Part shown: positions 1 to 64,000 of the stretch, one piece after another | Numbering within the stretch: position 1 is the first letter of the stretch | Layout: each line of letters opens with the position of its first letter | From: Candidatus Heimdallarchaeum aukensis | Lineage (GTDB): Archaea; Asgardarchaeota; Heimdallarchaeia; Heimdallarchaeales; Heimdallarchaeaceae | Direction of reading: 5' to 3' | NCBI GenBank assembly: GCA_021513695.1 | Contig: CP084166.1 | Location: forward strand, 1,824,001-1,888,000 | DNA: 64,000 bases | The notes under the pieces: model-generated | Told to the model about the DNA's origin: nothing | Databases searched by the model: none | What the model saw: the letters and a program-made list of their open reading frames with translations, nothing else | Position numbers and translations under genes: made by a program

Positions 1-614
1 CTGTAGCAAATGAAACAAATGCTTCCTTTATAAGATTAATTGGAAGTGAGTTAGTTCAAAAATTCATTGGAGAAGGTGCGAGATTAGTAAGAGAGCTGTT
101 CGAGTTTGCTCGTGAAAATGCCCCTAGCATTCTATTTATTGATGAACTAGATGCAATAGGGAGCAGAAGATTAGATCTTGCAACGAGTGGTGACCGTGAA
201 GTTCAGCGTACATTAATGCAATTATTGTCTGAACTAGACGGGTTTAATCCAAGAGGAGATGTAAAAGTAATTGCTGCAACTAATAGATTAGATATTCTTG
301 ATCCTGCTTTGTTAAGACCCGGTCGTTTTGATAGACTAATTGAGATTCCTATCCCTAATGAAGAAGCTAGAAGATCTATTTTCAAAATACATCTTAAAGG
401 AATGAACATTTCTGAAGAAATAGATATAGATTATCTTGTTCAAATGACTGATGGAAGCAGTGGCGCTGAAATTTATAACATTACAATGGAAGCAGGCATG
501 TTTGCAATCAGAAATAATCGTGATTATATTACAAATGAAGACTTTTATAATGCTGTAAAAAAAGTAAAGGGAGACAAGGAGAAGGTAGTACGAAACGTTA
601 CTGGATTTATTTAA
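1..614 (+). CDS. pan: Proteasome-activating nucleotidase (PAN) AAA+ ATPase, C-terminal fragment; the 5' end is cut by the window
   Basis: Frame 3 reads through from the window start: [56 protein letters not shown]... It has the Walker B and sensor motifs and the PAN/Rpt-type C-terminus [20 protein letters not shown]. Confidence 0.8.
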
Positions 615-645
615 AACTACTATCATTGTTTTTCTTTTTATTTGT

Positions 646-1200
646 TTAACTTTCTTGCCTTTTTTTCCAGCTATCAATCCTATTTTTTTGACGCTCAAAA
701 CCTCTTACAACATAAGAGTTATGGCCAAATTTTTTAACAAACAACTCTTTAGCTTCTTCAAAACTAATTTCCTTTTCTCCTTTTGAGAGATTATCTGCAA
801 ACGAAACAATCTCTTCCTCAATAGTTTTAGGAATGTAATCATCTTCAGGAAGGTCTAATTTTTTTGCTTCTTTTTTGGGAATACCTGTACCAATATGGTT
901 TTTCACGATATTAATAATTCTTTCACTTATATTTTCCCTTTTCAGAATCTTTACTCCCTCAATTGCATGAAAAATACTGTGAGTTACAGATCTGCCTATA
1001 TCATGAAGCATTGCTCCTGCAATTACAAGCTCTAAATTTACACCCTTTAATTGTGAGGCTATTCGTTTAGCTATTCTTGTAACTACCTCACAGTGTCGAA
1101 TAACGTTTGACGGAGTCTTATATTTTTTTAATAATGATAAACATTCTTCTTCTGAAGGAATGCGCTCGTTTCGTTCTTGCATACAAATTAGAAGAAACAA
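646..1200 (-). CDS. HD/HDIG-domain metal-dependent phosphohydrolase
   Basis: HD motif AMLHDIGR and a His-rich metal-binding pattern. 184 aa. The start may be the downstream Met (MQERNER). Confidence 0.6.
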   Translation of the reverse strand: MFLLICMQERNERIPSEEECLSLLKKYKTPSNVIRHCEVVTRIAKRIASQLKGVNLELVIAGAMLHDIGRSVTHSIFHAIEGVKILKRENISERIINIVKNHIGTGIPKKEAKKLDLPEDDYIPKTIEEEIVSFADNLSKGEKEISFEEAKELFVKKFGHNSYVVRGFERQKNRIDSWKKRQES

Positions 1201-1246
1201 ACTTTTTTTAAACCATTCCTAGACTGTTATTTCTTACTTTTACCAA

Positions 1247-1762
1247 ATGAAAAGAAATATAATATGTACTTTTAGGATATTTTTAATGAAACGAGAGAGT
1301 CCTTCATTCTTTGAACTAAGGCAACTAAAATGTATTGCCGATATACAATTTGGAATAGGTTCAGGTAATGTTTTATTTCCTAATAATGTTTTAGTAGAAA
1401 GGTCAAAAAGTACAAAAAGAATAAGATATGTATATCTAGATGAACATAGGATTTGTTCCTATAGGGTAACAGATGGATTTTTAGTCTTATCTTTATTTGG
1501 AGGAGAGTTACTTCACAATGCTAATTGCGGAAATAAAGTAATTTGTCATCCAGATGCTGAACCTTTTATCCGAAAGAGTAAGTCTTTATTTTCACAACAT
1601 GTCATTGATAGCGGCGAATATATTTTAGTAAAAGATGAAGTAATTATCACTAATAAAACAAACGAATTTCTAGGCGTAGGAACAGCTAAACTATCTTCAT
1701 TTTACATGCAACATCTCAAGAGAGGGGTTGCAGTTAACACAAGAAAAGGTAAAAAAAATTAA
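1247..1762 (+). CDS. PUA-domain RNA-binding protein
   Basis: C-terminal PUA-like segment KVICHPDAEPFIRKSKSLFSQHVID...GEYILVKDE...EFLGVGTAKLSS...KRGVAVNTRKG. The start is uncertain. Confidence 0.45.
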   Translation: MKRNIICTFRIFLMKRESPSFFELRQLKCIADIQFGIGSGNVLFPNNVLVERSKSTKRIRYVYLDEHRICSYRVTDGFLVLSLFGGELLHNANCGNKVICHPDAEPFIRKSKSLFSQHVIDSGEYILVKDEVIITNKTNEFLGVGTAKLSSFYMQHLKRGVAVNTRKGKKN

Positions 1763-1764
1763 TT

Positions 1765-2133
1765 TTATTTGGATTTAAGTCTAACAATTGCTCCGGCTAA
1801 ATCCCCATTTTCTTCGTCTAAAGCTTTTTCAGCTTCTTCTCTTGAAGCTCCAGTTTGTGCCATTACTAACTCTATGTCATCCTCTGAAACCTTTTTTTCG
1901 GTCACTTTTTGAGAGTTTGTAGTTATTGGTCTTTCTACTCCTTGACCAATAACTTGGTACATCTCTTCTCCGAAGGTAATTTTTGACACTGTTGGATTTG
2001 GGATTGCGATCTCTTTATTTGAAAACCGAATTATTACTTCTTCGACACCGTTAAGCTCTACTGTTCTCATCTTTCCTTGTAACTTTTTTAATTCTCTTGG
2101 ACTTAAAGGTCTTTTTCCCATCAATTTAATCAC
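1765..2133 (-). CDS. nac: Nascent polypeptide-associated complex alpha subunit (aNAC) with C-terminal UBA-like domain
   Basis: NAC-domain core (VEEVIIRFSNKEIAIPNPTVSKITFGEEMYQVIG) followed by a UBA-like C-terminus (ELVMAQTGASREEAEKALDEENGDLAGAI). Confidence 0.7.
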   Translation of the reverse strand: MIKLMGKRPLSPRELKKLQGKMRTVELNGVEEVIIRFSNKEIAIPNPTVSKITFGEEMYQVIGQGVERPITTNSQKVTEKKVSEDDIELVMAQTGASREEAEKALDEENGDLAGAIVRLKSK

Positions 2134-2141
2134 GTATTGGT

Positions 2142-2441
2142 CTATTTATTTTCATTTTCTTTTTCTTCATCTTTTGAGCTTTCATTTTCTTCTTCATCAA
2201 GATCTTCGAAGTCTATTTCTTCTGGAGCTGGAGTTATAATTAGTGTCCATCCTATCCAAGCAAGCAAGAGCATTATAACTAGTATTGCGAAGCTTATGAT
2301 CCCTGCAATTACGTAATATCCAATAATTTGGTAAGTATCAAAATCTATTGCTGGTAATACTATTGTTAAGACAATAGTCGCACCTATTACTGCAATTGAA
2401 AAGAGAATTAAGAATAGTCCGATTATTTTATCCTTGTTCAT
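2142..2441 (-). CDS. Small membrane protein with acidic C-terminal tail
   Basis: Two predicted TM helices followed by an EEIDFEDLDEEENESSKDEEKENENK tail. No recognisable family. Confidence 0.3.
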   Translation of the reverse strand: MNKDKIIGLFLILFSIAVIGATIVLTIVLPAIDFDTYQIIGYYVIAGIISFAILVIMLLLAWIGWTLIITPAPEEIDFEDLDEEENESSKDEEKENENK

Positions 2442-2527
2442 TTTTAATATCCTCCGTTTCTTCTAAAAAGTATTATTTTAATTACTATTTAGATTTTTCT
2501 GATAGAATCCATTTTAATTTTCTAGGT

Positions 2528-3478
2528 TTAATACTTTTGTTCATTTAACCATTTAACATATAATTTTATTCCTTCTCTTATTGTTATCTTATTTGACCAT
2601 CCTAGCGATCTAATTTTGTTTGTATCCATTGAAGTAAAAACTATATCTCCTTTCCAACCTCTCTTTCCACCAGTATACATATAGCTAACATTCGAAAGCC
2701 CAAGAGCTTCGGTCAATTCATCTGCAATTTCAGTTACGGATATTGTTTCATTAGATGAAACATTAAAAACATCAAAGTAGTTTTTGTTTTCATAATTTAA
2801 TAACAAATTAAATGCTTCAATGGTATCAGAGATATATAAGTATGTTTTTGTTTGTTTTCCATCCCCCAGAATAACAAGTTCTTTTGGATTTTTCTTTAAT
2901 TTTCTGTAAAAGTCGTACATTACACCGTGTGTAGAACGAGGGCCAAAAATATTTCCCAATCTTATTGATGTTATCTGCATTGAGTATAATGAAGAGTAAC
3001 TGCTGCAATACATTTCTATTGCTGCTTTTGCCGCACCATAGTTTGAAATAGGTTTTAATGGCTGATTCTCATTATTTGATTGCTGTGTTTCTCCATAAAT
3101 TGTTCCTCCAGAACTTGCAAAAATCATCTTAGGAATATCTTTTTTTCTCATTAGTTCCAAAATATTAAATGAGCCATCTACGTTGACCTCAAAGTCTAGT
3201 CTAGGATTGTTCACACTAACCTTCACATCTGGTTGAGCTGCCAAATGTATAATGCAACTATACTCTCTATCAAGTTTTAATAATTTTTCAAAGTCTCGGA
3301 TATCAAATTGGTAAAAATCAACCTTTTTATCTTTAATGTAGTTATGAATGTATTGTAGATTTGTTCCAGCAGAAAGGTCATCAATCACAGTGACAAAATA
3401 TCCATCTTTAACAAGCTGGTCGATTATATGAGAGCCTATGAAACCGCATCCGCCAGTTACTAATATATTTTCTTCCAT
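2528..3478 (-). CDS. NAD-dependent sugar-nucleotide epimerase/dehydratase (SDR family)
   Basis: N-terminal Rossmann motif ILVTGGCGFIGSH, catalytic YxxxK region (NYGAAKAA), 316 aa. Confidence 0.75.
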   Translation of the reverse strand: MEENILVTGGCGFIGSHIIDQLVKDGYFVTVIDDLSAGTNLQYIHNYIKDKKVDFYQFDIRDFEKLLKLDREYSCIIHLAAQPDVKVSVNNPRLDFEVNVDGSFNILELMRKKDIPKMIFASSGGTIYGETQQSNNENQPLKPISNYGAAKAAIEMYCSSYSSLYSMQITSIRLGNIFGPRSTHGVMYDFYRKLKKNPKELVILGDGKQTKTYLYISDTIEAFNLLLNYENKNYFDVFNVSSNETISVTEIADELTEALGLSNVSYMYTGGKRGWKGDIVFTSMDTNKIRSLGWSNKITIREGIKLYVKWLNEQKY

Positions 3479-3493
3479 TTACTCCCACCTGTT

Positions 3494-4759
3494 TTAGCCT
3501 ATTGTCCTCAGAAATTCTTCCAGTGCACCCAGAAAGACTTCAATTTCATCAAATGTGTTATAAATATAGAGCGAAGCACGAACTGAACCTTCACCTTTAC
3601 TAGGATCCATTCCAATGCTGTACGCAAATGGATGAACGCAATGATTTCCTGCGCGCATCATGATTCTATGATGTGGAAGCATATCATTCATATACATTGA
3701 GATATCATTATGAGAAACAACATCAGATTTTGGCCTAAAAGACACTAAAGCTGCTCTATCTTTTAATTCTGTAGAACCAATTATTTCTATTCCTTCCAGA
3801 TCTAACATCCCTCTAAGCAACTTTCTTAAAAGAGATTGTTCCCTGTTATGTACTTCCTCCATTCCAATGTTCATCAGATAATCTACGGCTGCACCAACAC
3901 CCATCATTCCAGCATAATTTTGTAAACCAGCTTCAAATTTATGAGGTGGAGGAAGATACTTTGGTATTATCTTACCGTCTTTATAAACTACATCTTCGAT
4001 TACATCCCCCCCAACTAAGAACATATCCATTTCTTCTAGAATATCGTATTTGCCGTAAAGAACCCCCATGCCAGTAGGACCACACGCTTTATGCATGCTT
4101 AATACTGCCATGTCAACATCTAATTTTCTTACATCTAGTGGAGCATGAGGTGCGTATTGAGCCTCATCAGATATAACTAATGCATTATGCTCATGTGCTA
4201 TTTCAATTATTTCCTTCAGTGGAGCAATTGTTCCTGTCACGTTTGAAGCATGAACTAAAGAAACAATTCTTGTATTACCATCAATTTTCTTTTCAAAATC
4301 TGCTAAATCAAATCGACCGTCTTTAGAAGCATTTACTATTCTAAATTCACTTCCTACTTTTTTTGCTCTTTCATAAAATGGAAGCATCCCTGAATGGTGC
4401 TCAAGCGAGGTTGTAACAATATTTTGATCTTTAGTGATAGAAATGCTATTAGCAGCAATATTTAATCCTTCTGTTGCATTGCGTGTCCAAATTATTTCTC
4501 TTGAATCTTTGGCATTTATAAATTTAGCAACTTTATCTCTAGCTTCCTCTGCTAGTAGGCTTGTTTCTGTGCCTAGAGAATGAGTAGACCGTCCAGCTCC
4601 ACCACAGGCGCCTAAATATCTATAATAATATTCAATTGTTTCCCAAACTTGTTTAGGCTTCAATGACATACATGCAGAGTCAAAATAGATTAACCTTTTT
4701 CCCTCATAAAGTTGATCTAGAACAGGAAAATCTTTTCTAATTCTATGCCAAACAACCAT
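3494..4759 (-). CDS. Cysteine desulfurase (SufS/CsdA-like class V aminotransferase)
   Basis: PLP-lysine region SMHKACGPTGMGVLYG, ASNVTG motif, C-terminal active-site Cys loop (RAGNHCVHP). 421 aa. Confidence 0.75.
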   Translation of the reverse strand: MVVWHRIRKDFPVLDQLYEGKRLIYFDSACMSLKPKQVWETIEYYYRYLGACGGAGRSTHSLGTETSLLAEEARDKVAKFINAKDSREIIWTRNATEGLNIAANSISITKDQNIVTTSLEHHSGMLPFYERAKKVGSEFRIVNASKDGRFDLADFEKKIDGNTRIVSLVHASNVTGTIAPLKEIIEIAHEHNALVISDEAQYAPHAPLDVRKLDVDMAVLSMHKACGPTGMGVLYGKYDILEEMDMFLVGGDVIEDVVYKDGKIIPKYLPPPHKFEAGLQNYAGMMGVGAAVDYLMNIGMEEVHNREQSLLRKLLRGMLDLEGIEIIGSTELKDRAALVSFRPKSDVVSHNDISMYMNDMLPHHRIMMRAGNHCVHPFAYSIGMDPSKGEGSVRASLYIYNTFDEIEVFLGALEEFLRTIG

Positions 4760-4761
4760 TT

Positions 4762-5010
4762 TTATCCCTCATTTTTTGGATCATGTACTAGCTCCCAAAG
4801 AAAGCCAGAATTAGTCCACTTTCGCTCAACAATCCCTTCTTCAACAAGTCTTTTTCCAGCTAAAATGACATCTCCACCACTAGAGCACCCAGAACATAAT
4901 TCAGGAAATAAGTCGCGTAAAGCTAATATATCCTTTGTTGATGCAGGATTCTTCTCTCTTAAAATGGCTAGAATACAGTCTATGTTTTTCTCCTCAAAAC
5001 CACTCGACAT
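4762..5010 (-). CDS. Small Cys-containing winged-helix-like protein coupled to sufS
   Basis: 82 aa. The stop abuts the sufS start. wHTH-like DCILAILREKNPASTKDILAL plus a CSGCSSGG motif. Family not recognised. Confidence 0.3.
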   Translation of the reverse strand: MSSGFEEKNIDCILAILREKNPASTKDILALRDLFPELCSGCSSGGDVILAGKRLVEEGIVERKWTNSGFLWELVHDPKNEG

Positions 5011-5171
5011 TTAACTCAATTCATTGTTTTTAACTTTGTTTTTAAAAATTATGGAACGATTACTGTTTTTCCCATTTGTGAGCGTTAATTTAAACTATTG
5101 AAAGATTTTTTAAGCAATGAAAAATCTTTTCAAGTATAAGATTTTGTGTTATATGGAAACAAAATTCTCGA

Positions 5172-5711
5172 ATGGTGAAATTATTGGTCAATTTACATCG
5201 TTGTGAAATGTGTGGGCGTGAAGTCCCACATCTAGTTGAAATTGAAATTGAAGGAGCTCGTTTATTAGTTTGTTCAAGTTGTTCAAGACATGGAAAAAAA
5301 GTCGTAAAAAAGACTGTTTCGCAACCAAAAAAAAGATTTGTCAGAGGGCCTGCACAAGCAAGTAAAACGCCGATTACAACTAAAGAAAGATCTAAGAAGA
5401 CAATTCAGAGTAGAAGCGAAGAAACAATTGTTTTAGCTGAAGATTATGATAAGAGACTGAGGCTTGCTAGACAAAAAATGAATTTATCCCAAAAGGATGT
5501 TGCAAATAAAACCAAAATATCTGCTAGTAACATTCAAAGTTTTGAGTTGAAGAAACTACGACCTACAGACAAACAAATAAAAATACTTGAAAAATTCTTT
5601 GGCATTACACTCACTGAGAAAATAATTGATTACGGAAGTGGAGAGCAAAAATCTTCAAAAAGCTACCAAACTCTAGGCGATATTGTTGTAATAAAGAAAA
5701 AAACAGATTAA
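5172..5711 (+). CDS. Archaeal multiprotein bridging factor 1 (aMBF1): N-terminal zinc ribbon plus C-terminal HTH (XRE type)
   Basis: CEMCGREV...CSSCSRHG zinc ribbon, and a C-terminal RLRLARQKMNLSQKDVANKTKISASNIQSFE HTH. The start may be the Met at the MCG. Confidence 0.65.
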   Translation: MVKLLVNLHRCEMCGREVPHLVEIEIEGARLLVCSSCSRHGKKVVKKTVSQPKKRFVRGPAQASKTPITTKERSKKTIQSRSEETIVLAEDYDKRLRLARQKMNLSQKDVANKTKISASNIQSFELKKLRPTDKQIKILEKFFGITLTEKIIDYGSGEQKSSKSYQTLGDIVVIKKKTD

Positions 5712-5722
5712 AGAAGAGTTAA

Positions 5723-5944
5723 TTAAAAGGCTTTAACATTCATTTTACTTTGAAGATCACGAATTAAAGATTCAGCTTCATTTATTGGAAGCTTAAAAGT
5801 ATATAATCTCTTTTTTGTTCTAAATTTTAACTTTATTTTATCTTTGGACCTTTTTGTTCTTAACTCTCCATTTTGCTCGATAGTTAATTGAATTATCCTT
5901 TCCAATTGTTCCTTAGTAGTGAGTTCCATTGGCATTTTCTTCAT
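5723..5944 (-). CDS. rpl38e: Probable ribosomal protein eL38
   Basis: 73 aa. KIKLKFRTKKRLYTFKLPINEAESLIRDLQS resembles the eL38 core [29 protein letters not shown]. The similarity is moderate. Confidence 0.45.
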   Translation of the reverse strand: MKKMPMELTTKEQLERIIQLTIEQNGELRTKRSKDKIKLKFRTKKRLYTFKLPINEAESLIRDLQSKMNVKAF

Positions 5945-6036
5945 AGTGCTGCTAACACTTTTTATTAAAAATGTTTCTTTTGAAGAAAAAAAGTTTTTGT
6001 GTATATTTTTGTAAAAAAATATCTATTGAGCCTATT

Positions 6037-7302
6037 CTAATAACCATATAATTTATACCGAAGTATTGCTGCAATACCCCCGAAGGCTCTGTAGAGTGTC
6101 ATTCCATCCTCGTGTTTTGTGCTAATTATTTCTATACTTGCACCTGTTTCTTCAGCTTTTTGCTTAAGTTCACTTACGAGATCCTTCTCGTTTATTATTT
6201 CCAAGCTTGTTTCTCCACATTTTGGGCACTTTTTATTTGATAGATTATTAAGATAATCTTCATAATTAGAGACAATTACGGTGTCATTCAGTTCATGCCC
6301 ACAAGAGTTACATTTCAATTCAAACGTTACCCTATCTACCTCTTCTGAAATAAGTACAATGTCAACAGCTGCTTTTTCTAAAGCGTCTCTAACTTGCTTT
6401 TCTCCATATGTGATTAAGCCTGTGTCTTTACCGAGATGTGTAAGAAATTGCTGCATTAACCTCCTTTCCTTTACTAATTCAAAGTCTTGCAGTAAATCTT
6501 GAGCTTGTTCAATTAGTTCTTTAATTCCAGCTTTTCCTGTATATCCTACGTCAAAAGTCCCAATTATCTTTTCTTTAATTCGATAATCTATAGCTTTACT
6601 TTCCAGATATTTTGAATTTGATATTGCAGGACCACCTACAATTATTGCCTCAACAGGAAAGGATTCTAAGTAAATTTCATTCATCATTTGAGCCATTTTA
6701 TTATACCAAGCATTCGCTGCTTCTTCTACTAAACGCTGAAAACGTCTTTGTGATTGTCCACCCATTTTGTGTTTTTTTGGAACATGAGATTCTTCATCTC
6801 GAATTATTTTCAGATCATTTCCTCTCAATACTGCAAAAGTAGCTCCTCCTCGAGATATAATTACTAAGCCATAGCTTACCTTTGGCTCTAACATTTCTCG
6901 TAATGGTTCAGTGTGGAATTTGTTGTCACACATATATAATTTGATTCCAACGGGTTCAGGGGGAACAATTGAATGAAACTCCATTTTATTTAATCCTGTC
7001 ATCCCACAAAAAATAACTAGACCGTTTTCTGTATTTTGCATATTTTTAAGTCTGGCCATAATTGATGTTAGTGCAGCTTGTACTGCTTTTCCTGTATTTT
7101 TATCCTTAATATTTGATGCAGTTCCATGTTCATCTAATAATTGGCTACGTATGTCAGATAATCTAGTACCAGGAGGGATATAAAGTGAGATCAAAGATGT
7201 TGACATGTTAAATGATTTTTTTTGCTCTAGTCGCTTTATAGATTGCCTAAGTTCATATAATTCCACACTTGTACGTTTTTTATTTTCTTTGGTATCAGTC
7301 AA
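6037..7302 (-). CDS. prf1: Peptide chain release factor aRF1 (eRF1 homologue)
   Basis: GGQ motif (HKMGGQSQRRFQR), NIKS-like region (TASNIKDK), and the C-terminal zinc ribbon typical of aRF1. 421 aa. Confidence 0.85.
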   Translation of the reverse strand: MTDTKENKKRTSVELYELRQSIKRLEQKKSFNMSTSLISLYIPPGTRLSDIRSQLLDEHGTASNIKDKNTGKAVQAALTSIMARLKNMQNTENGLVIFCGMTGLNKMEFHSIVPPEPVGIKLYMCDNKFHTEPLREMLEPKVSYGLVIISRGGATFAVLRGNDLKIIRDEESHVPKKHKMGGQSQRRFQRLVEEAANAWYNKMAQMMNEIYLESFPVEAIIVGGPAISNSKYLESKAIDYRIKEKIIGTFDVGYTGKAGIKELIEQAQDLLQDFELVKERRLMQQFLTHLGKDTGLITYGEKQVRDALEKAAVDIVLISEEVDRVTFELKCNSCGHELNDTVIVSNYEDYLNNLSNKKCPKCGETSLEIINEKDLVSELKQKAEETGASIEIISTKHEDGMTLYRAFGGIAAILRYKLYGY

Positions 7303-7467
7303 TAGTTTTCTCCTCGTGCACTCTTAACTATGTTTTTGACAACGACTCTAAAACCCTTTTTTTGTTTTGTTATTCAATATCTTTTTATCATATATATACA
7401 AGGAAAAATCAAAATCAAGAGAAGTATAATGAAACTTACACTGTAGAAAAATTAATTGACAAAACTA

Positions 7468-7689
7468 TCAAGTTTTATACTTTCTTGTGTTCTCCATTCC
7501 TTTCAAAACCTTGATAACCTTGTAAATTTGCTCAATATCTCTTACACTTGATCGGGGTTTGGATGCGAGAATGGTTTCATAATTCCAAATTTTTCTTTCA
7601 GGGTTATCTTTTAGTTTAACAATAGGAATTGTAGAAATGTCTTTTCTAATTTCGTGGGACATAATACTCATGTCAAGCTTATAACACAA
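7468..7689 (-). CDS. Small hypothetical protein
   Basis: ORF only, in a 600-bp AT-rich gap. No family recognised. Confidence 0.15.
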   Translation of the reverse strand: MCYKLDMSIMSHEIRKDISTIPIVKLKDNPERKIWNYETILASKPRSSVRDIEQIYKVIKVLKGMENTRKYKT

Positions 7690-7941
7690 TTTATTTCATA
7701 CTACGTAATACTAAGGAAATATTTAGAGTAAAGTTTGAGATATTCATTTTTACATTAAGGAAAATATTTGAAATGCAATTGGATATAGAATCACTAATTA
7801 TTAGTATTTGCTGTGAAATAATAAGCTGAGATAATAAGAAATTATAAATACCAGATACTCCATTATTATTTAGAACTATTTCTCTTTCAGAGAAAGAAAT
7901 AAATATTATTGAGAATAAAAAAAAACGAGGATATTGGTATC

Positions 7942-8769
7942 ATGTCAATCTTAGATTGGATAGACAAACTTCCACCACTAATTGATGATAATGGACTGAA
8001 ATTATTAATTTATCTCATCATTATTTTTTCAATAATTACAGCAATAATAGTTCACTTTTCAACTAGAGGAGAATATTATTCATCAAGAGGACTAACATTA
8101 AAAGAACTTGATTTTGATATTAGTCGTCCCATTTCTGATATAGCACCGGAAGAAAGAATAGAAATACTAAAAATTGAAAAGGAGAAGTTTATAGCGGCTA
8201 GAAAAGCTTTAACAGACTCTTACAAACGCAAAAAGTTGAGTGACACTATTTTTGAAAGACTATCTGTGAGATATGCATCAGATCTCAAAAAAATAGAAGA
8301 CGAAATTGAGAGAACAGAAAAAGAAGCAGAAGTTAGCCAGTTAGAAGAAGAATTAAAGAAAATGCAAGGAGATTATTTGGCAAAAATTGCAGGAGAAACA
8401 AAGGTTGAAACAACACCCTCTACTGCACCGACAACGCCACCACCTTCTGCACCAACTGCACCGACACCGACTCCAACTACACCGCCAAAAACAGTAACTC
8501 CACCAACACCAACTCCAGTAACACCACCAAAAACAGTAACTCCACCAACACCAACTGCACCAAGCACATCTGCTTCAATACCAACACCAACAAAACCACC
8601 AACGCCTATGACACAAACGACTCCTCAGGCACCTGTAGAAACAAGTCCAACGACAGATAGTGATCAAGGAGATTTATTTGCAAAGAGTACATCTATTGCT
8701 GCTTTAAGAAAAGAAATGCTTAAAGAACTAGATCGTTTGAAAGCATTTATGTCTGAACAAAATAAATGA
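7942..8769 (+). CDS. Membrane-anchored coiled-coil protein with Pro/Thr-rich low-complexity linker
   Basis: The ORF track starts at TTG 7909; ATG 7942 ([10 protein letters not shown]) is more likely. It has one TM helix, a coiled coil, a ([13 protein letters not shown])x2 linker and a conserved-looking C-terminal helix. Confidence 0.4.
8478..8573. repeat. Two tandem copies of a 48-bp unit encoding the [14 protein letters not shown] linker
   Basis: acaccgccaaaaacagtaactccaccaacaccaactccagta and acaccaccaaaaacagtaactccaccaacaccaactgcacca read directly from the sequence. Confidence 0.6.
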
Positions 8770-8847
8770 GATAAAAGGTTATACAAATAATGTGTGTTTA
8801 TTTTTTTTTAATATAACACACTTCTTTTTTGTTTTCGGTGATAAATT

Positions 8848-9561
8848 TTGCAATCTAAAAAGGAAATTGAAAAATATGTAGCATCAAAATATGTTGTTGA
8901 TAATTTAATATTTGATGATTTAATAGTTGGAGTTGGAACAGGTACTACTGTAAACATTTTTATTGAGTTGTTATCTGAAAAAGTAAATACAGATGACTTA
9001 AGCATTGTTTGTGTTCCTTCATCTATAGAAACAAAGTTACTCTTAACACAGAAAGGACTGACAGTTAGTGATATTATCGAAAATTCAGAAGTTGATATAT
9101 ACGTTGATGGAGCAGATATTGTTACAGAAAATTATGATCTTATCAAAGGGGGTGGAGGAGCAATGACTATGGAGAAGATTCTGGCTTCTTCAGCTCATGA
9201 ATTCATAGTAATTATAGATAGCGAGAAATATCCAAAGGAACTTTTATCTCACCCTGTTCCTGTAGAGATTATACCACTTGCCGTAAATACGGTAATAAAA
9301 CCATTATTTGAATTGGGAGGAGAACTTAAATTAAGATATGGAACTGGAAAAATTGGCCCTATTATCTCAGATAATGGTAATGTTTTGGGAGATGTGGTAT
9401 TTAGAGAAGAATACAACCCAAAAAATATGGAAAAAGCGATAAATAATATTCCAGGAATAATTGAAAACGGTCTTTTCCCTGAAAAAGCTGATAAGATTGT
9501 CATAGGGATAGATAATAGTGTAAATTATATTGAAACAGAAAGAATTAGGAAAAATAAATGA
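8848..9561 (+). CDS. rpiA: Ribose-5-phosphate isomerase A
   Basis: VGVGTGTTV phosphate-binding loop, DGADIV and LIKGGGGA motifs. 237 aa. Confidence 0.8.
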   Translation: MQSKKEIEKYVASKYVVDNLIFDDLIVGVGTGTTVNIFIELLSEKVNTDDLSIVCVPSSIETKLLLTQKGLTVSDIIENSEVDIYVDGADIVTENYDLIKGGGGAMTMEKILASSAHEFIVIIDSEKYPKELLSHPVPVEIIPLAVNTVIKPLFELGGELKLRYGTGKIGPIISDNGNVLGDVVFREEYNPKNMEKAINNIPGIIENGLFPEKADKIVIGIDNSVNYIETERIRKNK

Positions 9562-9566
9562 ATAAT

Positions 9567-11450
9567 TTACCTAACTAGAGCTGAGATAACAGCTCCTCGT
9601 TCATAAGCTTCTTTAAATAGTGCCCCCAGTTCCGAATTGCTATTAAGCTTAATTTCTGCTGTTTTTCCTACAGTTAAAGTTACAATGACTTCACCATTAA
9701 TCATTATATCAACGTCCTTACCGATACATAAATCTGGAAATACTAAGAAAATATTGTTTTTACTTTGATACACATTGAGTACATACTCCGCTTCTTCATC
9801 AAAACTGTTTTTTTGCTCAACATCACTCCATTCAGACATTTCTGAATAAGAACGCACGTCAACATTTAGATTTAATGCAGATTCTATTTTTTCTATTGTT
9901 TTTCCAGACTTTCCGATTATCTTTGCCCTGTCAGAATCACGCACGAAAAGTGTTATAGAATCAGGTTCGGTTATTTTATATTCAAAATCATACACGCCAC
10001 TATATTGTTTGAGTATTCTTTTTATTTTTTTTCGACTAATATCAATATGTTCGGTTATTGAATGGGTTTGTTTCACAGGGGTTACTATGATTTGTTCACC
10101 AAATGTGTATAACTCATATTCTAGTTTATGAGAATGAAAATCTTTTACCTCAACAACAGGTCTACTCAAATCTCTCTCTTTTAATCCTGATGGAAGTTTT
10201 ACTTTTATTGAAAGTGTATATACCTTCCTTATTTCTCCATCTTCAATAAAAATTAGTGTGTCAATAATACTTGGAATCACTCCCAAGTCTACTCTTTTAA
10301 TGAATCTTTTTACTCCGTCTATTGCAGTAGTACCATGAATAACACCAATAAGGCCAATACCAGCTAATCGTAGATCTGCATATGTTTCGAAGTCAATATT
10401 TTTCCTTAATTCATCATATACAGTATGATCTGGTCTCATAAGTAGAATGAGGTCTGCTGTAGAAGAAATATCACCTTTAAATCCACTTAACTGTGTGATG
10501 CGATCATCAACTTGTAGGTCTCGAGGGTTTTCAAAAGTTTTCACGATTTTTCCTTTATCTGCATAAAATTCTGCTAAGGCTGTTGCAAAAGTGCTTTTTC
10601 CTGCTCCAGGAGCTCCAACAATTAGAATCCCCTCACTTTTTGTCTCAATCCTTTTCAATAATTTTTTATCAAGCTTATAATCCTCAATCTTTCTTTTTAA
10701 TATCGGTCTAACTGCAGTTATCTCCATAGCATCACTAAAAGGTGGTCGGGTAATGATTATGCGCATGTTTTTCAATTGTACAACAGAAAAACCTTGCATG
10801 TCACTTTCAATAAATGACTCTGGATCTCTAGTAGCTCTTTCTACTATTTCCTTCGCTAGTTCCTCAATTTCTTCTTTTTCTAAGAAAGAATCCCCAATAG
10901 GTTGAAGATGAAAATTTCCTGGTGTACCTATTTTTGCGAGAGGCAAATTTCTTTCTCTCAAATGAACTGACATAGTTTGTTCAGTAAAATAATCATCAAT
11001 TCGTTTTCTTGGTTTTTCAGTTGTTTCTTTTAGAAAAACTACAGCTAGCCCTTCGATTTCAGCTATATGTGCTTGAACTTTATCAGCTGTTACTAAAATA
11101 GCTGAATGCTCATAAGCTAATTCCCTAATTTGAGCATCTAGTTCTCCAGATGATGCAAATTTGATTTGGTTTGGTGTTGGACGTGTGCCATCAATTATTA
11201 TTTCGATCATTTGTTCGGATGCAAAATCCTTTAAGGCAATCAATTCCTCCAAGGCTGCAACTCCAGTTGTCCTAGCTTGATTAGCTTGATGTTCTATTTC
11301 AGCGAGAACCACACGTGATAGTACAATTCTGTTGATTGTTTGTTTTTTCTTCTTTAAGTACTTTAAAAATTCTCCATTAACGATTACACTTGTGTCTGGA
11401 ACAAATGAAACATTATTATCTACATCAGACAGGTAATTCATTTTCATCAT
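9567..11450 (-). CDS. PIN-domain / PhoH-like P-loop ATPase / KH-domain protein (COG1855-type)
   Basis: N-terminal PIN (VPDTSVIVNG...AEIE...TADK), Walker A GAPGAGKST, C-terminal KH (IIGKSGKTIEKIE). Confidence 0.75.
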   Translation of the reverse strand: MMKMNYLSDVDNNVSFVPDTSVIVNGEFLKYLKKKKQTINRIVLSRVVLAEIEHQANQARTTGVAALEELIALKDFASEQMIEIIIDGTRPTPNQIKFASSGELDAQIRELAYEHSAILVTADKVQAHIAEIEGLAVVFLKETTEKPRKRIDDYFTEQTMSVHLRERNLPLAKIGTPGNFHLQPIGDSFLEKEEIEELAKEIVERATRDPESFIESDMQGFSVVQLKNMRIIITRPPFSDAMEITAVRPILKRKIEDYKLDKKLLKRIETKSEGILIVGAPGAGKSTFATALAEFYADKGKIVKTFENPRDLQVDDRITQLSGFKGDISSTADLILLMRPDHTVYDELRKNIDFETYADLRLAGIGLIGVIHGTTAIDGVKRFIKRVDLGVIPSIIDTLIFIEDGEIRKVYTLSIKVKLPSGLKERDLSRPVVEVKDFHSHKLEYELYTFGEQIIVTPVKQTHSITEHIDISRKKIKRILKQYSGVYDFEYKITEPDSITLFVRDSDRAKIIGKSGKTIEKIESALNLNVDVRSYSEMSEWSDVEQKNSFDEEAEYVLNVYQSKNNIFLVFPDLCIGKDVDIMINGEVIVTLTVGKTAEIKLNSNSELGALFKEAYERGAVISALVR

Positions 11451-12003
11451 TCTCCTTTTCTTTATTAATAGTGGGAAAATCTAACGATTTTACTGAATAA
11501 TAGTTTACATCGCCTAAACTATCAATCACTGCAAAAATTAACTTTAATCCCATATAATCTGCTTTAGATACTATTTTCTCGATTTGGTCAATATTAAACA
11601 TTACTCCTTCAACAAAAGGAACAATTAAAGCATATTTAGTTTCTTTTTTCTTATTAGGAGAAGCTCCCCTTTCGTATAATGTAAAAAAGCTAAGTGATTG
11701 TTCATATTTTTTCACCACATAACCCCTCCCTCTTAAATCTTTAAACAATAAATAATAAACCAAGAAACTTGGAAATAATTTTGAGAAATAAGAAATTAAT
11801 TCTGATAGGGACAACTCTTTTTCTTCTTCATCAACAACAATTATTCGTTTTCTTTCCATCAATAAGACAGCTTCATAAGGTTCTAAAATAAGAGTGCCAT
11901 TATCCGATAATTCACCGTACCATCCTGTACTGTAGAGATCATTAGCTATTCTCGTATCATAAACCACTACTTGATTTCCAACTATTTTAGCATTGAAAGA
12001 CAT
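11425..12003 (-). CDS. endA: tRNA-splicing endonuclease EndA
   Basis: LFKDLRGRGYVVK matches the conserved YKDLRxRGY region. About 190 aa catalytic subunit. It overlaps the downstream gene by 26 bp. Confidence 0.7.
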   Translation of the reverse strand: MSFNAKIVGNQVVVYDTRIANDLYSTGWYGELSDNGTLILEPYEAVLLMERKRIIVVDEEEKELSLSELISYFSKLFPSFLVYYLLFKDLRGRGYVVKKYEQSLSFFTLYERGASPNKKKETKYALIVPFVEGVMFNIDQIEKIVSKADYMGLKLIFAVIDSLGDVNYYSVKSLDFPTINKEKENDENELPV

Positions 12004-12086
12004 TTTTATGTCAACAACGTAATGAAATAATTATTAAGTATTTATACACTTGACTTAATGAAAAGATAAGGAAATTGTGAAATTTA

Positions 12087-12923
12087 ATGAACATTAAATT
12101 AAGACTCCAAGAAAAATTAAATGGGTTTATTCCACCCAATTTAATTCACTTGATTCCTTCAAGTTATTCAGTAATAGGTAATATTGCTATTGTTAGATTC
12201 TCAAATGAAATACCGAAAAAATATAAAAAAATAATTGCCACAAAATTGCTAGAATTAGAAAACAGAGTAGAAACTGTTATTGAACAAAAAGATACTATCT
12301 CAATTTTTCGTAAACCTATTGTAGAGCATCTTTCTGGTGAGAAGAAGATGATAACTATCCATAAAGAATTTAACACGTTATTTGAGATTGATGTTTCAAG
12401 GATAACTTTTTCTCCTGGGAATAAATATGAAAGGAAACGGTTAATTGATATTGTAGAAGATGGAGAGACTATAGTTGATATGTTTGCATGTATTGGAAAC
12501 CTATCATTACCTACTGCTAAAAATCATGAAGGGATAAGAGTATTTGCTATCGAAAAGAATCGTTATACATATGGTTTTTTAAAGAAAAATATTACACTTA
12601 ACAATTTAGTTGAACGATATGTCCCAATTCTTGGAGATAATAGAAAAAAAACTCCAAAAAACATTGCAGACAGAGTATTAATGGGATTTTTTAATGTTGA
12701 TGAATTACAATTAGAAATAGCAGTTGACGCAATTAGGGAAAAAGGATGGATTCACCTTCATGATTTAATAAAACGTTCAGAAGATAGAAGAAGAAAAGTT
12801 ACATATCTAGAAAAAATGCAACATAAAAAAGATTTCACAATAAAAGAGATAAATACAAGAATAGTAAAGAAATTTTCACCAAGCAAAATACATCTATGTC
12901 ACGACATTCTAGTTAAAAGATAG
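12087..12923 (+). CDS. Trm5/Taw2(Tyw2)-family class I SAM-dependent tRNA methyltransferase
   Basis: IVDMFACIGNLSLP SAM motif, as in the Trm5/TYW2 DMFAGIGPF motif. 278 aa. Adjacent to endA. Confidence 0.6.
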   Translation: MNIKLRLQEKLNGFIPPNLIHLIPSSYSVIGNIAIVRFSNEIPKKYKKIIATKLLELENRVETVIEQKDTISIFRKPIVEHLSGEKKMITIHKEFNTLFEIDVSRITFSPGNKYERKRLIDIVEDGETIVDMFACIGNLSLPTAKNHEGIRVFAIEKNRYTYGFLKKNITLNNLVERYVPILGDNRKKTPKNIADRVLMGFFNVDELQLEIAVDAIREKGWIHLHDLIKRSEDRRRKVTYLEKMQHKKDFTIKEINTRIVKKFSPSKIHLCHDILVKR

Positions 12924-12964
12924 ATAATAGATAGATTGCTTTGGTTCGATACTAGAGAAAACAA

Positions 12965-14203
12965 TTATACTACGTCTTCTTGAACACGAGTCCTAGGCAA
13001 AATTGTACTGCCAGCAGCTATTTTCCTACCAGGAAAGATCATTGAATTTACTCCAATTATACAATTATCACCGATTATTGCTCCAAGTTTAGTGAGACCA
13101 GTGTCAATTTTTTGCCCATTTACATTCATCTTTATTGGTTTAATTGGGGTTTCAGTGTTTACGGTCATAACATTAGTTGAAAGAGTCGTATTTTCTCCTA
13201 TAACACTATCACCAACATAACATAATCTGTAGATTTTTGTACCAGAAAATAAGACTGAATTTTTAATTTCGCTCCCAAAGCCTATTAAAGAATCTGAATC
13301 TATTGATGTATGATCTCTCAATAACACATTGTTACCGATATATGTATTAGGCCCAATATACAATGGACCATTTAGAACAGTGCCAGAGCTTATTATTGTA
13401 TTTTCGTCTATGATAACCACATTTTTTAGCACAACATTAGATTCAATTGTAACATTACTTGCGATTCTTGATTCTGTAAGTTTAGATAAAAGCAAACGAT
13501 TTGCTTCAATAATGTTCCATGGCTTTCCAATATCGATCCACTCTTTTTCCCATATTGCAGCAATAACTTTATCTCCTTTCTTTATTCTTGCATTAATTGA
13601 TTTAGGTATATTAGGATGAACTTCCAATTCATCAAATATAGTTGTTTTTAGAACAAAACACCCTGCATCTATATAGTTGCTTTTTGTATCGATTTCAGTC
13701 GCTAGGCCTACAGATTTCACATATCCCTTATAATCCATGTCTACAACTCCGAAGTTTCCCGTATCACCTTTTAATGTCAGTGCCATTGCCATATCTGCTT
13801 GGGTGTTTTCATATGCATTGAGCGTTCTTTGGATTAAGCCTTTTTCTGCTATTATGTCACTAAACAAGAGAAGAAATTCATCATCATTTGCTAAGTATTT
13901 TTTTGCAGCAAGAAAAGCAGATTTAATATCGTTTTCTTTACTCTGCTTAGCATATGAAATTGATAAACCAAATTCCGACCCTTTTTTAAAGTAATCTTTT
14001 ATTTGCTCTCCTTTATATCCTATAACAATTAATATTTTTGTTACGCCCAGTGATTTCAACTCTTCAATTATATATTGTAAAATTGGTTTTCCTAGTAATT
14101 TAATCATAGGTTTTGGTTTAGTTTGGGTTAGTGGGAATAGTTCTCTACCCTCACCACCAGCAAGAATAACTGCTTTTAGTTCTTTTTTTGCCATTAGCTC
14201 CAT
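12965..14203 (-). CDS. Bifunctional sugar-1-phosphate nucleotidyltransferase / hexapeptide-repeat acetyltransferase (archaeal GlmU-like)
   Basis: N-terminal KAVILAGGEGRELFPLT nucleotidyltransferase motif and C-terminal left-handed beta-helix hexapeptide repeats. 412 aa. Confidence 0.7.
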   Translation of the reverse strand: MELMAKKELKAVILAGGEGRELFPLTQTKPKPMIKLLGKPILQYIIEELKSLGVTKILIVIGYKGEQIKDYFKKGSEFGLSISYAKQSKENDIKSAFLAAKKYLANDDEFLLLFSDIIAEKGLIQRTLNAYENTQADMAMALTLKGDTGNFGVVDMDYKGYVKSVGLATEIDTKSNYIDAGCFVLKTTIFDELEVHPNIPKSINARIKKGDKVIAAIWEKEWIDIGKPWNIIEANRLLLSKLTESRIASNVTIESNVVLKNVVIIDENTIISSGTVLNGPLYIGPNTYIGNNVLLRDHTSIDSDSLIGFGSEIKNSVLFSGTKIYRLCYVGDSVIGENTTLSTNVMTVNTETPIKPIKMNVNGQKIDTGLTKLGAIIGDNCIIGVNSMIFPGRKIAAGSTILPRTRVQEDVV

Positions 14204-14348
14204 TCTCCTATTATTTTTTTAAAAACATTTTTAATAAGTCTTTTCGAACTTAAAAACAACCTTAGCTCAAAAAAAGTATACATAGAATTAATAAAAGCGT
14301 TATGCAGTTTTTGAAAAGAATAGATAAAAATATTTTTTGACATTATTA

Positions 14349-16175
14349 TCACAACACTGTTACACTTTTTGCCAAATTTCTTGGTTTGTCAGGCGAATAT
14401 CCTCTCTTAACTGCAGTATAATAAGCAAGCAATTGTAGGGGAACAACATATGGAATTGTTGAGAATATTTCAGAGTATCCTTGAGGAATTTTAAAACTCC
14501 AAGTTACAAGGTTTTTTATTTCATCATCATTTTCTTCAATAACACCAATAGTAGATGCTCCTCTAGCATTCATTTCCATAATATTTGATTGAATCAACCT
14601 ATAGGTGTGATCCTTTGGTGCAATAAATACAACAGGGAAATCTTTTTCTACCAAGGCAATTGGACCATGTTTTGATTCTCCAGCGGGATATGATTCACAG
14701 TGAATATAAGATATCTCTTTCATTTTCAAAGCTCCTTCATTTGCTGTTTGCACGTTTATTCCACGTGCCAAATAAAAACCACTTTTCTTTTTCGAAAACC
14801 AGTTAGCGACTGTTCTAGCTTGAACTTCATTATTTGTAATGGTTGTTTTAACTATTTTGGGGAGCTGATTGAATTTTTCTCTGTGAGATTCATACTCTGT
14901 TTTATTAAAAGCACCACTTAAAAGACCTAATTCTAAGCCTACATCCCAGTTAGCTATTGTTTGTGCAAGATATGTTTTTGTTGCTGCAACGCCAATTTCA
15001 GGTCCTGCATGGAGATATATAACTTCATCTGAATATCTAGTAATTGTACTACCTACTACATTTACTATAGAGAGAATGGATGCACCCTGTTCTTTAGCTT
15101 TTTTAATACCTAAAATTGTGTCCATTGTTTCTCCAGATTGACTCACAGGAACTACAACTGTATTCTCATCAATTAAGTCTAAAATTGATTCAAATTCAGA
15201 AGCAATTATTGATTGACTTAGTTTCTTATTAAATTTTCTTACTAAATACTCTCCCGTTAATGTTGAATAATATGCTGTTCCTGCAGCAACAAAAAAAATT
15301 CTTTCTGCTGCATGTATCTTTTCTGCTATTTTTTTTACAGATTTTTGCTTCATTCGTATGTAGTTATACAAAGAATTTGGTTGTTCGTGAATTTCTTTTA
15401 GCATAAAATGAGGGTATCCAGCCTTTTGAGCCATTTCTGCTTTCCAAGAAACAGTATATGGAGTACGCGTTATATGTTCCTTAGATTTTAGATTAACAAT
15501 ATCATAACCATCACTTCTTATCTCTACAAACTCATTATCATGCAAAAGCACCACTTGTTGAGTTTGATCAAGAAATGCGGGAATATCACTAGCTACAAAA
15601 ATTCTATTTGAATTTAAACCTATTACTAGGGGGCTGTCTTTTTTAGCACAATAAATCTTTTGAGGTTCATTCGTGCTTATGACACAAATGGCATATGTTC
15701 CTACTAGTTGTTCAATAGCTTTAATTACTGCTTCTCGGAAATCTAACTGCTCGTTGATAAAAAAATCTTCGATAAGGTGACTGATTACTTCTGTGTCCGT
15801 CTCAGAACTGAATTTATGTCCTTTCTCCTTCAAAGTTCTCCTTAATTCCTGAAAATTTTCAATAATTCCGTTATGAACAACAGCAATTTTTCCATCACAA
15901 CTAACATGAGGATGCGCATTTATTTTTGAAGGTGGGCCGTGGGTAGCCCATCGTGTGTGTCCTATAGCTATTTTTCCGGATATTGGGGAAATATCAATTT
16001 TTTCTACTACTTCATTTATTTTTCCTTTATCTTTTTGGACAATAAGGTTATCATTTTCTATAATTGCAACCCCTAAACTATCATATCCTCTATACTCCAA
16101 TTTTTGAAGAGCTTGAATAATTTCTACACCAATTTTTGTCTCATTTTTTTGAATGATTCCTACAATTCCACACAT
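14349..16175 (-). CDS. glmS: Glutamine--fructose-6-phosphate aminotransferase (isomerising)
   Basis: MCGIVGI N-terminal nucleophile, two SIS domains, C-terminal ...KPRNLAKSVTV. The ORF track extends to 16256, but the Ntn-hydrolase Cys must follow the Met at 16175. Confidence 0.85.
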   Translation of the reverse strand: MCGIVGIIQKNETKIGVEIIQALQKLEYRGYDSLGVAIIENDNLIVQKDKGKINEVVEKIDISPISGKIAIGHTRWATHGPPSKINAHPHVSCDGKIAVVHNGIIENFQELRRTLKEKGHKFSSETDTEVISHLIEDFFINEQLDFREAVIKAIEQLVGTYAICVISTNEPQKIYCAKKDSPLVIGLNSNRIFVASDIPAFLDQTQQVVLLHDNEFVEIRSDGYDIVNLKSKEHITRTPYTVSWKAEMAQKAGYPHFMLKEIHEQPNSLYNYIRMKQKSVKKIAEKIHAAERIFFVAAGTAYYSTLTGEYLVRKFNKKLSQSIIASEFESILDLIDENTVVVPVSQSGETMDTILGIKKAKEQGASILSIVNVVGSTITRYSDEVIYLHAGPEIGVAATKTYLAQTIANWDVGLELGLLSGAFNKTEYESHREKFNQLPKIVKTTITNNEVQARTVANWFSKKKSGFYLARGINVQTANEGALKMKEISYIHCESYPAGESKHGPIALVEKDFPVVFIAPKDHTYRLIQSNIMEMNARGASTIGVIEENDDEIKNLVTWSFKIPQGYSEIFSTIPYVVPLQLLAYYTAVKRGYSPDKPRNLAKSVTVL

Positions 16176-16257
16176 TTTTTTCCCTATTAAGAATATTAAC
16201 TGTTTTTTACTCAATAACAGTAAATAAGTGTTGTTCATAAAGGTTTCGTTATACAAA

Positions 16258-17382
16258 TTAATCTTGCAATAATTCTTTAATATTTTTTAATAAACCATGC
16301 TTTTTTGTTAAAGTTTTTTTCAACAAATCAATTCCATCAATAACAGTGGGATCAATCTCATTGAGAAATGCCAGATAAATGCTAATGTAATCAATAATGT
16401 AAGTTAAAGTTAGTTGGTGAGCTATTTTTGAATTACCAAGTGCGTATAATTCGAAGATTTTTTCTGTTTTTTTGTTCATTATCTTTTCAGTGACTTCAAC
16501 TCTTGTTTTTATCTCAGGTCGTTCATTTGGTAACCTTAATAGAACAACAGAAATGTGGTTCATCACTTTTAAGCTATCCCAAATAACAATACCATTATGA
16601 TTGCTTTCTGGTAAGTTCTCGTAGCAAGATAGCATTTTACTATTTTCATTTAGCTGACATTTAGCTCTATAGGAAACAGGAGAACAATAAGAATTACTGA
16701 TAAAAATGGGGGTTGAATTATATAATAAGAGAGATAATTTCTTAGCTTGGTTTTGACTAGTAGATACTTCTGGCGACAATTGTTCTGATAGACGCTCCAA
16801 TAGAGCTACTGATTCATCTAAAGCTTCATCAATATTTGTTATCGAGAATATTTTTTCAAACACTTTCAACAACGAAACATAAAGTAGAGGAAATGCAGTT
16901 CTGGGCGGTTGACCACCTTTTAATTTCACATAAGGTATACCAATTTTAGATGAAAAATCACCTAAAATTCCACCAGAGGAGATTGTTACAATCATTGACT
17001 TTCTTTTCAAAGCTTGATAGAAACAAGAAACTGTTTCTTCTGTATTTCCTGAATAACTAATACAGATAGTAAGTGTTTTTTCATCCACGAATTTGGGAAT
17101 TGAGTAACTTTTGTTTACAATAATGGGAACTTTGATTTCATCAATCAATAAATTAGAAACATAATCAGCCACAATTGCAGAACCTCCCATTCCACAAAGC
17201 AGAACTTTTTCTGGACTTGTATATTGAACAACTTGATCTTTCCATGAATAATCTTCCGGAATAGAAAAATCATGTAATCGTTTTTTTAATTCTGTTATTG
17301 ATGAAGTCCAGTTATTCATTAATGCTAGCTGGTTCGATTTGTCTAATGCTCTCAATACGTTAACATCATCTAAGTCAATCAT
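16258..17382 (-). CDS. SIS-domain sugar-phosphate isomerase (bifunctional PGI/PMI family or GlcN6P isomerase-like)
   Basis: GMGGSAIVADY motif and two SIS-like halves. 374 aa. Lies in the glmS/GlmU-like cluster. Confidence 0.5.
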   Translation of the reverse strand: MIDLDDVNVLRALDKSNQLALMNNWTSSITELKKRLHDFSIPEDYSWKDQVVQYTSPEKVLLCGMGGSAIVADYVSNLLIDEIKVPIIVNKSYSIPKFVDEKTLTICISYSGNTEETVSCFYQALKRKSMIVTISSGGILGDFSSKIGIPYVKLKGGQPPRTAFPLLYVSLLKVFEKIFSITNIDEALDESVALLERLSEQLSPEVSTSQNQAKKLSLLLYNSTPIFISNSYCSPVSYRAKCQLNENSKMLSCYENLPESNHNGIVIWDSLKVMNHISVVLLRLPNERPEIKTRVEVTEKIMNKKTEKIFELYALGNSKIAHQLTLTYIIDYISIYLAFLNEIDPTVIDGIDLLKKTLTKKHGLLKNIKELLQD

Positions 17383-17501
17383 TAAAATAGATAGGATATG
17401 GATTATTTTAAATACCTTTCTTTATCATTTCACTTAAATATAAGTTCTGCAACTTCGCTTCAAACAACAGTTTTTTAAATAAATTTTGTTTATGCTCAAA
17501 C

Positions 17502-17687
17502 ATGTCTAAAGTTCCGTATCCTAAAACAAAATATTACAAAGTTAAATGTGCATCATGCAATAATGAACAAATTGTATTTGATTCTGTTAAATCGATTGTT
17601 AAGTGTAATGTTTGTGACGAGATTCTTGCTAAACCAAGAGGTGGTAAAGCACAGATTCTTGGCGAAATTATCGAACAATTTTCTTAA
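17502..17687 (+). CDS. rps27e: Ribosomal protein eS27
   Basis: C4 zinc ribbon VKCASCNNEQIVFDSVKSIVKCNVCDEILAKPRGGKA matches the eS27 pattern. Confidence 0.75.
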   Translation: MSKVPYPKTKYYKVKCASCNNEQIVFDSVKSIVKCNVCDEILAKPRGGKAQILGEIIEQFS

Positions 17688-17786
17688 AGTAAGAATTTCA
17701 AAGCAGAACTTTCATTTTTATCTATTTGTAAATAAATCTATTTTATTTTAACAAGAAAAAAGATACTTTAATTCGTTTATATTACA

Positions 17787-18404
17787 TTAAAGTTCTACCT
17801 TTTCAGCGATATCATGAGTTATAAAGCTATTTGCATTTTCCTTTGGCAATTTACAAATATCTTCTTTCTTAAATGGCCCATAAATTGATCCATCAATACC
17901 TACAATTTCATTTTTCACATCTTTTGAAAATCGCACAATAATGTATTCGATATTAGTTTCTTCTTTTGAACTCGTTTCTTTACTAATTTCATCTTCAGGC
18001 TCATAAAAAGTGAATTCTTGAAAAATCAGCGCTTCACTTGGTCGTTCTAAGCTTCTTACATAAAATTTGTGCAATTTCAGAAAGTTAGAATAAAAGGCAT
18101 ATTCTTCTTGAGCTAAGTTTACTTCAATTTTTTTGTTTTCAATCACAGCATTGGAAATTTTTTTTGTCCTTATTTCAATAAGATCTTTTAAAACATAATT
18201 TAATCGATTTAATCTGATATTTAATATTTTTTTTATTATAGGATCAGATTCTTTTTCAACAATTTCTGAAAATTTATCCTTTAAGATTTTGATATCAGAG
18301 AAGAAGCTAGGTTTAATAGGAGTAATCTTTCTGCTACTTTCTCGTTCTGCATGCCATACAGAATATAAATCATCAATATATTGAAATTTAATTCGTGAAG
18401 ACAT
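17787..18404 (-). CDS. Possible GINS subunit (Gins51-like); hypothetical
   Basis: The call rests on its position immediately next to PCNA, a conserved archaeal pcna-gins neighbourhood, plus size and helical character. I see no diagnostic motif. Confidence 0.3.
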   Translation of the reverse strand: MSSRIKFQYIDDLYSVWHAERESSRKITPIKPSFFSDIKILKDKFSEIVEKESDPIIKKILNIRLNRLNYVLKDLIEIRTKKISNAVIENKKIEVNLAQEEYAFYSNFLKLHKFYVRSLERPSEALIFQEFTFYEPEDEISKETSSKEETNIEYIIVRFSKDVKNEIVGIDGSIYGPFKKEDICKLPKENANSFITHDIAEKVEL

Positions 18405-18448
18405 TTTTAATTTCCAATTAGTTGTATTTTCCCTCCCTCAGTTAAGAA

Positions 18449-19264
18449 TTAATAGTCTTCGTCATCATATTCGTAATCTTCTTCGTCTGCAACACTTTCA
18501 ATTCTTGGGGCTAGCATATAATGTAGATATCCTTTATTCTCTAAATTATATTCAAGAATAATGGGTTTATTTGTTGCAAAACCAATAGTGAGAGTCTCTG
18601 AGGATCTAATACCTTTCATAAAATTGTTCAAGAATTCAAGAGAATAGGAAGACTCGGATTCTTCTATAATTTCAAAAGACTCAGTTTCTATTTCTTCACT
18701 TTCAGGACCAACTACTGTTTCCATCTCATTTGAAAAACTTGAGCAACTAAAGATTACTTTATCAGGAAAGGCATGTATTTTAAAATGATCACTTATCATC
18801 ATCGAATCTTTTAATACTTGTTGAAAGAATGAGGCATCAATATTAAATTGTGCAGTCCTTAATATTTTTACTTTGTCAGGAGGAGGATTATCATCTTTAA
18901 TATCGATCATTTTCAAAGTAAAACTTCTTTCTCTATTTTTTGCCTTGAATACAATGCGTAAACGCTGTTCTCTTTCGTCGAAATTCAAATTTAAAACTTC
19001 ATCCTTTTTTGCTGTTTTTAGCATATTGTTGAAAGTCTCTAAGTTTAATCCTAAGGAAAAACTATTGTCTACCTTAAATTCTTGGAAAGCTTCCTTTTTC
19101 AAAACAAAATCAAACATTGATATTCTTGTTGGATCAAAAGTTTTTATTTGAATACTGTCCTTATTAATGCTTAAAAAACATTCAGAAACAATTGAACTAA
19201 TAATTGAAATATTACTAGCTAAAATCTTTGAATTTTCGTTATCAAGTTGTAGATCGAAACTCAT
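18449..19264 (-). CDS. pcn: DNA polymerase sliding clamp PCNA
   Basis: Two-domain PCNA-length protein (271 aa) with an interdomain connector and an acidic DEEDYEYDDEDY tail. Confidence 0.8.
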   Translation of the reverse strand: MSFDLQLDNENSKILASNISIISSIVSECFLSINKDSIQIKTFDPTRISMFDFVLKKEAFQEFKVDNSFSLGLNLETFNNMLKTAKKDEVLNLNFDEREQRLRIVFKAKNRERSFTLKMIDIKDDNPPPDKVKILRTAQFNIDASFFQQVLKDSMMISDHFKIHAFPDKVIFSCSSFSNEMETVVGPESEEIETESFEIIEESESSYSLEFLNNFMKGIRSSETLTIGFATNKPIILEYNLENKGYLHYMLAPRIESVADEEDYEYDDEDY

Positions 19265-19611
19265 TGTAATTCCCCTAACTCAATTTATTACTATCTTTAG
19301 TCTACATGTAAAAAAACATTTAGCTATTTAAGGGAATCGTCAGTAGTTTATTTAGTAAAGAAAGATAAAATTGAATATTTCTAATAGTGTCTCTTTTTTT
19401 CTTTGGGTTTCTTATCTATTAAAGAGGTAAAGGAATTACCAAAAAGAGTGATAACAATGTTTGACCCAGTAGAAGATATGCCAGACGATGCAGATTGCAT
19501 CCCTCCTTTATACTTTCCTTAAGTGGTAAAGGAACTCATTTCTTTTTTTTTTTATTTTTTATTTGGTTGAAAAATAATAAAATAATAAAATGATAAAAAA
19601 AGTGGTTAAGT

Positions 19612-21066
19612 CTAAATGTCTGTTCTATTAAAGTCGATATTTTTATCTCTAAACTTTGGATGAAACTTTTTAATAACCTCAATAGGAATACGTTTAAGTA
19701 CACGTTCTGGATCGTCGAAAATGGATAATAGTTCCCATCCTAAATCTAAGCTTTCAAAAATTGTTCTGTCTTCATGGTAATCTTGGTTAATGAATTTTTC
19801 TTCAAATAAATCAGCAAATTGTAAGGTTTTTCGATCTAAATCCGAAAGGCTTTCTGAACCAACAACAGCAACAAGATCCCTTAGATCCCTACCATCTGCA
19901 TATAAAGCATACAACTGGTCAGCCACATACTTATGATCACTACGAGTGGAATTAATACCTATACATTCCTTCATAAGACGGCTTAAACTAGGTAAAGGAT
20001 TAATAGGTGGGTACAAACCCTTGCGGTTTAAGCCTACATCAATGTAGATTTGGCCCTCTGTAATATAACCAGTTAAATCAGGAACTGGATGGGTGATGTC
20101 AAAATTTGGCATTGTTAAGATTGGAATTTGCGTAATGGAGCCTTTTTTACCGCGTATTTTTCCTGCTCTTTCATATATTGTAGCAAAGTCGCTGTATAAA
20201 TAGCCTGGGTATCCTCTTCTTCCAGGAACTTCATTTCTTGCAGCTCCTATCTCCCTCAGTGCTTCTGCATATGTGGTCATATCAGTTAATATTACTAATA
20301 CTTGGTATCCTTTCTCAAAAGCTAGATATTCAGCAGCTGTTAGAGCAATTCTGGGAGTTAGTAATCTTTCTACAGCAGGATCATCTGCAAGATTCAAGAA
20401 CAGCACAGTTCGTTCTAAAGCACCGGTTGATTCAAAATCATCTCTGAAGAATCTTGCTTCGTCAGCTGTTAACCCCATGGCACAGAAAACGACTGCAAAA
20501 TTTTCTTCTTCACCCAAAACTTTTGCTTGTCTTGCAATTTGGGCTGCGATTCTGTTGTGAGGTAACCCACTACCTGAAAAGAGAGGTAATTTTTGTCCTC
20601 TAACCAATGTAAGCAGCGTATCAATAGTAGAAATACCTGTTTGAATAAACTCTTTTGGATATTCTCTAGCTGAGGGATTAATGGGAGCTCCATTTATGTC
20701 CAGAATTTTTTCTACAGCAACAGGGCCTCCTCCATCAATTGTTATTCCTCTTCCACTAAAAACTCTTCCTAATATTTCGTGGCTCACTCCAAACTCCATT
20801 GTACGGCCTAAAAATCGAACTCTAGTTTTATCTGTCTCTAAACCTCTTGTTCCTTCAAAAACTTGAACTACGGCTAAATTTCGGGATACTTCCAGTACCT
20901 GTCCATTTCTTTTTTCTCCATCTACTGTTTCAATTTGAACAATTTCACCATATGAAACTCCACCTTTATTCCTTAAGTCAACAAACAGTAGAGGTCCACT
21001 TACTTGTTGGACTGTTTGAAATTCTCTATAATTTAATTGTAACTTTTCGTCCATTTTTTTCACCAC
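19612..21066 (-). CDS. atpB: A-type (A1A0) ATP synthase subunit B
   Basis: Non-catalytic subunit-B sequence ending ...[58 protein letters not shown]. Confidence 0.85.
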
Positions 21067-21068
21067 GC

Positions 21069-24000
21069 TTAACTCAAATCCTCCACGCCTACATCTGTAG
21101 GACTGATACCATCAATTTCAGCAATAAGAGCGTTTATTTCCTCTTCTACATCTTCTTGTACGATATACTTCATTCTTGCGATTTTAACCACAACATCGTG
21201 CTCAAATATGTTCTTGACCTCTGCACCTCTCTGATACAGATCATTCGCCTTATGATAGAAACTTAATATCGCCTTTAGCATAAGATATTGTTTTTGCATA
21301 CTACAAAACGAATCGACTTCATGAAAAGCATTCTGCTGTAGAAAAGACTCTTTTATTATTCTAGCAATTTCTAAGACGATTTTCTCTTTAGGGGGAAGAG
21401 CATCAGGACCTACAAGAGAAACAATTTCAGAAAGTTCTTTATCCTTTTGTAACAATGCCATAGCTTCTGCACGCAATTCTGGGAATTCAGGATCAATATT
21501 AGTTGAATACCACTCTTGTAATACGTTCCAATATAATGTATAGCTTAAAAGGTAATCAATAGCAGGAAAATGTCTTCTTGCGGCAAGATCCTTGCTTAAT
21601 GCCCAGAACACTTTTACTATCCTTAAAGTGTTTTGAGTAACTGGCTCACTAAAATCGCCTCCAGGGGGGCTCACAGCTCCAACAACTGTAATACTAGCAG
21701 TTCTTGGTTCTGATCCTAAAGTCAGCACTCTACCAGCTCTTTCATAATATTGTGCAACTTTTGAAGCCAAATAAGCAGGAAAACCTTCTTCACCAGGCAT
21801 TTCTTCTAGTCTTCCAGATATTTCTCTTAATGCCTCAGCCCATCGGGAAGTTGAATCAGCCATCATTGCTACATCATAACCCATATCTCTAAAGAATTCA
21901 GCCATTGTTATTCCAGTGTAAACACTTGCTTCTCTTGCAGCTACAGGCATGTTGGAAGTGTTAGCTATTAATGTAGTTCTATCCATTAGGGGGCCACCAG
22001 TATACGGATCAACAAGTTTAGGGAACTCTCTTAAGACATCAGTCATCTCATTTCCTCTTTCACCACAACCTACATAAACAACTATCTTAGCATCCGACCA
22101 TTTAGCTAGTTGATGCTGTGATACAGTATTATGTAGGGTGAATGGTAATTCTCCTCCAACAAAGTTGTGATATTCGTCTACTGTTAAATCATAGACATCA
22201 GTTTCCTGTTCGATTATTGAAATTTCTTTTATTCTATCGAAAAACACATGTTCTACTAATTCCTGAAGATAGGCTCGATTACTAAAATCATCCAAAGTGT
22301 TAGTATCAAAATTAGAATTTGTTACATCTACCACTTGTTCTATTACGACAGAACTATTATTTGACTGAACAACTTTTCTTGCTAATTGTGTAATATTATT
22401 AGTTTCTTGATACTGGTATAGTTGGTACATTTTTTCATGTTTAGTGGTATTATAATGAGAGAACTTTTCTATCAACTTCAGTAGTTCTTTCTCTTTTATT
22501 TCGAAAACAAAGTTGTTTTGATCTTTTAGATTATAAACAACACCTAATCGTGTTAGGAGATAAGAAAATTCTGATAATTGGAATTTGTTTTTATGATATA
22601 TTTGAAGAGTAGTATCATTGAACGATGTATTTATTACAAAGTAACCATTTAGATAATGAACCAACAGCTCATCGGATGATTGCATCAAGAGTTTTGGAAC
22701 ACGAACATCAGAATCTGTCAAACTGCCTTTAAGTCCAAGATATTGAAGGAATTTAACAACTACAGAACTTGAAAAATGTACAAAATTTTCCCCTATTGTG
22801 TTATCATAATCATAGGCACAAAATAGTCCAAATATTTGCTCAGTAAGATCATTAAAACGATTCAACAAAAAATCTGAATTTGTGCTAAAGAAAATAGTTT
22901 CATCTCTAATGATACCATTAGCTGTAAAGAGTCCTAACCATTCAGCAAGTTCATTAGTCATGTAAACAGGTAACTTCACAACTGAAGAATTAGTTTCTTC
23001 ACGTAATACAGAAACACTGATTTCTGGTTCTCCAGCTAATTTAGTTAGTTTATGTAAAAATGCTAAATTAGGCTCTTTTTCTTTGTTTAAATATTTCATT
23101 AAAATGTTGAATGAAACATTAGTTTTTTGAGCAATTTCTTCCAAAGACATTACTTCACTTAGTTTGTTGATAATTTCTTCCATCCTCATTAAAGCTTGTG
23201 TGTCAGCAACTCTAAGTGATAGATCGATATCATAGGCACTAATAGGATTTTGTTGTCCTTTAATTTGAAGATGGCGAGGAACAATAAGCAAATCACCGGG
23301 TCGTAGATACTGTGATTCTACCTCTTCTATTTTGCGTCCATTGAATCTAAAAAGTTTATGAACAGGTGTAACAGTAACTTCTCTTCCACTATCTGTTTTT
23401 ACACTTACCAGTCTTGACGTTTTTCCACGATAAATGTAACTTGCTTTTTGCTCAACATATGATTCTCCATTAAAACTTAGTATAGAAAGGTCACCGGTAA
23501 TTTTTATCAGAGTTTCATTTTCATTATCTAATTCAATCAATCCATCATTTTGAATAAAACTTTTATAAAGATCCTTTATTTCTACCAAACTTCCATCGCT
23601 TAGGAATACTGGAGTGGAACCAACAACACATTTCCCAGTCCCAAAACCGCCGGGAATTGCTCCAGTTCCTCCTTTTGCAATAGGGGCGAAAGTATCAAAT
23701 ATTCTTTGCCCAGTTATCAGGGGGACATTACTTGGTAAACGTTTATATATTGGTCTAGGAGTTCGGACAGGCCATTTATGGAAAAATTGTAAATCTATCT
23801 TTTCTCCACTAGCTGTTAACACTGTTGCTGCAGTTTCATCTATGGTGTAATCGCCTGCAGGAGCAATGTATTCTAGAGTTCCCTTTATATAAGGAGGTAC
23901 CAACAGCTTAAAATCAACTGTAGGCGTTTCAGGAATAATTCCTAATATATCTCCGCCTACCACCTTATCTCCTTTCTTAAGTATTGGACGAAAATCCCAT

Positions 24001-24356
24001 AATTTTTTGTGATCTAATCCTGGAACATCAATTCCTCGAGAGATATTGTCTCCTGTCAATTTTTGTATTTCTGGAAGAGGACGTTGAATTCCATCATATA
24101 TTTGACGAAGTAAACCAGGACCTAGCTCTACTGAAAGAGGATTATTTGTGGGGTACACAGGTTCTCCGGGTGTTAGACCGTCAGTACTTTCATAAACTTG
24201 AATTGTAGCTACATCACCTTCTAGTCTAATTATCTCACCAACTAGTCGTTCATTCCCTACTCTTGCAACATCATAAAGTTTAGCCCCAAGCATGTTAGAT
24301 GCTTGCACTACAGGACCTGATATTTTATTTATTACTCCAACTTTGGCATCATTCAT
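21069..24356 (-). CDS. atpA: A-type ATP synthase catalytic subunit A, interrupted by an in-frame intein of about 501 aa
   Basis: The exteins total 594 aa. The P-loop reads GGFGTGK[C...intein...HN][28 protein letters not shown]. The whole ORF is 1095 aa. Confidence 0.85.
22128..23630 (-). mobile_element. Intein in atpA at the P-loop (VMA-type site), with a degenerate LAGLIDADG homing-endonuclease region
   Basis: N-terminal [14 protein letters not shown], block-B TPVH, C-terminal [23 protein letters not shown] followed by a +1 Thr. The boundaries come from codon counting. Confidence 0.75.
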
Positions 24357-24455
24357 TCTCTATCTTTCTCGCTTCTGATAAACCACTGTAAAAAAAGAAT
24401 TTTTTAAGTTTATCTAAGAGAACAAGAAATCACAACCCAAGGTTTTTTTGAATTT

Positions 24456-25010
24456 CTATATTGTTCTGACAGAGCCACCTAATTTATTTGTAATAAAATC
24501 AGTAATTTCTTCTATCGTTTTTTTATTATCACAGTATATTGCATGTTCCTTAAGCTCAGGAAGCCATTTTTTATAAATATAGAATTTTTTAGAAAAGGGT
24601 TGAGTCGAAGAATATTCCTTACATTTCTCTATTAATGCTTTATTTTTTGAATAGGTAACGCTAGCTAAAATACAGTATTTATAGGAGTAAGTAGGGCCAT
24701 TATCAGAATACGAAACTTTAAACCAACTTTCATTTGTAACATCTTCTTCATGTTTTTGAATAGTCAAATTAGAAAGTTTTTCTTTTGAACACAATTTTTT
24801 TTCTAGCTTGAGTAGCTCGATATAATCTGTTTCTGTGATAGGTAAATTTAGGAAATTATATCTATATTCAAAATAATCTATTCTTCGCTCAATAAACTTG
24901 AATAAAGAATCAGATAACTCAGCTCTACAATGACTCAACTTGTTTTTCAATTCTGATAAAAAAGAGGGTATATCAGGATAATATTTACAAAACTCGTCCA
25001 TATCAATCAT
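24456..25010 (-). CDS. Hypothetical protein
   Basis: 184-aa ORF with no recognisable family, upstream of atpA. Confidence 0.3.
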   Translation of the reverse strand: MIDMDEFCKYYPDIPSFLSELKNKLSHCRAELSDSLFKFIERRIDYFEYRYNFLNLPITETDYIELLKLEKKLCSKEKLSNLTIQKHEEDVTNESWFKVSYSDNGPTYSYKYCILASVTYSKNKALIEKCKEYSSTQPFSKKFYIYKKWLPELKEHAIYCDNKKTIEEITDFITNKLGGSVRTI

Positions 25011-25080
25011 TTGTTTATCATAAATATAATGGAAAAATAGTATAAAAAACTAAAAAAAAAGCAAGATGTTATAAATTTAA

Positions 25081-26262
25081 TTAAAGTTTAACAACCCAAG
25101 GTTCAGTTTGTCTATTAGTTAAAAAAATGCAGCCATTTTCAGTAACCCTAATCATTTCTTCAATTGAACAATATCCATATCTTTGCAAATAAACATGTAG
25201 CTCTAGTGTAAAAATATTATTTTCCTCAATTTTCAATTCTGGTGCTTGTCCATATTTCTCCCACCTTGGCCCAATTAAGCAGCCACCATCATGAACATTA
25301 ATACCCACTTGATGACCTAATGCATGCATAAATTCAGAGTAACCAGCAGAAATAATATATTCTCGAGCAATCTTGTCAATCTCACATCCTTTTACTCCAG
25401 GTCTAATCTTACTGGCAGCTTCTGTAATTGCATTCTTACAAGTGTTAAATGCTTTTTCAACCTCATCTGGAACAGAATTTTCATTATCACCAAGAACATA
25501 TGTTAATCTTTGAATATCAGAAGCATAACCACCATATATTACTCCATAATCAACATTTACGAGATAACCACGTTTCACAGAGATTTTTGAAGAAGGATCA
25601 CCATGTCCAATAACAGTTTCTGGACCAACATTAATTAAAGGAGGATAAGCATACTTAACTCCAAATCTTTCATTATTGGCTTTTAGAATATTCGCAAGGT
25701 CAGTTTCAGTCATTCCAAGTTGTATACTATCTTTTAATAATTCATGACCTATTTCACTTATTTTTATAGCTTGTTTAATTCTCTCTACTTCTTCAGGGGT
25801 TTTCCTTCCTCGTAATGCAGACAATATTTTTTCAGAAGATACTAATCTATCCTTATATGGAGTGTCTTCAAGGATCTTTCTTAATTTTAAGAATAGACCA
25901 TAGGTTAATCCATCAGCTGCAACATTATCTTCAGAATAGTTAATTGCAATTGTTTTAGGTTTATAGCGCCCTAAAATATTAAGCAACCCATCCTTGATTC
26001 CTAAATCATAGAGTATAATTTCATCATAGATTTCTTGTTTTTCAATATTAGGAGCATCGTATCGACCTACAATTACTATTTTTTTGCCTTCTTTAGTCAA
26101 AATGAAACATGTTTGCCAAGTTAACCAAGTGGAGTCTGTTAAAAAGAAAAGACTTGGATCATGAATCTCTGATGTTTTTCTGACATAAGTCAACCACATG
26201 TCAATATCTAGCTCTTGAAGGATTGCTATTGCTTGATTTACTTTTTCTTTTATTAAACACAT
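25081..26262 (-). CDS. M24-family metallopeptidase (Xaa-Pro aminopeptidase/prolidase-like)
   Basis: Pita-bread-fold metal ligands D...D...HALGHQVGINVHDGG...E...E. 393 aa. Confidence 0.75.
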   Translation of the reverse strand: MCLIKEKVNQAIAILQELDIDMWLTYVRKTSEIHDPSLFFLTDSTWLTWQTCFILTKEGKKIVIVGRYDAPNIEKQEIYDEIILYDLGIKDGLLNILGRYKPKTIAINYSEDNVAADGLTYGLFLKLRKILEDTPYKDRLVSSEKILSALRGRKTPEEVERIKQAIKISEIGHELLKDSIQLGMTETDLANILKANNERFGVKYAYPPLINVGPETVIGHGDPSSKISVKRGYLVNVDYGVIYGGYASDIQRLTYVLGDNENSVPDEVEKAFNTCKNAITEAASKIRPGVKGCEIDKIAREYIISAGYSEFMHALGHQVGINVHDGGCLIGPRWEKYGQAPELKIEENNIFTLELHVYLQRYGYCSIEEMIRVTENGCIFLTNRQTEPWVVKL

Positions 26263-26349
26263 AAATCATTATTAATACTCAAGGATTTAAAATTTATTGA
26301 AAAAAATTATCTAAAAAATCACAAAATTTTTTTTATCTTCTTTAGATTC

Positions 26350-27156
26350 TTGAATATGGGCATTTTACAGTTTTTACTAGTTGTTCTTTCTTTGATAATA
26401 ACGATCATTATTCTTTTTCTGCTAATAATTAAAAATGAAGAAAAGAAAAGCAAATACTTTTGGATTGTTTTTATAGGTGCTATGGGGTGGTTAATTGCAT
26501 TTCTTTTGCGTATTATTCCTCTAAATCTTGCTAAATCACTCACACTAGTTTCTCTAGGAATAGATTTATCAGATACACAAGCAGTACAAGCTGCGTCACA
26601 TAATGTTATAGTCCTTATGTGGGGGCCTATTTTTGCAGGTTTATTTGAGGAATTTGGCAGATATTTTCTTATTTCAAAAATAAGAGATGTAAAATCTAAT
26701 TATCCAAAAGGTCCAATAATATTAGGGATAGGGTGGACTTTAGGAGAGATAATTTACATCTATACAGCATACTTAATCTCGATGAACACATTAAATATAC
26801 CTTGGGAAACATCTGCATGGTCACTTGTATTAGCAAGTTTATTTGAACGTTTTACAGTTTCTGTTTTTCATGTCTTGATGAGTTTAGTCATTTTTCAGTC
26901 AATTCTTGAAAAACATTTGATGAAAAGATACGGATTGTGGATAGCTATAACTCTACACATACTATTTGATGGATTAATTATTGTGTGGATAATATTCTTT
27001 CCTTTAAAGAACCTCATTAATATTTGGACTTTAGAGATGGCTTTTGCATTTCTAACTCTAATTACTTTGATATTCGTTTCAAAGTATTGGGATAGAAAAA
27101 TAAGAGAAAAACTAAGTTTAATATCAAACGAAGAAGCAATTAGTTTAATAACTTAA
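26350..27156 (+). CDS. CPBP-family (CAAX protease/Abi) intramembrane metalloprotease
   Basis: Motif 1 GLFEEFGRYFL (EExxxR), motif 2 SVFHVLMS (FxxxH), motif 3 TLHILFDG (HxxxD/N), and multiple TM helices. Confidence 0.6.
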   Translation: MNMGILQFLLVVLSLIITIIILFLLIIKNEEKKSKYFWIVFIGAMGWLIAFLLRIIPLNLAKSLTLVSLGIDLSDTQAVQAASHNVIVLMWGPIFAGLFEEFGRYFLISKIRDVKSNYPKGPIILGIGWTLGEIIYIYTAYLISMNTLNIPWETSAWSLVLASLFERFTVSVFHVLMSLVIFQSILEKHLMKRYGLWIAITLHILFDGLIIVWIIFFPLKNLINIWTLEMAFAFLTLITLIFVSKYWDRKIREKLSLISNEEAISLIT

Positions 27157-27202
27157 AAAGCAAAATGCAAAAATTTTTGAATTTTTTCTTCTTTTTTAGA
27201 AC

Positions 27203-27712
27203 ATGAAACACGAACTAGAAAAAATAAGTCCATATTTATTTCCAAATCCCGCACTATTAATATCCTGCAAGAGTAGTAACAAAGAATCTATAATTACACT
27301 TTCTTGGGTAGGGACAAGTTGTTCTGAACCACCAATGATCTCTGTCGGAATTCGACCCACCAGATATTCGTACAATATTATAAAAGAATCAGGTGAATTT
27401 GTAATTAATGTGCCAACTTCAGAAATGATAGAAAAAGTGAAATTTTGTGGAACAAAATCAGGAAAAGATGTTGATAAGTGGATGGAATGTAATTTTACAA
27501 GAGAGAAACCTAGTAAAGTAAACACACCTTTAATTAAAGAATGTCCTGTAAATATTGAATGTACAGTAAAGAAAATTATTGAGTTAGGAAGTCATCATCT
27601 TTTTATTGCAGAGATTGTTGCAGTTCATATGGATGAAAATTGGAGAAAGAGTAAATATGAAGGGATGCTTACTTATTCTTTGGGTCAGTATGGTAAAACA
27701 GTTCCACTGTAA
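27203..27712 (+). CDS. Flavin reductase-like FMN-binding split-barrel protein
   Basis: ITLSWVGTSCSEPPMISVGIRP and the overall pattern are typical of the COG1853 flavin reductase-like domain. Confidence 0.6.
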   Translation: MKHELEKISPYLFPNPALLISCKSSNKESIITLSWVGTSCSEPPMISVGIRPTRYSYNIIKESGEFVINVPTSEMIEKVKFCGTKSGKDVDKWMECNFTREKPSKVNTPLIKECPVNIECTVKKIIELGSHHLFIAEIVAVHMDENWRKSKYEGMLTYSLGQYGKTVPL

Positions 27713-27719
27713 TTAAAAA

Positions 27720-28022
27720 ATGCGCAAAATTTTTTACGATATGAAACTATTTTATATCAGAGTGATTGAAATGAACAAAGAGAAATATATGACAGACATT
27801 TTGGACATAATGGCCACTCAAAAACGTGGTTTTAGTGTAGCTGATATAATGTTACAATTAAATACTCTTTACGCTCCCAGAGGAGAAAAACCAGATCAAA
27901 AAGTAGTGGAAGAGGTACTCAATGAGCTAACAGAAAAAGGATATCTAAAAAGATTCACTGTCGGAATTATTCCACAGTGGAAAATTACAGAAGAAGGAGA
28001 AGATTACTTTTATAGTCTATAA
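27720..28022 (+). CDS. Winged-helix DNA-binding protein
   Basis: wHTH-like FSVADIMLQLNTLYAPRGEKPDQKVVEEVLNELTEKGYLKR. The true start is probably an internal Met. Confidence 0.4.
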   Translation: MRKIFYDMKLFYIRVIEMNKEKYMTDILDIMATQKRGFSVADIMLQLNTLYAPRGEKPDQKVVEEVLNELTEKGYLKRFTVGIIPQWKITEEGEDYFYSL

Positions 28023-28039
28023 AAACATGTGATGCAAGA

Positions 28040-28804
28040 ATGAGCTTTAAAAAAAACATTGGTTTACCAATGGAAAGTTTTGAGGATGAACTTTATTTTA
28101 ATAGAGAACTAATTCATACAAAAGGTTTAAGAGAGTTCTCTTTATCTGAAGTTGTATTTAGGGGGGAAAATAAAGAAGATGAAAAAGAAAAAATAATTGT
28201 TTTTAAAAAATATCAAGACATTTTCCTTACTGAGCATAAACCACATTTTGATGATGTTCGATTTGATATTTTTGTTATTTTACCTGGTTTTCATTCAGGT
28301 GAGTTTAACCATATTCCAGGCTATTATAGGAATTATGCAGACAATGGATTTCATTTTCCTGAACTGTTTCAAGTTGTCGAGGGTTATGCAGAATTTCTTC
28401 TTCAACAACCAGCTGAAAAACATGAAAAAGTAAAAGATTGTATTTTATACAGATGTCAAGTTGGAGAAATAGTTACAATACCTCCAGCACATGGAGTAAC
28501 AATAATCAACCCTACCGATAAAAAAACAGTTGTAATTCGACTTAGAGCTAGAGATGCAGAGTCTATCCATGAGCATTACAATATGACGAGAGGAGCATGT
28601 TATTACAGAGAACAAAATGATAAATGGATTTTTAATTCCAACTATGAAGAAATAGCAACAATGAAGCTGCTACCTACACAAAAAAAATGGAAAGTTTTTC
28701 AAAAAGAGATCCCAATTTACCAATCGTTTATTAACAACACATGGTCTCAAAAATTTCTACTGGAACCAAATCCTGTTGATTTCATAATAGATACACTCAT
28801 ATAA
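28040..28804 (+). CDS. Cupin-fold protein, possibly archaeal cupin-type glucose-6-phosphate isomerase-like
   Basis: VTIPPAHGVTIINPTD matches the cupin motif-2 PPxxH...N seen in cPGI. Motif 1 is degenerate (FHSGEFNH). Confidence 0.35.
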   Translation: MSFKKNIGLPMESFEDELYFNRELIHTKGLREFSLSEVVFRGENKEDEKEKIIVFKKYQDIFLTEHKPHFDDVRFDIFVILPGFHSGEFNHIPGYYRNYADNGFHFPELFQVVEGYAEFLLQQPAEKHEKVKDCILYRCQVGEIVTIPPAHGVTIINPTDKKTVVIRLRARDAESIHEHYNMTRGACYYREQNDKWIFNSNYEEIATMKLLPTQKKWKVFQKEIPIYQSFINNTWSQKFLLEPNPVDFIIDTLI

Positions 28805-28884
28805 AATAACTTTTTCTTTTTTCATCAACAGTCCTTGAGAGCAAAATTAGAGTATAAAAAAATAAACAATAAAATTGACAAATG

Positions 28885-29286
28885 TCATTTAAGCTTATTG
28901 AGAGTTTCCAACAAGCTTTTTATTGCATTATTAATAGAAATTATTTCATCTATCTTATCAGAAATTTCTAGCTGCTTATTTAATTGACTTAATTTTTTCA
29001 TGATTACACTTTGTGTTTCAAGTAGAGTTTCATTGGTAATATTGCTACCATGCTGCGATATCTGGTACTGGGATTTGACTTGATTCGAGGGCATTTGCTT
29101 CCTTTGCTGTAATTTTGATTTTTCATCAACCAATACATACTCTTGTTTACATTTAACACAAATTGTTTTACCACCATACTCATATAAGGGAGAATAGCAT
29201 TTAGGACAAGCCTTATTTAACATTTTTCCACCCTTCAATAGTATGTCTGCCCCTGCTTTTGAATAATCGTCAGAACTGTTGTTCAT
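28885..29286 (-). CDS. UPF0148 family zinc-ribbon protein (autoantigen p27-like)
   Basis: CPKCYSPLYEYGGKTICVKC zinc ribbon followed by a coiled coil. Confidence 0.5.
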   Translation of the reverse strand: MNNSSDDYSKAGADILLKGGKMLNKACPKCYSPLYEYGGKTICVKCKQEYVLVDEKSKLQQRKQMPSNQVKSQYQISQHGSNITNETLLETQSVIMKKLSQLNKQLEISDKIDEIISINNAIKSLLETLNKLK

Positions 29287-29340
29287 TAGTTTCTTGTATT
29301 TTTTTTCATTATATAATATTTATTATAGAAAATAAAATTA

Positions 29341-30359
29341 TGTTTACTCAATAGACTTGGGTTACACTTTTGGGCAATAGAGAAACATAGGGGTGATTCA
29401 TAAATCTTTCTCCTGGGGTGAGGAAGTTAAGAGATTGGTGAGGACGACTAAAATTGTAGTAAGAGCGGTAGTAGGAGAGATCAGCGTTGCAGTATTTTAG
29501 ACCTAATCTTTCCATCTCACGGATGATGGTTGGGTCCCATGTAGTCTTTCTACTTTTCCACATGTTTCGGGGTGAAAAACTCTAGCTCTGATGTGTTTTA
29601 TTTCCTCTGTTTGGCACCAACGGGAGAAGGTACTTGTTCCTCCTCTAACGGAAGAGAAGAGTGCTCCATTGTCCGTGAGGATAGACTCGGGGTAACCGTA
29701 CTCTTTTATTGCTTCCTCTAGCAAACTTATTATCTGCTCTTTTTTTGGCGCAAAAGGGTGGAATTTAGCTCCCAGACAGAATCGTGAGTGGTCGTCTATC
29801 AAGGTTATGAGGTGGAGATGTTGTCCCTGTTCTTCTACCCAGAATGGCCCTTTCACATCTATTTGCCAGAGTTCGTTAGGTTTTTGACGTTCAAAACTCT
29901 TGTATCGAGGTCTCTTCCTCTTTTTTCTATTAACCCATAAAGGAAGACCTAACTCTTTTATTACTTTCGTCACTGTCGTCTGAGAGAGTGCTTTTCCTTC
30001 TCTCTTCAACAAATAAGCTATCTTCTCCACATTCATTCCTTGTTTTATTCTTAACTCCCTTATCCTCTCTTTTAACTCCTCATCTACTTTTTTGTGTATA
30101 GTTTTTGGTCTGGAAGATCTATCTTTCCACCAACCATTCTCCTTCAGGGTTCTCTCTGAACCTCTTCAACCACTTATACACAAACTTCCTACTCACCATA
30201 TACTTGTGAGCTATCTCTTTTATCTTTTCTCCTTCCAAAGCTTTTTTAACCACAATCTTTCTTAGTTTCTCCAGGTTACGTTCGGGTTTGTTCATAATAT
30301 ATCACTTACCCACGTAACCCACTTCTATTTATTTGTTACCAATGTGAGTTGAGTATACA
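29341..30359 (-). mobile_element. IS481-like insertion sequence copy 1 (rve/DDE transposase), decayed. Flanked by a perfect 16-bp direct repeat ATAGAAAATAAAATTA at 29325-29340 and 30360-30375.
   Basis: Termini are TGTTTACTC... and ...GAGTATACA, an imperfect TIR of the form TGTwyACTC. The HTH plus integrase core read WQIDVKG, LTDNGALF and HPETCGKVER. The flanking direct repeats were read directly from the sequence. Confidence 0.7.
29348..30303 (-). pseudogene. Transposase of IS copy 1, disrupted by at least two frameshifts
   Basis: A 4-nt insertion after ...ENPEGEW compared with copy 2, and a frameshift after ...ERLHGT that splits the ORFs at 29503-30036 and 29348-29563. Confidence 0.65.
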
Positions 30360-30404
30360 ATAGAAAATAAAATTAGAATAAAATATTCTTCAAATTATAC
30401 AATT

Positions 30405-31781
30405 TTATTCAATTAGTTTTTCAAGCTTTTCAACTATGTTGGAGATCCACTTAAATTGTTCCTTTGTTGGAGCTTCGAAGTATATTCTAATTTTTGGTTC
30501 TGTCCCTGATTTTCTAATCAATATCCAAGTTCCATCTTCAAAATCGAACCTTAAACCGTCAAAATCTAAGACGTTCTTTTTATAGGAAGCACAGATTGTG
30601 GTTAACTGATTCTTTAGTGAATTGAAAATAAGGTCTGCATTTTCTTCTGAAACAAGGTAGGATCTTCTTTCTGAAAAAAAGCTTGGAATTGTTTTAATTC
30701 TAGTATGAAGTGAACAGTTTTTTTCCACCAATTCTTTTAAAATTACAACTGCGCCAAATAATCCATCAATCCACAGCCCCCACTCTAAAGGGAATATGGG
30801 TTTCCATGGTTCAGCAGCAAAAACAACTTGTTCTCCATTATTAATCAACTCTAAAACCTTAGTATGAAGATCACCAAGGGGAGCACGAACAACTTTTACA
30901 GGATAAGCATTTAATGAATTATCGATACATGTCGACGAATCTATGCTAAGGACAACAATGCCGTCTTTCTTCGTAGTAAGTGATAACTGAGCAAGCAAAG
31001 CATTTACTCTTGACAACTCTATAAAATTACCTTGTTCATCAATAAATGAAACTCTGTCTCCATCTCCATCATGAGCAATACCAATAACACCTTTTTCTTT
31101 ACATAAATTAATAAGCACAGATAGATTTTCTCTACTTGGCTCTGCTAAACGACCAGGAAAACTCCCATCAATACTAGAATTAATTGTAATAACGTTAAAA
31201 CCTAGAGCAGAAAAGATTTTTGGGGATAAAAGGCTCATTGGTCCATTTGCACAGTCAACAATTAAAGTTCTATTATCAGCTTTAAAGTTTGTTTTTTGAA
31301 TTATAGCATTAAAATATTGAGAATTGGCATCGACTATTTTTCTTTGTTTTTTTATCTCATTCCAGTTAGAATGCAAAATTGATTTAAAAAGAGCTATCTC
31401 TTTTTCAAGTTTATTTTGCTCTTTTTCTGTAAATTCTCGCCCATTATATAATAATTTAATTCCATTATACTCTGGGGGGTTGTGAGAAGCAGTAATATAA
31501 ATTCCTATTTTATGTTCTGGTTTCTGTGACATAAATGCAATAACTGGAAAAGTGCATAATCCAACATCAAACACTTGTGCTCCATTTATAGATATCGTTG
31601 CCAATGCATATTGAGCTAATGATTCTGAACTTGTTCTAGCATCATGTCCCACAATAATTCCCTCATTAGGGAACATTTTAACCACAGCCTGGCTCAATTT
31701 TATTATAAGACCAGCTGTAACCTTCTTTCCGAATAATCCTCGTATTCCTGCAGTACCAAATAATTTCGTAGGAGAGTTCAT
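30405..31781 (-). CDS. glmM: Phosphoglucosamine mutase / phosphomannomutase (alpha-D-phosphohexomutase)
   Basis: Active-site ITASHNPPEYNGIKL, metal loop DGDGDR, 458 aa. Confidence 0.8.
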   Translation of the reverse strand: MNSPTKLFGTAGIRGLFGKKVTAGLIIKLSQAVVKMFPNEGIIVGHDARTSSESLAQYALATISINGAQVFDVGLCTFPVIAFMSQKPEHKIGIYITASHNPPEYNGIKLLYNGREFTEKEQNKLEKEIALFKSILHSNWNEIKKQRKIVDANSQYFNAIIQKTNFKADNRTLIVDCANGPMSLLSPKIFSALGFNVITINSSIDGSFPGRLAEPSRENLSVLINLCKEKGVIGIAHDGDGDRVSFIDEQGNFIELSRVNALLAQLSLTTKKDGIVVLSIDSSTCIDNSLNAYPVKVVRAPLGDLHTKVLELINNGEQVVFAAEPWKPIFPLEWGLWIDGLFGAVVILKELVEKNCSLHTRIKTIPSFFSERRSYLVSEENADLIFNSLKNQLTTICASYKKNVLDFDGLRFDFEDGTWILIRKSGTEPKIRIYFEAPTKEQFKWISNIVEKLEKLIE

Positions 31782-31855
31782 TAATTAAAAAGAAGTATAG
31801 TTCTTAAAAAAATTACTAAAAAAGAAATATGTGAAGGGTTTTTACTAGCACAAAA

Positions 31856-32260
31856 TTATCTGTAAGATTTCTGGAATCTTGAACGAGCACTTGGTCCTCC
31901 AAAATGTTTAGGTTCTGTTCTCCTTGGATCTCCAGAAATAATTGTTTTGTCATATGCAACAAATTTCTCTTTCAAGGTCTCATCCTCAAAATAGTTTACA
32001 AGCCCACGGGCAATTGCAGTTCTTACGGCTTCTGCTTGTCCCATATATCCACCTCCATGGACATTGACTCTTATGTCTATTTTATCACGAATATCCTGCC
32101 CAGCGAGCATAAAAATTTCTTCGATTTTTATTCTTTGAAGTTCATTGGGCAATATTTCAAGAGGAATACCATTAATCCTTACTCTACCTTTTCCTTCTTT
32201 TATTGTTGCACGAGCAATTGCGGTTTTTCTTTTTCCTGACATTACTACGACTTTAACCAT
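31856..32260 (-). CDS. rps9: Ribosomal protein uS9
   Basis: [19 protein letters not shown]...[23 protein letters not shown]. The start moves to the internal Met because the longer ORF would overlap rpl13. Confidence 0.85.
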
Positions 32261-32273
32261 AATTATCACCAGC

Positions 32274-32750
32274 TTATTTTCCCCACCCAAACTCTTTACA
32301 CAGTTCACCCACAGTAATATACTGACAGGTTAGTTTACTTCCATCTGCATATTTTGGTCTAATAATATCTTCCGCCTTAACATTTTCTGGGATTCCAATA
32401 TGTGCCAGTAAGCGATGATAGGCAGATCTACCCTTGGGTTTCTTCATAGGTAACATTCCCCTTACTGTACGTCTAACGATTCTATCAGGTCTCTTTGGAT
32501 GAAAAGGACCTCTACGTGGATTTGATAATGTGTGCTTTTTGTGCATGTCTAATGTTTCCTTTAATATAGAAGCTTTCTTTCCAGAAATAATAGCTTTTTC
32601 GCAGTTGATGATATCAACTTTATTTCCTTCTAACAGTAATTTAGCAACTTCAGAACTTAGCCTACCAAGAATAGCATTCTCAGCATCTATTATTACTTTT
32701 TTCTGTATAATTTTCCTTATTTTTTCCTTCTGTTTCTGCATTTTGCACAC
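32274..32750 (-). CDS. rpl13: Ribosomal protein uL13
   Basis: [24 protein letters not shown], the uL13 signature. Confidence 0.85.
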
Positions 32751-32751
32751 C

Positions 32752-33117
32752 TTATACGATTATTTTCACCTTTTTTGGTTCAGGTGGATTCTTTATTAGT
32801 TCAGTTAGCGTCATCATTTTACTATTGGAATCAGCGATTTTAGCTTTTGCATTCTCTGAAAAGCGTAGTGCAGCAATAGTAACAGGATGGTCTAACACCC
32901 CAGATGATAATACAGAACCAGGAACAACTGCGATTTCGTCTTTACTAACATAACGATTTATTTTACTTAAGTTCACAGCAGCCCTTTGTCTTCTGGGTTT
33001 CTCTAATTTTTCAGCAACTGTCTTCCAAATTTGAACTTTATGTTCAGAAGATAGTTTTTTTAACAAGTTGATTACTTCAATCAGATTTGTATCTGTTGGA
33101 CCAGTTCTTTTTGGCAT
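32752..33117 (-). CDS. rpl18e: Ribosomal protein eL18 (L18e)
   Basis: MPKRTGPTDTNLIEVINLLKK...; lies in the conserved rpoD-L18e-L13-S9 cluster. Confidence 0.8.
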   Translation of the reverse strand: MPKRTGPTDTNLIEVINLLKKLSSEHKVQIWKTVAEKLEKPRRQRAAVNLSKINRYVSKDEIAVVPGSVLSSGVLDHPVTIAALRFSENAKAKIADSNSKMMTLTELIKNPPEPKKVKIIV

Positions 33118-33135
33118 GATTATCTCACTTTATTC

Positions 33136-33960
33136 TTATTCTTCTTCGCTTGTAGTGATTACTTCTAATTTGTTTTTTAATTCGTCGATTCTAGAGAGAA
33201 GTATCTCTCCAGCTTTTTCCATTAACTTAGATGGTGGCATACCATTGTTAATTTCGAAAGAAAAGATAATTTTAGAAGAATCATGTTTTATTTGAACCGC
33301 ACCAGGTTCGGCAAAATCTGTACAGTAACCACATAAGTTACAGTTAAGTAGATTTTCAACAGTCAATTTCCCGTTTTTTATAGAAAATACATTACGATAG
33401 CATGCATCAGCAACTTTCTTGGGATCTTTAATTTTCTCATGATCAATCTCAATTACGGGGTAAAACTGATATCCCATCGCAGAGACAGGTTGCCATTTAG
33501 CATGGTTTTTTCCCGTACCAAGTTGAGCCATACATTCAAGCTCTAAAGCTTGATTAGGGCCTAACTTTACTATAGGAATTTTACTACTAATGGGTTCTAC
33601 TCCTTCCTGAGAAGAAATAAGATCACCACTGTAAACAATAGCAGGTTCTTGGCTTGTTTCTTTTGAAATTGTTAAAGTTACAGTACAAAGATTGCAACCT
33701 ATTCCATTGCAGTCACACTCATCTCTAAAGTTCAGCTCTAGAGTGTCAGCATCATATTTCAAAGGGATTAAGCCTAATCGTTGAGCTATAAATTCATCGA
33801 AAAGTGGAGAAGTGTTCTTTAACACATATACATCCTCAATAACAAGTGTTGGAACTTCAGCTATTGCTATTCTACGAATAGCATTGGCAAAAGCGATGCT
33901 AGTATCTTCTAATATAAATTTCACAGAATTCGGGAGTAATTCAATTATATCAATGTCCAT
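33136..33960 (-). CDS. rpoD: DNA-directed RNA polymerase subunit D (Rpo3) with 4Fe-4S cysteine cluster
   Basis: Dimerisation domain plus CNLCGYCTDF...CDCNGIGCNLC cysteines. 274 aa. Confidence 0.85.
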   Translation of the reverse strand: MDIDIIELLPNSVKFILEDTSIAFANAIRRIAIAEVPTLVIEDVYVLKNTSPLFDEFIAQRLGLIPLKYDADTLELNFRDECDCNGIGCNLCTVTLTISKETSQEPAIVYSGDLISSQEGVEPISSKIPIVKLGPNQALELECMAQLGTGKNHAKWQPVSAMGYQFYPVIEIDHEKIKDPKKVADACYRNVFSIKNGKLTVENLLNCNLCGYCTDFAEPGAVQIKHDSSKIIFSFEINNGMPPSKLMEKAGEILLSRIDELKNKLEVITTSEEE

Positions 33961-33997
33961 ATAGTGCCACCTAGTAAAGGTTCATCTATACGAACCC

Positions 33998-34015
33998 AAT
34001 TATAATTATAAAAAA
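33998..34015 (-). promoter_or_regulatory. Putative TATA-like promoter element for rpoD
   Basis: The minus strand reads ttttttataattataatt about 38-55 nt upstream of the rpoD ATG. By eye only. Confidence 0.25.
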
Positions 34016-34287
34016 GGTTTTCCATGATATACTTTTTTACGTAAAGTTTTTCGCACTCTGTCTTACAAGAGAGAAAACTAACTGAAGGGGTTTAATCTCT
34101 TGAAATCAACCCAAGCATACAATACTATAAAGAGGGTTGAGACAGACATCATACACGAATCGTGGGAATCATAAAGAAGAAAAGAACTAAAAACTCTTTT
34201 CTTCACTCCACGAGAGACAAAAAAGAAAGAATGAAGAAACTAACTCTAACACAAAAGGAGAGAATTAGTCCTTTCTTTTTTTGTCTA

Positions 34288-35742
34288 CTAGAACTGCAAC
34301 CAATGGCTGAGTCCTCGGCAAACAGTGAAATGAGTAGAACTGTATTTTTGACCAGTGAGGTAATCAGTAATAGTGTTTCCTCGGGGACGGAAAAGCGTCC
34401 CAAGGAACTTCCGAGCGATATTCATTGCTCCTGTGAGGTCAGAGTGGAAAGTATAACCGCAAGAGGAGCAATGTACTAACCCTCTAACGGGACGGACAAC
34501 TTTCCTTCCACAACGAGCACAGTAAGAAGATGTCCCTTTTTCTCCTATTATTAATATACGGTGAGGTTCAAAACCTCGGAGTATCAATGCTCGACGGAGA
34601 AGAGCAAGAACAAGGTAAAAATTCCACTGGTGAAGTTTTCTACGAAACTTACGAGTACTTTTACCTTTCCCTTTTTCTTTCTCCTCTCGAATGTGTTTAG
34701 GGTAACCTACAACAACGAAAAGGTCATACTTTCGAGCATAGGTCTCTATCGTCTGGACGATGTCGCTTATAAATTGGTGAGTATAAGCTCGTTTAACGTT
34801 TCTATATCTTCTTCGAAGAAGACCGAGAAAACGATAGATTTGATGTTTCTTACCCGACTGGTCGTTTAGAGCCGCTTTCCTCTGAAGACGGGAAAGTTTG
34901 AGTTTATATCGATGATTAACTCTATTCCACTGTTTGGTATGCCATAATTTTATCTCTTTACTTGTTAATTTCTTTTTAGGCGTCAGTAACACTCCTGCAG
35001 CAGGAATGTTTATCCCTATATCTATTCCCAGCACAGCTGGAGGAAGAGAAGAAGAATTTTCTTCTTCAGGAGGATAAAAAGAGGAAGAAAGAACTTTTAA
35101 TTGGAAATATACCCACCACTCACGTGTAGAACGTTTATATCTTAACTCTAGACTTTTTATTCTTCCTTTCTTTAACTCTTTCTGGTGGAAAGTGCTCATC
35201 TCTAAAGGTAACCACAATCTCTGGTGGTAAGGTGTTCCTCTTCTCCATGTATCTAACGAGTCTCTTACCCCCACCCACCAACGAGTGAGAGTATTATCCT
35301 TCTCTTTAGGTAGATGAACTAGAATGAACCTCTTTTTGTTAATTAATTGTCTTCTTGCTCTCTTTATCGGAGGACGAGTAGGACTGGGTCTATACCCTTG
35401 TTCGTATAGTTGCACAGCTATATCTCTACACTCTTGAAACTCATCGTGAGAACAATAAGGGAACATTTTCTTGAAATCGTGAGGAACAGTTTCTCTCCTT
35501 TCCTCTTCTTTAACTTTTGAAGTCGTTAGCGTCAGTTCATCTAGTTTTCCTTTATGTACCCTTATTTCCCCTTTTTTTGTTCTTCTACATACCTTTCTTC
35601 TGTTGTGATGTATTATTCTCACATACTTCTCTATTATTCTTGTGTCTCTTCCTGTTATTCTCCTTAACCTTTCCTTTTTCCTTGTCGTCAATACCTTATT
35701 CTTTACTCTCACTTTCAAGGTTTTGACGACGTCCTCCATCAT
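34288..35742 (-). CDS. tnpB: TnpB (IS200/IS605-family IS1341-type OrfB; OMEGA RNA-guided nuclease family)
   Basis: RuvC-I GIDIGINIPAAG, C4 zinc finger CARCGRK...CSSCGY, RuvC-III HSDLTGAMNIARK. 484 aa, very Arg/Lys-rich. GC-richer than its surroundings. Confidence 0.8.
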   Translation of the reverse strand: MMEDVVKTLKVRVKNKVLTTRKKERLRRITGRDTRIIEKYVRIIHHNRRKVCRRTKKGEIRVHKGKLDELTLTTSKVKEEERRETVPHDFKKMFPYCSHDEFQECRDIAVQLYEQGYRPSPTRPPIKRARRQLINKKRFILVHLPKEKDNTLTRWWVGVRDSLDTWRRGTPYHQRLWLPLEMSTFHQKELKKGRIKSLELRYKRSTREWWVYFQLKVLSSSFYPPEEENSSSLPPAVLGIDIGINIPAAGVLLTPKKKLTSKEIKLWHTKQWNRVNHRYKLKLSRLQRKAALNDQSGKKHQIYRFLGLLRRRYRNVKRAYTHQFISDIVQTIETYARKYDLFVVVGYPKHIREEKEKGKGKSTRKFRRKLHQWNFYLVLALLRRALILRGFEPHRILIIGEKGTSSYCARCGRKVVRPVRGLVHCSSCGYTFHSDLTGAMNIARKFLGTLFRPRGNTITDYLTGQKYSSTHFTVCRGLSHWLQF

Positions 35743-35918
35743 TCTTTTTTCCTTCCTTTCCTTTGTTTTCTTTTTTTTCTTCTCCTCTTTTTTCTTCTAT
35801 TTTTTTCACTATAAAAACCCCTCTCCTTCCTCTCCGCTCTTCTCTTTTTTCCTCACTTTGCCGCCAACAACTGTAAATTAAGTAAAAAAATAGACGCATG
35901 GTTGTTTTTTTCTATAAA

Positions 35919-36022
35919 TGGTGAGGGGAGGGCGATTCGAACGCCCGAACCACTAAGGAACGGATGGCCCATCTTCTTTAAGATCTTGAGTCCGTCGCCG
36001 TTGACCTCTTGGCTATCCCCCC
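35919..36022 (-). tRNA. tRNA-Leu (anticodon CAA) with a 19-nt canonical (37/38) intron; CCA encoded
   Basis: Folded by hand: acceptor GGGGGGA/UCCCCUC, D stem GCC/GGC with an 11-nt loop (type II), anticodon stem ACGGA/UCCGU, loop CUCAAG[intron AUCUUAAAGAAGAUGGGCC]A, 14-nt variable arm, T arm GGGCG-UUCGAAU-CGCCC, discriminator A73. Confidence 0.6.
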
Positions 36023-36170
36023 ATGTTAGATGAAGGATAAGCTCAAACGAACCTATTTTTCACATATTTTAAATTTTTTTGTAAGATATATTTCAGAATT
36101 TAATTTAAAATTAAATAAAAACATAAAAAAATTTGTTCCTCTAACAAAAGTAAAAAAATATGTTGTTATT

Positions 36171-36626
36171 CTAACGTTGTGGCTTTTGCTTTCTTCCTTC
36201 TACAAGCATTTTAATAGCCGCACCATTCACATGGGTTACTTGCCATTTTACTCCAGGAATATCTCCTTTTGCTCCCTTTTGTGCCCCACCTATAGAACAA
36301 ACAAGAACTTCATCATGTTCCTCAATATAGAGTAATCCTCCGTCGTGAGGAACAAAAGCTCCTATCTGTTTTCCATTCTTTGTTAATCTTACCCTTACAC
36401 ATTTTCTTAAAGCAGAGTTAGGTTGCTTACTTTCTACACCATATTTTTCAACCACAATTCCTCTTGCAGCTGGAGCACCTTCTAATGGATCTGCTTTTTT
36501 ATCTAATCTTAACATTTTTCGTTTATAATAGCTATCTTTCCAACGAAACTTTTTCCTCTTCTGAACTAATTTACGTGCTGCGTATTCTCCTTTTGGACTT
36601 TTCGAACCAGTCATTTTATACACCAT
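36171..36626 (-). CDS. rps12: Ribosomal protein uS12
   Basis: [55 protein letters not shown]...[10 protein letters not shown] closely matches archaeal uS12. Confidence 0.85.
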
Positions 36627-36796
36627 AGTTTTAATAAGTTTGACTCTACTACGTCTTCCTCTTATGTTTCTTCCTTTTACCTTTCATTAAAAAACTTTTG
36701 ATTTTATACATATTCTTTTTCTTATTGAGAGAAAAAAATATTTCAAAAGTTTATTTCCTCATAATTAATAAATAAAAGAAGGTTAAAAGAAAATTA

Positions 36797-38164
36797 TTAA
36801 TAGGAAGTTATTGAGACATCCTTTTTTGCTTTTTCATAATTTGGTTGAATTTTGTCCCATATTCCTTTTATTTTCTGAACATCATCAGGATGAGCATAAA
36901 CTCGGACTAATGTATACCTTGAATTTCCACTTGCTATGGTGTATATATATTTAGTTGCTATCAACGCTTCGCTAAGTGTAAAAGATTTTCTTCCTGGATG
37001 TATACGGTTGTGTGGATCATAAATGAAAACATTTGAAGCTTGAAACTCATCAGCGCTAATTGTAGAAAGTTTATATGTTGAATCAATTATCATTTTATGT
37101 TTTATTTTGATATTATTTGCTTTGGCATATTCTTTAACTTTTTTAATGAATGATTCGTTTGCAGTCATTTCACATAGTTCTTCTACAGAAACACCTAGAT
37201 TTTCAGAAGTTGTCTCGTCTATTATCTTTTCCCAGACAGCTTTGTGTAGGCGTCGGTTTAGAAAGTCTTTTACATACGCCTTGGCTTTCTTTAGCTCCGG
37301 AGCCTCGCTAGAAAATATTTCCCCTATTAATGTATATTCGTTCAAGTAGGTAAATAACTCAAAATCTTTTGTTCGTTCAATTAAATTAAGAGGTTCTAAT
37401 GACTCTCTTAAAAACGATTGAATTAGAATATCAGCAGCTCTTGCAGCTTTATGGAAATATACACTCTTATATTCAAAAAATCTACCAATTAAAGATGAGT
37501 AGATATCATCTAGAACTTTCCAATTATAATGTATGGCTTCTTCTCCGTCATGTTCATGAATTATGGTATTATTTATTATTCTATTAACATCAATTTCACC
37601 AAAGTGAGTAGTTCCAGCAAATAGAGAATCACGTAACATAAAGTCTAGTCTATCAGCGCCTAAAGCGCCTTGGATCAGAGGATGTAATAAATGACTACGT
37701 CCATCCCAAACTTTAATCAATTCCTCAGGGTCACAAAATTCCTCAATTATAGGCTTGAGTAAATCAGATTTTATCAATTTATTACGATGGACATCATGAC
37801 CATGGGGATGATCAGGATATACTTGTTTATAAACAACGTCATCATATTGATGACTAAATGGTCCATGTCCAATATCGTGGAGTAACCCTGCTAACCTAGC
37901 AAGTTGCACTTTATAGGTCACATCATCATAATCCTTGAACACTTCAGCAGTATATTGACCAGCTAAATGCATAACACCAACACAGTGAGCGAAGCGTGTA
38001 TGAACTGCAGAAGGGTAAACATGACGAACCCCAGATAATTGACTTATCCAGCGCAATCGCTGAAAAACAGGAGTGTCAATTATTTTATTTTCTATCTCGG
38101 TTATTCTTATTTCATCATGAATAGCATCTTTAATTGTACGAGTATATTTTAAATTAGACTGCAT
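36797..38164 (-). CDS. HD-domain dNTP triphosphohydrolase-like protein (dGTPase/SAMHD1 family)
   Basis: FAHCVGVMHLAG...LAGLLHDIGHGPFSH HD motif. 455 aa. Confidence 0.6.
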   Translation of the reverse strand: MQSNLKYTRTIKDAIHDEIRITEIENKIIDTPVFQRLRWISQLSGVRHVYPSAVHTRFAHCVGVMHLAGQYTAEVFKDYDDVTYKVQLARLAGLLHDIGHGPFSHQYDDVVYKQVYPDHPHGHDVHRNKLIKSDLLKPIIEEFCDPEELIKVWDGRSHLLHPLIQGALGADRLDFMLRDSLFAGTTHFGEIDVNRIINNTIIHEHDGEEAIHYNWKVLDDIYSSLIGRFFEYKSVYFHKAARAADILIQSFLRESLEPLNLIERTKDFELFTYLNEYTLIGEIFSSEAPELKKAKAYVKDFLNRRLHKAVWEKIIDETTSENLGVSVEELCEMTANESFIKKVKEYAKANNIKIKHKMIIDSTYKLSTISADEFQASNVFIYDPHNRIHPGRKSFTLSEALIATKYIYTIASGNSRYTLVRVYAHPDDVQKIKGIWDKIQPNYEKAKKDVSITSY

Positions 38165-38256
38165 ATCGATTCCTCTATACTTTACAATAACTTTTTAATA
38201 TTAAATCCTTTTAATCTTTTTGATTTTGGATGATATTTCGACAAAAAAAGAATAAC

Positions 38257-38363
38257 TGGTGGACTGGGCGAGAATTTCGGTCTAGACACCCACAGCGCCA
38301 TATCTCTCGAACTCGCGGCCTCTTCACTGCGAATGAAGCGTTCTTCCTCTGAACTACCAGCCC
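38257..38363 (-). tRNA. tRNA-Ala (anticodon CGC) with an apparent 32-nt intron at a non-canonical T-loop position; CCA encoded
   Basis: Hand fold: acceptor GGGCUGG/CCAGUCC with G3:U70, A73, D stem GUUC/GAAC, anticodon stem CUUCA/UGAAG, loop UUCGCAG, variable AGGCC, T stem GCGAG/CUCGC enclosing 39 nt (a 7-nt loop plus a 32-nt insert). 107 nt in total. Confidence 0.6.
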
Positions 38364-38556
38364 ACTCTTTCTAAATTTTTCAAGAATAAATTATTTTAAC
38401 ATTTATAACTGCAACTTTTAAGTTTCCACTTATTTTTGTATCTTTTGACATCTACTATTTTTCTTACTTTTTTTGATATTCTTAGTAATAATAATGTATC
38501 ATAATGAATTTTTCATAGCTCTGTCTTAGTTTTAGTAATAAAAATAAAAGTATAGA

Positions 38557-38961
38557 TTATTTAACTCTCATAATTCTCATTTTGCCTAATGCTTTCCAGT
38601 ACTCTACTTCACACCCTTCCGTTATTTCTCCGTCTATTTCTCCTTCTGGGGGTAAACTTGCTTCAAATGTTTCGTATGTTTCCATGTCCATCAATTGTAC
38701 ACTGTCTTCGCTTATTGCTAATACTTGAGCAGTTCTTTTGTCTATTATAGGCGATTGTAATTTTTGGTCTCCAGGTATCGTTATTTCTGTTTTATTTCCA
38801 GTAAAAATGTTTTCTATTTTCATTCTACATTTTGCATGTCCATGTTTTCCTGATTTTGACTTTTCTATATCTCGTACTAGATATACATCTCCATCTTTAA
38901 CTATATAATTTCCTGCTTTTACTTGTCCAGCTTTTATCGGTTGAACATCATATTCACTCAT
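38557..38961 (-). CDS. eif5a: Translation initiation factor aIF5A
   Basis: Hypusination loop SKSGKHGHAKCRMK. 134 aa. Confidence 0.85.
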   Translation of the reverse strand: MSEYDVQPIKAGQVKAGNYIVKDGDVYLVRDIEKSKSGKHGHAKCRMKIENIFTGNKTEITIPGDQKLQSPIIDKRTAQVLAISEDSVQLMDMETYETFEASLPPEGEIDGEITEGCEVEYWKALGKMRIMRVK

Positions 38962-39100
38962 ACATACTCACATCTTATTTTTGTGTTATTATTAATTGAC
39001 AGTTTAAAAAGATTTACTCGTTATAGAGAATTAGGTATTAAATCACGAGTACTTTGTTCAGCGTAATTCTTTTTTCAGATAAAGTAGGAAAAAAAAGATA

Positions 39101-40564
39101 TTAGAAATTTATAATATTAATAATTTCTTTTCCTTCTTCCAACATCTGTTTGCATTTGTCCACAAGTAAAAATACTTCCTCTTTAAATGAATTTGAGATT
39201 ATTCCTTTTTCAGCTAAATCATTTATAATTTCTGTGTCTTGAACCTCAATTTTATCTGCTTTCTTTATTAAAGAAACACCTAGATCAATATAACGGATAT
39301 ATCCTTCATTATATAGCTCTACTGGAGTTACAATTTTTATGTATTCACCCATTAATTTTTCTTTTCTGTAAACTTTAGTGTGAACAGTCCAACACCCTTC
39401 TTTGATATATGTAACCACATTGTCTCCACTATTAATTGGTTCGTCGATTGCGAAGTGAGACCCTCTTGAAGCTCGGAAACTCCGTTTTATAACCATTGTA
39501 TCATCGTCCCAGTTTAACTGTCCTAGTATTCTATCTAACGGAGATGCAATCAAGCTATATGATTGCTCTTTGATTAATGCATTTTCAGAGAAATCTTTCT
39601 CTAAAATAACCTCCTTAAGTATTCTAGATAATTTATCAGGATCAATATCCTGGGATATTCTTTCTGCGAAAGTAGTTGCTATCTTCAAATTTTCAGAATA
39701 TGACATAAACCAATGATATAAAGGAAATGTTGGAGCAATTATACTTCTTATCTCATCTAGCTTTTGCTTTGCGCCTTGAACAAATAATATGTGAGCCACA
39801 GTTTGACCTGGTTGTAATATTCCAGGTCCATAGGAGGAACCAGAAATTAACAGGTCTAACTCTTCAGATTTCTGGATTAACTTCTGTATCTCAGAGGTCA
39901 AATCCTTATCGCTAATTGATGCTGCACTAGTTCGCATAATTAGCCCATGGCCATGAGGTCTAAGTTTTTTTCCACGCTCAAACAGATTGTCTCTATCATC
40001 TTTTGATAATTTTCTCGAAACTCTAACAAAGCGTGCATCTCGCTCTAGAATAACATGCTGTCCTGGAAAATGAATAATATCTGAACATAAAGGCAGCTGA
40101 TCCCCTAGAACATTCAATTCATTTACTTGAACAACAACTTTTTGCCCTTTTTTATAATTTGCATTAAATAAAATTGCATTTATTTTTTCTCCGATGTCTA
40201 CAATTGAAAGATTTTTCTCGAAATTCACATGTACTATCTCTCCATTGTATATAGCATGTAGTTGTACTGGATGAAGTAAAACGATGGAATTAGGTATTTT
40301 ATCAAAAATGTTTGAAATAATTTCTTCAACATACTCTTCATCACCTTCAATTTTTATCCCGTAACCGCCTAGAATATCAGTTATATCTATGTCGTGGGCA
40401 TTTAGATTCTCACTTATTCCAAAAATTTTACTTTGTTCAGTACTCGGTTGTACCAATTTATATCCTAAATCATCTGATAATAATTTTATAATTGGAACAT
40501 CATAAATACTTCTAACACGAAAAGTTGGTACCATTAAATCACCACTTAAATTTTCTAACGACAC
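39101..40564 (-). CDS. RNase E/G-family protein (archaeal FAU-1-like)
   Basis: GLIMRTSAAS matches the RNase E/G catalytic-domain G(L/I)I(I/V)RTA motif. 487 aa. Confidence 0.55.
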   Translation of the reverse strand: MSLENLSGDLMVPTFRVRSIYDVPIIKLLSDDLGYKLVQPSTEQSKIFGISENLNAHDIDITDILGGYGIKIEGDEEYVEEIISNIFDKIPNSIVLLHPVQLHAIYNGEIVHVNFEKNLSIVDIGEKINAILFNANYKKGQKVVVQVNELNVLGDQLPLCSDIIHFPGQHVILERDARFVRVSRKLSKDDRDNLFERGKKLRPHGHGLIMRTSAASISDKDLTSEIQKLIQKSEELDLLISGSSYGPGILQPGQTVAHILFVQGAKQKLDEIRSIIAPTFPLYHWFMSYSENLKIATTFAERISQDIDPDKLSRILKEVILEKDFSENALIKEQSYSLIASPLDRILGQLNWDDDTMVIKRSFRASRGSHFAIDEPINSGDNVVTYIKEGCWTVHTKVYRKEKLMGEYIKIVTPVELYNEGYIRYIDLGVSLIKKADKIEVQDTEIINDLAEKGIISNSFKEEVFLLVDKCKQMLEEGKEIINIINF

Positions 40565-40667
40565 AAACGATTAAGCATGTCCGAATAAAAGTTTATGCTT
40601 TTGAAACGAGTAGAAAACATTTGAGTCTTCTTGAAAGAAATAGAGGATTAAAGAGAAAGCCAAATAG

Positions 40668-40763
40668 TGGAGCCAGGACGGGGATTTGAACCCCGGAGGC
40701 ATAAGCCAGCGGTTATCTCTCTGATGTTTCGAGACCGCCTCCGTACCACTAGGATATCCTGGC
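40668..40763 (-). tRNA. Type-II tRNA, anticodon CGA (Ser-like), with a short 13-nt intron in the anticodon loop; discriminator U73 followed by CCA
   Basis: Hand fold: acceptor GCCAGGA/UCCUGGC, anticodon stem GCGGU/ACCGC enclosing 20 nt, variable arm UGGCUUAUGCCUC (GGC/GCC stem), T arm CGGGG-UUCAAAU-CCCCG. Confidence 0.5.
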
Positions 40764-40903
40764 AAAGGAAAAGTTCATTGTCTTGATTTTCATTGAAGTC
40801 AATATTTTAAGATTTCTACCTTGTTCACTTTTTAATTGATATAAGTACATTTGTGTTTCTTGATATTTTCGAACAAACAAAGATATGGTTAAAAAAAGAA
40901 AAG

Positions 40904-41518
40904 TTACAATCTAACGAAAGTTCTACTCTTGCATTCCGGACAACCATTTATTGTACATTTATCACAAAGAAAAATCCCACACTTGGAACATTTTTTTATT
41001 GCTTTATTTTTTCTACACTTGAAACATTTTTTAATCAGAAACCTTTTCCATAATTTATATATTAAATAAAGCAACACAAATGCTAATCCAAGTCCTAAAA
41101 TAACTTTAAGTATAATTAATAACACATTTCCAGCACTAGGTCCAGTATGATCAGGAGTCGCATCTAGTGTTATTCTTAAGATTTTTACATTTTTGTATTC
41201 AAAGTAGCTCACAGAGCCATTTGTTTGAGTTACATACCAAGAAATAGAGGATTTTGTTTCTCCTACCTTCATCCCTACTAGTTCACTAACAAAATTATAA
41301 TTTGTAATATCCTCGTCAATTGCTACTTCTAAAGGGTAGTCTTCACTATATACGGTTTTTAATTTGCCATCTATATATCGTTCACAAGCAACCTCTACAC
41401 GGTCGCCCCATTCTATCCCTAGTTTTTTGTCATAAGCATCTACAGGTATAGTTAAAGAAAGGAATAAACTAATAACAATAAGAAAAAATGCTAAGTTTTT
41501 AGCTCTAGCTCTACTCAT
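40904..41518 (-). CDS. Membrane protein: signal peptide, FKBP-like extracellular domain, TM helix, cytoplasmic C8 zinc-ribbon tail
   Basis: GDRVEVACERYIDGKLKTVYSEDYPLEVAIDED...LVGMKVGETKSSI resembles the FKBP PPIase signature. The tail is CFKCRKNKAIKKCSKCGIFLCDKCTINGCPECK. Confidence 0.5.
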   Translation of the reverse strand: MSRARAKNLAFFLIVISLFLSLTIPVDAYDKKLGIEWGDRVEVACERYIDGKLKTVYSEDYPLEVAIDEDITNYNFVSELVGMKVGETKSSISWYVTQTNGSVSYFEYKNVKILRITLDATPDHTGPSAGNVLLIILKVILGLGLAFVLLYLIYKLWKRFLIKKCFKCRKNKAIKKCSKCGIFLCDKCTINGCPECKSRTFVRL

Positions 41519-41562
41519 CGGTTTTCTGTTAGTGGTTTAGTTTAAAAGAATTTCTAAGAAGT

Positions 41563-42192
41563 CTATTTTTTAAATCGAACTAAGGTTCTTCCATTGCAAC
41601 TTGGACAACCATTTCGGAAACAGTGAATGCAATAACTTTGTCCACACTTACTACATTTGCCTATAGCCTTCTTATTACAAATAGAACATTTTTTGAAAAA
41701 CAATTTAGGATAAACTTTAAAGCCGCAATAAATTAAGACCAAAGACCCCCCGATACCAGATAAGACTATTATAAACTTAAGGAAGTTAAAGTTTCCAGAT
41801 GGAGAAGAAGTTGTTGAAGAAACACCTTCAACACCATAGATTTCAACATTCTGATAATGTAACAATTTACCAGCTAAATAACCATAGTCTGGGTCTGAAG
41901 CATCGAAACCTTCTTCTGGAGGAACATCAAAATTTCGTTTTTCACCAATTTTCATTCCAAGCATTCTGGTGTACAATCCAATAGGCTTAATGTTATTTTC
42001 ATTAAACAATATCTTTTTTGGTATAGAACTATCATAATATTCAATAGTCTTCCCATCAACAAGTAAGTGGTAACCAAATGATACTAAATCGTTATCCTGA
42101 ATTCCATTATCATAACTGTGTATTGGTGTAACAAAAATAACAGGTAAGAATAGAATAGTAAATATCAAGAGCTTATTCAGACATCTCATCAT
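41563..42192 (-). CDS. Paralogue of the preceding gene: FKBP-like ectodomain, TM helix, cytoplasmic zinc-ribbon tail
   Basis: LLVDGKTIEYYDSSIPKKILF...LGMKIGEKRNFDVPPEEGF; tail CSICNKKAIGKCSKCGQSYCIHCFRNGCPSCNGR. Confidence 0.5.
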   Translation of the reverse strand: MMRCLNKLLIFTILFLPVIFVTPIHSYDNGIQDNDLVSFGYHLLVDGKTIEYYDSSIPKKILFNENNIKPIGLYTRMLGMKIGEKRNFDVPPEEGFDASDPDYGYLAGKLLHYQNVEIYGVEGVSSTTSSPSGNFNFLKFIIVLSGIGGSLVLIYCGFKVYPKLFFKKCSICNKKAIGKCSKCGQSYCIHCFRNGCPSCNGRTLVRFKK

Positions 42193-42411
42193 TTTTCCAA
42201 AAATAAAATTAAATTAAAAAGATATCGAAAATAGTTCCCTACTAATAAAATTGTAACAATCAAATGGATTCAAATATTTCTTCTAAAAAGACACGATGCT
42301 TTAAGGAGACCTAAACAACAAGGTTTTTCAGTCAACAGAATACCCATCTAAAAAGGTCCTTATTGCTCTGACATAGATAATAACTTTTAAACATAAAAAA
42401 AGAAAAAGGAT

Positions 42412-44322
42412 TTATTTTTTAGAGAATAGGAAGGTTACAGCTCCGATTACGGACATAAGTATTAACCCACCACCAACCCAGACCCAAACAGGGATTGGAG
42501 GTTTGTATTCTATATTATTTTGGACTCTATTTCCACTAAAATTAGAAGTTTCGGCATCAAATGAAAGTGAATATAACCCCCCTTTCACTCCTTTCAATAG
42601 AATTTCACCGCCCCATCCAGCATATTTCTCTTCATTGAAAGTAAGATTATAGTAGTATGTTCCTTTCTCCCCACTCAATGTTACTGTTACAAAATCAGCT
42701 CCATTAGCATCATTAATCTCAGTTTGATTATAAAATATAATATCTAAGTCACTTATAAGAAGCGTTCTTCCGTCAAATGAAATTATTGGTTTATCCAATC
42801 TTAATTTGAAATGTTCTAAGGTTTCAACTAACACACTAGCTTGAGGACCCAAACCAAATGGATCACCATAAACAGTTGGATAATCCTCGTCAACATAAGC
42901 CAAGCAGAACAATATTTTCCTTACTTCTTTTTCTGGTTCAACATAAAATTGTTCTTTTGTTGTCTCATAAATTTCATAATCAATTAGTGTGTCATCTTTA
43001 GAAAAATACAAAGTTACAATGCCTAATCTTTTTTTATCTTTATTATTTATTCTAACATCCATAAACCGGTTAAGCAGATTTATTTCAAATGTGTAAAAAC
43101 CATAATATGGTACATCTATTGTAGAGGATATCTCTGTATAAGTTATTGTTACTGGTTCGATAGTGAATGTAATATCTGTAAATCCAAATGTTCCATTAGC
43201 AAGGTCGGGTCTATCTATTAATAAAGCTACATGCCAGTTGTAGAAAAAGTCGTTAAATGTTTCGCCTTTATCTTTTAATTCATCATTTATGGATTCTTGG
43301 ACAGGTCTAGTGTCATTAACAAATTTTCTGATTATATCAGGACCAAATTGCTCGTAAACATAAAAAACAAAAAGATAGGCTCCACCATAATCAATTCGTA
43401 CATCACGGTTTCCCTCAGAATAATAATTCCAATAAATTAAAGAATCATCTGAATGTTCTTTAAAGTAATTTTCACTCCAATAAGAAACTCCTTCATAACC
43501 ACCAGGCATTCTTCCAGTTATATACTCTGAAAATACTGCACATCCTTCATCGAACCAGCGCATTTCATCCTGATCATGGTTGTAATGAATTAAGTGTTGA
43601 AACTCATGTGCCAAGGTATCAGTGTAATCTGCGATACCACCAATAAATATCATTTCCCATTCATTAGATTTCAAATAGGAGTATCCTTGTGCATCTAGTT
43701 CCTCTTGTGTATGCTCATTAATTCCCCAGAAATACCCAGCATAATTTGAGGGAAGGTAAGTATGAAGAATGATTAATCTTCCATCACCTATGTTCCCCAA
43801 ATTACCCTCCATATCTCCAAAAAAATCATATTCTATAGGGTAGATTTTACTTTCGAATATACTTTTTTCGCTTGTTATTAGATTATTTACAGCATTTACC
43901 CCATATTCATTAATCATATCAATTTCTACAAAATAGTATGCATGCTCTGAAATGGCAACAACTTTGGCTTCTGCAATTCTAAAACTAATTGTATTTCCGC
44001 CTTCTTCTACGTAAAAACTTTTAGTATCTCCTACATTGAAAGATAGACTATAACTCGTAGTCTTTTTTACTTCTGAACGTGATATATGCTTAGTATTTTC
44101 AATGATTTCTTTTGGAACACTATGAGTAAGCACAATTTCATTTTGAGGAGAATCTTGAAAATAGTTTACTGTTTCAGCTTTAATTTTTGTATTCATTTCT
44201 TTTTCTGTATTAGAAGTATAACTAGAATCCGCAAACAACGAATTTGGTATAAAAAATTGTGATAGAATAATAATAACAAATATTTTAGTCAATAGTTTAT
44301 ATTTTTTAAAAACAGATGTCAT
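42412..44322 (-). CDS. Secreted/surface zinc metalloprotease (HExxH...E gluzincin-like) with C-terminal TM anchor
   Basis: N-terminal signal peptide, TLAHEFQHLIHYNHDQDEMRWFDEG (HExxH plus a downstream Glu), C-terminal hydrophobic anchor VWVWVGGGLILMSVIGAVTFLFSKK. Confidence 0.5.
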   Translation of the reverse strand: MTSVFKKYKLLTKIFVIIILSQFFIPNSLFADSSYTSNTEKEMNTKIKAETVNYFQDSPQNEIVLTHSVPKEIIENTKHISRSEVKKTTSYSLSFNVGDTKSFYVEEGGNTISFRIAEAKVVAISEHAYYFVEIDMINEYGVNAVNNLITSEKSIFESKIYPIEYDFFGDMEGNLGNIGDGRLIILHTYLPSNYAGYFWGINEHTQEELDAQGYSYLKSNEWEMIFIGGIADYTDTLAHEFQHLIHYNHDQDEMRWFDEGCAVFSEYITGRMPGGYEGVSYWSENYFKEHSDDSLIYWNYYSEGNRDVRIDYGGAYLFVFYVYEQFGPDIIRKFVNDTRPVQESINDELKDKGETFNDFFYNWHVALLIDRPDLANGTFGFTDITFTIEPVTITYTEISSTIDVPYYGFYTFEINLLNRFMDVRINNKDKKRLGIVTLYFSKDDTLIDYEIYETTKEQFYVEPEKEVRKILFCLAYVDEDYPTVYGDPFGLGPQASVLVETLEHFKLRLDKPIISFDGRTLLISDLDIIFYNQTEINDANGADFVTVTLSGEKGTYYYNLTFNEEKYAGWGGEILLKGVKGGLYSLSFDAETSNFSGNRVQNNIEYKPPIPVWVWVGGGLILMSVIGAVTFLFSKK

Positions 44323-44513
44323 TAAACTCTTTGCGCTATTATTATATATAAATTGTTACATATTTTAAGATTATTAGCGTGCAGATAATATTTTAGAGGA
44401 TAAATGGATATTTTTATTGGTTAAAAATCAAAAGCTTTTTATCAATTAGCAAATCAAGATAATTAAGGTTATTACACTAGTGTAAAGATTCAAAGTTTTT
44501 TTGGAGAATAGAA

Positions 44514-47204
44514 ATGTCGTCGGAAGGATATAAAATTATATCTGGTGTCCAATTTGGACTTTTAGATCCAGATACAATTCGCAAGTTGTCTGCAGAACGT
44601 ATTATTACCCCCGATACATATGACGCTGATGGTAGTCCTATTGATTCTGGATTGATGGATGGAAAATTAGGAACTATTGACCCAGGACAAAGATGTAAAA
44701 CATGTGGAGCTAGAATCGGAAGTTGTCCTGGTCACTTTGGCCACATTGAGTTATCTAGACCAGTAATACACGTAGGATTTAATAAATTAATATACAAAAT
44801 TTTACGAGCGTCTTGCCGTAATCCAGAGTGTCATAGAATTTTATTGGATCCAAGTGAAATCGCAGAAGCGAGAGAGAAACTTGCAGAATATAGAGAGCAA
44901 TGGGGAGAAGAAGATTACGAATTAATTGAGGAATTAATGAAACGTGCTGCTAAAAAAAATGTTTGCCCATATTGTGGAGAAAAACAGCATAAAATAAGAT
45001 TAGAAAAACCAACTACTTATTTTGAAGAAGTAGAGATAGAAAACGGGCAAAAGCAATTAAATAAATTAAGCCCTACAGATATTCATTCATGGTTTAAAGG
45101 TCTTAGTGATGAAGATTGTGAATTATTTGGAATAAATCCAAAATATGCGAGACCTGAATGGATGATTCTCGAAGTATTACCTGTTCCTCCTGTCAGCGTT
45201 AGACCTAGTATTACATTAGAAAATGGTATTCGTTCAGAGGATGACTTGACACACAAACTCGTTGATATAATTAGAATTAATCAAAGGCTCTTAGAGAATA
45301 GAGAAGCTGGTGCACCACAACTTATAGTTGAAGATTTATGGGAACTTCTACAATACCATGTTAGTACATACTTTGATAACGAAATTAGCGGTATTCCCCC
45401 TGCAAGACATAGAAGTGGGAGAGCACTAAGAACACTCACACAAAGATTAAAAGGAAAAGAAGGTAGATTTCGTTCAAATTTGAGTGGAAAACGTGTAGAT
45501 TTTTCCGCAAGAACCGTAATTAGTCCTGACCCATTATTATCAATAAATGAGGTTGGTGTTCCAAAAGATATAGCAGAAATACTTACAGTACCTCAAAGGG
45601 TAACAGAGTGGAACATCGAAGAAATGAAAGAACTAGTCCTTAAGGGGCCAAAATCATTTCCAGGAGCAAATTACATAATCCGCCCTGATGGTCGAAGAGT
45701 TGACCTTAGATACGCACGAAATTTACAAGCAGCAGCAGATAGTATAAAACCAGAGTTTATTATTGAACGCCACTTAAGAGACGGAGATATTGTCCTCTTT
45801 AATCGACAACCAAGCTTACACAGAATGAGTATTATGGCCCATGAAGTAAAAGTAGTTCCATATAAAACATTTAGATTAACTCTTCCAGTTTGTAGGCCTT
45901 ATAATGCTGATTTTGACGGAGACGAGATGAATCTTCACGTCCCTCAAAGTGAAGAAGCACAAGCAGAAGCGAGAATTTTAATGCGTGTTCAAGAACAAAT
46001 AAGTACTCCACGATATGGAGGACCAATCATTGGAGCAATCCAGGATTTCATTACAAGCGCATATTTCCTTACAAGAAAAGACGCGAAATACACCAGAAGT
46101 GAAGTATCACAACTTATAACGGCAGCAGGTTTAGAAAAACTTCCAAAACCAGATCTGAAAAGCGAAGACGGAAAAGATCTTTGGAGTGGAAAAGCATTAT
46201 TCAGTGCACTATTACCTGAAGATTTCAACTTCACAATGAAAAACAAACTTTGTGAGGAACACGAGACTTGTATGAAACAAAAATGTCCTAATGAAGCATA
46301 TATATTTATTAAAAATGGCCAGCTCAAATCAGGAATTATTGACAAAAAAGCTTTTGGTGCAGAAGTTCCAGATAGCGTCCTACACAGAATTCTGAAAGAA
46401 TATGGAGCAGATATTACTAGAAAGTTCTTAGATAATGTTACGAGGTTATTGATCACAAATATTACATTACGTGGATTTAGTATGAGTGCAAGCAATGTTG
46501 ACATTCCAGCAAAAGCAGAAAAACAAATAGAAAAAATACTAAAGAAAGCAAAGGAAGAAGTAAATAAACTAATAGAACAATACAAAAATGGAACCTTAGA
46601 AAGACAACCAGGACGTACTGAAGAAGAAACATTGGAAGCAAAAATAATGGAAACACTATCAAAGGCAAGAGATGATAGTTCAAAGGTCAGTTCACAATAT
46701 TTAGATCCAGATAATGAAGCTCTAATTATGGCTAAAACGGGTGCAAGAGGAAATATGCTAAACTTGGGACAAATGAGTGCATGTGTCGGACAGCAAGCAG
46801 TAAGAGGACAACGAATAGTAAGAGGGTACAGAAACAGAGTTTTACCTTTTTTCAAGAAGGATGATTTATCTGCTGAAGCTCATGGATTCGTTGATAGTAG
46901 CTTTAGAAAAGGATTAAACCCAATTGAATTCTTTATGCACGCCTGTGGAGGAAGAGAAGGTTTAGTAGATACTGCAGTAAGAACATCACAAAGTGGGTAC
47001 ATGCAAAGAAGGTTGGTAAACGCACTACAAGATATTTCATCTTGCTATGATAATACTGTCCGAAATGCTACCGGGGAAATTGTCCAATTTACCTATGGAG
47101 AAGATAATGTAGACCCTGCAAAAAGTGATCATGGAAAAGCTGTAAACGTTAAGTTGATTGTAAACAAAATTTTAGAGACTTTCAGCGAGGAAGGAGAAGA
47201 ATAA
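44514..47204 (+). CDS. rpoA1: DNA-directed RNA polymerase subunit A' (Rpo1N)
   Basis: Zinc-binding CKTCGARIGSCPGHFGH, catalytic NADFDGDEMNLH motif, 896 aa. Confidence 0.9.
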   Translation: MSSEGYKIISGVQFGLLDPDTIRKLSAERIITPDTYDADGSPIDSGLMDGKLGTIDPGQRCKTCGARIGSCPGHFGHIELSRPVIHVGFNKLIYKILRASCRNPECHRILLDPSEIAEAREKLAEYREQWGEEDYELIEELMKRAAKKNVCPYCGEKQHKIRLEKPTTYFEEVEIENGQKQLNKLSPTDIHSWFKGLSDEDCELFGINPKYARPEWMILEVLPVPPVSVRPSITLENGIRSEDDLTHKLVDIIRINQRLLENREAGAPQLIVEDLWELLQYHVSTYFDNEISGIPPARHRSGRALRTLTQRLKGKEGRFRSNLSGKRVDFSARTVISPDPLLSINEVGVPKDIAEILTVPQRVTEWNIEEMKELVLKGPKSFPGANYIIRPDGRRVDLRYARNLQAAADSIKPEFIIERHLRDGDIVLFNRQPSLHRMSIMAHEVKVVPYKTFRLTLPVCRPYNADFDGDEMNLHVPQSEEAQAEARILMRVQEQISTPRYGGPIIGAIQDFITSAYFLTRKDAKYTRSEVSQLITAAGLEKLPKPDLKSEDGKDLWSGKALFSALLPEDFNFTMKNKLCEEHETCMKQKCPNEAYIFIKNGQLKSGIIDKKAFGAEVPDSVLHRILKEYGADITRKFLDNVTRLLITNITLRGFSMSASNVDIPAKAEKQIEKILKKAKEEVNKLIEQYKNGTLERQPGRTEEETLEAKIMETLSKARDDSSKVSSQYLDPDNEALIMAKTGARGNMLNLGQMSACVGQQAVRGQRIVRGYRNRVLPFFKKDDLSAEAHGFVDSSFRKGLNPIEFFMHACGGREGLVDTAVRTSQSGYMQRRLVNALQDISSCYDNTVRNATGEIVQFTYGEDNVDPAKSDHGKAVNVKLIVNKILETFSEEGEE

Positions 47205-47208
47205 CGAG

Positions 47209-49983
47209 GTGAAAAAAGTGGCTAACTATCTTACAACAAGACAAATTAGTAATAAATTAAGAAAGTTGAAAGAAGAAGGAATTCCTCAGACAATTGTTGA
47301 TGAATTAAAAGAAGAATTGAAAGGAAAAAACGTAACTCAAAAACAGATGGATCTTATAATAAAAGAGATAGTTAAGAGTTATGAATTTGCGCAAATTGAC
47401 CCAGGTAGCGCAGTAGGAACAGTAGCAGCACAATCTATAGGCGAACCAGGAACACAAATGAGTATTCCAGGTAATGAGAAAGTAGTTGTAAAAATTGGAA
47501 GTAAAACAGAAATTATAGAAATCGGAGAGTTTATTGACAATTTATTAGAAAAAAATGAAGGTTATTTAATAGAAAATGAAACAGAGACAGTTGTTTATGA
47601 TCTACCAAATAATAGTGATATCTATGTTTTAGGGATAAACAATAAAGAAAAAATAGTATGGCAAAGAATTCTACAAATAAGTAGGCATTTGCCTAATGGG
47701 AGCCTATTAAGAATAAAAACAAAATCAGGTAGAACAATTACCGCTACATTTTCTCATTCGTTTGTTATACGAAAAGATAATGAGATTGTGCCAGTAAAAG
47801 GAAAAGAATTGCAGTTAGGAGACAGATTACCTATCGTCTTATCTATTCCATCTATGACGCCAATAACAGAGTTATCAGTAAGTGAATATTTACCAAAAGA
47901 GGAAATATGGCATAACCCAGATTTAGCTATAACAATACCAATCAGAGAAGAATATGGAGGAAATCGTTACAACGAACATACAACATCAATAAAACAAGAT
48001 GATTCGTATGAAATCATTAAAATAGAGAAAATTGAAGAGGAAGATTCTTTTTATCCTAGAATTTATCAAAATAATAAAGCACTCATTCCTGAGAAAATTC
48101 CTCTCACAGATGATTTTGCATGGTTTATTGGTGCATATCTAGCAGAAGGGAGTAACACTGGTACAAGAATTTCCATTTCAAATATCAACTATGATTACCT
48201 TAAAAAAGTTGGAAAGTTTGCGGAGTGGCTAAATATTTCAACAGCAACAACAAGCAAAAATGAAGAATTTGGATCTAGTTTAAGTATCCATCTTAACTCA
48301 ATGCTTCTCGCAAAGTTGATGAAAAGAATGTGTGGAAAAGGCCCAGAAACTAAATTTGTTCCAGGATGGACAATCAATACAAAAACGGAATTTATTGGAC
48401 ACTTGCTTCGAGGATTTTTCGATGGAAATGCAACTATTAGTACAGAAAAAGGTGTAATCATAGCTCGTTCTAAATCCAAAGAATTACGCGATGGAATATG
48501 TCTTTTACTATCAAGGTTAGGAATTTTTGCTAAAAAAAGTAACCAAGGAAATAGTTACATATTAACCATTCCTGGAAAATATGCGGAGATATTCCATTCA
48601 AAAATTGGTTCTGACATTGATTATAAAGAAAAATCACTGCTTCAACTTATAGAAATTGAAAAATCAAAACAAAAGACAGATGACTCTGTGGATATAATAC
48701 CAGGATTAGGAACCATCTTTGAGGATATAAAAGAAAAACTAGACTTAAGCCCACAAGTAATTTCTATTGCAAGCAACAAACAAGCCATTGGAAGACAAGC
48801 ATGTGCTCAATATATCAAAATGTTTTCTGAAATTGCTGTGAAGAAAGGAATTAATATAGATAATGAGCTTATGACCTTAAATCAAGCATATAATAGTGAC
48901 GTATTATGGGATGAAATTATAAGTTTAGAGAAAATCGATTCTCCTACACCTTATGTCTATGATTTTGGGGTTTCAGAACTTGAAACATTTATGACTGCAG
49001 AAGGAATAATAACTCATAACACCTTACAGACTTTCCATTACTCTGGTGTTGCAGAGATGTCTGTTCTTCGAGGTTTACCAAGATTAATAGAAATCGTTGA
49101 CGCTAGAAAAAATCCTAGTACTCCAACTATGAGAATTCATTTAGATAAAATAGGAGAAAAGGATGAACAAATAGCTAAACAAGTCGCTAGAAGAATTGAG
49201 TTAACTACTGTTAGCAATGTAGCAACTAGTATTAAGCACAGTTTTGCAGAAGGATGCATAAAGATCAAATTGGAACCAGTTTTACTAGAAGATAAAGGTA
49301 TTGAGCCTGAGACCATCGTCAAAAAGATCCAGAAGAAAAGAAGGCGTATTAAAGTAGAAATAGACCCCAACGATGAATATACTATTATTGTAACCCCAAC
49401 AAAAGAACTTAAGTTCAATGAATTACCAAAACTTGCAGAAAAGGTAAAGGACATACCTATTAAAGGATTAAAAAATATTACTAGAGTAGTAGTTCTTAAA
49501 AACAAACAAGGAGAGTATTATCTTCAAAGTGAAGGGAGTAATTTCAGTGAATTACTGCGAATACCGGGAGTCGATCCAACTAGATGCTATAGCAGTGACA
49601 TAAATCAAATTGCAGAAACCCTAGGGATTGAAGCAGCAAGAAATGCGCTCATACAAGAATCTTTAGCAGTTATGAAAGAACAGGGATTAGACGTAGATAA
49701 AAGACATGTTATGCTTGTTGCAGATCTTATGACATTGGTTGGAGAAGTACAGCAAATTGGACGACATGGTGTTTCAGGAAAGAAAAGCTCTGTTTTTGCT
49801 AGAGCAGCTTTTGAAGTAACCGTGAAACATTTGTTAGAAGCCGCAATCCATGGGGAACATGAACCTTTAGAAGGAATTACAGAAAATGTTATAATTGGAC
49901 AAACAATTGCATTAGGAACAGGAATTGTGGATCTTACTATGAGTCCAAATTATAGAGAGTTTGCCAAAGAAGAAGAAAACTAA
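47209..49983 (+). CDS. rpoA2: DNA-directed RNA polymerase subunit A'' (Rpo1C) interrupted by an in-frame intein of about 520 aa
   Basis: The exteins (84 plus 320 aa) read ...SIGEPGTQM[S...intein...HN]TLQTFHYSGVAEMSVLRGLPRLIEIVDARK. The whole ORF is 924 aa. Confidence 0.9.
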   Translation: MKKVANYLTTRQISNKLRKLKEEGIPQTIVDELKEELKGKNVTQKQMDLIIKEIVKSYEFAQIDPGSAVGTVAAQSIGEPGTQMSIPGNEKVVVKIGSKTEIIEIGEFIDNLLEKNEGYLIENETETVVYDLPNNSDIYVLGINNKEKIVWQRILQISRHLPNGSLLRIKTKSGRTITATFSHSFVIRKDNEIVPVKGKELQLGDRLPIVLSIPSMTPITELSVSEYLPKEEIWHNPDLAITIPIREEYGGNRYNEHTTSIKQDDSYEIIKIEKIEEEDSFYPRIYQNNKALIPEKIPLTDDFAWFIGAYLAEGSNTGTRISISNINYDYLKKVGKFAEWLNISTATTSKNEEFGSSLSIHLNSMLLAKLMKRMCGKGPETKFVPGWTINTKTEFIGHLLRGFFDGNATISTEKGVIIARSKSKELRDGICLLLSRLGIFAKKSNQGNSYILTIPGKYAEIFHSKIGSDIDYKEKSLLQLIEIEKSKQKTDDSVDIIPGLGTIFEDIKEKLDLSPQVISIASNKQAIGRQACAQYIKMFSEIAVKKGINIDNELMTLNQAYNSDVLWDEIISLEKIDSPTPYVYDFGVSELETFMTAEGIITHNTLQTFHYSGVAEMSVLRGLPRLIEIVDARKNPSTPTMRIHLDKIGEKDEQIAKQVARRIELTTVSNVATSIKHSFAEGCIKIKLEPVLLEDKGIEPETIVKKIQKKRRRIKVEIDPNDEYTIIVTPTKELKFNELPKLAEKVKDIPIKGLKNITRVVVLKNKQGEYYLQSEGSNFSELLRIPGVDPTRCYSSDINQIAETLGIEAARNALIQESLAVMKEQGLDVDKRHVMLVADLMTLVGEVQQIGRHGVSGKKSSVFARAAFEVTVKHLLEAAIHGEHEPLEGITENVIIGQTIALGTGIVDLTMSPNYREFAKEEEN
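47461..49020 (+). mobile_element. Intein in rpoA2 with a LAGLIDADG homing-endonuclease domain
   Basis: Starts with Ser after GTQM and ends THN before TLQ. LAGLIDADG-like motifs FAWFIGAYLAEGSNTG and GHLLRGFFDGNATIS. Coordinates come from codon counting. Confidence 0.8.
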
Positions 49984-50711
49984 TCCTCTCTCTTTTTTAA
50001 ATTTTTAAAGTGAACATGTGTTGGAACATGAACAAAGATATAGTCTTTGGCTAATTCACTCAATTTTTTCGCTTCAAACAGAGTTAAGTGGTAATCTTCT
50101 TTTTTTTCAATGAATGTTGTTTCTATCAAAGCAAGGTCAATATCCTTGACAAGTTTTTCTAGTTGATCAAAATATCCAGTATCTCCTGTATATAAGATCG
50201 TTTCTTTGTTTTTTGATATTTTATATCCAACAGCACTCATTTTTTTTCCAGCTGGACTTAAAGAGCTTCTATGCTGCACTAAAAAAGGAGTTATAACAAA
50301 AGGTCCGAATTTAAGAGAAATGTCCTTTGCTTCGACAAAATTTATTTCAAAAGTTTGATGTTGCTTATGGTATTCTGTAAACACATTAATCATATTTTTA
50401 AGATTGGAGTTATCAGGAGGTGAAATGATATTGAGAGTTTTATTTCGTTTCACTAATCTAAAAATAGAGAGTAATGAAAATATACCTCCAACATGATCAA
50501 AATGGCCGTGGGTTATTGCAATAGTACTTATTTTCTCAAAAATTTGTCCTGGTAACTCTAATAGGTCTCTAACTATTCCATCTCCAGCATCAACTAAAAG
50601 AAAACTGTCTTCACCTCTACTCTGTATAAGTATTTGTGATGCAACTCCAGCAACAGAAAAAAGAACTTTTACATTGAATTCTTTTCCAACCCAATCCCAA
50701 TTAACACTCAT
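49980..50711 (-). CDS. Metallo-beta-lactamase-fold hydrolase
   Basis: HxHxDH motif AITHGHFDHVGG. 243 aa. Confidence 0.6.
   Translation of the reverse strand: MSVNWDWVGKEFNVKVLFSVAGVASQILIQSRGEDSFLLVDAGDGIVRDLLELPGQIFEKISTIAITHGHFDHVGGIFSLLSIFRLVKRNKTLNIISPPDNSNLKNMINVFTEYHKQHQTFEINFVEAKDISLKFGPFVITPFLVQHRSSLSPAGKKMSAVGYKISKNKETILYTGDTGYFDQLEKLVKDIDLALIETTFIEKKEDYHLTLFEAKKLSELAKDYIFVHVPTHVHFKNLKKRED
49986..50008. terminator. T-rich tract between the convergent rpoA2 and MBL genes (possible archaeal oligo-T terminator)
   Basis: ctctcttttttaaatttttaaag lies immediately after the rpoA2 stop. Confidence 0.25.
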
Positions 50712-50900
50712 AAAAAAAGTGAATATATTAATTCATATATACTTTTTTAATTATTGATTTTTGTCAAAGCAAGTCTGACAGCGATTTTTATTGCTTCAAT
50801 AGATTTTACATTGAAACTCAGTTATAATATTCATCCTTCTATATTTATCTCAACAGTTTTCCTAACAATATGTTTTTAATAAATATGAAATTAGTTTCTT

Positions 50901-51230
50901 GTGTCAATCTCTAGTTTTCAAAAAAGATTTACGTATGTTGAAAAACAAATAAATGAAATTTCTACTATAGGAAACTACTGTATTGTAGGAGAGATATCAA
51001 AAATTGAAGACAATGGATTCCAATTATCCGATGAGACTGGAGAAATTTCAGTAAAATACCCTGAAGGATTTGTCCATGAGAATTTAAAAGAGGGAAATTT
51101 TGTCCGTATCTTCGGAAAAATAGAAGGAGAGCTAAACATTATTAAAAGTGATATAATACAAGAACTTCATGAGCTTGATTTAAATTTATACAGGAAAATG
51201 AGAATTATTGAAAAATCATTAGTCGAGTAA
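50901..51230 (+). CDS. Small OB-fold nucleic-acid-binding protein (RPA/SSB-like); GTG start
   Basis: OB-fold-like pattern NYCIVGEISKIEDNGFQLSDETGEISVKYPEG...FVRIFGKIEGELNI. The start codon appears to be GTG. Confidence 0.35.
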   Translation: MSISSFQKRFTYVEKQINEISTIGNYCIVGEISKIEDNGFQLSDETGEISVKYPEGFVHENLKEGNFVRIFGKIEGELNIIKSDIIQELHELDLNLYRKMRIIEKSLVE

Positions 51231-51274
51231 AAAAAAGAAGTATATCGAACTATATGTTTGTGATAAACTTAAAT

Positions 51275-52432
51275 TTAGAGATTATAGTCAATATCTTCAT
51301 ATTCGAGATCTTCATCTTCTATTTGGTCTATATATTCTTCAGAAATTTCAATTTTTGATTGCTCTTTAAATTTATCATGTGTTTTCCATATATGAATGAT
51401 AAGTTCATCCAAGTTTTTTGTAAGTAGGTCAATGTTTATATTTTCCTTTGTAGAAATCTCAAAGTCTGTATTAAATTTAGATTTAGCTTTTTCAATTTCT
51501 TCATCAGATAATAAATCAATTTTATTTAATACACGAATAATTGGAACTTGAGGAAAGTTCGTTTTAATATCATTCAATAGATTAAGTTGTTCATCTAGTT
51601 TAAGACTAGCATTATATGATGTATCGAAGAGAATTATGATAATATCCGATATATATCGAATTGTGGAAATACTCTGAAGCTCAATTATGTTTCTTTCACC
51701 AAATGGTCTATCTAATATTCCTGGAGTATCAACAACTTGTGCCATCGTAAAAAAAAGATTACGATGGCCAAAAATGATTTTTTTTGTTGTAAAAGGATAT
51801 TCACCGATTTCTGGTTTACCTGTTGAAATAGATCTCACTAGTGAGGACTTACCAACATTTGGAGCGCCAGCAACTACTACTGATGGAATAGTCATATCAA
51901 AATCGGGAATTGTTTTAGCCTTTTTAGTCACACGAATTAAATATTTGATATCACCTTTAGCTTTTTTTACTAAAGATGCAAATCTCCCATAAGCAGATTG
52001 CCTAATTTTAGCTGTTTGTTGGGGGTGTGTTGTCTCTTTTAATTTTTTCAATTCTTCCTTTTCTATTTTCTTTATTTGTTCAGAAATTCCTTTTAATCTC
52101 CCCAAAATTTGTTTTATCTTGGCAATATCTCCAAATACTGCACAAAGAGAGATATAAAAAGGATGCATATCTTCAATCCAAGGAAATTGTGAAATAATTT
52201 TTTCTAGTTGTGTGCAAATATATGAAGATAAAGCAGAAATGCGTTTTGCCTCTAAAGCAGCTATTTTTTCCTCTCTAGATTTTCTTCTACTTCTCTTCTG
52301 CTTAAATTGAACAGCAGCTGCTTTATTAAAGCCCATTTTTAGTATTTCGTTAACTGGGGGGATATAACCTACACGTCGAAAGGGATTTCCTTGATAACGA
52401 TCATGTTGCTTTTTTCTTGACACTAAGTACAC
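51275..52432 (-). CDS. NOG1-family GTPase (archaeal Nog1 homologue)
   Basis: N-terminal helical NOG1-type domain, G1 GAPNVGKSS, G3 DTPGILDRP, G4 NKIDL. Confidence 0.7.
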   Translation of the reverse strand: MYLVSRKKQHDRYQGNPFRRVGYIPPVNEILKMGFNKAAAVQFKQKRSRRKSREEKIAALEAKRISALSSYICTQLEKIISQFPWIEDMHPFYISLCAVFGDIAKIKQILGRLKGISEQIKKIEKEELKKLKETTHPQQTAKIRQSAYGRFASLVKKAKGDIKYLIRVTKKAKTIPDFDMTIPSVVVAGAPNVGKSSLVRSISTGKPEIGEYPFTTKKIIFGHRNLFFTMAQVVDTPGILDRPFGERNIIELQSISTIRYISDIIIILFDTSYNASLKLDEQLNLLNDIKTNFPQVPIIRVLNKIDLLSDEEIEKAKSKFNTDFEISTKENINIDLLTKNLDELIIHIWKTHDKFKEQSKIEISEEYIDQIEDEDLEYEDIDYNL

Positions 52433-53559
52433 CTTATTTGTTCTAAAATTTCTGGTTTGATAGGATGATCAAAGTATTTTTCCAGATTTTCAATAACCTC
52501 TTTTCTTTTCAAAGTAAATTTATCTTGATATTCACAAACTAAATTGTAAAGTTTTGGTTTACAGTCTTTTCCACATATTAGCTTTCCATTTTTACATTGG
52601 TCTCTTATTTGCTCTAGTTCTTTATCATCCCTAATAAAGAAAGTTTCAAACCAATTAAATACGGTACATTTTTCAGGAACTCCACCCAGTTCTCTCTGTT
52701 CTTTTAATGTATCTCTTCCACCAGTCAATGCACTCATAATTTTCTTTTTTATCGTTTTTTTATCGTCTCTTATGTATACACAAGTTTCTGGAACTGATGA
52801 TGACATTGGACCCCCTGTGAGTCCTTTCAAGTATTTCACATAAATGGAGGCGGGAGCTGTAATTTTCCTTCTCCCAGCGATATCTCTAGTTAGTCTCATA
52901 TATACATCTTGATCTAAACCTATAGGTACAACTACAGGAAGATTGTAGTCAACACTAGGTTGAAGGATATGAGCTGCTTGCACACAAGAATAGAAAACAG
53001 TTCCTGCATTTTCTTCACCAGAAAAACCTAATGCAGCTTTAATTGAATTATAAGTAAGGTTAACTGAAAAATCAAGTGCTAATCGGTATATTCTGGGTGT
53101 TTCACTTGATAAATAACAATGAACATTATCTGGTTTGAAGCCTAACGCAAAAATATCTATTGCATTCTCGATTGCTAATTTATATGTTTCATCATCCAAT
53201 GTTTTTAACTTTCTAAAAACGTATTTTTCATCATCTGATAAAGGCATAAAAAACTTACATCCGAACTTTTTCTGTAGTTCTAATATCAATTCAAAAACAA
53301 TCAAATGACCAATGTGCAGATCATTTGAAGGTCCTCGACCACTTATTATTGCCCAATCAAGACCATTTTTTGCTCGTTCAAGAATTTTATTAAAGTCTCG
53401 ATGTGCAATAACAATTTTCCTTCTGAAAAAGAAAATATCTTGTTCTATCTCCGATTGAAGTTTGTCTATATCTTCAATCCCAAATTCTCGCATAATGTTT
53501 TCGTAATCAGTTCTTTTTTTAATATCATAGTTACTATTCTGTTTCACATCTATCACCAA
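52423..53559 (-). CDS. trpS: Tryptophanyl-tRNA synthetase (archaeal/eukaryotic type)
   Basis: SGRGPSNDLHIGHLIVFELIL...PLSDDEKYVF parallels eukaryotic TrpRS TGRGPSSEAMHVGHLIPF...DDEKYLW. KMSKS-like GPMSSS. 378 aa. Confidence 0.7.
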   Translation of the reverse strand: MVIDVKQNSNYDIKKRTDYENIMREFGIEDIDKLQSEIEQDIFFFRRKIVIAHRDFNKILERAKNGLDWAIISGRGPSNDLHIGHLIVFELILELQKKFGCKFFMPLSDDEKYVFRKLKTLDDETYKLAIENAIDIFALGFKPDNVHCYLSSETPRIYRLALDFSVNLTYNSIKAALGFSGEENAGTVFYSCVQAAHILQPSVDYNLPVVVPIGLDQDVYMRLTRDIAGRRKITAPASIYVKYLKGLTGGPMSSSVPETCVYIRDDKKTIKKKIMSALTGGRDTLKEQRELGGVPEKCTVFNWFETFFIRDDKELEQIRDQCKNGKLICGKDCKPKLYNLVCEYQDKFTLKRKEVIENLEKYFDHPIKPEILEQIRCT

Positions 53560-53722
53560 AAAACGTCACTAAAAAACTTTGTTTTTCCATATAACGAGAT
53601 GGATCACTATTCACTGCAAAAGTAAGAAAAACTATCTTTAAAGTAATTGCCAACCCAAGTGACCACTCTCATCGTTAGGTGGTTATAATTATTTAAAAAG
53701 TTTATCCAAAATTTTCCAATTT

Positions 53723-54742
53723 TGTATACTCTACCTACGTTGGTAACAAATAAATAGAAAGTGGGTTACGAGGGTAAATGATGAATTATGAACAAACCCG
53801 AACGTAACCTAGAGAGACTAAGAAAGATTGTGGTTAAAAAAGCTTTGGAAGGAGAAAAGAGAAGATAAAAAAGGTAGCTCACGACTATATGGTGAGTAGG
53901 AAGTTTGTGTATAAATGGTTAAAGAGGTTCAGAGAGAACCCTGAAGGAGAATGGTGGAAGGATAGATCTTCCAGACCAAAAACTATACACAGGAAAGTAG
54001 ATGAGGAGTTAAAAGAGAGGATAAGGGAGTTAAGAATAAAACAAGGAATGAATGTGGAGAAGATAGCTTATCTGTTGAAGAAAGAAGGAAGAGGATTATC
54101 GCGAAATACAGTAATTAAAGTAATAGGAGAGCTTGGTCTTCCTCTGTGGAGTAATAGGAAAAAGAGGAAGAGACCTCGATACAAGAGATTTGAGCGAGAA
54201 AAACCTAACGAACTCTGGCAGATAGATGTGAAAGGACCATTCTGGGTAGAAGAACAAGGATAGACAACATCTCCACCTCATAACTCTCATAGATGATCAC
54301 TCACGATTCTGTCTAGGAGCTAAACTTCACCCTTTTGCACCGAAAAAAGAGCAGATAATAAGTTTGCTAGAAGAAGCAATAGAAAAATATGGTCGCCCCG
54401 AGTCTATACTCACGGACAATGGAGCCCTCTTCTCTTCTGTTAGAGGAGGAACAAGTACCTTCTCCCGTTGGTGTCAAACAGAGGGAATAAAACACATCAG
54501 AGCTAGAGTTTTTCACCCTGAAACATGCGGAAAAGTAGAAAGACTACATGGAACCATCATCCGTGAGATGGAAAGATTAGGTCTAAAATACTGCAACTCC
54601 GACCTCTCTTACTATCGCTCGTACTACAATTTTAGTCGTCCTCACCAGTCTCTTAACCTCCTTACTCCTGGAGAAAGATTTATGAATCACCCTTACGTTT
54701 CTCTAGTGCCCAAAAGTGTAACCCATGTCTATTGAGTGAACA
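53723..54742 (+). mobile_element. IS481-like insertion sequence copy 2, decayed. Flanked by a perfect 16-bp direct repeat CAAAATTTTCCAATTT at 53707-53722 and 54743-54758.
   Basis: Termini are TGTATACTC... and ...GAGTGAACA. About 85-90% identical to copy 1 by eye, in inverted orientation. The direct repeats were read directly from the sequence. Confidence 0.7.
53785..54735 (+). pseudogene. Transposase of IS copy 2, disrupted by an indel in the HTH region and a 4-nt insertion that creates an in-frame TAG after ...WVEEQG
   Basis: The ORF fragments at 53889-54263 and 54364-54735 together span the HTH plus rve core (WQIDVKG, LTDNGALF, HPETCGKVER). Confidence 0.65.
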
Positions 54743-54824
54743 CAAAATTTTCCAATTTAATAAAAGAAGTATTTTAGTACAGAATTAAAAAGAATATTTT
54801 TGAATATAAAAAAAATGTAAACAT

Positions 54825-56237
54825 ATGAATAATTGGATTGAGTTTTATCTTTCATCACTCAGAGAACTTAAGCCTAGAAATCCCAATCAAAGCCATATTT
54901 TAATCGGTTTTAATGTTAATTTAGATAAAATAATAAAAATCACTCCAATTAATTTTTCCAACTATTTTTCTAAATTTCAAGATTTTGAAAATAACAATAG
55001 TTTTTCCCTAAAAGAAAAAATAATAGAAACAGAGGAGAATTTCTTTAAATTTCTTATCGATGCCATTAAAAGAGGAAAGGCTGAAGAATACCTCATAAAC
55101 GAAAAAATTCAGGAATGGATTGAATCAAATTTCTCTCTTGAGAAAACATGTATTGGAGGACAAGCTGCAATCATCGCAAATATATTAAGTGACTTTGGTT
55201 ACACCAACATAATTTTAAGTTTACCAGTAAAAGATAAACGCTTTAAACATCTACTTAATGAAGAAATAAGAATTCCAATCAAAAAGAATAATGAAGTAGA
55301 ATTATTACCAATAAAAAAAATACCCTTCAAAAGAAAATACAACATAGAGCACTATATCTTTGAATTCAATTCAGGGAAGTACTCTATAGGAAATAAGCGT
55401 ATAGTTTGCACTAGAAACAACAGATTTATAGCTTCTGCAGACACGATAAATTCAAAAATGATAATAGATGATGCTTTTGTAGAATGGAGCAGAAAAAATG
55501 CAAGATCAATTACAGTTGCAATATTATCTGGTTTTCATTTACTACGAAGTGAGATCTTAAAAGAAAAAGAGAAAAATAACTTAAACAGTACAATTGAACT
55601 AATAGAACAATTGAAGAAAAACAATAAACAGATAAAAATTCACATAGAGCTAGCTTCATTTAATAATATAGAAAGTTTAAGTTTTGTAATCGAAAAACTA
55701 TTTCCAACTATTGACTCCATTGGGTTAAATGAACAAGAACTAATCATGGTTGCAAGAATTTTTGACACTGAACTTTCTTCAAAAATGCGAAACGGAACAA
55801 TAATTGACTATTGTAATGGTTTATTTGAGATATTTAGAAGATTTTCAAACTTAAGGATTCATTTTCATTTCTTAGGTTACTATCTCATCCTCTCAAAACC
55901 AATTTCAGAAGAAAAAATTATGACTAGGCGTTCTTCTCTAATTAAAGCAGCAATTAAAGCCTATCAAAAAGTATCACTATCTTCAAATATATTATATATC
56001 AAAGAAAATATAAAAAATCTTATCTCACGTAAAGGAATAGATGAAATAAGAACATTAGAAGAGTACTTGGTTAAGAAGTATAAGGTTGAAGGATCACTTT
56101 CTTTTGATGGGTATTTAAGATCCGAAAAATTTACTATTGTTGCTATACCAACTTTAATAGAAAAAAAACCTACACATCTTGTAGGATTGGGGGACACTAT
56201 TTCTTCTGTGTCATTTATTGAAGATTATATTGACTAA
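54825..56237 (+). CDS. ADP-dependent sugar kinase (ADP-GK/ADP-PFK family)
   Basis: GGQAAIIAN (as in GGNAAxMAN) and the C-terminal GLGDTISS motif (GxGD nucleotide-binding). 470 aa. Confidence 0.65.
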   Translation: MNNWIEFYLSSLRELKPRNPNQSHILIGFNVNLDKIIKITPINFSNYFSKFQDFENNNSFSLKEKIIETEENFFKFLIDAIKRGKAEEYLINEKIQEWIESNFSLEKTCIGGQAAIIANILSDFGYTNIILSLPVKDKRFKHLLNEEIRIPIKKNNEVELLPIKKIPFKRKYNIEHYIFEFNSGKYSIGNKRIVCTRNNRFIASADTINSKMIIDDAFVEWSRKNARSITVAILSGFHLLRSEILKEKEKNNLNSTIELIEQLKKNNKQIKIHIELASFNNIESLSFVIEKLFPTIDSIGLNEQELIMVARIFDTELSSKMRNGTIIDYCNGLFEIFRRFSNLRIHFHFLGYYLILSKPISEEKIMTRRSSLIKAAIKAYQKVSLSSNILYIKENIKNLISRKGIDEIRTLEEYLVKKYKVEGSLSFDGYLRSEKFTIVAIPTLIEKKPTHLVGLGDTISSVSFIEDYID

Positions 56238-56318
56238 CTTAGTAATAACATTTAAGCTTGAATAAAAATTTAGAAAAATTTTTGCTCTTATATATGCTAT
56301 GAAGGTAGTATTAATGAT

Positions 56319-57689
56319 ATGAGTTCCAGAATAAGTACTCATGATAATGTAATTGAATTATATCATAAAAAAAATTTGCAATTACGAGTTGAAATTTTTA
56401 AAATTAAAAATTTTAATGCAGAAAACAAGCACTTGATAAACGAGTTGACATCTAGAAAACAAACTTACAGTCTTTATATCTCAAAACAAGAAATTCTTTT
56501 GTTTATATATTATTTCAAAGATGAATTGGTAAGAATTGATTCTAAAGACGTATCTAATAACAGTTTTTTAGTTAGCTATGTAGATATAATAAATGAAACC
56601 AATAGTTATTTTCCAGTACAAAAAATTAGAAAAATAAAAGAAAAGAACGATATAATACAAATTACTTACGATAATAAAGAAAAAGAATTCTATAGAATAT
56701 ATGTATGCCAATTAAGAAAAGGAGAACAACTTCTAGAAAAAGATATTGCTAAGTATTTCAGTGATATAGCAAAGTTAGGTTTTTTTGACATTGTAATATC
56801 ACAAAAATTTGATAACAAGGAAGGAAAGAATAGTGAAAATTGGGGAATATTTCTAATTACAAAAAATAAAAATGAAAAAGAACTTGAAATAAAGCATAAG
56901 CATTTTATGAATTTAATTAATCGCAAAATAAAATTATTTAATATAAATTTTGTAAAGGCAACAAAAAAAGATATTGAGTGGAATAGAACTAAATTCCAGT
57001 TTTTATTACCATGGATAAGACACTCTGGGAATCTGGCATTTACATTAGATTTTAATTTATTTTTTAATAACTTCAACACTACAGCTAGACTAAACTTAAA
57101 AGAAAAACATGAAAACTTAAAAGGAAAAAAAGAGAAAATTAATTCAACTTATAATCCTGACAAAAAGCCATTACCTTCAGTAAAAGAAATAAACTACAAC
57201 ATAGGTAGATCAAATAAAGATTTTAAACTAAAAAAAGATGAAATTATGTCTCAAATTGAAGAACCGATGATTATTCAAACAATTCCAAAGACAACTGAAG
57301 TCTCAAAAAAATCAAATAAGGTTCAAATAAGAAAAACAGTTTCTGGAATTTTCAAAACAATTGGTTTCAAAGAAAGTTTAATTTTTAATAATAAGTTTGA
57401 TATCGTACTAAGACGAGGGACATCTTACATTTTTGTTATTATCTCTACAGATACATTTCTATCTCACAACGCTTATGAACTTATTGAAGAATTATCAAGC
57501 ATTGCTGGTTTAAGGAACAACTTTTTAGCGTTGGTTATTGCACCAGTTTTTGAACGACAAGCGGAGAAAATATTACGAGATTATAATATTATAATGGTCA
57601 ATAAGTTAGAAAGTATGGATGAAGAAACGTTAAAGAAAGTATTACACGAAAGATCTAGTGAATTATACTCATTTCTACCTGTTGCATAA
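56319..57689 (+). CDS. Lys-rich hypothetical protein with internally repeated FDIV..hhhI motif
   Basis: 456-aa ORF. GFFDIVISQ...WGIFLITKN and KFDIVLRRGTSYIFVIIS suggest two related alpha/beta modules. No family recognised. Confidence 0.35.
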   Translation: MSSRISTHDNVIELYHKKNLQLRVEIFKIKNFNAENKHLINELTSRKQTYSLYISKQEILLFIYYFKDELVRIDSKDVSNNSFLVSYVDIINETNSYFPVQKIRKIKEKNDIIQITYDNKEKEFYRIYVCQLRKGEQLLEKDIAKYFSDIAKLGFFDIVISQKFDNKEGKNSENWGIFLITKNKNEKELEIKHKHFMNLINRKIKLFNINFVKATKKDIEWNRTKFQFLLPWIRHSGNLAFTLDFNLFFNNFNTTARLNLKEKHENLKGKKEKINSTYNPDKKPLPSVKEINYNIGRSNKDFKLKKDEIMSQIEEPMIIQTIPKTTEVSKKSNKVQIRKTVSGIFKTIGFKESLIFNNKFDIVLRRGTSYIFVIISTDTFLSHNAYELIEELSSIAGLRNNFLALVIAPVFERQAEKILRDYNIIMVNKLESMDEETLKKVLHERSSELYSFLPVA

Positions 57690-57752
57690 GAGTATTAAAA
57701 TCACATCTATTGAAAACTAGATTTCAAATATTTTTCTTAAAAAAACTTATTT

Positions 57753-57828
57753 TGGCGGGCCAGGCAGGATTTGAACCTACGATAGCCTGCTCCGGAGGCA
57801 GGTGCCTTATCCACTAGACTACTGGCCC
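57753..57828 (-). tRNA. tRNA-Arg (anticodon CCG), intronless, CCA encoded
   Basis: Hand fold: acceptor GGGCCAG/CUGGCCC, D arm GUCU-AGUGGAUA-AGGC, anticodon stem CCUGC/GCAGG with loop CUCCGGA, T arm GUAGG-UUCAAAU-CCUGC, G73. 76 nt. Confidence 0.8.
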
Positions 57829-57934
57829 AAGATTAATTAAAGTAGAATTGAAAAAGTTGTCATTTTCGGACAAATAACTCGTTTTTATAAAGTAAATTCG
57901 GTTCTTGGAAAAGAATAAAGGTTAAAATTTCTAA

Positions 57935-58279
57935 CTAATCATATTCTCTCCAAGTGTGACCACATTCCACGCACCGGAAAAACCGAGTTGGAGATTCATC
58001 TGCACTTCTAGTCTGTCGTTGCCAATAGGTAACCCTCTGCTTCTTTTCACATTTTGGACAGTATAATTCTCTTGTAGGCAAGGTTTCATCAATCGCAGAC
58101 TCGTCAATAACCTCCGACTTTAATAACTCTCTTTCTATATCATGGTTAATTTCCTCTGTAAATGAATTATCTTGGGCATCACTAATTTCCTTTGTATAAC
58201 CGCATTTTGTACAAATTAATTTACTACTTTCTGGTATCAATAATTTTCCACACTTAGGACAAAATTCCAATAGTATCAC
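57935..58279 (-). CDS. tfs: Transcription factor S (TFS) / RNAP subunit M-like
   Basis: N-terminal zinc ribbon CPKCGKLL...CTKCGY and C-terminal TFIIS-type ribbon CPKCEKKQRVTYWQRQTRSADESPTRFFRCVECGHTWR. Confidence 0.8.
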   Translation of the reverse strand: MILLEFCPKCGKLLIPESSKLICTKCGYTKEISDAQDNSFTEEINHDIERELLKSEVIDESAIDETLPTRELYCPKCEKKQRVTYWQRQTRSADESPTRFFRCVECGHTWREYD

Positions 58280-58359
58280 CTATACGCCTTGAATGATACT
58301 AAAATTATTGTTTCAAAAATATTTCTTTTAAAGTAAAAAATTGGAAAAAAATTATGATT

Positions 58360-59100
58360 TCAGACAAACATTCCTTTATCTGAATCATCCTTTTCAGCCT
58401 GAGGTTTGTTAGCTTTCAGCAGACTCTGAATTTCTTTTTCAATTTTTTCAGCTTGCTCAATTAGTGCAGAAATATCTACAGTAATACCAACCATCTTTTC
58501 TATCTCTTTAATTGCAATACTTGCTGCAATTGGGTCGGGCCTTGATCTTTCTGCGTAAGGTAATAAAGCCATAGCTGGAAAATCATGTAATTCAGAAAAG
58601 AGCATTACATAGGCTAAAGGCCCAGTTACATAGAGACCCTCATCTAAAGTTGGAATTGAAATAGACTTCTCAAGTTTAATAAAAGCTTGAGTATATATCG
58701 CTTTTAGCTGGTTATCATCTTTAAGTCTGTTGTCTAAGCCACCAACCAATATTGCTTGTTTAAAACCAGTATCAATACACCATTTTACTAATGTTTTTGT
58801 AAATTTTAAGTGCTCACTTTTTATTGGTTCAAAAATAGGTAATACAATGACTAGATTATCCTTTCGGTATATTTCAAAGGGAAAAGTAATGCGTTCATTT
58901 TTTATAGTTATAAATTGAGGTATATTTTCTGTAATTATAAAACCTATTCTCTTAGCTTCTATCTTTTCAACAATGTGACTAACAGATATATAACCACACT
59001 CACCAATCCCATGCCAACCATTCAATAATGTACAACCTTTAAAATCCTCTTTTTCTTTAAATACAAAACTAATTTCTCCGTAGTTTTTTGTAAAAACCAT
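58360..59100 (-). CDS. PAC2-family protein (archaeal proteasome-assembly-chaperone-like, PbaA/B)
   Basis: 246-aa ORF. The call rests on overall resemblance to COG1938/PAC2 proteins and is tentative. Confidence 0.45.
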   Translation of the reverse strand: MVFTKNYGEISFVFKEKEDFKGCTLLNGWHGIGECGYISVSHIVEKIEAKRIGFIITENIPQFITIKNERITFPFEIYRKDNLVIVLPIFEPIKSEHLKFTKTLVKWCIDTGFKQAILVGGLDNRLKDDNQLKAIYTQAFIKLEKSISIPTLDEGLYVTGPLAYVMLFSELHDFPAMALLPYAERSRPDPIAASIAIKEIEKMVGITVDISALIEQAEKIEKEIQSLLKANKPQAEKDDSDKGMFV

Positions 59101-59145
59101 ATTTTTCCACCAATAAGATTAAATAGAAAAGAAAAATGAAGAAGG

Positions 59146-59880
59146 TTATTTCCTTCCTTTCTTTCGACCACTTCGTTTAGCAGCTATCAAACCAACTTTC
59201 TTTCCTGGTTGAGAATGTCTAGATACTGTTGTAGATCTTGGTGGACCTTGATGTGAGCCACCACCATGTGGATGACTGACAGCATTCATGGCAACACCTC
59301 GAACACGTGGGTAATAATGGCCTTTTGCTTTCATTGCATGATATTTATTTCCTGCTTTAACAAAAGGTTTCTCTGTTCGACCTCCACCAGCAACAATACC
59401 AATAGTTGCTCTACATTTTTGTGGAATCTCTTTTATTTCACCGCTAGGTAACTGAACTTTGACTTTGCCTTTATCTCTGCCAAGGATTAAAGCATAGCCA
59501 CCACTTGAACGAATAATTCGACCACCATCACCTGGAGTAAGTTCGATATTAAATACAGGAGTTCCATCGGGTATAAATTGTAAAGGAAGGGTATTGTTAA
59601 TTTGTATAGAAGCTGCTGCCCCATACTCTATCTGTTGACCTACTCTAACACCTTCAGAAACTAAACTAACCTTTTTGAGTTCATCCTCAAAAAGAATTCT
59701 TGCGATAGGAGCTCCTCTTCCAGGATCATGGATAATATCTTTAACTACACCAGTAATTTTCCCGGAGTATTCTATTTTAGAGAGTTTTCTATATTTTACA
59801 CTCCCTTTTCTTTTATGAGAAGCGGCACGAAATTGTGATGTTCCTCTTCCGCGTCTTTGGACTAAAATTTTCTTACCCAT
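59146..59880 (-). CDS. rpl2: Ribosomal protein uL2
   Basis: ...GGRTEKPFVKAGNKYHAMKAKGHYYPRVRGVAMNAVSHPHGGGSHQ... Confidence 0.9.
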   Translation of the reverse strand: MGKKILVQRRGRGTSQFRAASHKRKGSVKYRKLSKIEYSGKITGVVKDIIHDPGRGAPIARILFEDELKKVSLVSEGVRVGQQIEYGAAASIQINNTLPLQFIPDGTPVFNIELTPGDGGRIIRSSGGYALILGRDKGKVKVQLPSGEIKEIPQKCRATIGIVAGGGRTEKPFVKAGNKYHAMKAKGHYYPRVRGVAMNAVSHPHGGGSHQGPPRSTTVSRHSQPGKKVGLIAAKRSGRKKGRK

Positions 59881-59892
59881 TTTTTCACCACC

Positions 59893-60162
59893 TTAGAATA
59901 GACCCATCTTCGAAGCAATATCAGCAGCATCATCAAATTCACTCAATTTTACATAGGCTTTTTTCGTACCTCGTGGGGTAATTAAAGTATTAACTTTTTC
60001 TACTTTAACATTATACAATTTTTCTATTGCTTCCTTGATTTGATGCTTTGTTGCTCTACGATCAACTAGGACGACGAGTTTATTTTCTCTTTCAATTAAC
60101 TCGAAATCTTTCTCGCTAATTAAAGGTTTTTTAATTATATTGTACAAATCCATTATCCTCAC
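59893..60162 (-). CDS. rpl23: Ribosomal protein uL23
   Basis: 89 aa; [22 protein letters not shown] pattern and its position between uL4 and uL2. Confidence 0.8.
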
Positions 60163-60944
60163 CTGTATTTTTCATTCAAATATGCAACAGCTTTTTCAGT
60201 CCATATTGTTAGTCGACCTGGATCAGCTCCTGGAGCAAGTAACTCTGTTCGTAATTTATCAACTGGTTGCACATCAACTCCTAAAACATTTCTAGCAGCT
60301 TTTAGTATGGGACTATCGTCATTACCTACAACAATTAATGGGCCAACAGGCGTTTTATATCTTCGTCCACGCATTTTTCCTTTTCCAGGGCGGATACGAC
60401 GACCATTTTTAACTCGTTCTAGATCTGCCCCAACGCCTAAATTTTTCAACAATTTAATTGCATCCTTTGTTTTTGATATGTCTTCTGCTTTTGACTCTAC
60501 GATTATTGGAAACTCAACAGAATCATTGAAGCGATGTCCTCTTTCTCGTACTGCATCTTTTAATGCTGTAAAAGCAATCGACGATTTCAAAGCAAGAAGA
60601 TGCTCTTTTTTGTTGATTTTCTCAATAATGTTTTTAGCACTTTTTGGAGGATGCGCTTTGTGTCCACCTCTTGCTTGTGGTACAAAAGCTCCACGTTGGG
60701 CACTATGGGTTCTCGTTCCTTTTGTTCGAGGTACCCTTGCTGCTCCTCTTCCAGGACCCCAGTTTTCTACAGAAACTAGTCTACCAGCTAAGGGACTAAC
60801 TCCTTTTGGTTGCCTGTTCCAACTTTGTTCTGCAAGGACAGCACGTTTAATTACATCTTTCCTTAATGGAGTTTTAAAAACAACAGGTAGTTCCATTTCG
60901 ACATTTGTCTTTGTACCATTTACTGACATAATAATAGCTTTCAT
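60159..60944 (-). CDS. rpl4: Ribosomal protein uL4
   Basis: 261 aa; position and sequence (..[32 protein letters not shown]..). Confidence 0.85.
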
Positions 60945-60949
60945 TCATT

Positions 60950-61951
60950 TCACCCTTGTTGACTTTTCCTTGATATATAAGTTATCTGTGGCTCTTTTTC
61001 TTGCTGCGGAGTTTTTCTCATGGGTTTTCTCAAAAATACTGTACGCTTTTTGCTTCCAGGAATTGAACCTTTAACTAAAACGTAGTTATTTTTTACCAGC
61101 CCATAATTTACAAATCCGCCATCAGGAATAATTTCTTTACCATCAGAACCTATTTGCATAATTCTTTTGTTGTATTCTGTACGAGTATGAAAACCCATTT
61201 GACCATGTCGGGGAACAGTCCACATTGTTCGTGCTGGGTGCCAGGGGCCTATTGAACCAACACCACGTTTTGTTCCTTTAGATTTGTGTTGTAGTATTTT
61301 GATTCCATGTCTTTTAACAGGTCCTTGGAAACCTTTTCCTTTTGTAACAGCAATTACATCGGCAAACTCTCCAGCTTTGAACACATCACGTATCATTACT
61401 TCCTTGCCTAATAGAGATAATCCATATTCGAATCCTTCAGAGGGACTATTACAACCGATTTTTATTTCGGCAATAGAGGGGGTTTTTGTACCTATCCCAG
61501 TCAAGTATGGTTGTGTATGTACAATGGCTCTGATCTCCACCATTTCGGGGAGCTTTTCTTCAAAGTTCTTTTTTGCTTTCTCAAAATCGTATTTTTTAGG
61601 GGTTTTAACACGCCGACGTAATTCTTCCTTATATTCAGAAGAGAAGAGATCAGCTGAAATACTAAGACCATATGGAGTCTTAGCGTAGCCGCGGAGACCA
61701 TAAACAACAATTGGTGGGGTCTCAATAACAGTGCAAGCTACTGTTACCTCGCGGTTCGCCAGATGACTTTGCCGGCGATCCTCTATATACGATAGTTGGC
61801 TCATTCCCGCTTTGATACCTAAGAAACCAAGCAACTTTGGCTGCCCGTTATATTCTGGCCAAGCTCTTGGTTTAGGAGTAAGCCTTGCGGCCCTATTCCT
61901 TCTGTATCCAAGCGATGAGCGACGAGGTGCATGGCTTGTTCTACTTCCCAT
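60950..61951 (-). CDS. rpl3: Ribosomal protein uL3
   Basis: 333 aa; ...FKAGEFADVIAVTKGKGFQGPVKRHGIKILQHKSKGTKRGVGSIGPWHPARTMWTVPRHGQMGFHTRTEYN... Its 5' two-thirds are duplicated at 63473-64000. Confidence 0.9.
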   Translation of the reverse strand: MGSRTSHAPRRSSLGYRRNRAARLTPKPRAWPEYNGQPKLLGFLGIKAGMSQLSYIEDRRQSHLANREVTVACTVIETPPIVVYGLRGYAKTPYGLSISADLFSSEYKEELRRRVKTPKKYDFEKAKKNFEEKLPEMVEIRAIVHTQPYLTGIGTKTPSIAEIKIGCNSPSEGFEYGLSLLGKEVMIRDVFKAGEFADVIAVTKGKGFQGPVKRHGIKILQHKSKGTKRGVGSIGPWHPARTMWTVPRHGQMGFHTRTEYNKRIMQIGSDGKEIIPDGGFVNYGLVKNNYVLVKGSIPGSKKRTVFLRKPMRKTPQQEKEPQITYISRKSQQG

Positions 61952-62100
61952 GTTATCTCACATCTTTATTTTTATTTTTTATACCATAAAACCAGTTTGT
62001 TATTTTTAATGTACAAACTGGTATCTTATGCTTGTATTCCGAAAATCATTTTGCTCATATAAAGATGTTGTTTTGCGTTTTTTATAATACAGCTAGAAAA

Positions 62101-62625
62101 CTAGACTTTACTAAAATAACGTTTTAAAGGACTTCCACAATCTGGACAATGAACCAGTTTTTTTGTGAATTTAGCTCCACACACAGTACATTTCCAGAAA
62201 TACTTTTTCTTTTTTGTAATTTTAAAGAAAGAAGATTCTACTCTAATATTAAATATCTTACATAAATTTTGAATAGCATTATCATCTGAAATGATAGTGA
62301 ACTCTGGGTTTTCTATTGCAAGAGCTATAATAGTAAGATCATAACTCGATAATCGTCCATATTCACCAGCTTGCTTAGCTAGATTAACTGCTTTAGAAAA
62401 GGAAGAAGATGAAGGGATGAGAAAAAGAATGTTTTGTTTATTCTCAAGAAGACTTAAAACTAAATTGCTTTCAAATGATTTTAATTCCTCAGTGATATTA
62501 GCGGGAATTATAACAACACAATCGTCTGTTAAGAACCAATCTTTTGCCAAGATTTGGATTACAACCGTAGAGTCTAGTATTAATTTTTTTGGAAAATTTT
62601 TAGGTAAATGTCGCTCTTGAACCAA
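62101..62625 (-). CDS. nob1: Nob1-like PIN endonuclease with C-terminal zinc ribbon
   Basis: PIN acidic residues (LDSTVVIQ, IISDDNAIQN) plus CTVCGAKFTKKLVHCPDCGSP. Confidence 0.65.
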   Translation of the reverse strand: MVQERHLPKNFPKKLILDSTVVIQILAKDWFLTDDCVVIIPANITEELKSFESNLVLSLLENKQNILFLIPSSSSFSKAVNLAKQAGEYGRLSSYDLTIIALAIENPEFTIISDDNAIQNLCKIFNIRVESSFFKITKKKKYFWKCTVCGAKFTKKLVHCPDCGSPLKRYFSKV

Positions 62626-62630
62626 TTAAT

Positions 62631-63539
62631 TCACCGAATACGTTCCAACAACTTATTTCGAACACGTTTTATATAATTATCAGAGAATCTAATAAATCTA
62701 ATTTTTTCTCCAGATTTGTAAATCTTTACATGTTCATTGTATCCTAACGTGTAGTGAGCCTGTCCATCAACAACAACGATGCCTGTTCTGAATTTAGCCT
62801 CGTTAGTAACTGTTACTACCGTATCAGTTGAAAAAACAATAGGAGAAACATTTACAATAAAGGGACAGATTGGAACAAGGCAAAAAGCTTCTACATTAGG
62901 CATAATCAAAGGTCCTCCAGCTGACCTTGCATATGCGCTAGAACCTGCACTTGTAGAAACGATTACACCATCACCTTCAATAACATAAAATAATTTGTCA
63001 TTAATTTCAACCTTTAACCTCATAATGTTTCCATGATTCTTTGGAACAATAGTTATATCATTAACTGCTGAAATAGGGGGATAAGACTCTGATGAGACAG
63101 CTACTGTTGAAAACTCTTCTATTATAAATTCATCATTCAATATTTTATTGATTGCCCAATCTAACTTTTGTGGAATTATCTCAGTAAGAAAACCTACACG
63201 ACCACAATTAACTCCCAAAATAGGAGATTCTTTCCATTGAGTAAAAGTTTTCAGGATTGTCCCATCTCCTCCAAAAACAATGACTAGATCGGGTTGTTGT
63301 CCTTGTATAATGAAATCAGATTTCCGTAAATTTTTAGCTAAAACTTGACTTAGAGCAACCTTATAACCCTTTTCTAATAACATAGAAAGCGCTTCTGATG
63401 CAGAAATCAAAGCACTTTCTTTTTCTGATGAAACTAGAAGTATTAAAGAATCTTTTGTCAGCAATGCCCTTCTGTTGTAGTATTTTGATTCCATGTCTTT
63501 TAACAGGTCCTTGGAAACCTTTTCCTTTTGTAACAGCAA
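62631..63539 (-). CDS. nadK: NAD(+) kinase. The first 20 codons lie in an alternative frame of the duplicated rpl3 fragment (chimeric start).
   Basis: GGDGT motif (VIVFGGDGTILK), NCGRVGFL, and the C-terminal NadK fold. The junction with the rpl3 copy is at 63472/63473. Confidence 0.75.
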   Translation of the reverse strand: MLLQKEKVSKDLLKDMESKYYNRRALLTKDSLILLVSSEKESALISASEALSMLLEKGYKVALSQVLAKNLRKSDFIIQGQQPDLVIVFGGDGTILKTFTQWKESPILGVNCGRVGFLTEIIPQKLDWAINKILNDEFIIEEFSTVAVSSESYPPISAVNDITIVPKNHGNIMRLKVEINDKLFYVIEGDGVIVSTSAGSSAYARSAGGPLIMPNVEAFCLVPICPFIVNVSPIVFSTDTVVTVTNEAKFRTGIVVVDGQAHYTLGYNEHVKIYKSGEKIRFIRFSDNYIKRVRNKLLERIR

Positions 63540-64000
63540 TTACATCGGCAAACTCTCCAGCTTTGAACACATCACGTATCATTACTTCCTTGCCTAATAG
63601 AGATAATCCATATTCGAATCCTTCAGAGGGACTATTACAACCGATTTTTATTTCGGCAATAGAGGGGGTTTTTGTACCTATCCCAGTCAAGTATGGTTGT
63701 GTATGTACAATGGCTCTGATCTCCACCATTTCGGGGAGCTTTTCTTCAAAGTTCTTTTTTGCTTTCTCAAAATCGTATTTTTTAGGGGTTTTAACACGCC
63801 GACGTAATTCTTCCTTATATTCAGAAGAGAAGAGATCAGCTGAAATACTAAGACCATATGGAGTCTTAGCGTAGCCGCGGAGACCATAAACAACAATTGG
63901 TGGGGTCTCAATAACAGTGCAAGCTACTGTTACCTCGCGGTTCGCCAGATGACTTTGCCGGCGATCCTCTATATACGATAGTTGGCTCATTCCCGCTTTG
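63361..64000 (-). pseudogene. Truncated second copy of rpl3 (N-terminal part only), fused out of frame to nadK sequence
   Basis: Identical to uL3 residues ...MSQLSYIEDRRQ...HGIKILQ, then QKGIADKRFF...RKGL* read from nadK DNA in the wrong frame. Confidence 0.7.
63473..64000. repeat. Perfect direct duplicate of 61287-61814, the 5' portion of rpl3; continues past the window end
   Basis: 528 of 528 nt identical by direct reading; the copies are offset by 2186 bp. It forms the truncated rpl3 ORF at 63361-63990, which ends in 37 out-of-frame codons. Confidence 0.85.

Follow-up and report, generated by a model that had tools for sequence, protein, structure and literature searches.

In the 64,000-nt stretch of the Candidatus Heimdallarchaeum aukensis genome that we analyzed (the window), a tRNA-Leu(CAA) gene and the rpoD promoter are separated by a 1.9-kb element whose sole ORF is a tnpB gene (Table 1). 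Rfam recognizes the tRNA at 35922-36022 on the minus strand (RF00005, 41.8 bits) and its encoded CCA, which ends at 35919, was read from the sequence. The limits of the element are given by copy comparison: similarity to eight copies from H. endolithica and to copies from metagenomes begins and ends at 34023 and 35900, and in at least nine copies the homologous unit spans 1.88 kb with a single ORF and without homology beyond it. A preliminary description of this DNA had placed here a solo mobile element of the TnpB/OMEGA type, distinct in composition and without a tnpA gene. The copies, an empty allele and the GC data confirm the former, and the one-ORF unit confirms the latter. The span that it had proposed (34050-35920) is replaced by the limits given above, beyond which the earlier one fell short at 34050.

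Table 1. Positions of the element, its parts and its immediate flanks in the window.
Feature	Position	Strand	Remarks
Whole element	34023..35900	-	1878 bp including CATG at both junctions; net insertion 1874 bp
Predicted guide segment GAAAACCTTTTTTATAATTA	34003..34022	-	host flank; also upstream edge of rpoD promoter
Right-end inverted repeat	34023..34044	-	TTACGTAAAAAAGTATATCATG; overlaps 3' end of predicted omega-RNA scaffold
Predicted omega-RNA scaffold, 265-nt 3' non-coding region	34023..34287	-	covariation, fold, slow evolution
tnpB ORF, 484 aa	34288..35742	-	dN/dS 0.11-0.22 against 8 copies
Asp435 codon, RuvC-III, in HSDLTGAMNIARK	34438..34440	-	invariant 112/112
C4 zinc finger C408, C411, C425, C428	34459..34521	-	column counts
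Glu401 codon, alternative catalytic Glu, six residues before C408	34540..34542	-	invariant 112/112
Gly346 codon, at canonical RuvC-II Glu position	34705..34707	-	Gly in 111/112
Asp241 codon, RuvC-I, in GIDIGI	35020..35022	-	invariant 112/112
Purine-rich 5' leader	35743..35808	-	pyrimidine-rich when read on + strand
TATA-like box TTTTTATAG	35809..35817	-	purine-rich stretch before it; proposed tnpB promoter
Left-end inverted repeat	35878..35900	-	CATGCGTCTATTTTTTTACTTAA
Flanking tRNA-Leu(CAA), intron and encoded CCA	35919..36022	-	18 nt from element; anticodon read from sequence

The spacing between the S12 gene and rpoD amounts to 2210 nt in the window, whereas it is 336 nt in the compared allele L053. 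The latter is a true empty allele in which one CATG joins flanks identical to those of the window, while in the occupied allele CATG stands at both junctions without any other duplication. The insertion point is this single CATG, located just upstream of the rpoD promoter. An orthologue empty at this position and with the same flanks had been named beforehand as the mark of a simple insertion, and L053 has exactly this structure. Three alleles are found at the rpoD site: empty (L053), occupied (the window and L055) and right-end-deleted (L054), the last being a sister allele in which 49 nt of the right end are already gone. Strains whose RpoD proteins are identical differ in whether they carry the insertion, and such polymorphism among near-identical strains implies that the element has been gained or precisely lost on a short timescale. 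The loci L009, L010 and L013 also lack the element and have a different spacer between tRNA and rpoD. They do not qualify as clean empty sites, since their 112-nt spacer was identified by BLAST as a terminal piece of an rve-type IS, of which the window contains two copies. The GTTCACTCA motif in the L009 spacer is part of this rve IS, namely of its inverted repeat, and not of the TnpB element; this motif has been reported near Asgard Cas1-TnpB loci (PMC10691335). For the copies of H. endolithica, the DNA of the compared loci contains no empty site. Two earlier readings of the surroundings have to be abandoned. The element does not occupy a slot of S13-S4-S11 upstream of rpoD, as L053 and L009/L010 read S12, tRNA-Leu and rpoD directly, and the pyrimidine-rich tract at 35745-35900, taken for a spacer toward the tRNA, is the left end of the element itself with its inverted repeat, TATA-like box and purine-rich leader.

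Among the copies compared, CAT is common to 11 of 11 right ends and CATG to nine of nine left ends; in three of the 11 copies the right-hand tetranucleotide reads CATA or CATT against CATG on the left. The base preceding CATG is T in none of 13 left flanks, but always T inside the right end. H. aukensis carries at least four paralogues and H. endolithica many, yet the paralogues within the genome, being only 86-95% identical, give no hint of a recent burst. In a subfamily with 40% protein identity, an identical protein occurs in at least three different contexts, and all contigs of the Thorarchaeota-type subfamily share one context. The GC content is 0.384 for the element and 0.398 for the ORF compared to 0.329 for the window, so that the element ranks among the top 1.2% of windows of the same size. 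The GC3 of the tnpB ORF (0.34 versus 0.19-0.27 in neighboring genes) and the arginine content of its product (12% versus 2-9%) deviate as well, in agreement with the GC-richer, R-biased ORF described before. Altogether, the element is an intact 1.9-kb piece of selfish DNA of an Asgard archaeon, well preserved and essentially ordinary within a known class.

On both sides the element ends in an imperfect terminal inverted repeat that is tipped by CATG. The identity between both ends is 18/22 in L002, 20/22 and 27/32 in L007 and 25/32 in L036, against a null expectation of 8.9 +/- 2.6 of 32. Inverted repeats of 22-32 bp are present in three subfamilies, and their sequence varies between subfamilies yet co-varies at both ends. 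Each end also carries two short subterminal motif repeats (TTTAC, TTGCGAA or TYCCGAC), the end motifs of the inverted pairs being CATGnTTnnnTTTTTTACGTAA (type A) or CATGnTTTACTTTTTGCGAA (type B); no further copies of the inverted-repeat motif occur in the compared loci or in the window. In the window copy the left repeat is slightly degenerate (12/22 ungapped) and differs from the family consensus CATGCTTCTATTTTTTACGTAA by an additional T and by a G>T substitution that turns ACGTAA into ACTTAA. The junction of a circle in which the right end meets the left end would be expected to read ...ATCATGCTTCTA... from these ends. More inward, the TATA-like box is kept in all copies, with the form CTTTTTATAG in the subfamily with 40% protein identity, and we infer that it is the putative promoter of tnpB.

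The encoded protein is a 100% match to an H. aukensis protein, and GenBank annotates its gene as a transposase. Profile searches indicate a divergent family member: Pfam PF07282 is matched with an E-value of 1.6e-8 (35 bits versus a cutoff of 26.3), NCBIfam guided_TnpB (NF040570) scores 78 bits and thus stays below its cutoff of 100, and OrfB_IS605 (PF01385) gives no match in the protein. A profile of the family retrieves structures of Cas12f, TnpB and Fanzor2 at E-values from 2e-20 to 2e-10. The top Foldseek matches of the AF2 model (pLDDT 87) are Cas12f, ISFba1 TnpB, ISDra2 TnpB and Fanzor2, each with a probability of 1.0 over ~460-500 columns, and the predicted structure is that of a full-length nuclease of the TnpB/Cas12f fold with the order WED-REC-RuvC-TNB. 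Judged by dN/dS, the intact ORF is under purifying selection.

All three hallmarks that had been read from the ORF, i.e., GIDIGI as RuvC-I, a C4 zinc finger and HSDLTGAMNIARK as RuvC-III, are present. In column counts over 112 Asgard homologues, C408, C411 and C425 of the zinc finger are invariant and C428 is kept in 111. In a profile alignment, Gly346, which lies in LFVVVGYPKH, takes the position of the Glu of IQMEDL in AsCas12f (8j3r) and Glu401 that of the Pro of D-P-x-Y-T-S; a normally placed RuvC-II glutamate, which would have spoken against a rearranged site, was not found. The published E_alt pattern, D{P}G x(120-160) E x6 CxxC x(12-18) CxxC x(4-8) D (PMC10711439), is matched by residues 241-435 and by 109 of the 112 relatives. 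In addition, Glu401 is located at the end of a predicted strand (396-400) and Asp435 starts a helix (434-451), in agreement with the published topology. This arrangement has been described as clades RIIr, Ser-2 and Ser-5 (PMC10691335) and is catalytically active in ApmFanzor and TvTnpB (PMC10530073). By sequence, what looked odd about RuvC-II is an arrangement already in the literature, the "alternative glutamate" (E_alt / RIIr / TnpB2). The preliminary description had left the choice between a relocated and a lost glutamate. The invariance of Glu401, the E_alt pattern and the alignment of Gly346 speak for relocation, and since none of D241, E401 and D435 varies within the family, we reject a nuclease-dead TnpB.

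Downstream of the stop codon, the consensus fold of the 3' non-coding region comprises 57 pairs in eight helices, six of which show compensatory changes. The cells are paired in 97.7% compared to 43-58% when the partners are slid, the fold has a z-score of -4.85, and the JC distance of the region (0.10-0.28) lies well below the dS of the same copies (0.35-1.08). Covariation, folding and slow evolution point to a conserved, structured RNA-like segment that reaches the right end, as expected of an omega-RNA. They also uphold the earlier placement of the omega-RNA downstream of the stop, but the GC-richer stretch at 34060-34290 on which that placement drew is not there: the non-coding region has a GC content of 0.336, which is the host level, and the local GC maximum at 34200-34650 comes from the 3' end of the ORF. 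Rfam assigns no family to the region at the gathering threshold, and its matches with E<1 are at chance level only. In the P0028 subfamily the 3' region folds no better than shuffles (z -0.66). The guide segment was deduced by analogy with TnpB/IS607 biology (PMC10711439) and would be taken from the host flank, which is identical in the empty allele L053. A T6 run inside this predicted guide could end archaeal transcription early.

With regard to the mobilizing enzyme, seven protein queries revealed no transposase adjoining family members in ~10 distinct contexts. No Y1 TnpA (PF01797) was found as a neighbor in these contexts, no serine recombinase adjoins tnpB in any context examined, and no DDE or Cas1 gene adjoins any member in them. 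The ORF upstream of tnpB in L015 encodes a membrane/zinc-ribbon protein and not a recombinase, while a scan of viral contigs returned only TnpBs of 22-31% identity.

We propose, with a probability of about 0.8, that Ca. Heimdallarchaeum aukensis carries here a non-autonomous insertion sequence whose sole gene encodes an E_alt / RIIr / TnpB2 TnpB. Transcription would begin at the TATA-like box of the left end, and the 3' region would be processed to an omega-RNA of which the last ~16-20 nt stem from the flank (GAAAACCTTTTTT...). Loaded with this RNA, TnpB would cut the empty site consisting of CATG plus flank, being either the excised donor site or an empty homologous allele, and homologous repair would then restore or spread the element by analogy with other TnpBs. 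The difference between T and non-T before CATG could let the nuclease spare its own occupied site, with a TAM of approximately VCATG. Movement itself would require an enzyme in trans. Our best guess is an IS607-like double-strand recombinase with exchange at a short core within CATG, because junctions and target share one motif without further duplication, and because each end has two short subterminal repeats and the TnpB is of the E_alt type. Since no transposase adjoins the family in ~10 contexts, both the step in trans and its chemistry are conjectural.

The likeness to IS607 elements such as ISXfa1 and IS1535 (PMC10711439, PMC6188088) concerns the single short motif at junctions and target without a longer duplication, the fixed nucleotide(s) beside the right end, the short subterminal repeats at the ends and the E_alt TnpB, which is typical of the IS607 family. 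Yet, IS607 has GG as core, is described without terminal inverted repeats (PMC6188088), which counts against the IS607-like model, and encodes its serine TnpA beside tnpB, whereas the Heimdallarchaeum element has its core within the palindromic CATG and inverted repeats as ends, and no such gene flanks its tnpB. It is quite unlikely that the element represents an undescribed Asgard transposon type, with inverted repeats, a CATG target, only an E_alt TnpB and a recombinase encoded beside no copy. Cut-and-paste transposition by a DDE (or Cas1-like) enzyme, with recognition of the inverted repeats and a duplication of 2-4 bp (AT or CATG) upon insertion, is in our view unlikely. It would account for terminal inverted repeats with conserved tips and for CATG being present once in the empty and twice in the occupied allele, and both TnpBs in inverted-repeat DDE transposons and Cas1-linked TnpBs of Asgard archaea have been reported (PMC10691335). 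A 4-bp duplication is nevertheless disfavored because of the three copies with CATA or CATT on the right and CATG on the left; moreover, no DDE or Cas1 gene adjoins the family members in the surveyed contexts, and the sole DDE element of the window, of the rve type (29312-30360 and 53722-54776), shows a 14-bp duplication and ends that are unrelated to those of the TnpB element. A classical solo tnpB of IS200/IS605 (IS1341-like), moved as single-stranded DNA by a Y1 TnpA encoded elsewhere and inserted 3' of CATG, was the implicit framing of the preliminary description and is highly improbable. Such solo tnpB genes are the commonest IS200/IS605 form (PMC10691335), several databases name the relatives IS605 OrfB, and insertion beside a fixed tetranucleotide without a long duplication would fit. 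The framing is unsuited to ends that are true inverted repeats instead of direct, hairpin-forming ends, and in subfamily B and the P0028 subfamily a shared hairpin is impossible because the repeat is non-palindromic. CATG at both junctions, the missing Y1 gene in the surveyed contexts and the undetected PF01385 domain argue in the same direction.

Other alternatives concern the present state of the copy in the window rather than its mode of transfer. That it is an immobile relic, its protein perhaps still made but transposition or homing lost, would be in line with the degenerate left repeat, the T6 run in the predicted guide, the 49-nt loss in L054 and a nearest paralogue in the genome that is at most 89% identical. 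We regard this as distinctly improbable given an intact ORF with every catalytic residue, an intact and conserved right end and RNA region, and a site that is polymorphic among near-identical strains. TldRs are reportedly nuclease-dead TnpB repressors in which catalytic residues and the C-terminus have been lost and which hold a fixed position next to the genes they target. A similar domestication, with RNA-guided binding and repression of the adjacent rpoD promoter, could be read from the absence of the canonical RuvC-II glutamate and from a predicted guide that coincides with the upstream edge of this host promoter. We give it almost no credence: the triad of Glu401 and both aspartates is intact and invariant, the C-terminus is not truncated, and the element is mobile, multi-copy at unrelated sites and absent from this locus in strains with identical RpoD.

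Our preferred reading, the non-autonomous insertion sequence with an E_alt TnpB, is closest in its protein to the E_alt/RIIr/TnpB2 systems as exemplified by TvTnpB of Thermoplasma volcanium and by clade RIIr-5 (PMC10530073, PMC10691335, PMC10711439). Both have a Gly instead of the canonical Glu, the alternative Glu six residues before the C4 zinc finger and a RuvC-III of which the family consensus is of the NADxN type, although the Heimdallarchaeum subfamily has HSDLTG where E_alt/RIIr/TnpB2 has NADLNG. Solo multi-copy elements with a 3' guide-RNA region, predicted in the case of Heimdallarchaeum, are common to both as well. Whereas TvTnpB belongs to an IS605 element that has a Y1 TnpA, and uses NTGAC as TAM, the Heimdallarchaeum element combines inverted repeats and a CATG target with no enzyme found adjoining. 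The E_alt active site is shared with Fanzor2 and Fanzor2* (mimivirus ApmFz2, PDB 9b0l; mollusc and algal elements), and the family profile matches 9b0l with an E-value of 2.4e-10 (Foldseek probability 1.0). In Fanzor2* the nuclease is also found inside inverted-repeat transposons, with repeat and duplication included in the guide RNA scaffold. Unlike Fanzors and pro-Fanzors, RuvC-I reads D-I-G (D-L-G in the family) and not the defining DPG, which occurs in 0 of the 112 homologues; the host is an archaeon, and the family scores no closer to Fanzor than to Cas12f. Compared to ISDra2 TnpB of IS200/IS605 (PDB 8exa, 8h1j), the overall fold, the domain order and an omega-RNA (predicted here) that is encoded 3' and crosses the right end are similar. 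ISDra2 differs by its canonical Glu, hairpin ends and Y1 TnpA; the sequence relation to its TnpB is weak (profile E 0.005) and the Heimdallarchaeum protein is ~75 aa longer.

In summary, the current understanding of TnpB is unchanged by these data, as the relocated-Glu site, solo non-autonomous copies and Asgard TnpBs have already been published. Their value is mainly practical and lies in a cleanly delimited and apparently active E_alt TnpB system in a complete Asgard genome. Because the protein, a candidate omega-RNA, a candidate TAM (CATG, perhaps VCATG), the start of the predicted guide and naturally occurring alleles with and without the insertion are defined, the system can be used directly in biochemical or genome-editing tests. 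With its inverted-repeat ends, the element is also a correction to the view that solo tnpB genes all derive from IS200/IS605. If it did represent an undescribed transposon type, its recombinase might be a new enzyme family or host-encoded, and the element would be an archaeal parallel to those eukaryotic Fanzors that are carried by inverted-repeat transposons whose repeat forms part of the guide RNA. E_alt nucleases and double-strand inverted-repeat transposons would then be linked in the lineage closest to eukaryotes.

Comparison of empty and occupied alleles delimits the tnpB element (see table). Similarity between copies is limited to about 1.88 kb in a BLAST search of the element against eight Ca. 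H. endolithica copies and five metagenome loci, and an exact-protein look-up with the RpoD of the window yielded three informative alleles. The empty-site allele with the same flanks that the preliminary description had named as confirmation of an insertion was found among them: L053 lacks the element, its strain has an identical RpoD protein, and it reads ...TAGAAAAAAAAACATC-CATG-GAAAACCTTTTTTATAATT..., versus ...AAAAAAACAAC-CATG-[element]-CATG-GAAAACC... in the window, with a difference in S12-rpoD spacing of exactly 1874 nt. The insertion lies at a single CATG, 18 nt past the tRNA CCA, and directly abuts the upstream side of the rpoD promoter without disrupting it. It is polymorphic between very close strains. 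The L055 allele carries an intact element; the third, L054 (JGI sample 3300033150), is occupied by a copy in which 49 nt of the right end are deleted (1960-1990, ...TTTTCTCTC joined to ATGGAAAACC), so that it has lost the right-end repeat and the predicted omega-RNA is cut short at its 3' end. The S12 gene and the tRNA, a Leu(CAA) tRNA with intron and encoded CCA as read from the sequence, are located upstream of the ORF, and the rpoD-L18e-L13-S9 gene row follows downstream on the same strand. The pyrimidine-rich tract, previously taken to separate the element from the tRNA, is actually its left end and carries, besides a purine-rich leader, the left inverted repeat and a TATA-like TTTTTATAG box that is also kept in a subfamily of only 40% protein identity.

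Coordinates of the element, its gene and features discussed with them
Feature	Position	Strand	Basis
Whole element	34023-35900	-	copy comparison; L053 versus window alleles
tnpB ORF, 484 aa	34288-35742	-	ORF call
tRNA	35922-36022		Rfam, 41.8 bits
DUF87 neighbour loci	L016:3325-5694, L017:235-2604, L061:1957-3612

The encoded protein is 100% identical to a protein annotated as "transposase" in the Asgard archaeon Ca. Heimdallarchaeum aukensis, and the motifs read in it initially (GIDIGI, four cysteines, HSDLTGAMNIARK and LFVVVGYPKH) are each present. Pfam detects the zinc-ribbon/TNB domain only (PF07282, E 1.6e-8) and the NCBIfam guided_TnpB score of 78 bits remains under the cutoff of 100, marking the protein as a divergent TnpB member. 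A family profile of 90 homologues, searched against solved structure chains, matches Cas12f, TnpB and Fanzor2 over residues ~195-450 (E 2e-20 to 2e-10). The AlphaFold2 model, predicted with the homologue alignment as input (mean pLDDT 87), is aligned by Foldseek at near full length to Cas12f, ISFba1 TnpB, ISDra2 TnpB and mimivirus Fanzor2, each with probability 1.0.

The RuvC-II glutamate had been considered either relocated or lost. In an alignment of 112 full-length homologues, all from Heimdall-/Thorarchaeota-type sources, Asp241, Glu401, Asp435, Cys408, Cys411 and Cys425 are invariant (112/112) and Cys428 is kept in 111, while the canonical glutamate column is Gly in 111/112. Profile alignment with AsCas12f (8j3r) places this Gly opposite the Glu of IQMEDL and Glu401 opposite the Pro of the D-P-x-Y-T-S strand; in the predicted model, strand 396-400 ends at Glu401 and helix 434-451 begins at Asp435. 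By alignment and predicted topology, the RuvC-II region corresponds to the published alternative-glutamate arrangement, in which Gly/Pro takes the canonical position and the Glu lies on the next RNase H-fold strand, six residues N-terminal of the zinc finger (PMC10530073, PMC10691335, PMC10711439). This arrangement has been listed as clades RIIr, Ser-2 and Ser-5 (PMC10691335) and named E_alt (PMC10711439); the alternative Glu is required for catalysis in ApmFanzor, and the arrangement is active in Thermoplasma TvTnpB (PMC10530073). The published E_alt regular expression with non-proline RuvC-I matches residues 241-435 and 109/112 relatives. Its DPG variant, the defining mark of Fanzors and pro-Fanzors, has no match in the query or the 112 relatives. 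Since residue columns, AsCas12f alignment and E_alt pattern agree with the published arrangement, relocation is the right option and loss the wrong one.

When left ends were compared with reverse-complemented right ends over the first 22 and 32 nt, identities were 18/22 and 20/32 for copy L002 (type A, ...TTTTTTACGTAA), 20/22 and 27/32 for L007 (type B, ...TTTACTTTTTGCGAA) and 17/22 and 25/32 for L036 (P0028 subfamily, ...TTTCCGAC...CCGACAA), against 8.9 +/- 2.6 of 32 for random window 32-mers, among which 20 or more matches have a probability of about 5e-5. Inside the repeats the sequence varies by lineage, both ends changing together, and the CATG tips are common to all lineages. The left flank is CATG in 9/9 copies, and at the right end CAT precedes G in eight copies, A in two and T in one; T stands 5' of CATG in 0/13 left flanks, and within the right end this base is always T. 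On sequence grounds, these ends are unlike those of IS200/IS605. The junction pattern fits recombination at a short matching core, of the kind that IS607 carries out at GG with a fixed nucleotide flanking the right end (PMC6188088, PMC10711439), and is also compatible with a 2-bp duplication; a 4-bp duplication or single-strand hairpin ends would fit poorly. No transposase gene was found next to family members in the about ten contexts examined.

The 265-nt region between stop codon and right end had been described as GC-rich, which it is not (GC 0.336 vs 0.329). Its consensus fold comprises eight helices with 57 pairs in total, and compensatory changes occur in six of the helices; paired cells make up 97.7% vs 43-58% with partners slid, the covariation score was reached by 0/500 shuffles, and the window copy folds with z = -4.85 vs shuffles. 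Its Jukes-Cantor distance to other copies (0.10-0.28) is well under the synonymous divergence of the adjacent ORF (0.35-1.08; dN/dS 0.11-0.22), and its constraint is therefore about equal to that of the protein. The outermost long-range helix uses ACUUUAC, overlapping the right inverted repeat, in agreement with published descriptions of guide RNAs from Fanzor and IS607 (PMC10711439). The region matches no Rfam family.

The compositional distinctness noted earlier is real, though moderate: element GC is 0.384, above the host and in the top 1.2% of windows, ORF GC3 is 0.34 vs 0.19-0.27 in neighbouring genes, and Arg is enriched. Four H. aukensis paralogues share 86-95% mutual identity, which indicates old, separately maintained lineages and not a recent burst. 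The genome paper reports multi-copy "transposase" families of <=27 copies without TnpB analysis (PMC8813620).

Other elements and neighbours were also observed. An rve-type IS of ~1.05 kb (ends TGTATACTC... and ...GAGTGAACACA) is present as two inverted copies, 88.7% identical, at 29312-30360 (-) and 53722-54776 (+), the latter flanked by the 14-bp direct repeat AAATTTTCCAATTT; it encodes a DDE transposase (Pfam rve, E 2.8e-17) broken by frameshifts in both copies. In three metagenome relatives (L009:4784-4895, L010, L013) the tRNA-Leu/rpoD spacer holds the terminal 112 nt of this IS, adjoining the same ATGGAAAACC flank, and the TnpB element is absent; two element types have therefore struck this intergenic spot independently. 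Within the fragment, GTTCACTCA occurs as its reverse complement; this motif has been reported near Asgard Cas1-TnpB loci (PMC10691335). In L012:1433-1873, a segment of ~240 nt comes after the same tRNA-Leu and terminates in AAACTTTATACAAAAAAGTAGATCAT, which resembles a right end; the DNA beyond it matches window 25078-25292 at 93% identity. This arrangement could be a miniature derivative plus rearrangement, or a chimeric assembly. Two different distant family members, P0039 and P0045 (37-38% identical to the query), are each immediately preceded on their own strand by a gene for a DUF87 protein (HerA/FtsK-like ATPase), an association that may be recurrent. ARAGORN predicts a tRNA of 96 nt at 40668-40763 (-), with a four-base anticodon (cgaa) and no assigned type, which Rfam does not call at its gathering threshold; it may be a further intron-containing tRNA or a false call. 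A 531-bp direct repeat (61284-61814 and 63470-64000, 99.8% identity) reaches the window edge with its second copy.

Taken together, the element is most likely a non-autonomous OMEGA element, and the original reading of a solo TnpB element with atypical RuvC-II holds with its details corrected. Precise CATG insertion and inverted-repeat ends are directly supported, as is a 3' RNA region that is structured and under constraint, and the tnpB nuclease gene is intact, under selection and in possession of the E_alt triad. By analogy with characterised TnpBs, the 3' RNA would carry a guide copied from the flank (GAAAACCTTTTTT...), the TnpB-RNA complex would cut an empty CATG-plus-flank site, and repair templated by an occupied copy would restore the element; the enzyme would probably not cleave ssDNA collaterally (PMC10530073). 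In this copy the left repeat is slightly degenerate and a T6 run falls within the predicted guide. Movement, we conjecture, would depend on an IS607-like recombinase supplied in trans. What is mildly unusual is only that inverted-repeat ends and a CATG target are combined with no transposase found alongside; the finding is real, and the element is a well-delimited new case in a known class.

Follow-up and report, generated by a model that had tools for sequence, protein, structure and literature searches.

A tRNA-Ala(CGC) gene with a probable protein-spliced T-loop intron in Candidatus Heimdallarchaeum aukensis

The genome of Candidatus Heimdallarchaeum aukensis contains a tRNA-Ala(CGC) gene in which 32 additional nucleotides lie within the T arm, raising the question of whether this insert is an intron at a non-canonical position, a lesion, or part of an unusual mature tRNA. 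The gene is located in a stretch of 64,000 nucleotides of contig CP084166.1, which was analysed as a whole and is referred to here as the window; all coordinates are positions in this window. Comparison of the locus with its relatives makes it highly probable that the gene is functional and that the insert is a protein-spliced intron of the BHB type between T-loop positions 59 and 60.

The gene is complete, comprises 107 nt including an encoded CCA, and is located on the minus strand (38257..38363), with its 5' end at 38363 and the CCA at 38259-38257. The original prediction had placed it at these coordinates correctly, and the strand is minus. Read in the 5' to 3' direction, the acceptor strand GGGCUGG is followed by UA, the D arm (GUUC/GAAC enclosing AGAGGAA), a single G, the anticodon arm (stem CUUCA/UGAAG, loop UUCGCAG) and the variable loop AGGCC. 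The T stem GCGAG/CUCGC then encloses 39 nt, and the acceptor strand CCAGUCC, A73 and CCA complete the precursor. The features on which the gene had been assigned to alanine, namely the G3:U70 pair in the acceptor stem, A73, a perfect anticodon stem and the anticodon CGC (38329..38331, minus strand; also reported by ARAGORN), are all found in the sequence. Inspection further reveals G53:C61, U54/A58, G18G19 and G15:C48. When the insert is removed, stems of 7, 4, 5 and 5 bp remain, as is typical of tRNA-Ala with these identity elements. The T stem, with its 5' strand at 38312..38316 and its 3' strand at 38268..38272 (both minus strand), has 5 bp and spans 39 nt rather than the normal 7, as had been noticed before; this arrangement is evident from both the sequence and the fold. 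The acceptor, D and T stems are recovered by the ViennaRNA minimum-free-energy (MFE) fold of the 107-nt gene, and a T-run follows the gene downstream.

The tRNA segment forms an island of 55-60% GC in a window with 32.9% GC. It escapes the usual tRNA finders, as ARAGORN made no call at 38257-38363 in its default, intron and relaxed modes, and the Rfam search at gathering score missed the gene as well. In E-value mode, the match to the Rfam tRNA model is confined to the 5' part and, at 25.7 bits, stays below the gathering score of 29. After removal of the 32 nt in silico, ARAGORN reports a tRNA-Ala(cgc) with a top score of 120.5. The ARAGORN check that had been recommended therefore succeeds for the spliced sequence and fails for the unspliced gene, even with the intron mode. 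Other candidates were discarded along the way. A relaxed-threshold ARAGORN hit, likewise labelled tRNA-Ala(cgc), at 43582-43665 is a false positive with 34.5% GC. The GC island at 8399-8518, considered as a missed RNA, is instead a Pro/Thr-rich coding repeat, and the GC islands at 60.6-62 kb lie inside ORFs and have no Rfam match at E <= 1.

A covariance model (CM) was built from 16 intron-less orthologues only, with no insert-bearing gene included. This model matches the window gene at 38266-38358 with 39 bits (E ~4e-8), leaves the other arms intact and accommodates the extra bases in the 3' portion of the T loop, where two model positions take up 34 nt. The surplus is placed likewise in the orthologue of Candidatus H. 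endolithica and in three further insert-bearing loci (L021, L030 and L034). A covariance-model fold that put the extra nucleotides elsewhere had been named as the result that would speak against a T-loop insertion; in the fold obtained, the surplus stays in the T loop. Together, the GC island, the ARAGORN score after splicing in silico, the covariance-model match and the exon identity described below confirm that this is a genuine tRNA-Ala gene and more than a chance resemblance.

Where exactly the insert begins and ends can be approached from the geometry of known archaeal introns. In the canonical intron at position 37/38, the 5-bp stem of the anticodon arm forms the outer helix, and loop nucleotides 32-35 pair with intron nucleotides -6 to -3. 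Intron nucleotides -2 and -1 together with nucleotide 38 form the 3' bulge, and cleavage takes place after the second nucleotide of each bulge. Moving this rule to the T arm predicts a central helix H of nucleotides 54-57 with intron nucleotides -6 to -3, a 3' bulge made up of the last two intron nucleotides (-2 and -1) and nucleotide 60, and a 5' bulge made up of nucleotides 58 and 59 and intron +1, and the window sequence fits this prediction. The T-stem 5' strand GCGAG serves as the outer helix h. The 5' strand of H is UUCG (tRNA 54-57; 38308..38311, minus strand), and its 3' strand is CGAA (intron nucleotides -6 to -3; 38276..38279, minus strand). The 3' bulge AUU (38273..38275, minus strand) separates H from the T stem, and a single G:C pair closes the 5' bulge region AGA (38305..38307, minus strand) towards the intron. 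The intron would accordingly be the 32-nt sequence AGAUAUGGCGCUGUGGGUGUCUAGACCGAAAU (38274..38305, minus strand), with predicted cleavage between 38306 and 38305 at its 5' end and between 38274 and 38273 at its 3' end.

With this assignment, the 5' exon (38306..38363, minus strand) comprises tRNA positions 1-59. It holds the 5' strand of the acceptor stem, the D arm, the anticodon arm, the variable loop and the 5' strand of the T stem, and ends in T-loop nucleotides 54-59 (UUCGAG). The 3' exon (38257..38273, minus strand) consists of T-loop nucleotide 60 (U), CUCGC, CCAGUCC, A73 and CCA. The intron itself contains a hairpin, GGCGCU-GUG-GGUGUC (38285..38299, minus strand), which is present in all low-energy folds. 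No C/D boxes were found in the 32-nt intron, and no further copies of its sequence in the window or in the compared loci.

Helix h, helix H and the 3-nt bulge on the 3' side make up the MFE structure, in which H attains pair probabilities of 0.85-0.92 in the ensemble. Among 48 registers of bulge length and offset in the 39-nt loop, UUCG/CGAA, set off from the T stem by a 3-nt bulge, is the sole helix with four of four pairs. A shuffled single loop yields a 4-bp helix in the exact register by chance in ~5% of cases; the evidence for the junction helix from this one sequence is thus modest, and it is the comparative evidence that carries the argument. On the 5' side, the MFE fold favours a 1-nt bulge, and the helix towards the intron, h', has one G:C pair and then mismatches. 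The strict BHB conformer is predicted at -11.5 kcal/mol compared with -13.3 kcal/mol for the MFE fold, a gap of 1.8 kcal/mol. As h' has only one G:C pair, the 5' site lies in a loose internal loop, so that the motif falls into the relaxed hBH class and not into the strict one. It has at least one well-formed bulge beside a 4-bp central helix, as in relaxed hBH or HBh' motifs, and lacks the two 3-nt bulges with helices on both sides of a strict hBHBh' motif. A search for a BHB motif around the T loop, as had been advised, therefore recovers h, H and the 3' bulge, while the 5' side is relaxed.

If these features act as they do in canonical introns, the gene would be transcribed as a 107-nt precursor, in which the T stem is extended by the 4-bp helix between UUCG and CGAA. 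Flanking this helix, A-U-U60 would form the 3' bulge and A58-G59-A(+1) the 5' bulge or internal loop, so that the 37/38 geometry would be moved onto the other arm with a 5-bp stem and a 7-nt loop. The archaeal splicing endonuclease would then cleave past the second nucleotide of either bulge and excise the 32 nt. An RtcB-type ligase would seal the exons, yielding a 75-nt tRNA with the T loop UUCGAGU.

The closest comparison is provided by Candidatus H. endolithica, whose tRNA-Ala(CGC) gene occupies the syntenic site between the genes for eIF5A and an HD-domain protein. The exons of both species are identical at all 75 positions, 58 in the 5' exon and 17 in the 3' exon. The insert of H. endolithica measures 33 nt and differs from the 32 nt of the window gene by eight substitutions and one indel (~25% changed), and the upstream spacer is ~65-70% identical. 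Three substitutions fall into the stem of the intron hairpin (GGCGUU/GGCGCC in H. endolithica), and pairing is kept in all of them. In the junction itself, the weak element differs between the two species. H. endolithica has three pairs in h', and its helix H contains a G.G mismatch, has a pair probability of ~0.01 and is not predicted thermodynamically. Identical exons beside a drifting insert and spacer fit purifying selection on a working tRNA body.

This pattern bears directly on whether the gene is a pseudogene, inactivated by the 32-nt insertion, with GCG codons read by tRNA-Ala(UGC). In favour of this, a cell can in principle do without tRNA-Ala(CGC), the BHB motif is imperfect in its 5' half, and the TATA-like element TTTATT upstream of the window gene (-27 to -22) has no conserved counterpart in H. 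endolithica; the element itself is accordingly given no weight. Furthermore, no catalytic endonuclease gene was found in the window or among the listed Heimdallarchaeum matches. A decaying gene would, however, not be expected to keep its exons unchanged at 75 of 75 positions next to an insert with ~25% and a spacer with ~30-35% changed sites; at that rate, 75 unchanged sites would arise by chance with a probability of about 1e-9, as an order of magnitude. The gene has also retained its encoded CCA, the T-run downstream and every identity and tertiary-pair element, and the junction helix and bulge are kept, with compensatory changes, in 13 independent genes introduced below. Loss of function is consequently quite unlikely, and a functional gene with a spliced intron is the preferred reading.

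Additional sequences of the same population add nothing to this comparison. In the JGI metagenomes 3300033148/49/50/56 and two Logan runs, the proteins flanking the tRNA locus are unchanged and the tRNA locus is identical throughout; as these contigs represent one population with identical loci, they provide no comparative signal.

At the level of more distant relatives, the insert is polymorphic in its presence at one orthologous locus. In 24 reference genomes of the Heimdall group, an intron-less tRNA-Ala(CGC) gene of 77 nt sits at the corresponding place upstream of the HD gene. These genes have the T arm CCGGG-UUCAAAU-CCCGG and D loops that are 2 nt longer than that of the window gene, and ARAGORN calls them readily. 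The tRNA-Ala(CGC) gene adjoining the HD gene is likewise intron-less in two closer relatives (L173 and L175), whose HD proteins are 83% and 77% identical. Inserts of 30-31 nt at the same position as in the window gene occur in L021, L030 and L034, and one locus (L020) shares its T stem with L021 and L030 and has no insert. The insert is hence found in Heimdallarchaeum and three scattered lineages, and 26 relatives lack it at this locus or next to it. Constrained exons, a variable intron interior and the existence of intron-less orthologues are all observed for this T-loop insert.

The intron-less orthologues are also informative on the fate of the insert in the RNA. Retention of the 32 nt, giving a mature tRNA with an enlarged T loop or an additional hairpin, could be suspected from the stable hairpin that the insert forms on its own and from the inter-species substitutions that preserve it. 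Such a tRNA would lose the conserved elbow between D loop and T loop that is part of textbook tRNA structure, whereas the T loops of orthologues at this locus have the normal 7 nt. Inserts that vary between 30 and 138 nt, with unrelated sequences and with constraint confined to the junction, are moreover the signature of a spliced element. A retained insert is therefore very improbable compared with excision, which would restore the 7-nt loop of the relatives.

In order to extend the comparison, metagenome contigs were scanned with a degenerate pattern over the 5' two-thirds of tRNA-Ala(CGC), giving at least 120 stretches. Metagenome stretches and reference loci together amount to at least 123 matches, and those listed comprise 103 normal 72-nt genes, 15 with expanded T arms and five left unresolved (four with very long inserts and one that ends at a contig edge). 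Three genes with long or aberrant inserts (L102, L146 and L172) were left out of the register analysis. Among the matches listed, the 59/60 register accommodates 13 distinct tRNA-Ala(CGC) genes with inserts. Their inserts measure 31-138 nt (30-138 nt including the reference loci) and have unrelated interiors. Helix H has four of four pairs in nine of them and three of four in the remaining four, and the 3-nt bulge is present in all 13. Based on the neighbouring proteins, some of these genes belong to Micrarchaeia/Micrarchaeota and one to a MAG labelled Thermoplasmatales, so that T-loop inserts in tRNA-Ala(CGC) extend beyond the Asgard archaea.

Alignment of the junctions shows 95.6% of cells paired, compared with 83.5% in shuffles, and sliding the 3' partners by one to three columns reduces the paired cells to 34-64%. 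Changes on both sides affect three pairs of the T stem and two of the four pairs of H. Pair 57:i-6 is G:C in the window gene and A:U elsewhere, and pair 55:i-4 is U:A, C:G or U:G. As the sample is small and its sequences are related, these pair counts are supportive rather than decisive. With synteny, the divergence of exons and intron, covariation and the covariance model in agreement, the original prediction that the 32 nt are an intron, located at a non-canonical position in the T loop, is well supported.

The precise position within the T loop was the less certain part of that prediction. Repeats at the junction (GA..GA and A-runs) allow several 32-nt deletions that restore a 7-nt loop with ARAGORN scores of 119.0-120.5, and excisions at 57/58, 58/59 and 59/60 give equally good tRNAs by this measure. 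The joins UUCGAGU and UUCGAUU both score 120.5, and UUCAAUU, the join originally given as an example (UUC|AAUU, position 56/57), scores 119.0. Removing 32 nt does restore the loop as stated, while the exemplified join has no helix and bulge to go with it. As ARAGORN cannot separate nearby joins, the assignment to 59/60 is based on the BHB rule and on the other family members. A true intron at 56/57, 57/58 or 58/59 could be argued from these repeats, from the two model positions that the covariance model leaves ambiguous in the window gene, and from the metagenomic gene L146, whose T-loop insert falls outside the 59/60 register. Against this, the loop offers no other 4-bp helix with a bulge, and only at 59/60 does the T stem serve as the outer helix beside a 3-nt bulge. 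A MAFFT alignment made blind to the BHB model likewise puts its gap against the intron-less counterparts after the sixth T-loop nucleotide (UUCAAA|-|U), which corresponds to a position between 59 and 60. The mature loops predicted for the insert-bearing family genes on this assumption (UUCAAAU and UCCAAAU) match those of their intron-less relatives exactly. A neighbouring junction is thus improbable, and 59/60 (UUCGAG|intron|U), with the predicted mature loop UUCGAGU, is the best-supported one, on which the BHB register, the MAFFT gap and the placement of the surplus by the covariance model agree.

Another possible origin of the insert is a mobile element or an integrase att site targeting the T arm, of which the 32 nt would be the scar. 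Several elements of Heimdallarchaeum genomes do use tRNA genes as integration sites (PMC8813620), and a strain-specific IS with a TnpB-like gene is found directly 3' of the neighbouring tRNA-Leu gene. The insert in tRNA-Ala(CGC) is nevertheless only 32 nt long, unique in the window and the compared loci, and bounded by a splice-competent helix and bulge, and neither a duplicated tRNA 3' segment nor repeats or element genes lie beside it. An integration scar can be given hardly any credence, and the interpretation as an intron is retained.

Excision of such an intron requires a splicing endonuclease. Of the four tRNA genes in the window, three within ~5 kb carry inserts (Leu-CAA, Ala-CGC and Ser-CGA), so the need for an active splicing enzyme is not in doubt. 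Relaxed motifs are cut only by endonucleases of the (alpha-beta)2 and epsilon2 types (PMC4090602, PMC6379350). The weak intron-side helix makes the present motif a relaxed, hBH-type BHB, which would be expected to depend on an (alpha-beta)2 endonuclease of broad specificity. According to the accessible text of Kaneta et al. 2018 (PMC5829648), Asgard archaea have an (alpha-beta)2 EndA with an L1 loop that is able to cut relaxed motifs.

An endA gene had been pointed out at 11425-12003 as the source of this activity. The ORF at this site (11425..12003, minus strand) encodes 192 aa and belongs to the EndA family, with matches to both PF02778 tRNA_int_endo_N (E = 1e-13) and PF01974 tRNA_int_endo (E = 1.9e-8) and a full-length alignment with the EndA of M. 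jannaschii (1a79). Its family membership thus holds, while its reading as the catalytic endonuclease does not. There is no histidine in all 192 aa; of the catalytic triad Tyr-His-Lys, only Tyr110 is present, with Thr or Lys, depending on the alignment, in the column of His125(Mj) and Leu in that of Lys156(Mj). The protein also has no loop insert of the L1/CSL type, and neither do its Asgard relatives have an N-terminal loop insert, which in the alignment is confined to the crenarchaeal P0210. Several other Asgard EndA homologues likewise have no histidine, some of them with weak matches to the Sen15 Pfam family, and the profile of the family has a weak match to Sen54, which is a structural subunit in eukaryotes. 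In the clade of AB_125, the syntenic orthologues keep a Tyr...His...Lys-like pattern, with the His at +1; orthology is based on the shared arrangement TYW2-EndA-PIN/ATPase. HMM searches of all six-frame ORFs revealed no second EndA-family gene in the window, and a word-based homology search listed no second EndA paralogue among its matches from the two closed Heimdallarchaeum chromosomes. On the basis of these sequence features, the ORF is probably the structural subunit of a heteromeric (alpha-beta)2 enzyme, whose catalytic, L1-bearing alpha subunit would be encoded outside the window.

Introns at 59/60 and other T-loop positions of tRNA genes are a rare but documented kind; they were described in Crenarchaeota/Thermoproteales and Nanoarchaeota (Marck & Grosjean 2003; Sugahara et al. 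2008), according to the reviews by Yoshihisa 2014 (PMC4090602) and Hirata 2019 (PMC6379350). The present gene shares with them the position, a BHB motif of the relaxed hBH type moved to another stem-loop, the expected broad-specificity endonuclease and the fact that standard tRNA finders miss it. It differs in its host, an Asgard archaeon of the Heimdallarchaeia with 33% GC, and in that presence and absence of the intron are seen here at one syntenic orthologous locus among close relatives. With the canonical hBHBh' intron at 37/38, it has in common the 5-bp outer stem, the pairing of the first four loop nucleotides with intron -6 to -3, the 3-nt bulge that includes the first nucleotide of the 3' exon, and the insertion after the sixth loop nucleotide. 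Its location in the T arm and the near absence of h', which makes the motif relaxed rather than strict, set it apart. Anticodon-loop inserts of the canonical 37/38 type are found in the neighbouring tRNA-Leu(CAA) and tRNA-Ser(CGA) genes of the window.

Within the Asgard archaea, single non-canonical and multiple tRNA introns have been reported in MAGs, including Heimdallarchaeota AB_125, by Kaneta et al. 2018 (PMC5829648), as far as the accessible text of that study goes. That set comes from the same superphylum and involves an endonuclease type suited to relaxed motifs. The accessible text gives aggregate counts and does not describe the present gene or position, and the orthologous tRNA-Ala(CGC) gene of AB_125 (L013) is intron-less. 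The (alpha-beta)2 EndA with L1 described there for Asgard archaea also contrasts with the window ORF, which has neither the His nor an L1-type insert. The T arm is furthermore interrupted in tRNA genes of nucleomorphs and of Cyanidioschyzon merolae, and BHB-like determinants have been proposed for C. merolae (PMC4090602). Those introns are eukaryotic (nuclear or nucleomorph), often only 3-24 nt long and processed by other splicing enzyme complexes; the likeness does not imply kinship by descent. In the Heimdallarchaeum genome paper (PMC8813620), tRNAs were annotated by a generic pipeline and tRNA introns are not discussed, and a limited literature search returned no publication on the present gene or on T-loop introns in Heimdallarchaeum. 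The intron type, the 59/60 position and non-canonical tRNA introns in Asgard archaea have thus already been published, and what is new is another member together with a resolved presence/absence polymorphism.

A more far-reaching interpretation would see position 59/60 of tRNA-Ala(CGC) as a recurrent hotspot for the gain and loss of BHB introns in Heimdallarchaeia. The T arm of Heimdallarchaeum is GCGAG with the loop UUCGAGU, compared with CCGGG and UUCAAAU in its relatives, and the gain of the intron would coincide with this remodelled arm and with the loss of the EndA His and Lys, reflecting a recent rewiring of the endonuclease. This idea is doubtful and is put forward as speculation. If true, it would mean that catalytic and structural subunits have come to divide their tasks in a new way, or that a catalytic partner has gone undetected, in a lineage close to eukaryotes. 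It is also conceivable that a T-loop intron might shield the gene from tRNA-targeting integrative elements, which are abundant in these genomes.

On the practical side, pipelines that rely on ARAGORN or on Rfam gathering scores will score tRNA-Ala(CGC) as absent from two closed Heimdallarchaeum genomes, and curated tRNA sets of Asgard archaea need a BHB-aware search. The finding also raises the question of which protein supplies the endonuclease catalysis in Heimdallarchaeum. The locus itself is a clean natural experiment, with the same syntenic tRNA gene occurring with and without a 59/60 intron and with covarying pairs at the junction. It is therefore useful for studying the gain, loss and tolerance of protein-spliced introns in the archaeal group closest to eukaryotes.

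Four tRNA genes were found in the window, and three of them have an insert. Besides tRNA-Ala(CGC), these are tRNA-Leu(CAA) (35919-36022, minus strand) and tRNA-Ser(CGA) (40668-40763, minus strand), both of which have an insert in the anticodon loop, with lengths of 19 nt and 13 nt, respectively, according to the intron mode of ARAGORN. Rfam assigns 22 nt to the tRNA-Leu(CAA) insert, while tRNA-Ser(CGA) is undetected by Rfam at gathering score and is reported as 'tRNA-???' by default ARAGORN. The BHB motifs of these two genes were inspected by eye. The GC-rich (62%) repetitive stretch at 8399-8550 (plus strand) is no RNA gene; it codes for a Pro/Thr-rich, low-complexity protein segment with repeats.

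An IS-like segment of 1.86 kb (34039-35900) lies directly 3' of tRNA-Leu(CAA) and includes a TnpB/Cas12f-like ORF (34288-35742, minus strand). On sequence comparison, this segment is a strain-specific insertion, since it is missing both from the JGI contig Ga0366832_1000360, which is elsewhere 99.4-99.8% identical to the window, and from the sister species H. endolithica. The ends of several metagenome contigs fall near this segment.

The EndA-family protein encoded in the window (11425-12003, minus strand) contains no histidine and has a leucine at the column of the catalytic lysine. Tyr/His/Lys-like residues are kept in the syntenic EndA orthologues of the AB_125 clade, e.g., P0160 in loci L177/L178. 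No catalytic EndA paralogue was found within the window, and none from the two closed Heimdallarchaeum chromosomes was among the matches listed.

Much longer T-loop inserts, ranging from 78 to over 130 nt, are present in other metagenomic tRNA-Ala(CGC) genes (L146, L102/L172, L134, L141, and L150), and Micrarchaeia contigs are among the loci with such long inserts. In the micrarchaeotal locus L146 the insert lies outside the 59/60 register and may be located at 56/57. A Rad50-like gene adjoins the tRNA-Ala(CGC) loci L096, L119, L131, and L067.

The 3' CCA of tRNA-Ala(CGC) is genome-encoded in all reference-genome orthologues of the Heimdall group (38257-38259 in the window, L012, L013-L052, and L173); it is missing in most metagenomic relatives of other lineages. 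At the 5' end, short-read assemblies (Logan SRR15988954/58) stop within the first 28 nt of the gene, with the ends of L004/L005 and the starts of L010/L011 matching 38336-38363. Because the assemblies break there, it is suggested that the same 28-nt segment also occurs in another gene elsewhere in the genome, probably a tRNA-Ala isoacceptor.

In Heimdallarchaeum, the T arm of this gene (38268-38316) reads GCGAG / UUCGAGU. The closest relatives, whose orthologues lack the intron (L173:1237-1313 and L175:1260-1331), have CCGGG / UUCAAAU instead; the two versions differ in three pairs of the stem and at two positions of the loop. Judged from these sequences, the T arm of Heimdallarchaeum tRNA-Ala(CGC) may have been remodelled together with intron gain, letting UUCG (tRNA positions 54-57) pair with CGAA of the intron.

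Follow-up and report, generated by a model that had tools for sequence, protein, structure and literature searches.

A conserved pair of FKBP-like membrane proteins with zinc-finger tails in Heimdallarchaeia, and the M30-type protease beside it

We report a computational analysis of two adjacent genes, here called A and B, from Candidatus Heimdallarchaeum aukensis, a Heimdall (Asgard) archaeon. The pair is old and conserved in Heimdallarchaeia, the M30-type metalloprotease encoded beside it in this genome being simply a recent neighbour. The reading that we favour, and hold with modest confidence, is that A and B are a type I membrane pair and would serve exported proteins as an extracytoplasmic folding helper, putatively a prolyl isomerase or chaperone, with the protease taking no part.

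The architecture of these proteins appears to be undescribed so far. Our literature search found no description of an FKBP domain, a membrane helix and a C8 tail in this arrangement, which agrees with the initial annotation of this DNA, where no described archaeal system had been recognised.

Locus, architecture and paralogy of genes A and B

The window, by which we mean the whole stretch of 64,000 nucleotides that was analysed, carries three open reading frames where the initial annotation had placed them, all on the minus strand and encoding proteins of 204, 209 and 636 amino acids (Table 1). The downstream border of the A-B unit is a tRNA-Ser(CGA) gene lying between the unit and FAU-1; ARAGORN, with introns allowed, was run on the locus identical to the window (L001) and on the other loci. 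Behind the stop codons of the protease (T5 and T7) and of B (T7) stand runs of T, with no run of at least five T behind that of A, and this placement suggests that, in the window, the protease and A-B are separate transcription units. The spacer between the protease and A is AT-rich and 219 bp long.

Table 1. Features of the locus, with positions in the window
Feature	Position	Strand	Description or basis
Gene A	41563..42192	(-)	209-aa type I membrane protein: signal peptide, FKBP domain, membrane helix, B-box-like zinc finger (predicted)
A signal peptide, predicted Sec, aa 1-26	42115..42192	(-)	Basic N-region, hydrophobic core, -3/-1 rule; cut before Tyr27
A extracytoplasmic FKBP domain, aa 27-123	41824..42114	(-)	SlyD/MjFKBP26-like, without insert-in-flap domain
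A transmembrane helix, ~aa 137-160	41713..41784	(-)	Hydropathy peak 139-157; AlphaFold helix 137-165; K/R-rich segment C-terminal to helix
A C8 zinc finger, cytoplasmic, aa 169-199	41596..41688	(-)	C-x2-C-x7-C-x2-C-x4-C-x2-C-x4-C-x2-C; tail 11 K/R, 0 D/E; pLDDT 88-90
Gene B	40904..41518	(-)	204-aa paralogue of A, identical architecture, degenerate FKBP-like ectodomain
B C8 zinc finger, cytoplasmic	40931..41026	(-)	C-x2-C-x8-C-x2-C-x4-C-x2-C-x4-C-x2-C; tail 13 K/R, 2 D/E
M30-type protease ORF	42412..44322	(-)	636 aa, secreted, beta-sandwich domains, C-terminal membrane anchor; outside conserved unit
Protease HEFQH zinc-binding/catalytic motif, aa 239-243	43594..43608	(-)	ORF translation, homologue alignment
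tRNA-Ser(CGA), 13-nt intron	40668..40763	(-)	ARAGORN on window

That A and B are paralogues, each with a signal peptide and one transmembrane helix, had been proposed from the window itself and is borne out here. The full-length proteins are 32% identical (E=2e-27), and the ectodomains alone align in hhalign with a probability of 92.6% (E=4.7e-7). The family to which they belong comprises 103 cluster representatives at E<=1e-3, about 50 of them full length and sharing the architecture, which is therefore not a product of chance; the FKBP_C profile matches 29 of 42 members at E<0.01, with a best value of 8.7e-21. Signal peptides were judged by the -3/-1 rule, not with a trained predictor, so that cleavage is a predicted event: of 42 members, 40 have V/I/S/A/T at position -3, 41 have A/G/S/T at -1 and 37 have Tyr at +1. 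In both A and B a single hydrophobic helix is followed by a K/R-rich segment. The topology that we infer places the FKBP domain outside and the tail in the cytoplasm, since it is on the tail side that the K/R cluster flanks the helix, and since a zinc site of eight cysteines suits the reducing cytoplasm.

A neighbour-joining tree parts A from B cleanly according to gene position, and at 24 distinct loci the order is strictly A then B with a gap of -1 to 57 bp; we take the two genes to be an ancient duplication that is maintained as a tightly coupled pair. The parts of the architecture also occur in other combinations. L025, L026 and L028 carry a chimera in which a B-like ectodomain is joined to a tail resembling that of A, and P0131, L039 and L040 carry an AhpC-TSA/Redoxin ectodomain with a WCPPC motif (E=1e-21) on a like membrane helix and a B-type tail. 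By its sequence, the helix-plus-tail module is thus common to FKBP-like and thioredoxin-like (WCPPC) ectodomains.

The two ectodomains

The proposal that both genes encode FKBP-like domains holds directly for A. With Pfam FKBP_C (PF00254) it scores 26.1 bits, above the gathering score (21.1), a PDB profile search matches MjFKBP26 (3prb, E=2.3e-5), and the NCBI name of a protein identical to A is 'FKBP-type peptidyl-prolyl cis-trans isomerase [Ca. Heimdallarchaeum aukensis]'. The AlphaFold model has pLDDT >90 across residues 31-120 and, by its structural matches, the FKBP fold, in which a sheet of five strands wraps a short helix. Foldseek matches of this model include SlyD delta-IF (4odq; TMt 0.71, rmsd 1.7 A, 93 columns), MjFKBP26 (3pr9) and FKBP11 (9n9j), and FKBP13, FKBP12 and others are matched at TMt ~0.7.

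Closest to the A ectodomain, in sequence as in fold, are SlyD and the archaeal FKBPs (Thermus SlyD, M. jannaschii FKBP26), with which it shares the pattern PGL...GM.vGE...PPE.(A/G)F and a Leu at the W59 position. The SlyD-type proteins are cytosolic PPIase-chaperones with an insert-in-flap domain, whereas A has no such insert, its best match being the engineered delta-IF form, and is predicted to be exported, anchored in the membrane and furnished with a zinc-finger tail.

The pocket was examined against the residues Y26, F36, D37, W59, Y82 and F99 of FKBP12, to which the A-type sequences (n=25) were aligned manually. P70 and G72 are present in all 25, F96 in 24 and Y41 and L73 in 23 each, and Y/F113 is also retained; L73 is as in SlyD and F96 as in MjFKBP26. 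A SlyD-type hydrophobic pocket appears, on this alignment, to be kept in A, and its near-invariance across lineages that are 36-46% identical overall argues for a conserved ligand-binding function. The position equivalent to Asp37 is Asp in just three of the 25 sequences and Thr in 18, for which reason isomerase activity of A is putative and uncertain.

For B, the FKBP assignment stands at one remove. An FKBP profile search on B alone gave no match above threshold, and the likeness to FKBP is provided only by paralogy to A and by trigger factor, whose PPIase region B matches weakly. None of the 26 B-type sequences retains the PxGL motif or the PPEEGF/80s-loop segment, both being deleted or replaced throughout, so that the PxG motif and the entire segment bearing the Y82 equivalent and the 80s loop are absent; the predicted FKBP pocket of B is degenerate and largely lost.

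The rarity of Asp at the Asp37 position and the degeneracy of B would also suit a structural or retention role, in which the FKBP-like domains are non-enzymatic parts of the surface or envelope and the tails, their basic residues bound to acidic lipids, only drive oligomerisation or clustering near the membrane, with no link to folding or to the translocon. We consider such a role unlikely, as the A-type pocket has stayed nearly the same in lineages so far diverged.

The zinc-finger tail and a possible role at the translocon

The eight-cysteine site described in the initial annotation is present in both proteins, although the motif as printed there, with x8 as the first long gap, is correct for B and not for A, where this gap is x7. 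Across the family seven of the ligand cysteines are invariant and the sixth position is C/H/S/D. The spacing (x2, x7 or x8, x2, x4, x2, x4, x2) fits that of the type 1 B-box, C-x2-C-x7-10-C-x2-C-x4-5-C-x2-C-x3-6-(C/H)-x2-8-(C/H), known from MID1, PML, TRIM28 B-box1 and ZFYVE19/ANCHR, and an Ala ahead of the third Cys is conserved in B-box1 and in these tails alike. A profile of the tails matches the ZFYVE19 B-box (2d8v, E=1.2e-3) as well as PML B-box1 and MID1 B-box1, with 2d8v and 2mvw (E=0.013) as the best hits and all of these matches being marginal. The tail is probably a binuclear, cross-braced and putatively zinc-binding finger.

In Pfam, the B-box matches fall below the gathering scores (for A, PF22586 ANCHR-like_BBOX at 25.2 against 27; for B, PF00643 zf-B_box at 13.6 against 24.1), and B-box profiles match six of 42 family members at E<0.01. 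Because of these scores we term the tail only 'B-box1-like' and do not count it as a formal member of the B-box family. The earlier description as a double zinc ribbon was set aside, the B-box1-like finger being the better fit in spacing and in profile matches. Differences from the type 1 B-box remain, in that the ligands are all Cys and the tails are C-terminal, come straight after the membrane helix and are strongly basic (a mean of 9.6 K/R against 1.4 D/E in 84 tails of ~44 residues).

To our knowledge, Archaea have neither sigma nor anti-sigma factors, and the 'anti-sigma-like' partner once suggested for this locus is baseless. The zinc-binding anti-sigma (ZAS) type was considered and rejected, as the tail is C-terminal with the C8 spacing of a B-box and has no N-terminal HxxxCxxC, and no regulator gene adjoins A and B.

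The initial annotation had also proposed a transmembrane sensor, for which we found nothing in support. In its wider form, as a sensor or transducer, the ectodomains would recognise a ligand outside the cell, or peptides that are unfolded or rich in proline, and the tails would hold or release a cytoplasmic partner such as a Ras-family GTPase. The one-pass topology with an interaction-type internal zinc finger is reminiscent of one-component transmembrane signalling, and a degenerate pocket, as in B, is what one would expect of a non-enzymatic binding module. The like tail on a thioredoxin-like oxidoreductase ectodomain belongs, however, to an enzyme and not to a receptor, and we judge a sensor to be improbable.

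The redoxin-bearing proteins also count against the structural role discussed above, for which B-box domains are otherwise a precedent, since in TRIM proteins they mediate self-association, and for which the positive-inside rule would account in part for the basic residues by the helix. Rather, the presence of this tail on a WCPPC redoxin points to catalysis of folding.

As a folding helper, A and B together would assist the folding of exported proteins at the outer face of the membrane. They may do so as a heteromer, suggested by a single observation, the co-retention of both genes, with A as the substrate-binding or catalytic member and B as its non-catalytic partner, and the zinc-finger tails may be a cytosolic docking or assembly module. 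In bacteria, PPIase/chaperones such as the lipoprotein PrsA, and PpiD at SecYEG, are tethered at the outer face of the cytoplasmic membrane near the Sec exit. The logic is that proposed for A and B, although PrsA and PpiD are parvulin-type proteins without homology to A or B, are anchored N-terminally through a lipid or a helix and lack a cytosolic zinc finger.

Closer in layout is human FKBP11 (FKBP19; PDB 9n9j), a translocon-associated transmembrane FKBP of the ER (PMC12804085). Like A and B it has ~200 amino acids, with a signal peptide, a non-cytosolic FKBP domain, one helix and a cytosolic C-terminus that is short and strongly basic; in Foldseek the A model aligns with 9n9j_A over 157 columns, covering the FKBP domain and the helix (E=1.6e-5). 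The FKBP11 tail is, by contrast, a basic helix and not a zinc finger, and FKBP11 has no paralogous partner gene. No evidence of orthology to FKBP11 was found: with the family profile FKBP11 scores 20 bits (E=3.6e-3) against 27 bits for MjFKBP26, and in Foldseek it also ranks below SlyD, so that the likeness is one of architecture only. A and B therefore resemble FKBP11 as analogues in layout, with a putative link to the translocon.

The basic C-terminal helix of FKBP11 lies beside uL22 and helix H24 of the 28S rRNA, and its tail binds ribosome-translocon complexes (PMC12804085); Asgard archaea possess translocons of the Sec61/OST/TRAP type (PMC11417166). More speculatively, the basic tails of A and B could in the same way keep their folding domains at Sec translocons with bound ribosomes, and the like tail could bring further catalysts of folding there, among them the thioredoxin-like version. 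FKBP11 has its nominal active site buried in the solved structure, whose authors argue for an adaptor and not an isomerase (PMC12804085), so that this precedent backs an adaptor no less than a foldase.

A theme of membrane-protein folding would also be common to the A and B tails and the prokaryotic B-boxes of Burroughs, Iyer and Aravind (2011), which, in the account given of that work in PMC4506424, are tied to membrane-protein folding, stability and proteolysis. The tails of the present family stand straight after a membrane helix. We know of no Heimdallarchaeial genomes that were yet available in 2011.

Gene neighbourhood and the M30-type protease

The three genes had been presented as one surface module, whose conservation across relatives was offered as a check. 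The protease adjoins A-B only in L001-L007, the genus-level relatives. Another 19 loci from Heimdallarchaeia GTDB species carry the A-B pair, none with a protease homologue within 8 kb, and 17 of them share the gene order HIT, Ras-like GTPase, A, B, tRNA-Ser(CGA), FAU-1, DUF2797. On this comparison of loci, the protease, A and B are not a co-conserved module, an outcome that the initial annotation had named as refuting its proposal. The neighbourhoods are of a housekeeping type (FAU-1, tRNA, RNA polymerase, ribosomal proteins), which fits a constitutive role for A and B.

A protease module, with A and B delivering, folding, activating or inhibiting the M30 metalloprotease as parts of one three-gene functional unit, is very unlikely. 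In its favour, secreted proteases often depend on dedicated foldases, as on PrsA in Bacillus; all three products are predicted on the outer side of the membrane, and the genes are adjacent on one strand in the window and its close relatives and are still neighbours in L003/L004, at 57-61% identity. In these last two loci, however, the pair has the opposite orientation with respect to the protease and FAU-1, which excludes co-transcription there, and the T runs and the spacer before A speak against it in the window. In the genome CSMAG_1225 the protease homologue (P0031) shares a contig with the pair but is ~660 kb away from it, and many paralogues of the protease family occur in other contexts.

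The neighbourhood bears on the sensor reading as well. Of the 19 GTDB species loci, 18 have a Ras-family GTPase gene (Pfam Ras, 134-150 bits) upstream of A, and in L009 such a gene adjoins A, which would supply a cytoplasmic partner. The gene is, however, absent from the window and from its genus-level relatives, and the gap between it and A ranges from 159 to 1679 bp, with an unrelated ORF of about 322 aa inside it in several lineages. The whole block is syntenic, including the tRNA gene, so that the adjacency may reflect inheritance only, and the distant single-copy family members have other neighbours.

The membrane-anchored HExxH zincin recognised in the initial annotation was confirmed and can be placed more precisely. 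A signal peptide stands at its N-terminus and, at its C-terminus, a membrane helix with basic residues behind it, an anchor conserved in its homologues; H239, E240, H243, E259 and Y312 are invariant across 39 of these. The protease sequence alone gave no Pfam match at E<=1 and a single-sequence search against lugdulysin (7bb8) was blank; a family profile was needed, which matches 7bb8 at E=1.6e-41 (146 bits; profile positions 58-380, ~325 residues). Foldseek also matches the protease to 7bb8 (E=3.4e-13), and Y312 corresponds in the alignment to Y315 of lugdulysin, which is mutated in 7bb9. With the HExxH, the downstream Glu and the Tyr all aligned, the protein is a clear homologue of MEROPS family M30 (hyicolysin/lugdulysin); it has the catalytic domain in common with those enzymes, to which it adds C-terminal beta-sandwich domains and the membrane anchor.

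Domain architecture of A and B

The initial annotation read genes A and B as tandem paralogues, each coding for an exported FKBP-like domain, a membrane helix and a cysteine-rich cytoplasmic tail, and placed them in one module with the neighbouring protease gene. All three open reading frames lie on the minus strand at the coordinates assigned to them, the domain reading stands, and the paralogy is borne out both by the proteins (32% identical, E=2e-27) and by their ectodomains alone (hhalign 92.6%, E=4.7e-7). A is 100% identical to an NCBI protein record of Candidatus Heimdallarchaeum aukensis, B carries the NCBI label "hypothetical protein", and the gene order of the window is also found on contigs of GCA_054384295.1 and GCA_054383835.1. 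GC stays at about 32% from end to end of the window, and the locus shows no compositional break.

Features of the window and of the other genomic loci compared (L numbers; L001-L007 are close, genus-level relatives of the window)
Feature	Locus	Coordinates	Strand	Remarks
B	window	40904-41518	-	204 aa ORF
A	window	41563-42192	-	209 aa ORF
Protease	window	42412-44322	-	636 aa ORF
tRNA-Ser(CGA)	window	40668-40763	-	between B and FAU-1; also L008, L011, L015-L032
ORF overlapping tRNA-Ser(CGA)	window	40571-40765	-	probably spurious
rpoA'	window	44514-47204		near, and divergent from, the protease gene
RNA polymerase subunit A''	window	47209-49983	+	924 aa
Third tandem family gene	L025	8609-9214	+	
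Third tandem family gene	L026	8603-9202	+	
Third tandem family gene	L028	8606-9211	+	
Protein directly 3' of P0031	L033	8303-9061	+	252 aa
Zinc-ribbon-tailed protein	L034/L035	8585-9226	+	213 aa
Single-copy family member	L036	8001-8639	+	
rpoA'	L036	8772-11480	+	
Redoxin-tail protein	L039	373-1185	+	signal peptide, AhpC-TSA/Redoxin WCPPC ectodomain, helix, B-type tail
Redoxin-tail protein	L040	262-1125	+	signal peptide, AhpC-TSA/Redoxin WCPPC ectodomain, helix, B-type tail

A belongs with the archaeal FKBP domains of the SlyD type but lacks their chaperone insert, and it is exported and held in the membrane; the FKBP assignment draws on its Pfam score, its predicted structure and the profile matches of its family. 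A scores above the gathering threshold of Pfam FKBP_C (26.1 versus 21.1 bits), and its AlphaFold model, made with a 16-sequence alignment, has pLDDT values above 90 at residues 31-120 and of 88-90 over the zinc finger. A Foldseek search of the PDB with this model returned FKBPs exclusively, the best match being Thermus SlyD minus its insert-in-flap domain (4odq; TMt 0.71, rmsd 1.7 A), with M. jannaschii FKBP26 ranking after it; the Foldseek alignment to human FKBP11 in the translocon structure 9n9j covers 157 columns, which comprise the FKBP domain and the membrane helix. Searched against the PDB, the family profile matched MjFKBP26 (E=2.3e-5), FKBP11 (3.6e-3) and the B-box of ZFYVE19 (0.03).

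Throughout the family the N-termini resemble Sec signals, with V, I, S, A or T at position -3 in 40 of 42 members and A, G, S or T at position -1 in 41 of 42, and cleavage is predicted from these -3/-1 rules. The proteins have a single hydrophobic helix followed by a K/R cluster; with the signal peptide, this predicts an extracellular FKBP domain and a cytoplasmic tail. The first residue past the predicted cleavage site is Tyr in 37 of the 42 members (Tyr27 in A, Tyr29 in B), with D, T or S usually next to it and then a G(I/V)E motif.

The tails carry eight cysteines with the spacing x2, x7 (A) or x8 (B), x2, x4, x2, x4, x2, which matches B-box type 1; seven cysteines are invariant family-wide and the sixth ligand is C, H, S or D. 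Fingers of the B-box type are best known from eukaryotic TRIM proteins. A profile built from the tails alone matched the B-box-like domain of ZFYVE19 (E=1.2e-3), then the B-box1 fingers of PML, MID1 and TRIM28, and NSD C5HCH and MYND fingers. Since every B-box score is marginal and under the Pfam thresholds, we name the tails B-box1-like and do not count them as members of the B-box family. They are unusually basic: A has 11 K/R without any D/E, B has 13 K/R beside two D/E, and the family mean is 9.6 K/R versus 1.4 D/E over about 44 residues. A motif scan found no other protein with a tail of this type in the 64-kb window.

Divergence of the two paralogues

After removal of duplicate loci, 26 loci with 52 proteins entered a neighbour-joining tree, in which first-gene and second-gene clades separate cleanly. 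As the tree splits by gene position, the duplication is older than the divergence of these lineages, and the order of A followed by B has been kept since. The spacer between the genes measures -1 to 57 bp, and in the window T4 and T7 runs follow the stop codon of B while no run of at least five T follows that of A, an arrangement that fits a single A-B transcript.

Y41, P70, G72, L73, F96 and Y/F113 are almost invariant in the A-type proteins; by the manual alignment with which FKBP12 numbering was mapped onto A and B, the position equivalent to FKBP12 Asp37 has Asp in the clade of the window alone and Thr elsewhere. The B-type proteins lack the PxG motif and the entire PPEEGF...AGK segment, and neither B alone nor a profile of B-type ectodomains gave a significant FKBP match in the PDB (best FKBP E=0.38). 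The top PDB matches of the B searches, to uS19, were judged to be chance matches. We infer a heteromer that would combine A, as the subunit with the pocket, and B, as a degenerate, non-catalytic partner. A rival proposal gives the two proteins a purely structural or clustering role; the near-invariance of the A-type positions speaks against it, and the degeneracy of B speaks for it. In three species a third tandem family gene stands between A and B, coding for a B-like ectodomain and an A-like tail (…FCERCYSNGCPYCKSRTLLKFK), and is apparently a recombinant of both paralogues.

The protease and the gene neighbourhood

The protease is an ordinary, unannotated surface protease of the M30 type. 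Its single sequence found no match in the PDB and the family profile alone succeeded: with 39 sequences, it matched lugdulysin, the M30 peptidase of Staphylococcus lugdunensis (7bb8), across the catalytic domain (E=1.6e-41), and the AlphaFold model of the protease (pLDDT 80.8) matched the same structure with E=3.4e-13. Residues H239, E240, H243, E259 and Y312 are invariant in the family, and Y312 aligns with the Tyr mutated in 7bb9. Beyond the catalytic domain lie beta-sandwich domains, a C-terminal helix and then basic residues, and this C-terminal anchor recurs in most Heimdall homologues. The protein directly 3' of one of these homologues, P0031 in the genome CSMAG_1225, is weakly similar to small GTPases (E=2.6e-5 to the GTPase HMM).

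A rival explanation makes A and B partners of this protease, and the window does share the trio with relatives of 85-100% identity (L001, L002, L005-L007). In L003 and L004 (57-61% identity) the orientation of the pair is reversed with respect to the protease and to FAU-1. A survey of one genome per GTDB species, conducted with an A-type search pattern that leaves out B-type and distant members, found a protease homologue within 8 kb of the pair in none of 19 species loci, and on the one contig of CSMAG_1225 that carries both, the pair is found at about 24 kb and the protease homologue at about 683 kb. Downstream of the protease stop codon in the window come T5 and T7 runs, and ahead of A lies an AT-rich spacer of 219 bp. 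On the neighbourhoods of 38 loci, where the trio occurs only in close relatives, we rejected the three-gene module, and annotation should keep the protease apart from the pair, not join them in one system.

In 17 of the 19 loci the gene order is HIT, Ras-family GTPase, A, B (sometimes with a third copy), tRNA-Ser(CGA), FAU-1 and DUF2797; one of the remaining two ends at a contig edge and the other is rearranged. Such an arrangement bears on another rival explanation, namely that A and B are a transmembrane sensor, possibly together with the Ras-like GTPase. Despite the striking synteny we set aside a functional link of the pair to FAU-1, the Ras-like GTPase, HIT or DUF2797, because a tRNA gene lies inside the block, its spacers are long, an unrelated 322-aa ORF stands between the GTPase gene and A in some lineages, and FAU-1 (57-60%) and phosphoglucomutase (51-58%) are conserved beside the faster-evolving A and B (36-46%). 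The block from HIT to DUF2797 looks like inherited synteny, not an operon, and the anti-sigma role first suggested for the pair was not upheld. The tRNA gene, which appears as "tRNA-???" under default ARAGORN, separates B and FAU-1 in every locus of this orientation; in the window's genus an intron of 13 nt interrupts it at position 37, and in other lineages it is intronless.

Distant members of the family are single-copy and have varied neighbours. The one in L036, from a distant Heimdallarchaeota genome, immediately precedes rpoA' and is on its strand, and the nearness of rpoA' to a family member both there and in the window may be a coincidence or a remnant of older synteny. An intein that contains a LAGLIDADG homing-endonuclease domain (Pfam Intein_splicing, LAGLIDADG_3) splits the A'' subunit encoded in the window, and it is also present in the relative L005 (85% identity).

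Distribution of the family and its possible role

With E<=1e-3, an exhaustive profile search gave 103 cluster representatives, of which about 50 are full length (190-235 aa) and share the four-part layout; Pfam FKBP_C is matched by 29 of 42 family members. The organism-named records are mostly from Heimdallarchaeia (Heimdallarchaeota, Hodarchaeota/Hodarchaeales, Heimdallarchaeaceae), and those from Kariarchaeaceae are versions without the zinc finger that end in the membrane helix and a short basic tail. Going by the named records, the family is confined to Heimdallarchaeia, including Hodarchaeales and Kariarchaeaceae, and one MAG labelled Methanobacteriota. Exported FKBPs without the zinc finger, found outside the window (P0150-P0154, P0168, P0170, P0174, P0192, P0197), have a Ser/Thr-rich linker before the membrane helix and short basic tail; these proteins, of which the named ones are from Kariarchaeaceae, are the nearest archaeal match to the layout of FKBP11, and their C-terminus seems to resemble an archaeosortase-type sorting signal.

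The same membrane helix and B-type tail also occur in proteins that start with a signal peptide and a TlpA/AhpC-type thioredoxin-fold ectodomain with WCPPC. One such protein, P0131, matches Pfam AhpC-TSA with E=1.2e-21 and has relatives at 66% and 50% identity in L039 and L040; among the hits of a metagenome scan, only two were true relatives of full length, both on short contigs, and the rest were generic redoxins. The family joins an exported FKBP to a cytosolic finger of TRIM-like type, and, since the same anchor stands behind the WCPPC ectodomain, an extracytoplasmic folding catalyst of a second, thioredoxin-like kind uses it too.

Membrane-tethered prolyl isomerases at the site of secretion are known from bacteria (PrsA, PpiD) and from the eukaryotic ER (FKBP11), and Heimdallarchaeia are the archaeal group nearest to the eukaryotes; to our knowledge, very little is known of archaeal extracytoplasmic folding helpers. 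The best-supported reading of A and B is a membrane-anchored, extracytoplasmic FKBP-type folding helper, whose basic B-box-like fingers would serve as a docking or assembly module in the cytosol. On this reading A and B would be a membrane-tethered extracytoplasmic PPIase, of a kind known elsewhere, with a new cytosolic zinc-finger anchor and an ancient pairing of a putatively catalytic with a degenerate gene.

FKBP11, with its signal peptide, FKBP domain, membrane helix and basic tail, is the closest working precedent, the likeness being one of layout and not of demonstrated descent. It associates with secretory translocons that carry a ribosome; its C-terminal helix, which is positively charged, lies beside uL22 and the 28S rRNA helix H24 and is required for ribosome binding, and the authors of that work argue for the role of an adaptor, not an isomerase (PMC12804085). 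Translocons of the Sec61/OST/TRAP type occur in Asgard archaea (PMC11417166) and, according to a passage of PMC4506424 that cites Burroughs et al. 2011, prokaryotic B-boxes were earlier linked to membrane-protein folding, stability and proteolysis. A Heimdallarchaeia-specific organisation of folding at the outer face, in which FKBP-type (A/B) and thioredoxin-type catalysts share a helix and a basic B-box-like finger that docks from the cytosol on a ribosome-bound Sec61/OST/TRAP-like translocon, is conceivable and, in our judgement, improbable. Were such docking true, it would make these proteins a prokaryotic functional counterpart, or a forerunner in logic, of the ER translocon-associated FKBP11-like factors and an early case of a B-box-type finger put to a non-ubiquitin use in the archaea most closely related to eukaryotes, and would offer a testable Asgard-ER link in the co-translational folding machinery. 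If the tails do not dock, A and B still form a well-defined, unannotated family deserving a family model.

Alike in layout to A and B is the 213-aa protein of L034 and L035, in which a signal peptide and an ectodomain precede a membrane helix and, in the cytosol, a zinc-ribbon tail of the form C-x2-C...C-x2-C; no FKBP is detectable in it and the family HMM matches on the tail only (E=5e-5). Its gene starts 14 bp inside the end of that for P0016, a distant homologue of the M30 protease. Proteins that cross the membrane once and bind zinc with a cytosolic tail may be widespread in these archaea.

Follow-up and report, generated by a model that had tools for sequence, protein, structure and literature searches.

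The repeat at the right-hand end of the analysed DNA is likely a genuine and very young tandem duplication, in which a 2186-bp segment lies head to tail in the chromosome of Ca. Heimdallarchaeum aukensis PM71, a population from one ethane/sulfate enrichment. In the window, i.e., the whole 64,000-nt stretch that was analysed, positions 63473-64000 were identical base by base to positions 61287-61814 (528/528 nt), and self-comparison revealed a repeat period of 2186 nt and no other long direct repeat. The base to the left of each copy differs (G at 61286, C at 63472), and therefore the repeat begins exactly at 61287/63473. The proximal copy of the duplicated unit (61287..63472, unstranded; 2186 nt) is defined by this period and by an independently assembled contig with 0 mismatches to 61287-63473. 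Within it are codons 1-222 of rpl3 with the region upstream of that gene, nob1, and nadK, whose CDS is complete and is accompanied by 8 nt of leader; the "nadK body" assigned to the unit by the initial annotation is thus the whole coding sequence. The left-hand 337 nt of the intact rpl3 (60950-61286), which are the last of that gene, lie outside the unit. The distal copy is represented in the window by its initial 528 nt (63473..64000, unstranded) and extends beyond the window end.

The remainder of the distal copy was traced by exact-sequence look-up of GenBank proteins, in which UJG39873-39875 are consecutive. The accession order is PIN/Nob1 (174 aa), NAD kinase (250 aa), truncated uL3 (258 aa), PIN (187 aa), and NAD kinase (277 aa), and all five proteins are on the 3,081,793-bp genome record. 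Because the predicted uL3 fragment, a second PIN protein, and a second NAD kinase were deposited consecutively, the whole unit is present twice. The two copies are adjacent, in the same orientation, and without a spacer; one novel junction joins the unit end to the unit start, and both parental junctions accompany it. The left-hand parental junction is in the window at 61286/61287, while the right-hand one is seen in three sequences from relatives and is implied for PM71 by an outgoing branch at 63473 and by the 277-aa second nadK. The tandem duplication, 2186-nt period, and 528-bp identity read from the sequence by the initial annotation are hence borne out by sequence comparison and deposited gene order, as is its claim that the copy continues beyond the window; the second nob1 and intact nadK (277 aa) that it sought downstream are both annotated directly after the truncated uL3. 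The zero divergence that it reported is true of the 528 nt seen in the window, but not of the deposited copies overall, which differ by at least one base outside that identical stretch. This base difference is beyond phasing by 150-nt reads. As the two copies are told apart by one unphasable base, the deposit includes at least one decision that was not set by short reads.

The gene names rpl3, nob1, and nadK given earlier were confirmed by Pfam matches. The intact rpl3 (60950..61951, - strand) encodes a uL3 protein of 333 aa, and is supported by its ORF, a PF00297 match of 274.5 bits, and an exact protein match, named 50S ribosomal protein L3 in Ca. H. aukensis. It is the first gene of an rpl3-rpl4-rpl23-rpl2 cluster, and its product covers PF00297 profile positions 2-369, the C-terminal W-finger part included, as a full-length member of the family does. 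The truncated copy (63361..64000, - strand; stop codon at 63361-63363) is an ORF whose start codon lies ~137 nt past the window end, and consists of codons 1-222 followed by 36 out-of-frame codons that overlap the 5' end of nadK. The truncated rpl3 ORF that had been noted at the junction has a predicted product of 258 aa, exactly equal to UJG39873.1. This protein aligns to PF00297 positions 2-245 of 369 only, which falls short of a full-length uL3, and it is devoid of the GPWHP "W-finger" segment and everything beyond it.

The proximal nob1-like gene (62101..62625, - strand; 174 aa) exactly matches UJG39871.1 and scores 37 bits against PF17146 (cutoff 27). Its product has the Nob1-type arrangement, with a PIN_6 domain ahead of a zinc ribbon at the C terminus (CTVCG...CPDCG, residues 145-168), and by family membership it would act in rRNA processing. 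The distal PIN protein, UJG39874.1, is frameshift-fused and 187 aa long; the base in question is a C deletion at 62613, which may be a true frameshift specific to the distal nob1 or an error of polishing. Between nob1 and rpl3, a hairpin (61991..62022, - strand) is formed by a 10-bp stem, ACCAGTTTGT and ACAAACTGGT, around a 12-nt loop, and is followed by TTTTAT; the nob1-rpl3 intergenic fold has a z of -2.25, and the hairpin, copied along with the unit, is possibly a terminator or a leader element, as predicted from its sequence. The proximal nadK (62631..63464, - strand) is a complete CDS for a NAD kinase of 277 aa with a TTG start at 63464-63462. Both family domains were detected, NAD_kinase (PF01513, 58.5 bits, cutoff 25.5) and NAD_kinase_C (PF20143, 98.2 bits, cutoff 23.7), and the translation carries the GGDG motif (VFGGDGT).

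The novel junction (63472..63473, unstranded) was delimited by comparing three sequences: the junction as it stands in the window, native rpl3, and the native nadK upstream sequence in the two JGI contigs described below. On the - strand, rpl3 sequence ending in ...ATACTACAACA is joined to GAAGGGCATTG..., and one base at the junction (A; T at 63473 on the + strand) is common to both parental sequences. Between the junction and the native nadK TTG start downstream of it are 8-9 nt, and the window contains no Ns. An earlier placing of the junction at 63472/63473, after a shared tgttgtag, was right as to position; the tgttgtag is simply the 8 nt with which the repeat opens.

Close relatives carry the same region in a single copy. 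The arrangement truA(-)/nadK/nob1/rpl3 is single-copy in two JGI contigs (L006 and L007; 98.7-99.3% identity) and in the closed genome of H. endolithica PR6 (L008; about 90% identity), each with a single nadK-nob1-rpl3 set, and the alignments of all three to the window end at base 63473. Consecutive nadK, nob1, and rpl3 accessions were found in 4 further MAGs, and the single-copy order is ancestral in close relatives. An rpl3 scan of genome_contigs matched PR6 alone, at 98%. Exact scans with the 40-nt junction (genome_contigs and metagenome_contigs) and with the repeat's first 35 nt (metagenome_contigs and viral_contigs) gave 0 matches; these scans also missed L006 and L007, which carry the 35-mer, and are thus uninformative.

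Independent data were available as Logan k=31 assemblies, whose contigs are 100% identical to the window. One contig (L001) covers 54713-61316 and ends k-1 = 30 nt inside the repeat, a second (L004) covers 61287-63473, i.e., 2187 nt or the unit plus one microhomology base, with no internal branch, and a third (L005, from another run) ends at 63473. These ends match those predicted by a back-edge from the unit end to the unit start, and the novel junction is therefore very probably present in the reads and in the sequenced DNA; a further contig from a third run (L002) ends at 61315, 1 nt short of the prediction. Logan drops singleton k-mers, applies a Minia3 SPAdes-like simplification, and keeps only contigs >150 bp, which accounts for the absence of the 59-nt junction unitig. 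That the break outlasted graph simplification suggests that the junction edge is not rare. A relative-coverage rule of Minia would remove a rare edge; the documentation says just "SPAdes-like heuristics".

The runs SRR15988954/58/59 were assigned to project PRJNA721962 by 100% identity and run characteristics rather than by metadata. According to the genome paper, one Illumina library and two MDA-Nanopore runs were made from a single DNA extraction of one culture, and the three runs that show the break are consistent with this set. If the assignment is right, Illumina and amplified libraries alike show the break, which speaks against a chimera produced by MDA or ligation. MDA as the source of a chimera was rejected, since the paper reports MDA for the Nanopore preparation only and the same breaks are in the Illumina run. 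An inversion or deletion polymorphism behind the breaks was likewise rejected, because contigs would then end at 61286 and 61257, with the branch where the left flank stops rather than 30 nt into the repeat. A dispersed second copy, with the two borders of the repeat elsewhere, is compatible with the graph alone; it was set aside as unparsimonious, and it goes against the deposited layout, which needs one edge from unit end to unit start.

The foremost alternative to a duplication carried by most chromosomes is that the junction is real but restricted to a minority of molecules, either as an unstable tandem or amplified subpopulation or as a 2186-bp excised circle beside a single-copy chromosome, through which the assembler walked the loop once, so that the deposited two-copy layout would not be that of the dominant genome. 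In populations of prokaryotes, tandem duplications arise often and are unstable. The graph shows that an edge from unit end to unit start exists, not how frequent it is, and does not separate a tandem array from a circle; at 346x coverage, even a modest subpopulation would still give many junction reads. Moreover, the short, MDA-amplified Nanopore reads were probably unable to span two units, and the two-copy layout may equal a single loop traversal by metaSPAdes. Against this, the breaks outlast Minia3 cleaning in the Illumina run and recur in two low-quality runs, in which a rare edge would seldom have at least 2 identical 31-mers, and metaSPAdes likewise retained the edge. The 1-nt difference, called in one copy alone, also fits more easily with an allele near 50%, as for two fixed distinguishable copies. 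A minority junction is for these reasons a distinctly less probable reading, though one with some weight; on the favoured reading, the junction would be at high frequency in the population.

Much less probable is a pure assembly artefact, in which LRScaf strung together metaSPAdes contigs that had a 2.2-kb segment in common, or two strain haplotigs ended up in tandem, with no junction between unit end and unit start in the DNA. The 3.08-Mb PM71 genome was produced with metaSPAdes, LRScaf, and Pilon, i.e., from short-read contigs joined by a scaffolder that "merges" contigs at a negative estimated gap (PMC6902338). The copies are near-identical, the relatives and the JGI assemblies are single-copy, and the deposited copies are one indel apart, as haplotigs might be. 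However, an artefact arising after assembly cannot make an assembly of raw reads at k=31 branch inward at 61287 (with 30 nt of overlap) and outward at 63473, with the 2187-nt unit unbranched in between, and haplotig bubbles would break at variant sites rather than at 61287/63473. This evidence for the junction in the raw reads is base-specific and indirect. Since the independent assemblies branch exactly at both borders, a scaffolding error, as one form of the assembly artefact raised in the initial annotation, is unlikely. The join contains no Ns, is away from the circularisation point, and coincides with neither a contig end nor a closure point. The genome paper describes a genome rotated to end at tRNA-Gly(CCC), the locus tags K9W45_08405-08425 mark a mid-genome position, and none of the published end-joining and gap-closing primers is in the window; a circularisation artefact, also raised at the outset, is on the locus tags and the end-joining primers unlikely.

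A functional chimeric NAD kinase, with a new N-terminus translated from an alternative frame of rpl3 by overprinting, is very improbable. The nadK ORF does have an in-frame upstream extension (63465..63539, - strand) of 25 codons, not the 20 new N-terminal codons first reported; it runs from a TTG at 63539, with an ATG at 63494 and no stop between these and nadK, and is made up of 22 codons + 1 nt of rpl3 sequence in the +1 frame, the remainder being native leader. The proximal nadK is without its native promoter, its native TTG is now within a longer transcript, and just 2-3 nt separate a GAAGGG motif from that TTG, and so upstream initiation is conceivable. Yet the full nadK CDS and the native start codon are intact. 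The native TTG gives 277-aa products in L006, L007, and PR6, and this TTG is conserved across species at 88% ANI together with the leader GAAGGGCA and a further 70 nt upstream. With the junction upstream of this TTG, the CDS is untouched and neither the native start nor N-terminal coding sequence has been replaced, and a chimeric nadK start or chimeric gene is consequently not supported. A search for contigs encoding the 302-aa or 277-aa nadK product gave no match, in an index without the source genome; in the Logan contigs, nadK is cut off at the repeat border.

The Pfam N-domain alignment is the same with or without the extension. The extended form is in no annotation, the 302-aa and 287-aa forms had no match in a collection of 15 billion proteins, and the extension is confined to one assembly and without evolutionary history. 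GenBank calls the proximal nadK from an internal ATG at 63383 (250 aa, UJG39872.1). With this start, and with no database entry for either extended form, the proposed birth of an N-terminus by overprinting was not upheld. The second native nadK copy makes a chimeric form unneeded; the 277-aa CDS of the proximal nadK is identical to it, and the second copy should keep the native promoter.

Equally hard to credit is a fixed and adaptive duplication, in which a second nadK-nob1 pair under a strong ribosomal-protein promoter would increase both the NADP supply and the capacity for 16S maturation as cells grow in the enrichment, nadK would be translated from the upstream ATG or TTG with a newborn N-terminal extension, and the distal nob1, through its one-base frameshift, would be at the onset of subfunctionalisation or pseudogenisation. 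To our knowledge, there is no selection regime that favours higher nadK/nob1 dosage. The event is an ordinary young duplication, in which every gene keeps an intact copy.

As a genuine tandem duplication, the event would have converted the ancestral - strand order, P(nadK)-nadK-nob1-P(rpl3)-rpl3-rpl4..., into P(nadK)-nadK-nob1-P(rpl3)-rpl3(truncated)-nadK-nob1-P(rpl3)-rpl3-rpl4.... The join may have arisen by illegitimate, homology-independent recombination or by template switching at the single shared base, and would have linked rpl3 codon 222 to a site 8-9 nt before the nadK TTG. The predicted result is one intact rpl3 operon that keeps the region upstream of it, while nadK, as a complete CDS, and nob1 are each present twice. 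The uL3 fragment, with the W-finger and the C-terminal third missing, would be non-functional, and the proximal nadK and nob1, without the native nadK promoter, would most likely be transcribed by read-through from the duplicated rpl3 promoter. What is said of TATA boxes and leaders is based on the sequence only.

The main value of these data concerns data quality, in that a flagship "complete" Asgard genome contains an undescribed 2.2-kb duplication. Three public proteins are questionable as a result: UJG39873.1 (UniRef100_A0A9Y1BIT8), a 258-aa chimeric "ribosomal protein L3"; UJG39872.1, a 250-aa N-terminally clipped NAD kinase; and UJG39874.1 (187 aa). As uL3 is a single-copy marker, an extra match to it would probably make redundancy estimates too high. 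Should read depth confirm it, the locus would provide, for an Asgard archaeon, a snapshot of tandem duplication mediated by microhomology, which is expected from bacteria and of modest interest.

False duplications in assemblies arise as haplotig or overlap duplications at scaffold joins. The PM71 repeat resembles them in its near-identical adjacent copies, in its origin from a short-read assembly scaffolded with long reads, and in its absence from other assemblies of the same species; it differs in that raw-read de Bruijn graphs branch at both borders, and in a join that has no Ns and is not contig-end-like. With an origin of genes by overprinting or chimerism, the locus shares a shifted-frame rpl3 sequence in frame upstream of nadK and a uL3 fragment that ends in 36 novel residues. 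In contrast to such cases, the native start of nadK survives 8-9 nt beyond the junction, the extension is conserved nowhere and is a putative ORF only, and the uL3 fragment is without the functionally essential C-terminal third. In Salmonella and E. coli, Roth, Andersson and colleagues have reportedly described spontaneous RecA-independent tandem duplications and amplifications with joins at short or no homology. Unlike those bacterial cases, the present one comes from an uncultured Asgard archaeon in a single enrichment metagenome; like them, it is a head-to-tail repeat of a few kb with near-zero divergence and single-copy sister strains, in which the essential genes are all intact in one copy and a 1-nt microhomology join lies between the inside of one gene and an intergenic leader.

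Direct comparison within the window showed that positions 63473-64000 and 61287-61814 share 528 of 528 bases, with the repeat starts spaced 2186 nt apart, and no other long direct repeat was present in the 64-kb window. The left neighbors of the two copies are unlike (G at 61286, C at 63472), indicating that the repeat starts exactly at 61287/63473. Open reading frames and Pfam matches placed rpl2 (59146-59880), rpl23 (59893-60162), rpl4 (60159-60944), rpl3 encoding uL3 (60950-61951; PF00297, full profile), a Nob1-like gene with PIN_6 and zinc-ribbon domains (nob1, 62101-62625), and the NAD kinase gene nadK (from 62631, with a TTG start at 63464) on the minus strand. These data agree with the gene names in the initial annotation, and with its claim of a base-for-base duplication of the 5' part of rpl3. 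The 149-nt spacer between nob1 and rpl3 (fold z-score of -2.25) contains a perfect 10-bp hairpin on the minus strand (61991-62022; ACCAGTTTGT, a 12-nt loop, ACAAACTGGT, then TTTTAT), which may terminate nadK-nob1 or serve as a leader element for the ribosomal-protein operon.

In two single-copy JGI contigs, L006 and L007 (98.7-99.3% identity to the window), and in the closed genome of Ca. Heimdallarchaeum endolithica PR6 (L008), the gene order is truA (minus strand), nadK (277 aa), nob1, and rpl3, and the alignment of all three to the window reaches only 63473. A three-way comparison on the minus strand, with a slash marking the join, gave ...ATACTACAACA/CAAATC for rpl3, ...TTTTCTTTA/GAAGGGCATTG for the native nadK upstream region, and ...ATACTACAACA/GAAGGGCATTG for the window junction. 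Both parental sequences have only one base (A) in common at the join, which suggests that it would have been made by an illegitimate, essentially homology-free event. Scans of contig collections for the junction and for the start of the repeat gave no match, but L006 and L007, which contain the repeat start, were missed as well, so that these negatives carry no weight.

The protein expected from a full tandem copy (uL3 residues 1-222 plus a tail of 36 residues read out of frame) was built, and an exact-sequence look-up found this predicted 258-aa junction protein as UJG39873.1. The successive accessions are UJG39871 (PIN, 174 aa) and UJG39872 (NAD kinase, 250 aa, called from an internal ATG at 63383) for the window copy, UJG39873 (truncated uL3, 258 aa), UJG39874 (PIN, 187 aa; locus tag K9W45_08420), and UJG39875 (NAD kinase, 277 aa, the same sequence as the window nadK from TTG 63464). 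The complete unit (61287-63472) is thus present twice in the deposited genome, whose layout is a-R-U-R-U-z, where a and z are the flanks, R is the rpl3 5' part, and U is the rest of the unit. The truncated rpl3 ORF and the tandem duplication running past the window, both proposed initially, were therefore recovered, and a second nob1 (UJG39874) and an intact nadK (UJG39875) do follow the junction. The truncated uL3 stops just before GPWHP and, lacking the W-finger and C-terminal third, is almost certainly non-functional.

The deposited genome, PM71 of Ca. Heimdallarchaeum aukensis (3.08 Mbp, 88% ANI to PR6), came from a single ethane/sulfate enrichment sample, FW4588, and was assembled with metaSPAdes on Illumina PE150 reads, two applications of LRScaf using short Nanopore reads from MDA-amplified DNA, and Pilon at 346x; a duplication beside rpl3 is not mentioned in that paper (Wu et al. 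2022, PMC8813620). For an independent look at the raw data, Logan contigs (k=31) were used, for which singleton k-mers are dropped, Minia3 applies SPAdes-like simplification, and only contigs >150 bp are reported. In SRR15988954, L001 (54713-61316) ended exactly k-1 = 30 nt into the repeat, and L004 (61287-63473, 2187 nt) covered, unbroken, the whole unit and one microhomology base; in SRR15988958, L005 covered 61593-63473, and L002 ended at 61315 in SRR15988959, each of the four matching the window at 100%. The L002 end is 1 nt short of 61316, the break position predicted for k=31 at the repeat border, an offset that was treated as noise; the run is error-rich and probably a Nanopore one. Errors of a kind typical for long reads, a T6-to-T5 deletion and a TC-repeat slip, occur in L002 and a further contig, L003. 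The three runs agree with the set described in the PM71 paper, one from Illumina and two from MDA-Nanopore sequencing; the SRR run and IMG identifiers were not found in the literature searched. The break pattern is that of a de Bruijn graph in which a and U both lead into R, and both R and z follow U, and the 59-nt junction unitig falls under the 150-bp reporting limit. These data indicate that the junction between U and R at 63472/63473 very probably exists in the DNA.

The breaks outlast graph cleaning and recur in poor-quality runs; a high-frequency duplication is therefore the likely state, and the same behavior argues against a minority variant or an excised circle, either of which we consider improbable. 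Two units were probably longer than the Nanopore reads could span, so that the deposited copy number likely reflects one traversal of the loop by the assembler and is not a measurement. A partial dispersed copy is disfavored because L004 is unbranched, meaning that all R copies in the data run through U to 63473. An MDA chimera is an unlikely source of the junction, because the Illumina run breaks identically and MDA is stated solely for the Nanopore preparation (PMC8813620). Circularization, one of the artefacts offered in the initial annotation, was rejected, as the locus tags fall in the middle of the genome, none of the published closure primers occurs in the window, and the sequence has no Ns. 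A post-assembly join by LRScaf, which "merges" contigs at a negative estimated gap (PMC6902338), is likewise unlikely, as the reads would bear no sign of it. Deletion and inversion variants were also rejected, since they would shift the left break to 61286, and strain bubbles would have produced breaks at SNPs instead.

The two deposited copies differ beyond the window, where deletion of one C at the equivalent of 62613 (nob1 codon 5) reproduces the distal nob1, UJG39874.1 (187 aa), exactly. The deletion frameshifts the native nob1 start into a 14-codon peptide, and the rest of distal nob1 is joined with a GTG ORF within the 3' end of nadK to give the annotated 187-aa ORF. The C is kept in both L004 and L005. 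The nearest unique anchor is 860 nt away, so 150-nt reads are unable to place the deletion in one copy. A real mutation specific to the distal copy may underlie it, or else a polishing quirk (Pilon artefact). If it is real, ~50% of reads would be expected to carry it, and the duplication would be old enough to have gained a change.

A chimeric nadK start had also been proposed. TTG 63464, 8-9 nt downstream of the break, is in the native context the first canonical start following an in-frame stop; the two species scarcely differ in the start, the leader, and 70 nt of upstream sequence, and all eight cluster members besides GenBank's 250-aa call have 277 aa from this TTG. The Pfam N-domain alignment begins at residue 16 of the 277-aa protein (profile position 10). 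With the break upstream of the conserved TTG, the proximal nadK CDS is intact. The upstream extension of 25 codons (TTG at 63539, ATG at 63494) arises simply because the ORF was extended to the earliest start that follows a stop, and the corresponding 302-aa and 287-aa forms were absent from every database queried; the chimeric start was thus not upheld. The native AT-rich upstream region is lost from proximal nadK, including a putative TATA-like TTTTTATTA ~30-38 nt before the TTG. For UJG39872.1 (proximal nadK, 62631-63464), the GenBank start at ATG 63383 drops 27 residues from the front of the protein, among them the conserved N-terminal strand LILLVSS; this entry is probably N-terminally clipped, the internal ATG apparently having been picked to avoid overlapping the truncated uL3 ORF.

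Elsewhere in the window, a 1071-nt IS-like insert (53716-54786) encodes an HTH and rve-family transposase. This insert is missing at the orthologous PR6 site, where 36 nt separate the flanks, and a second copy (29319-30324), inverted and 88-93% identical, lies 23 kb away. L001 breaks at 54713, inside the insert, and the window and L006 differ at 152 places, 114 of them in 53500-55000, which suggests a different IS copy there in the JGI assembly. Two over-long tRNA-like genes on the minus strand are probably archaeal tRNAs with introns: ARAGORN gave a 96-nt "tRNA-???" whose anticodon has 4 bases (40668-40763), and Rfam gave a 101-nt tRNA (35922-36022; 41.8 bits) missed by ARAGORN. Against the JGI-strain contigs, a divergence island of 32 SNPs (2.8%) at 62110-63267 is restricted to nadK-nob1 and coincides with the non-rpl3 portion of the duplicated unit, whereas the neighboring rpl3-rpl4-rpl23-rpl2 and the greater part of the other 12 kb have 0-3 differences per 500 nt; the island looks like a recombination import into one lineage.

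Altogether, the repeat is a young tandem duplication of an ordinary kind, with no evidence of selection, of a newly made N-terminus on a protein, or of conservation outside this one sample. At least one intact copy each of the essential rpl3 operon, nob1, and nadK is kept, and one nadK/nob1 pair now has a duplicated rpl3 promoter and a dead fragment of uL3 upstream of it. In practice, the duplication has left three misleading proteins in the databases and a second match for the single-copy marker uL3. The closest representative genome by rpl3 protein is PR6 (CP084167.1; 98% amino-acid and ~90% DNA identity). In 24 more distant Heimdall-group loci (L009-L032), tblastn found rpl3 (73-77% identical) with rpl4, and neither nadK nor nob1 near rpl3 in the fetched flanks; the nadK-nob1-rpl3 linkage appears confined to the genus Heimdallarchaeum.
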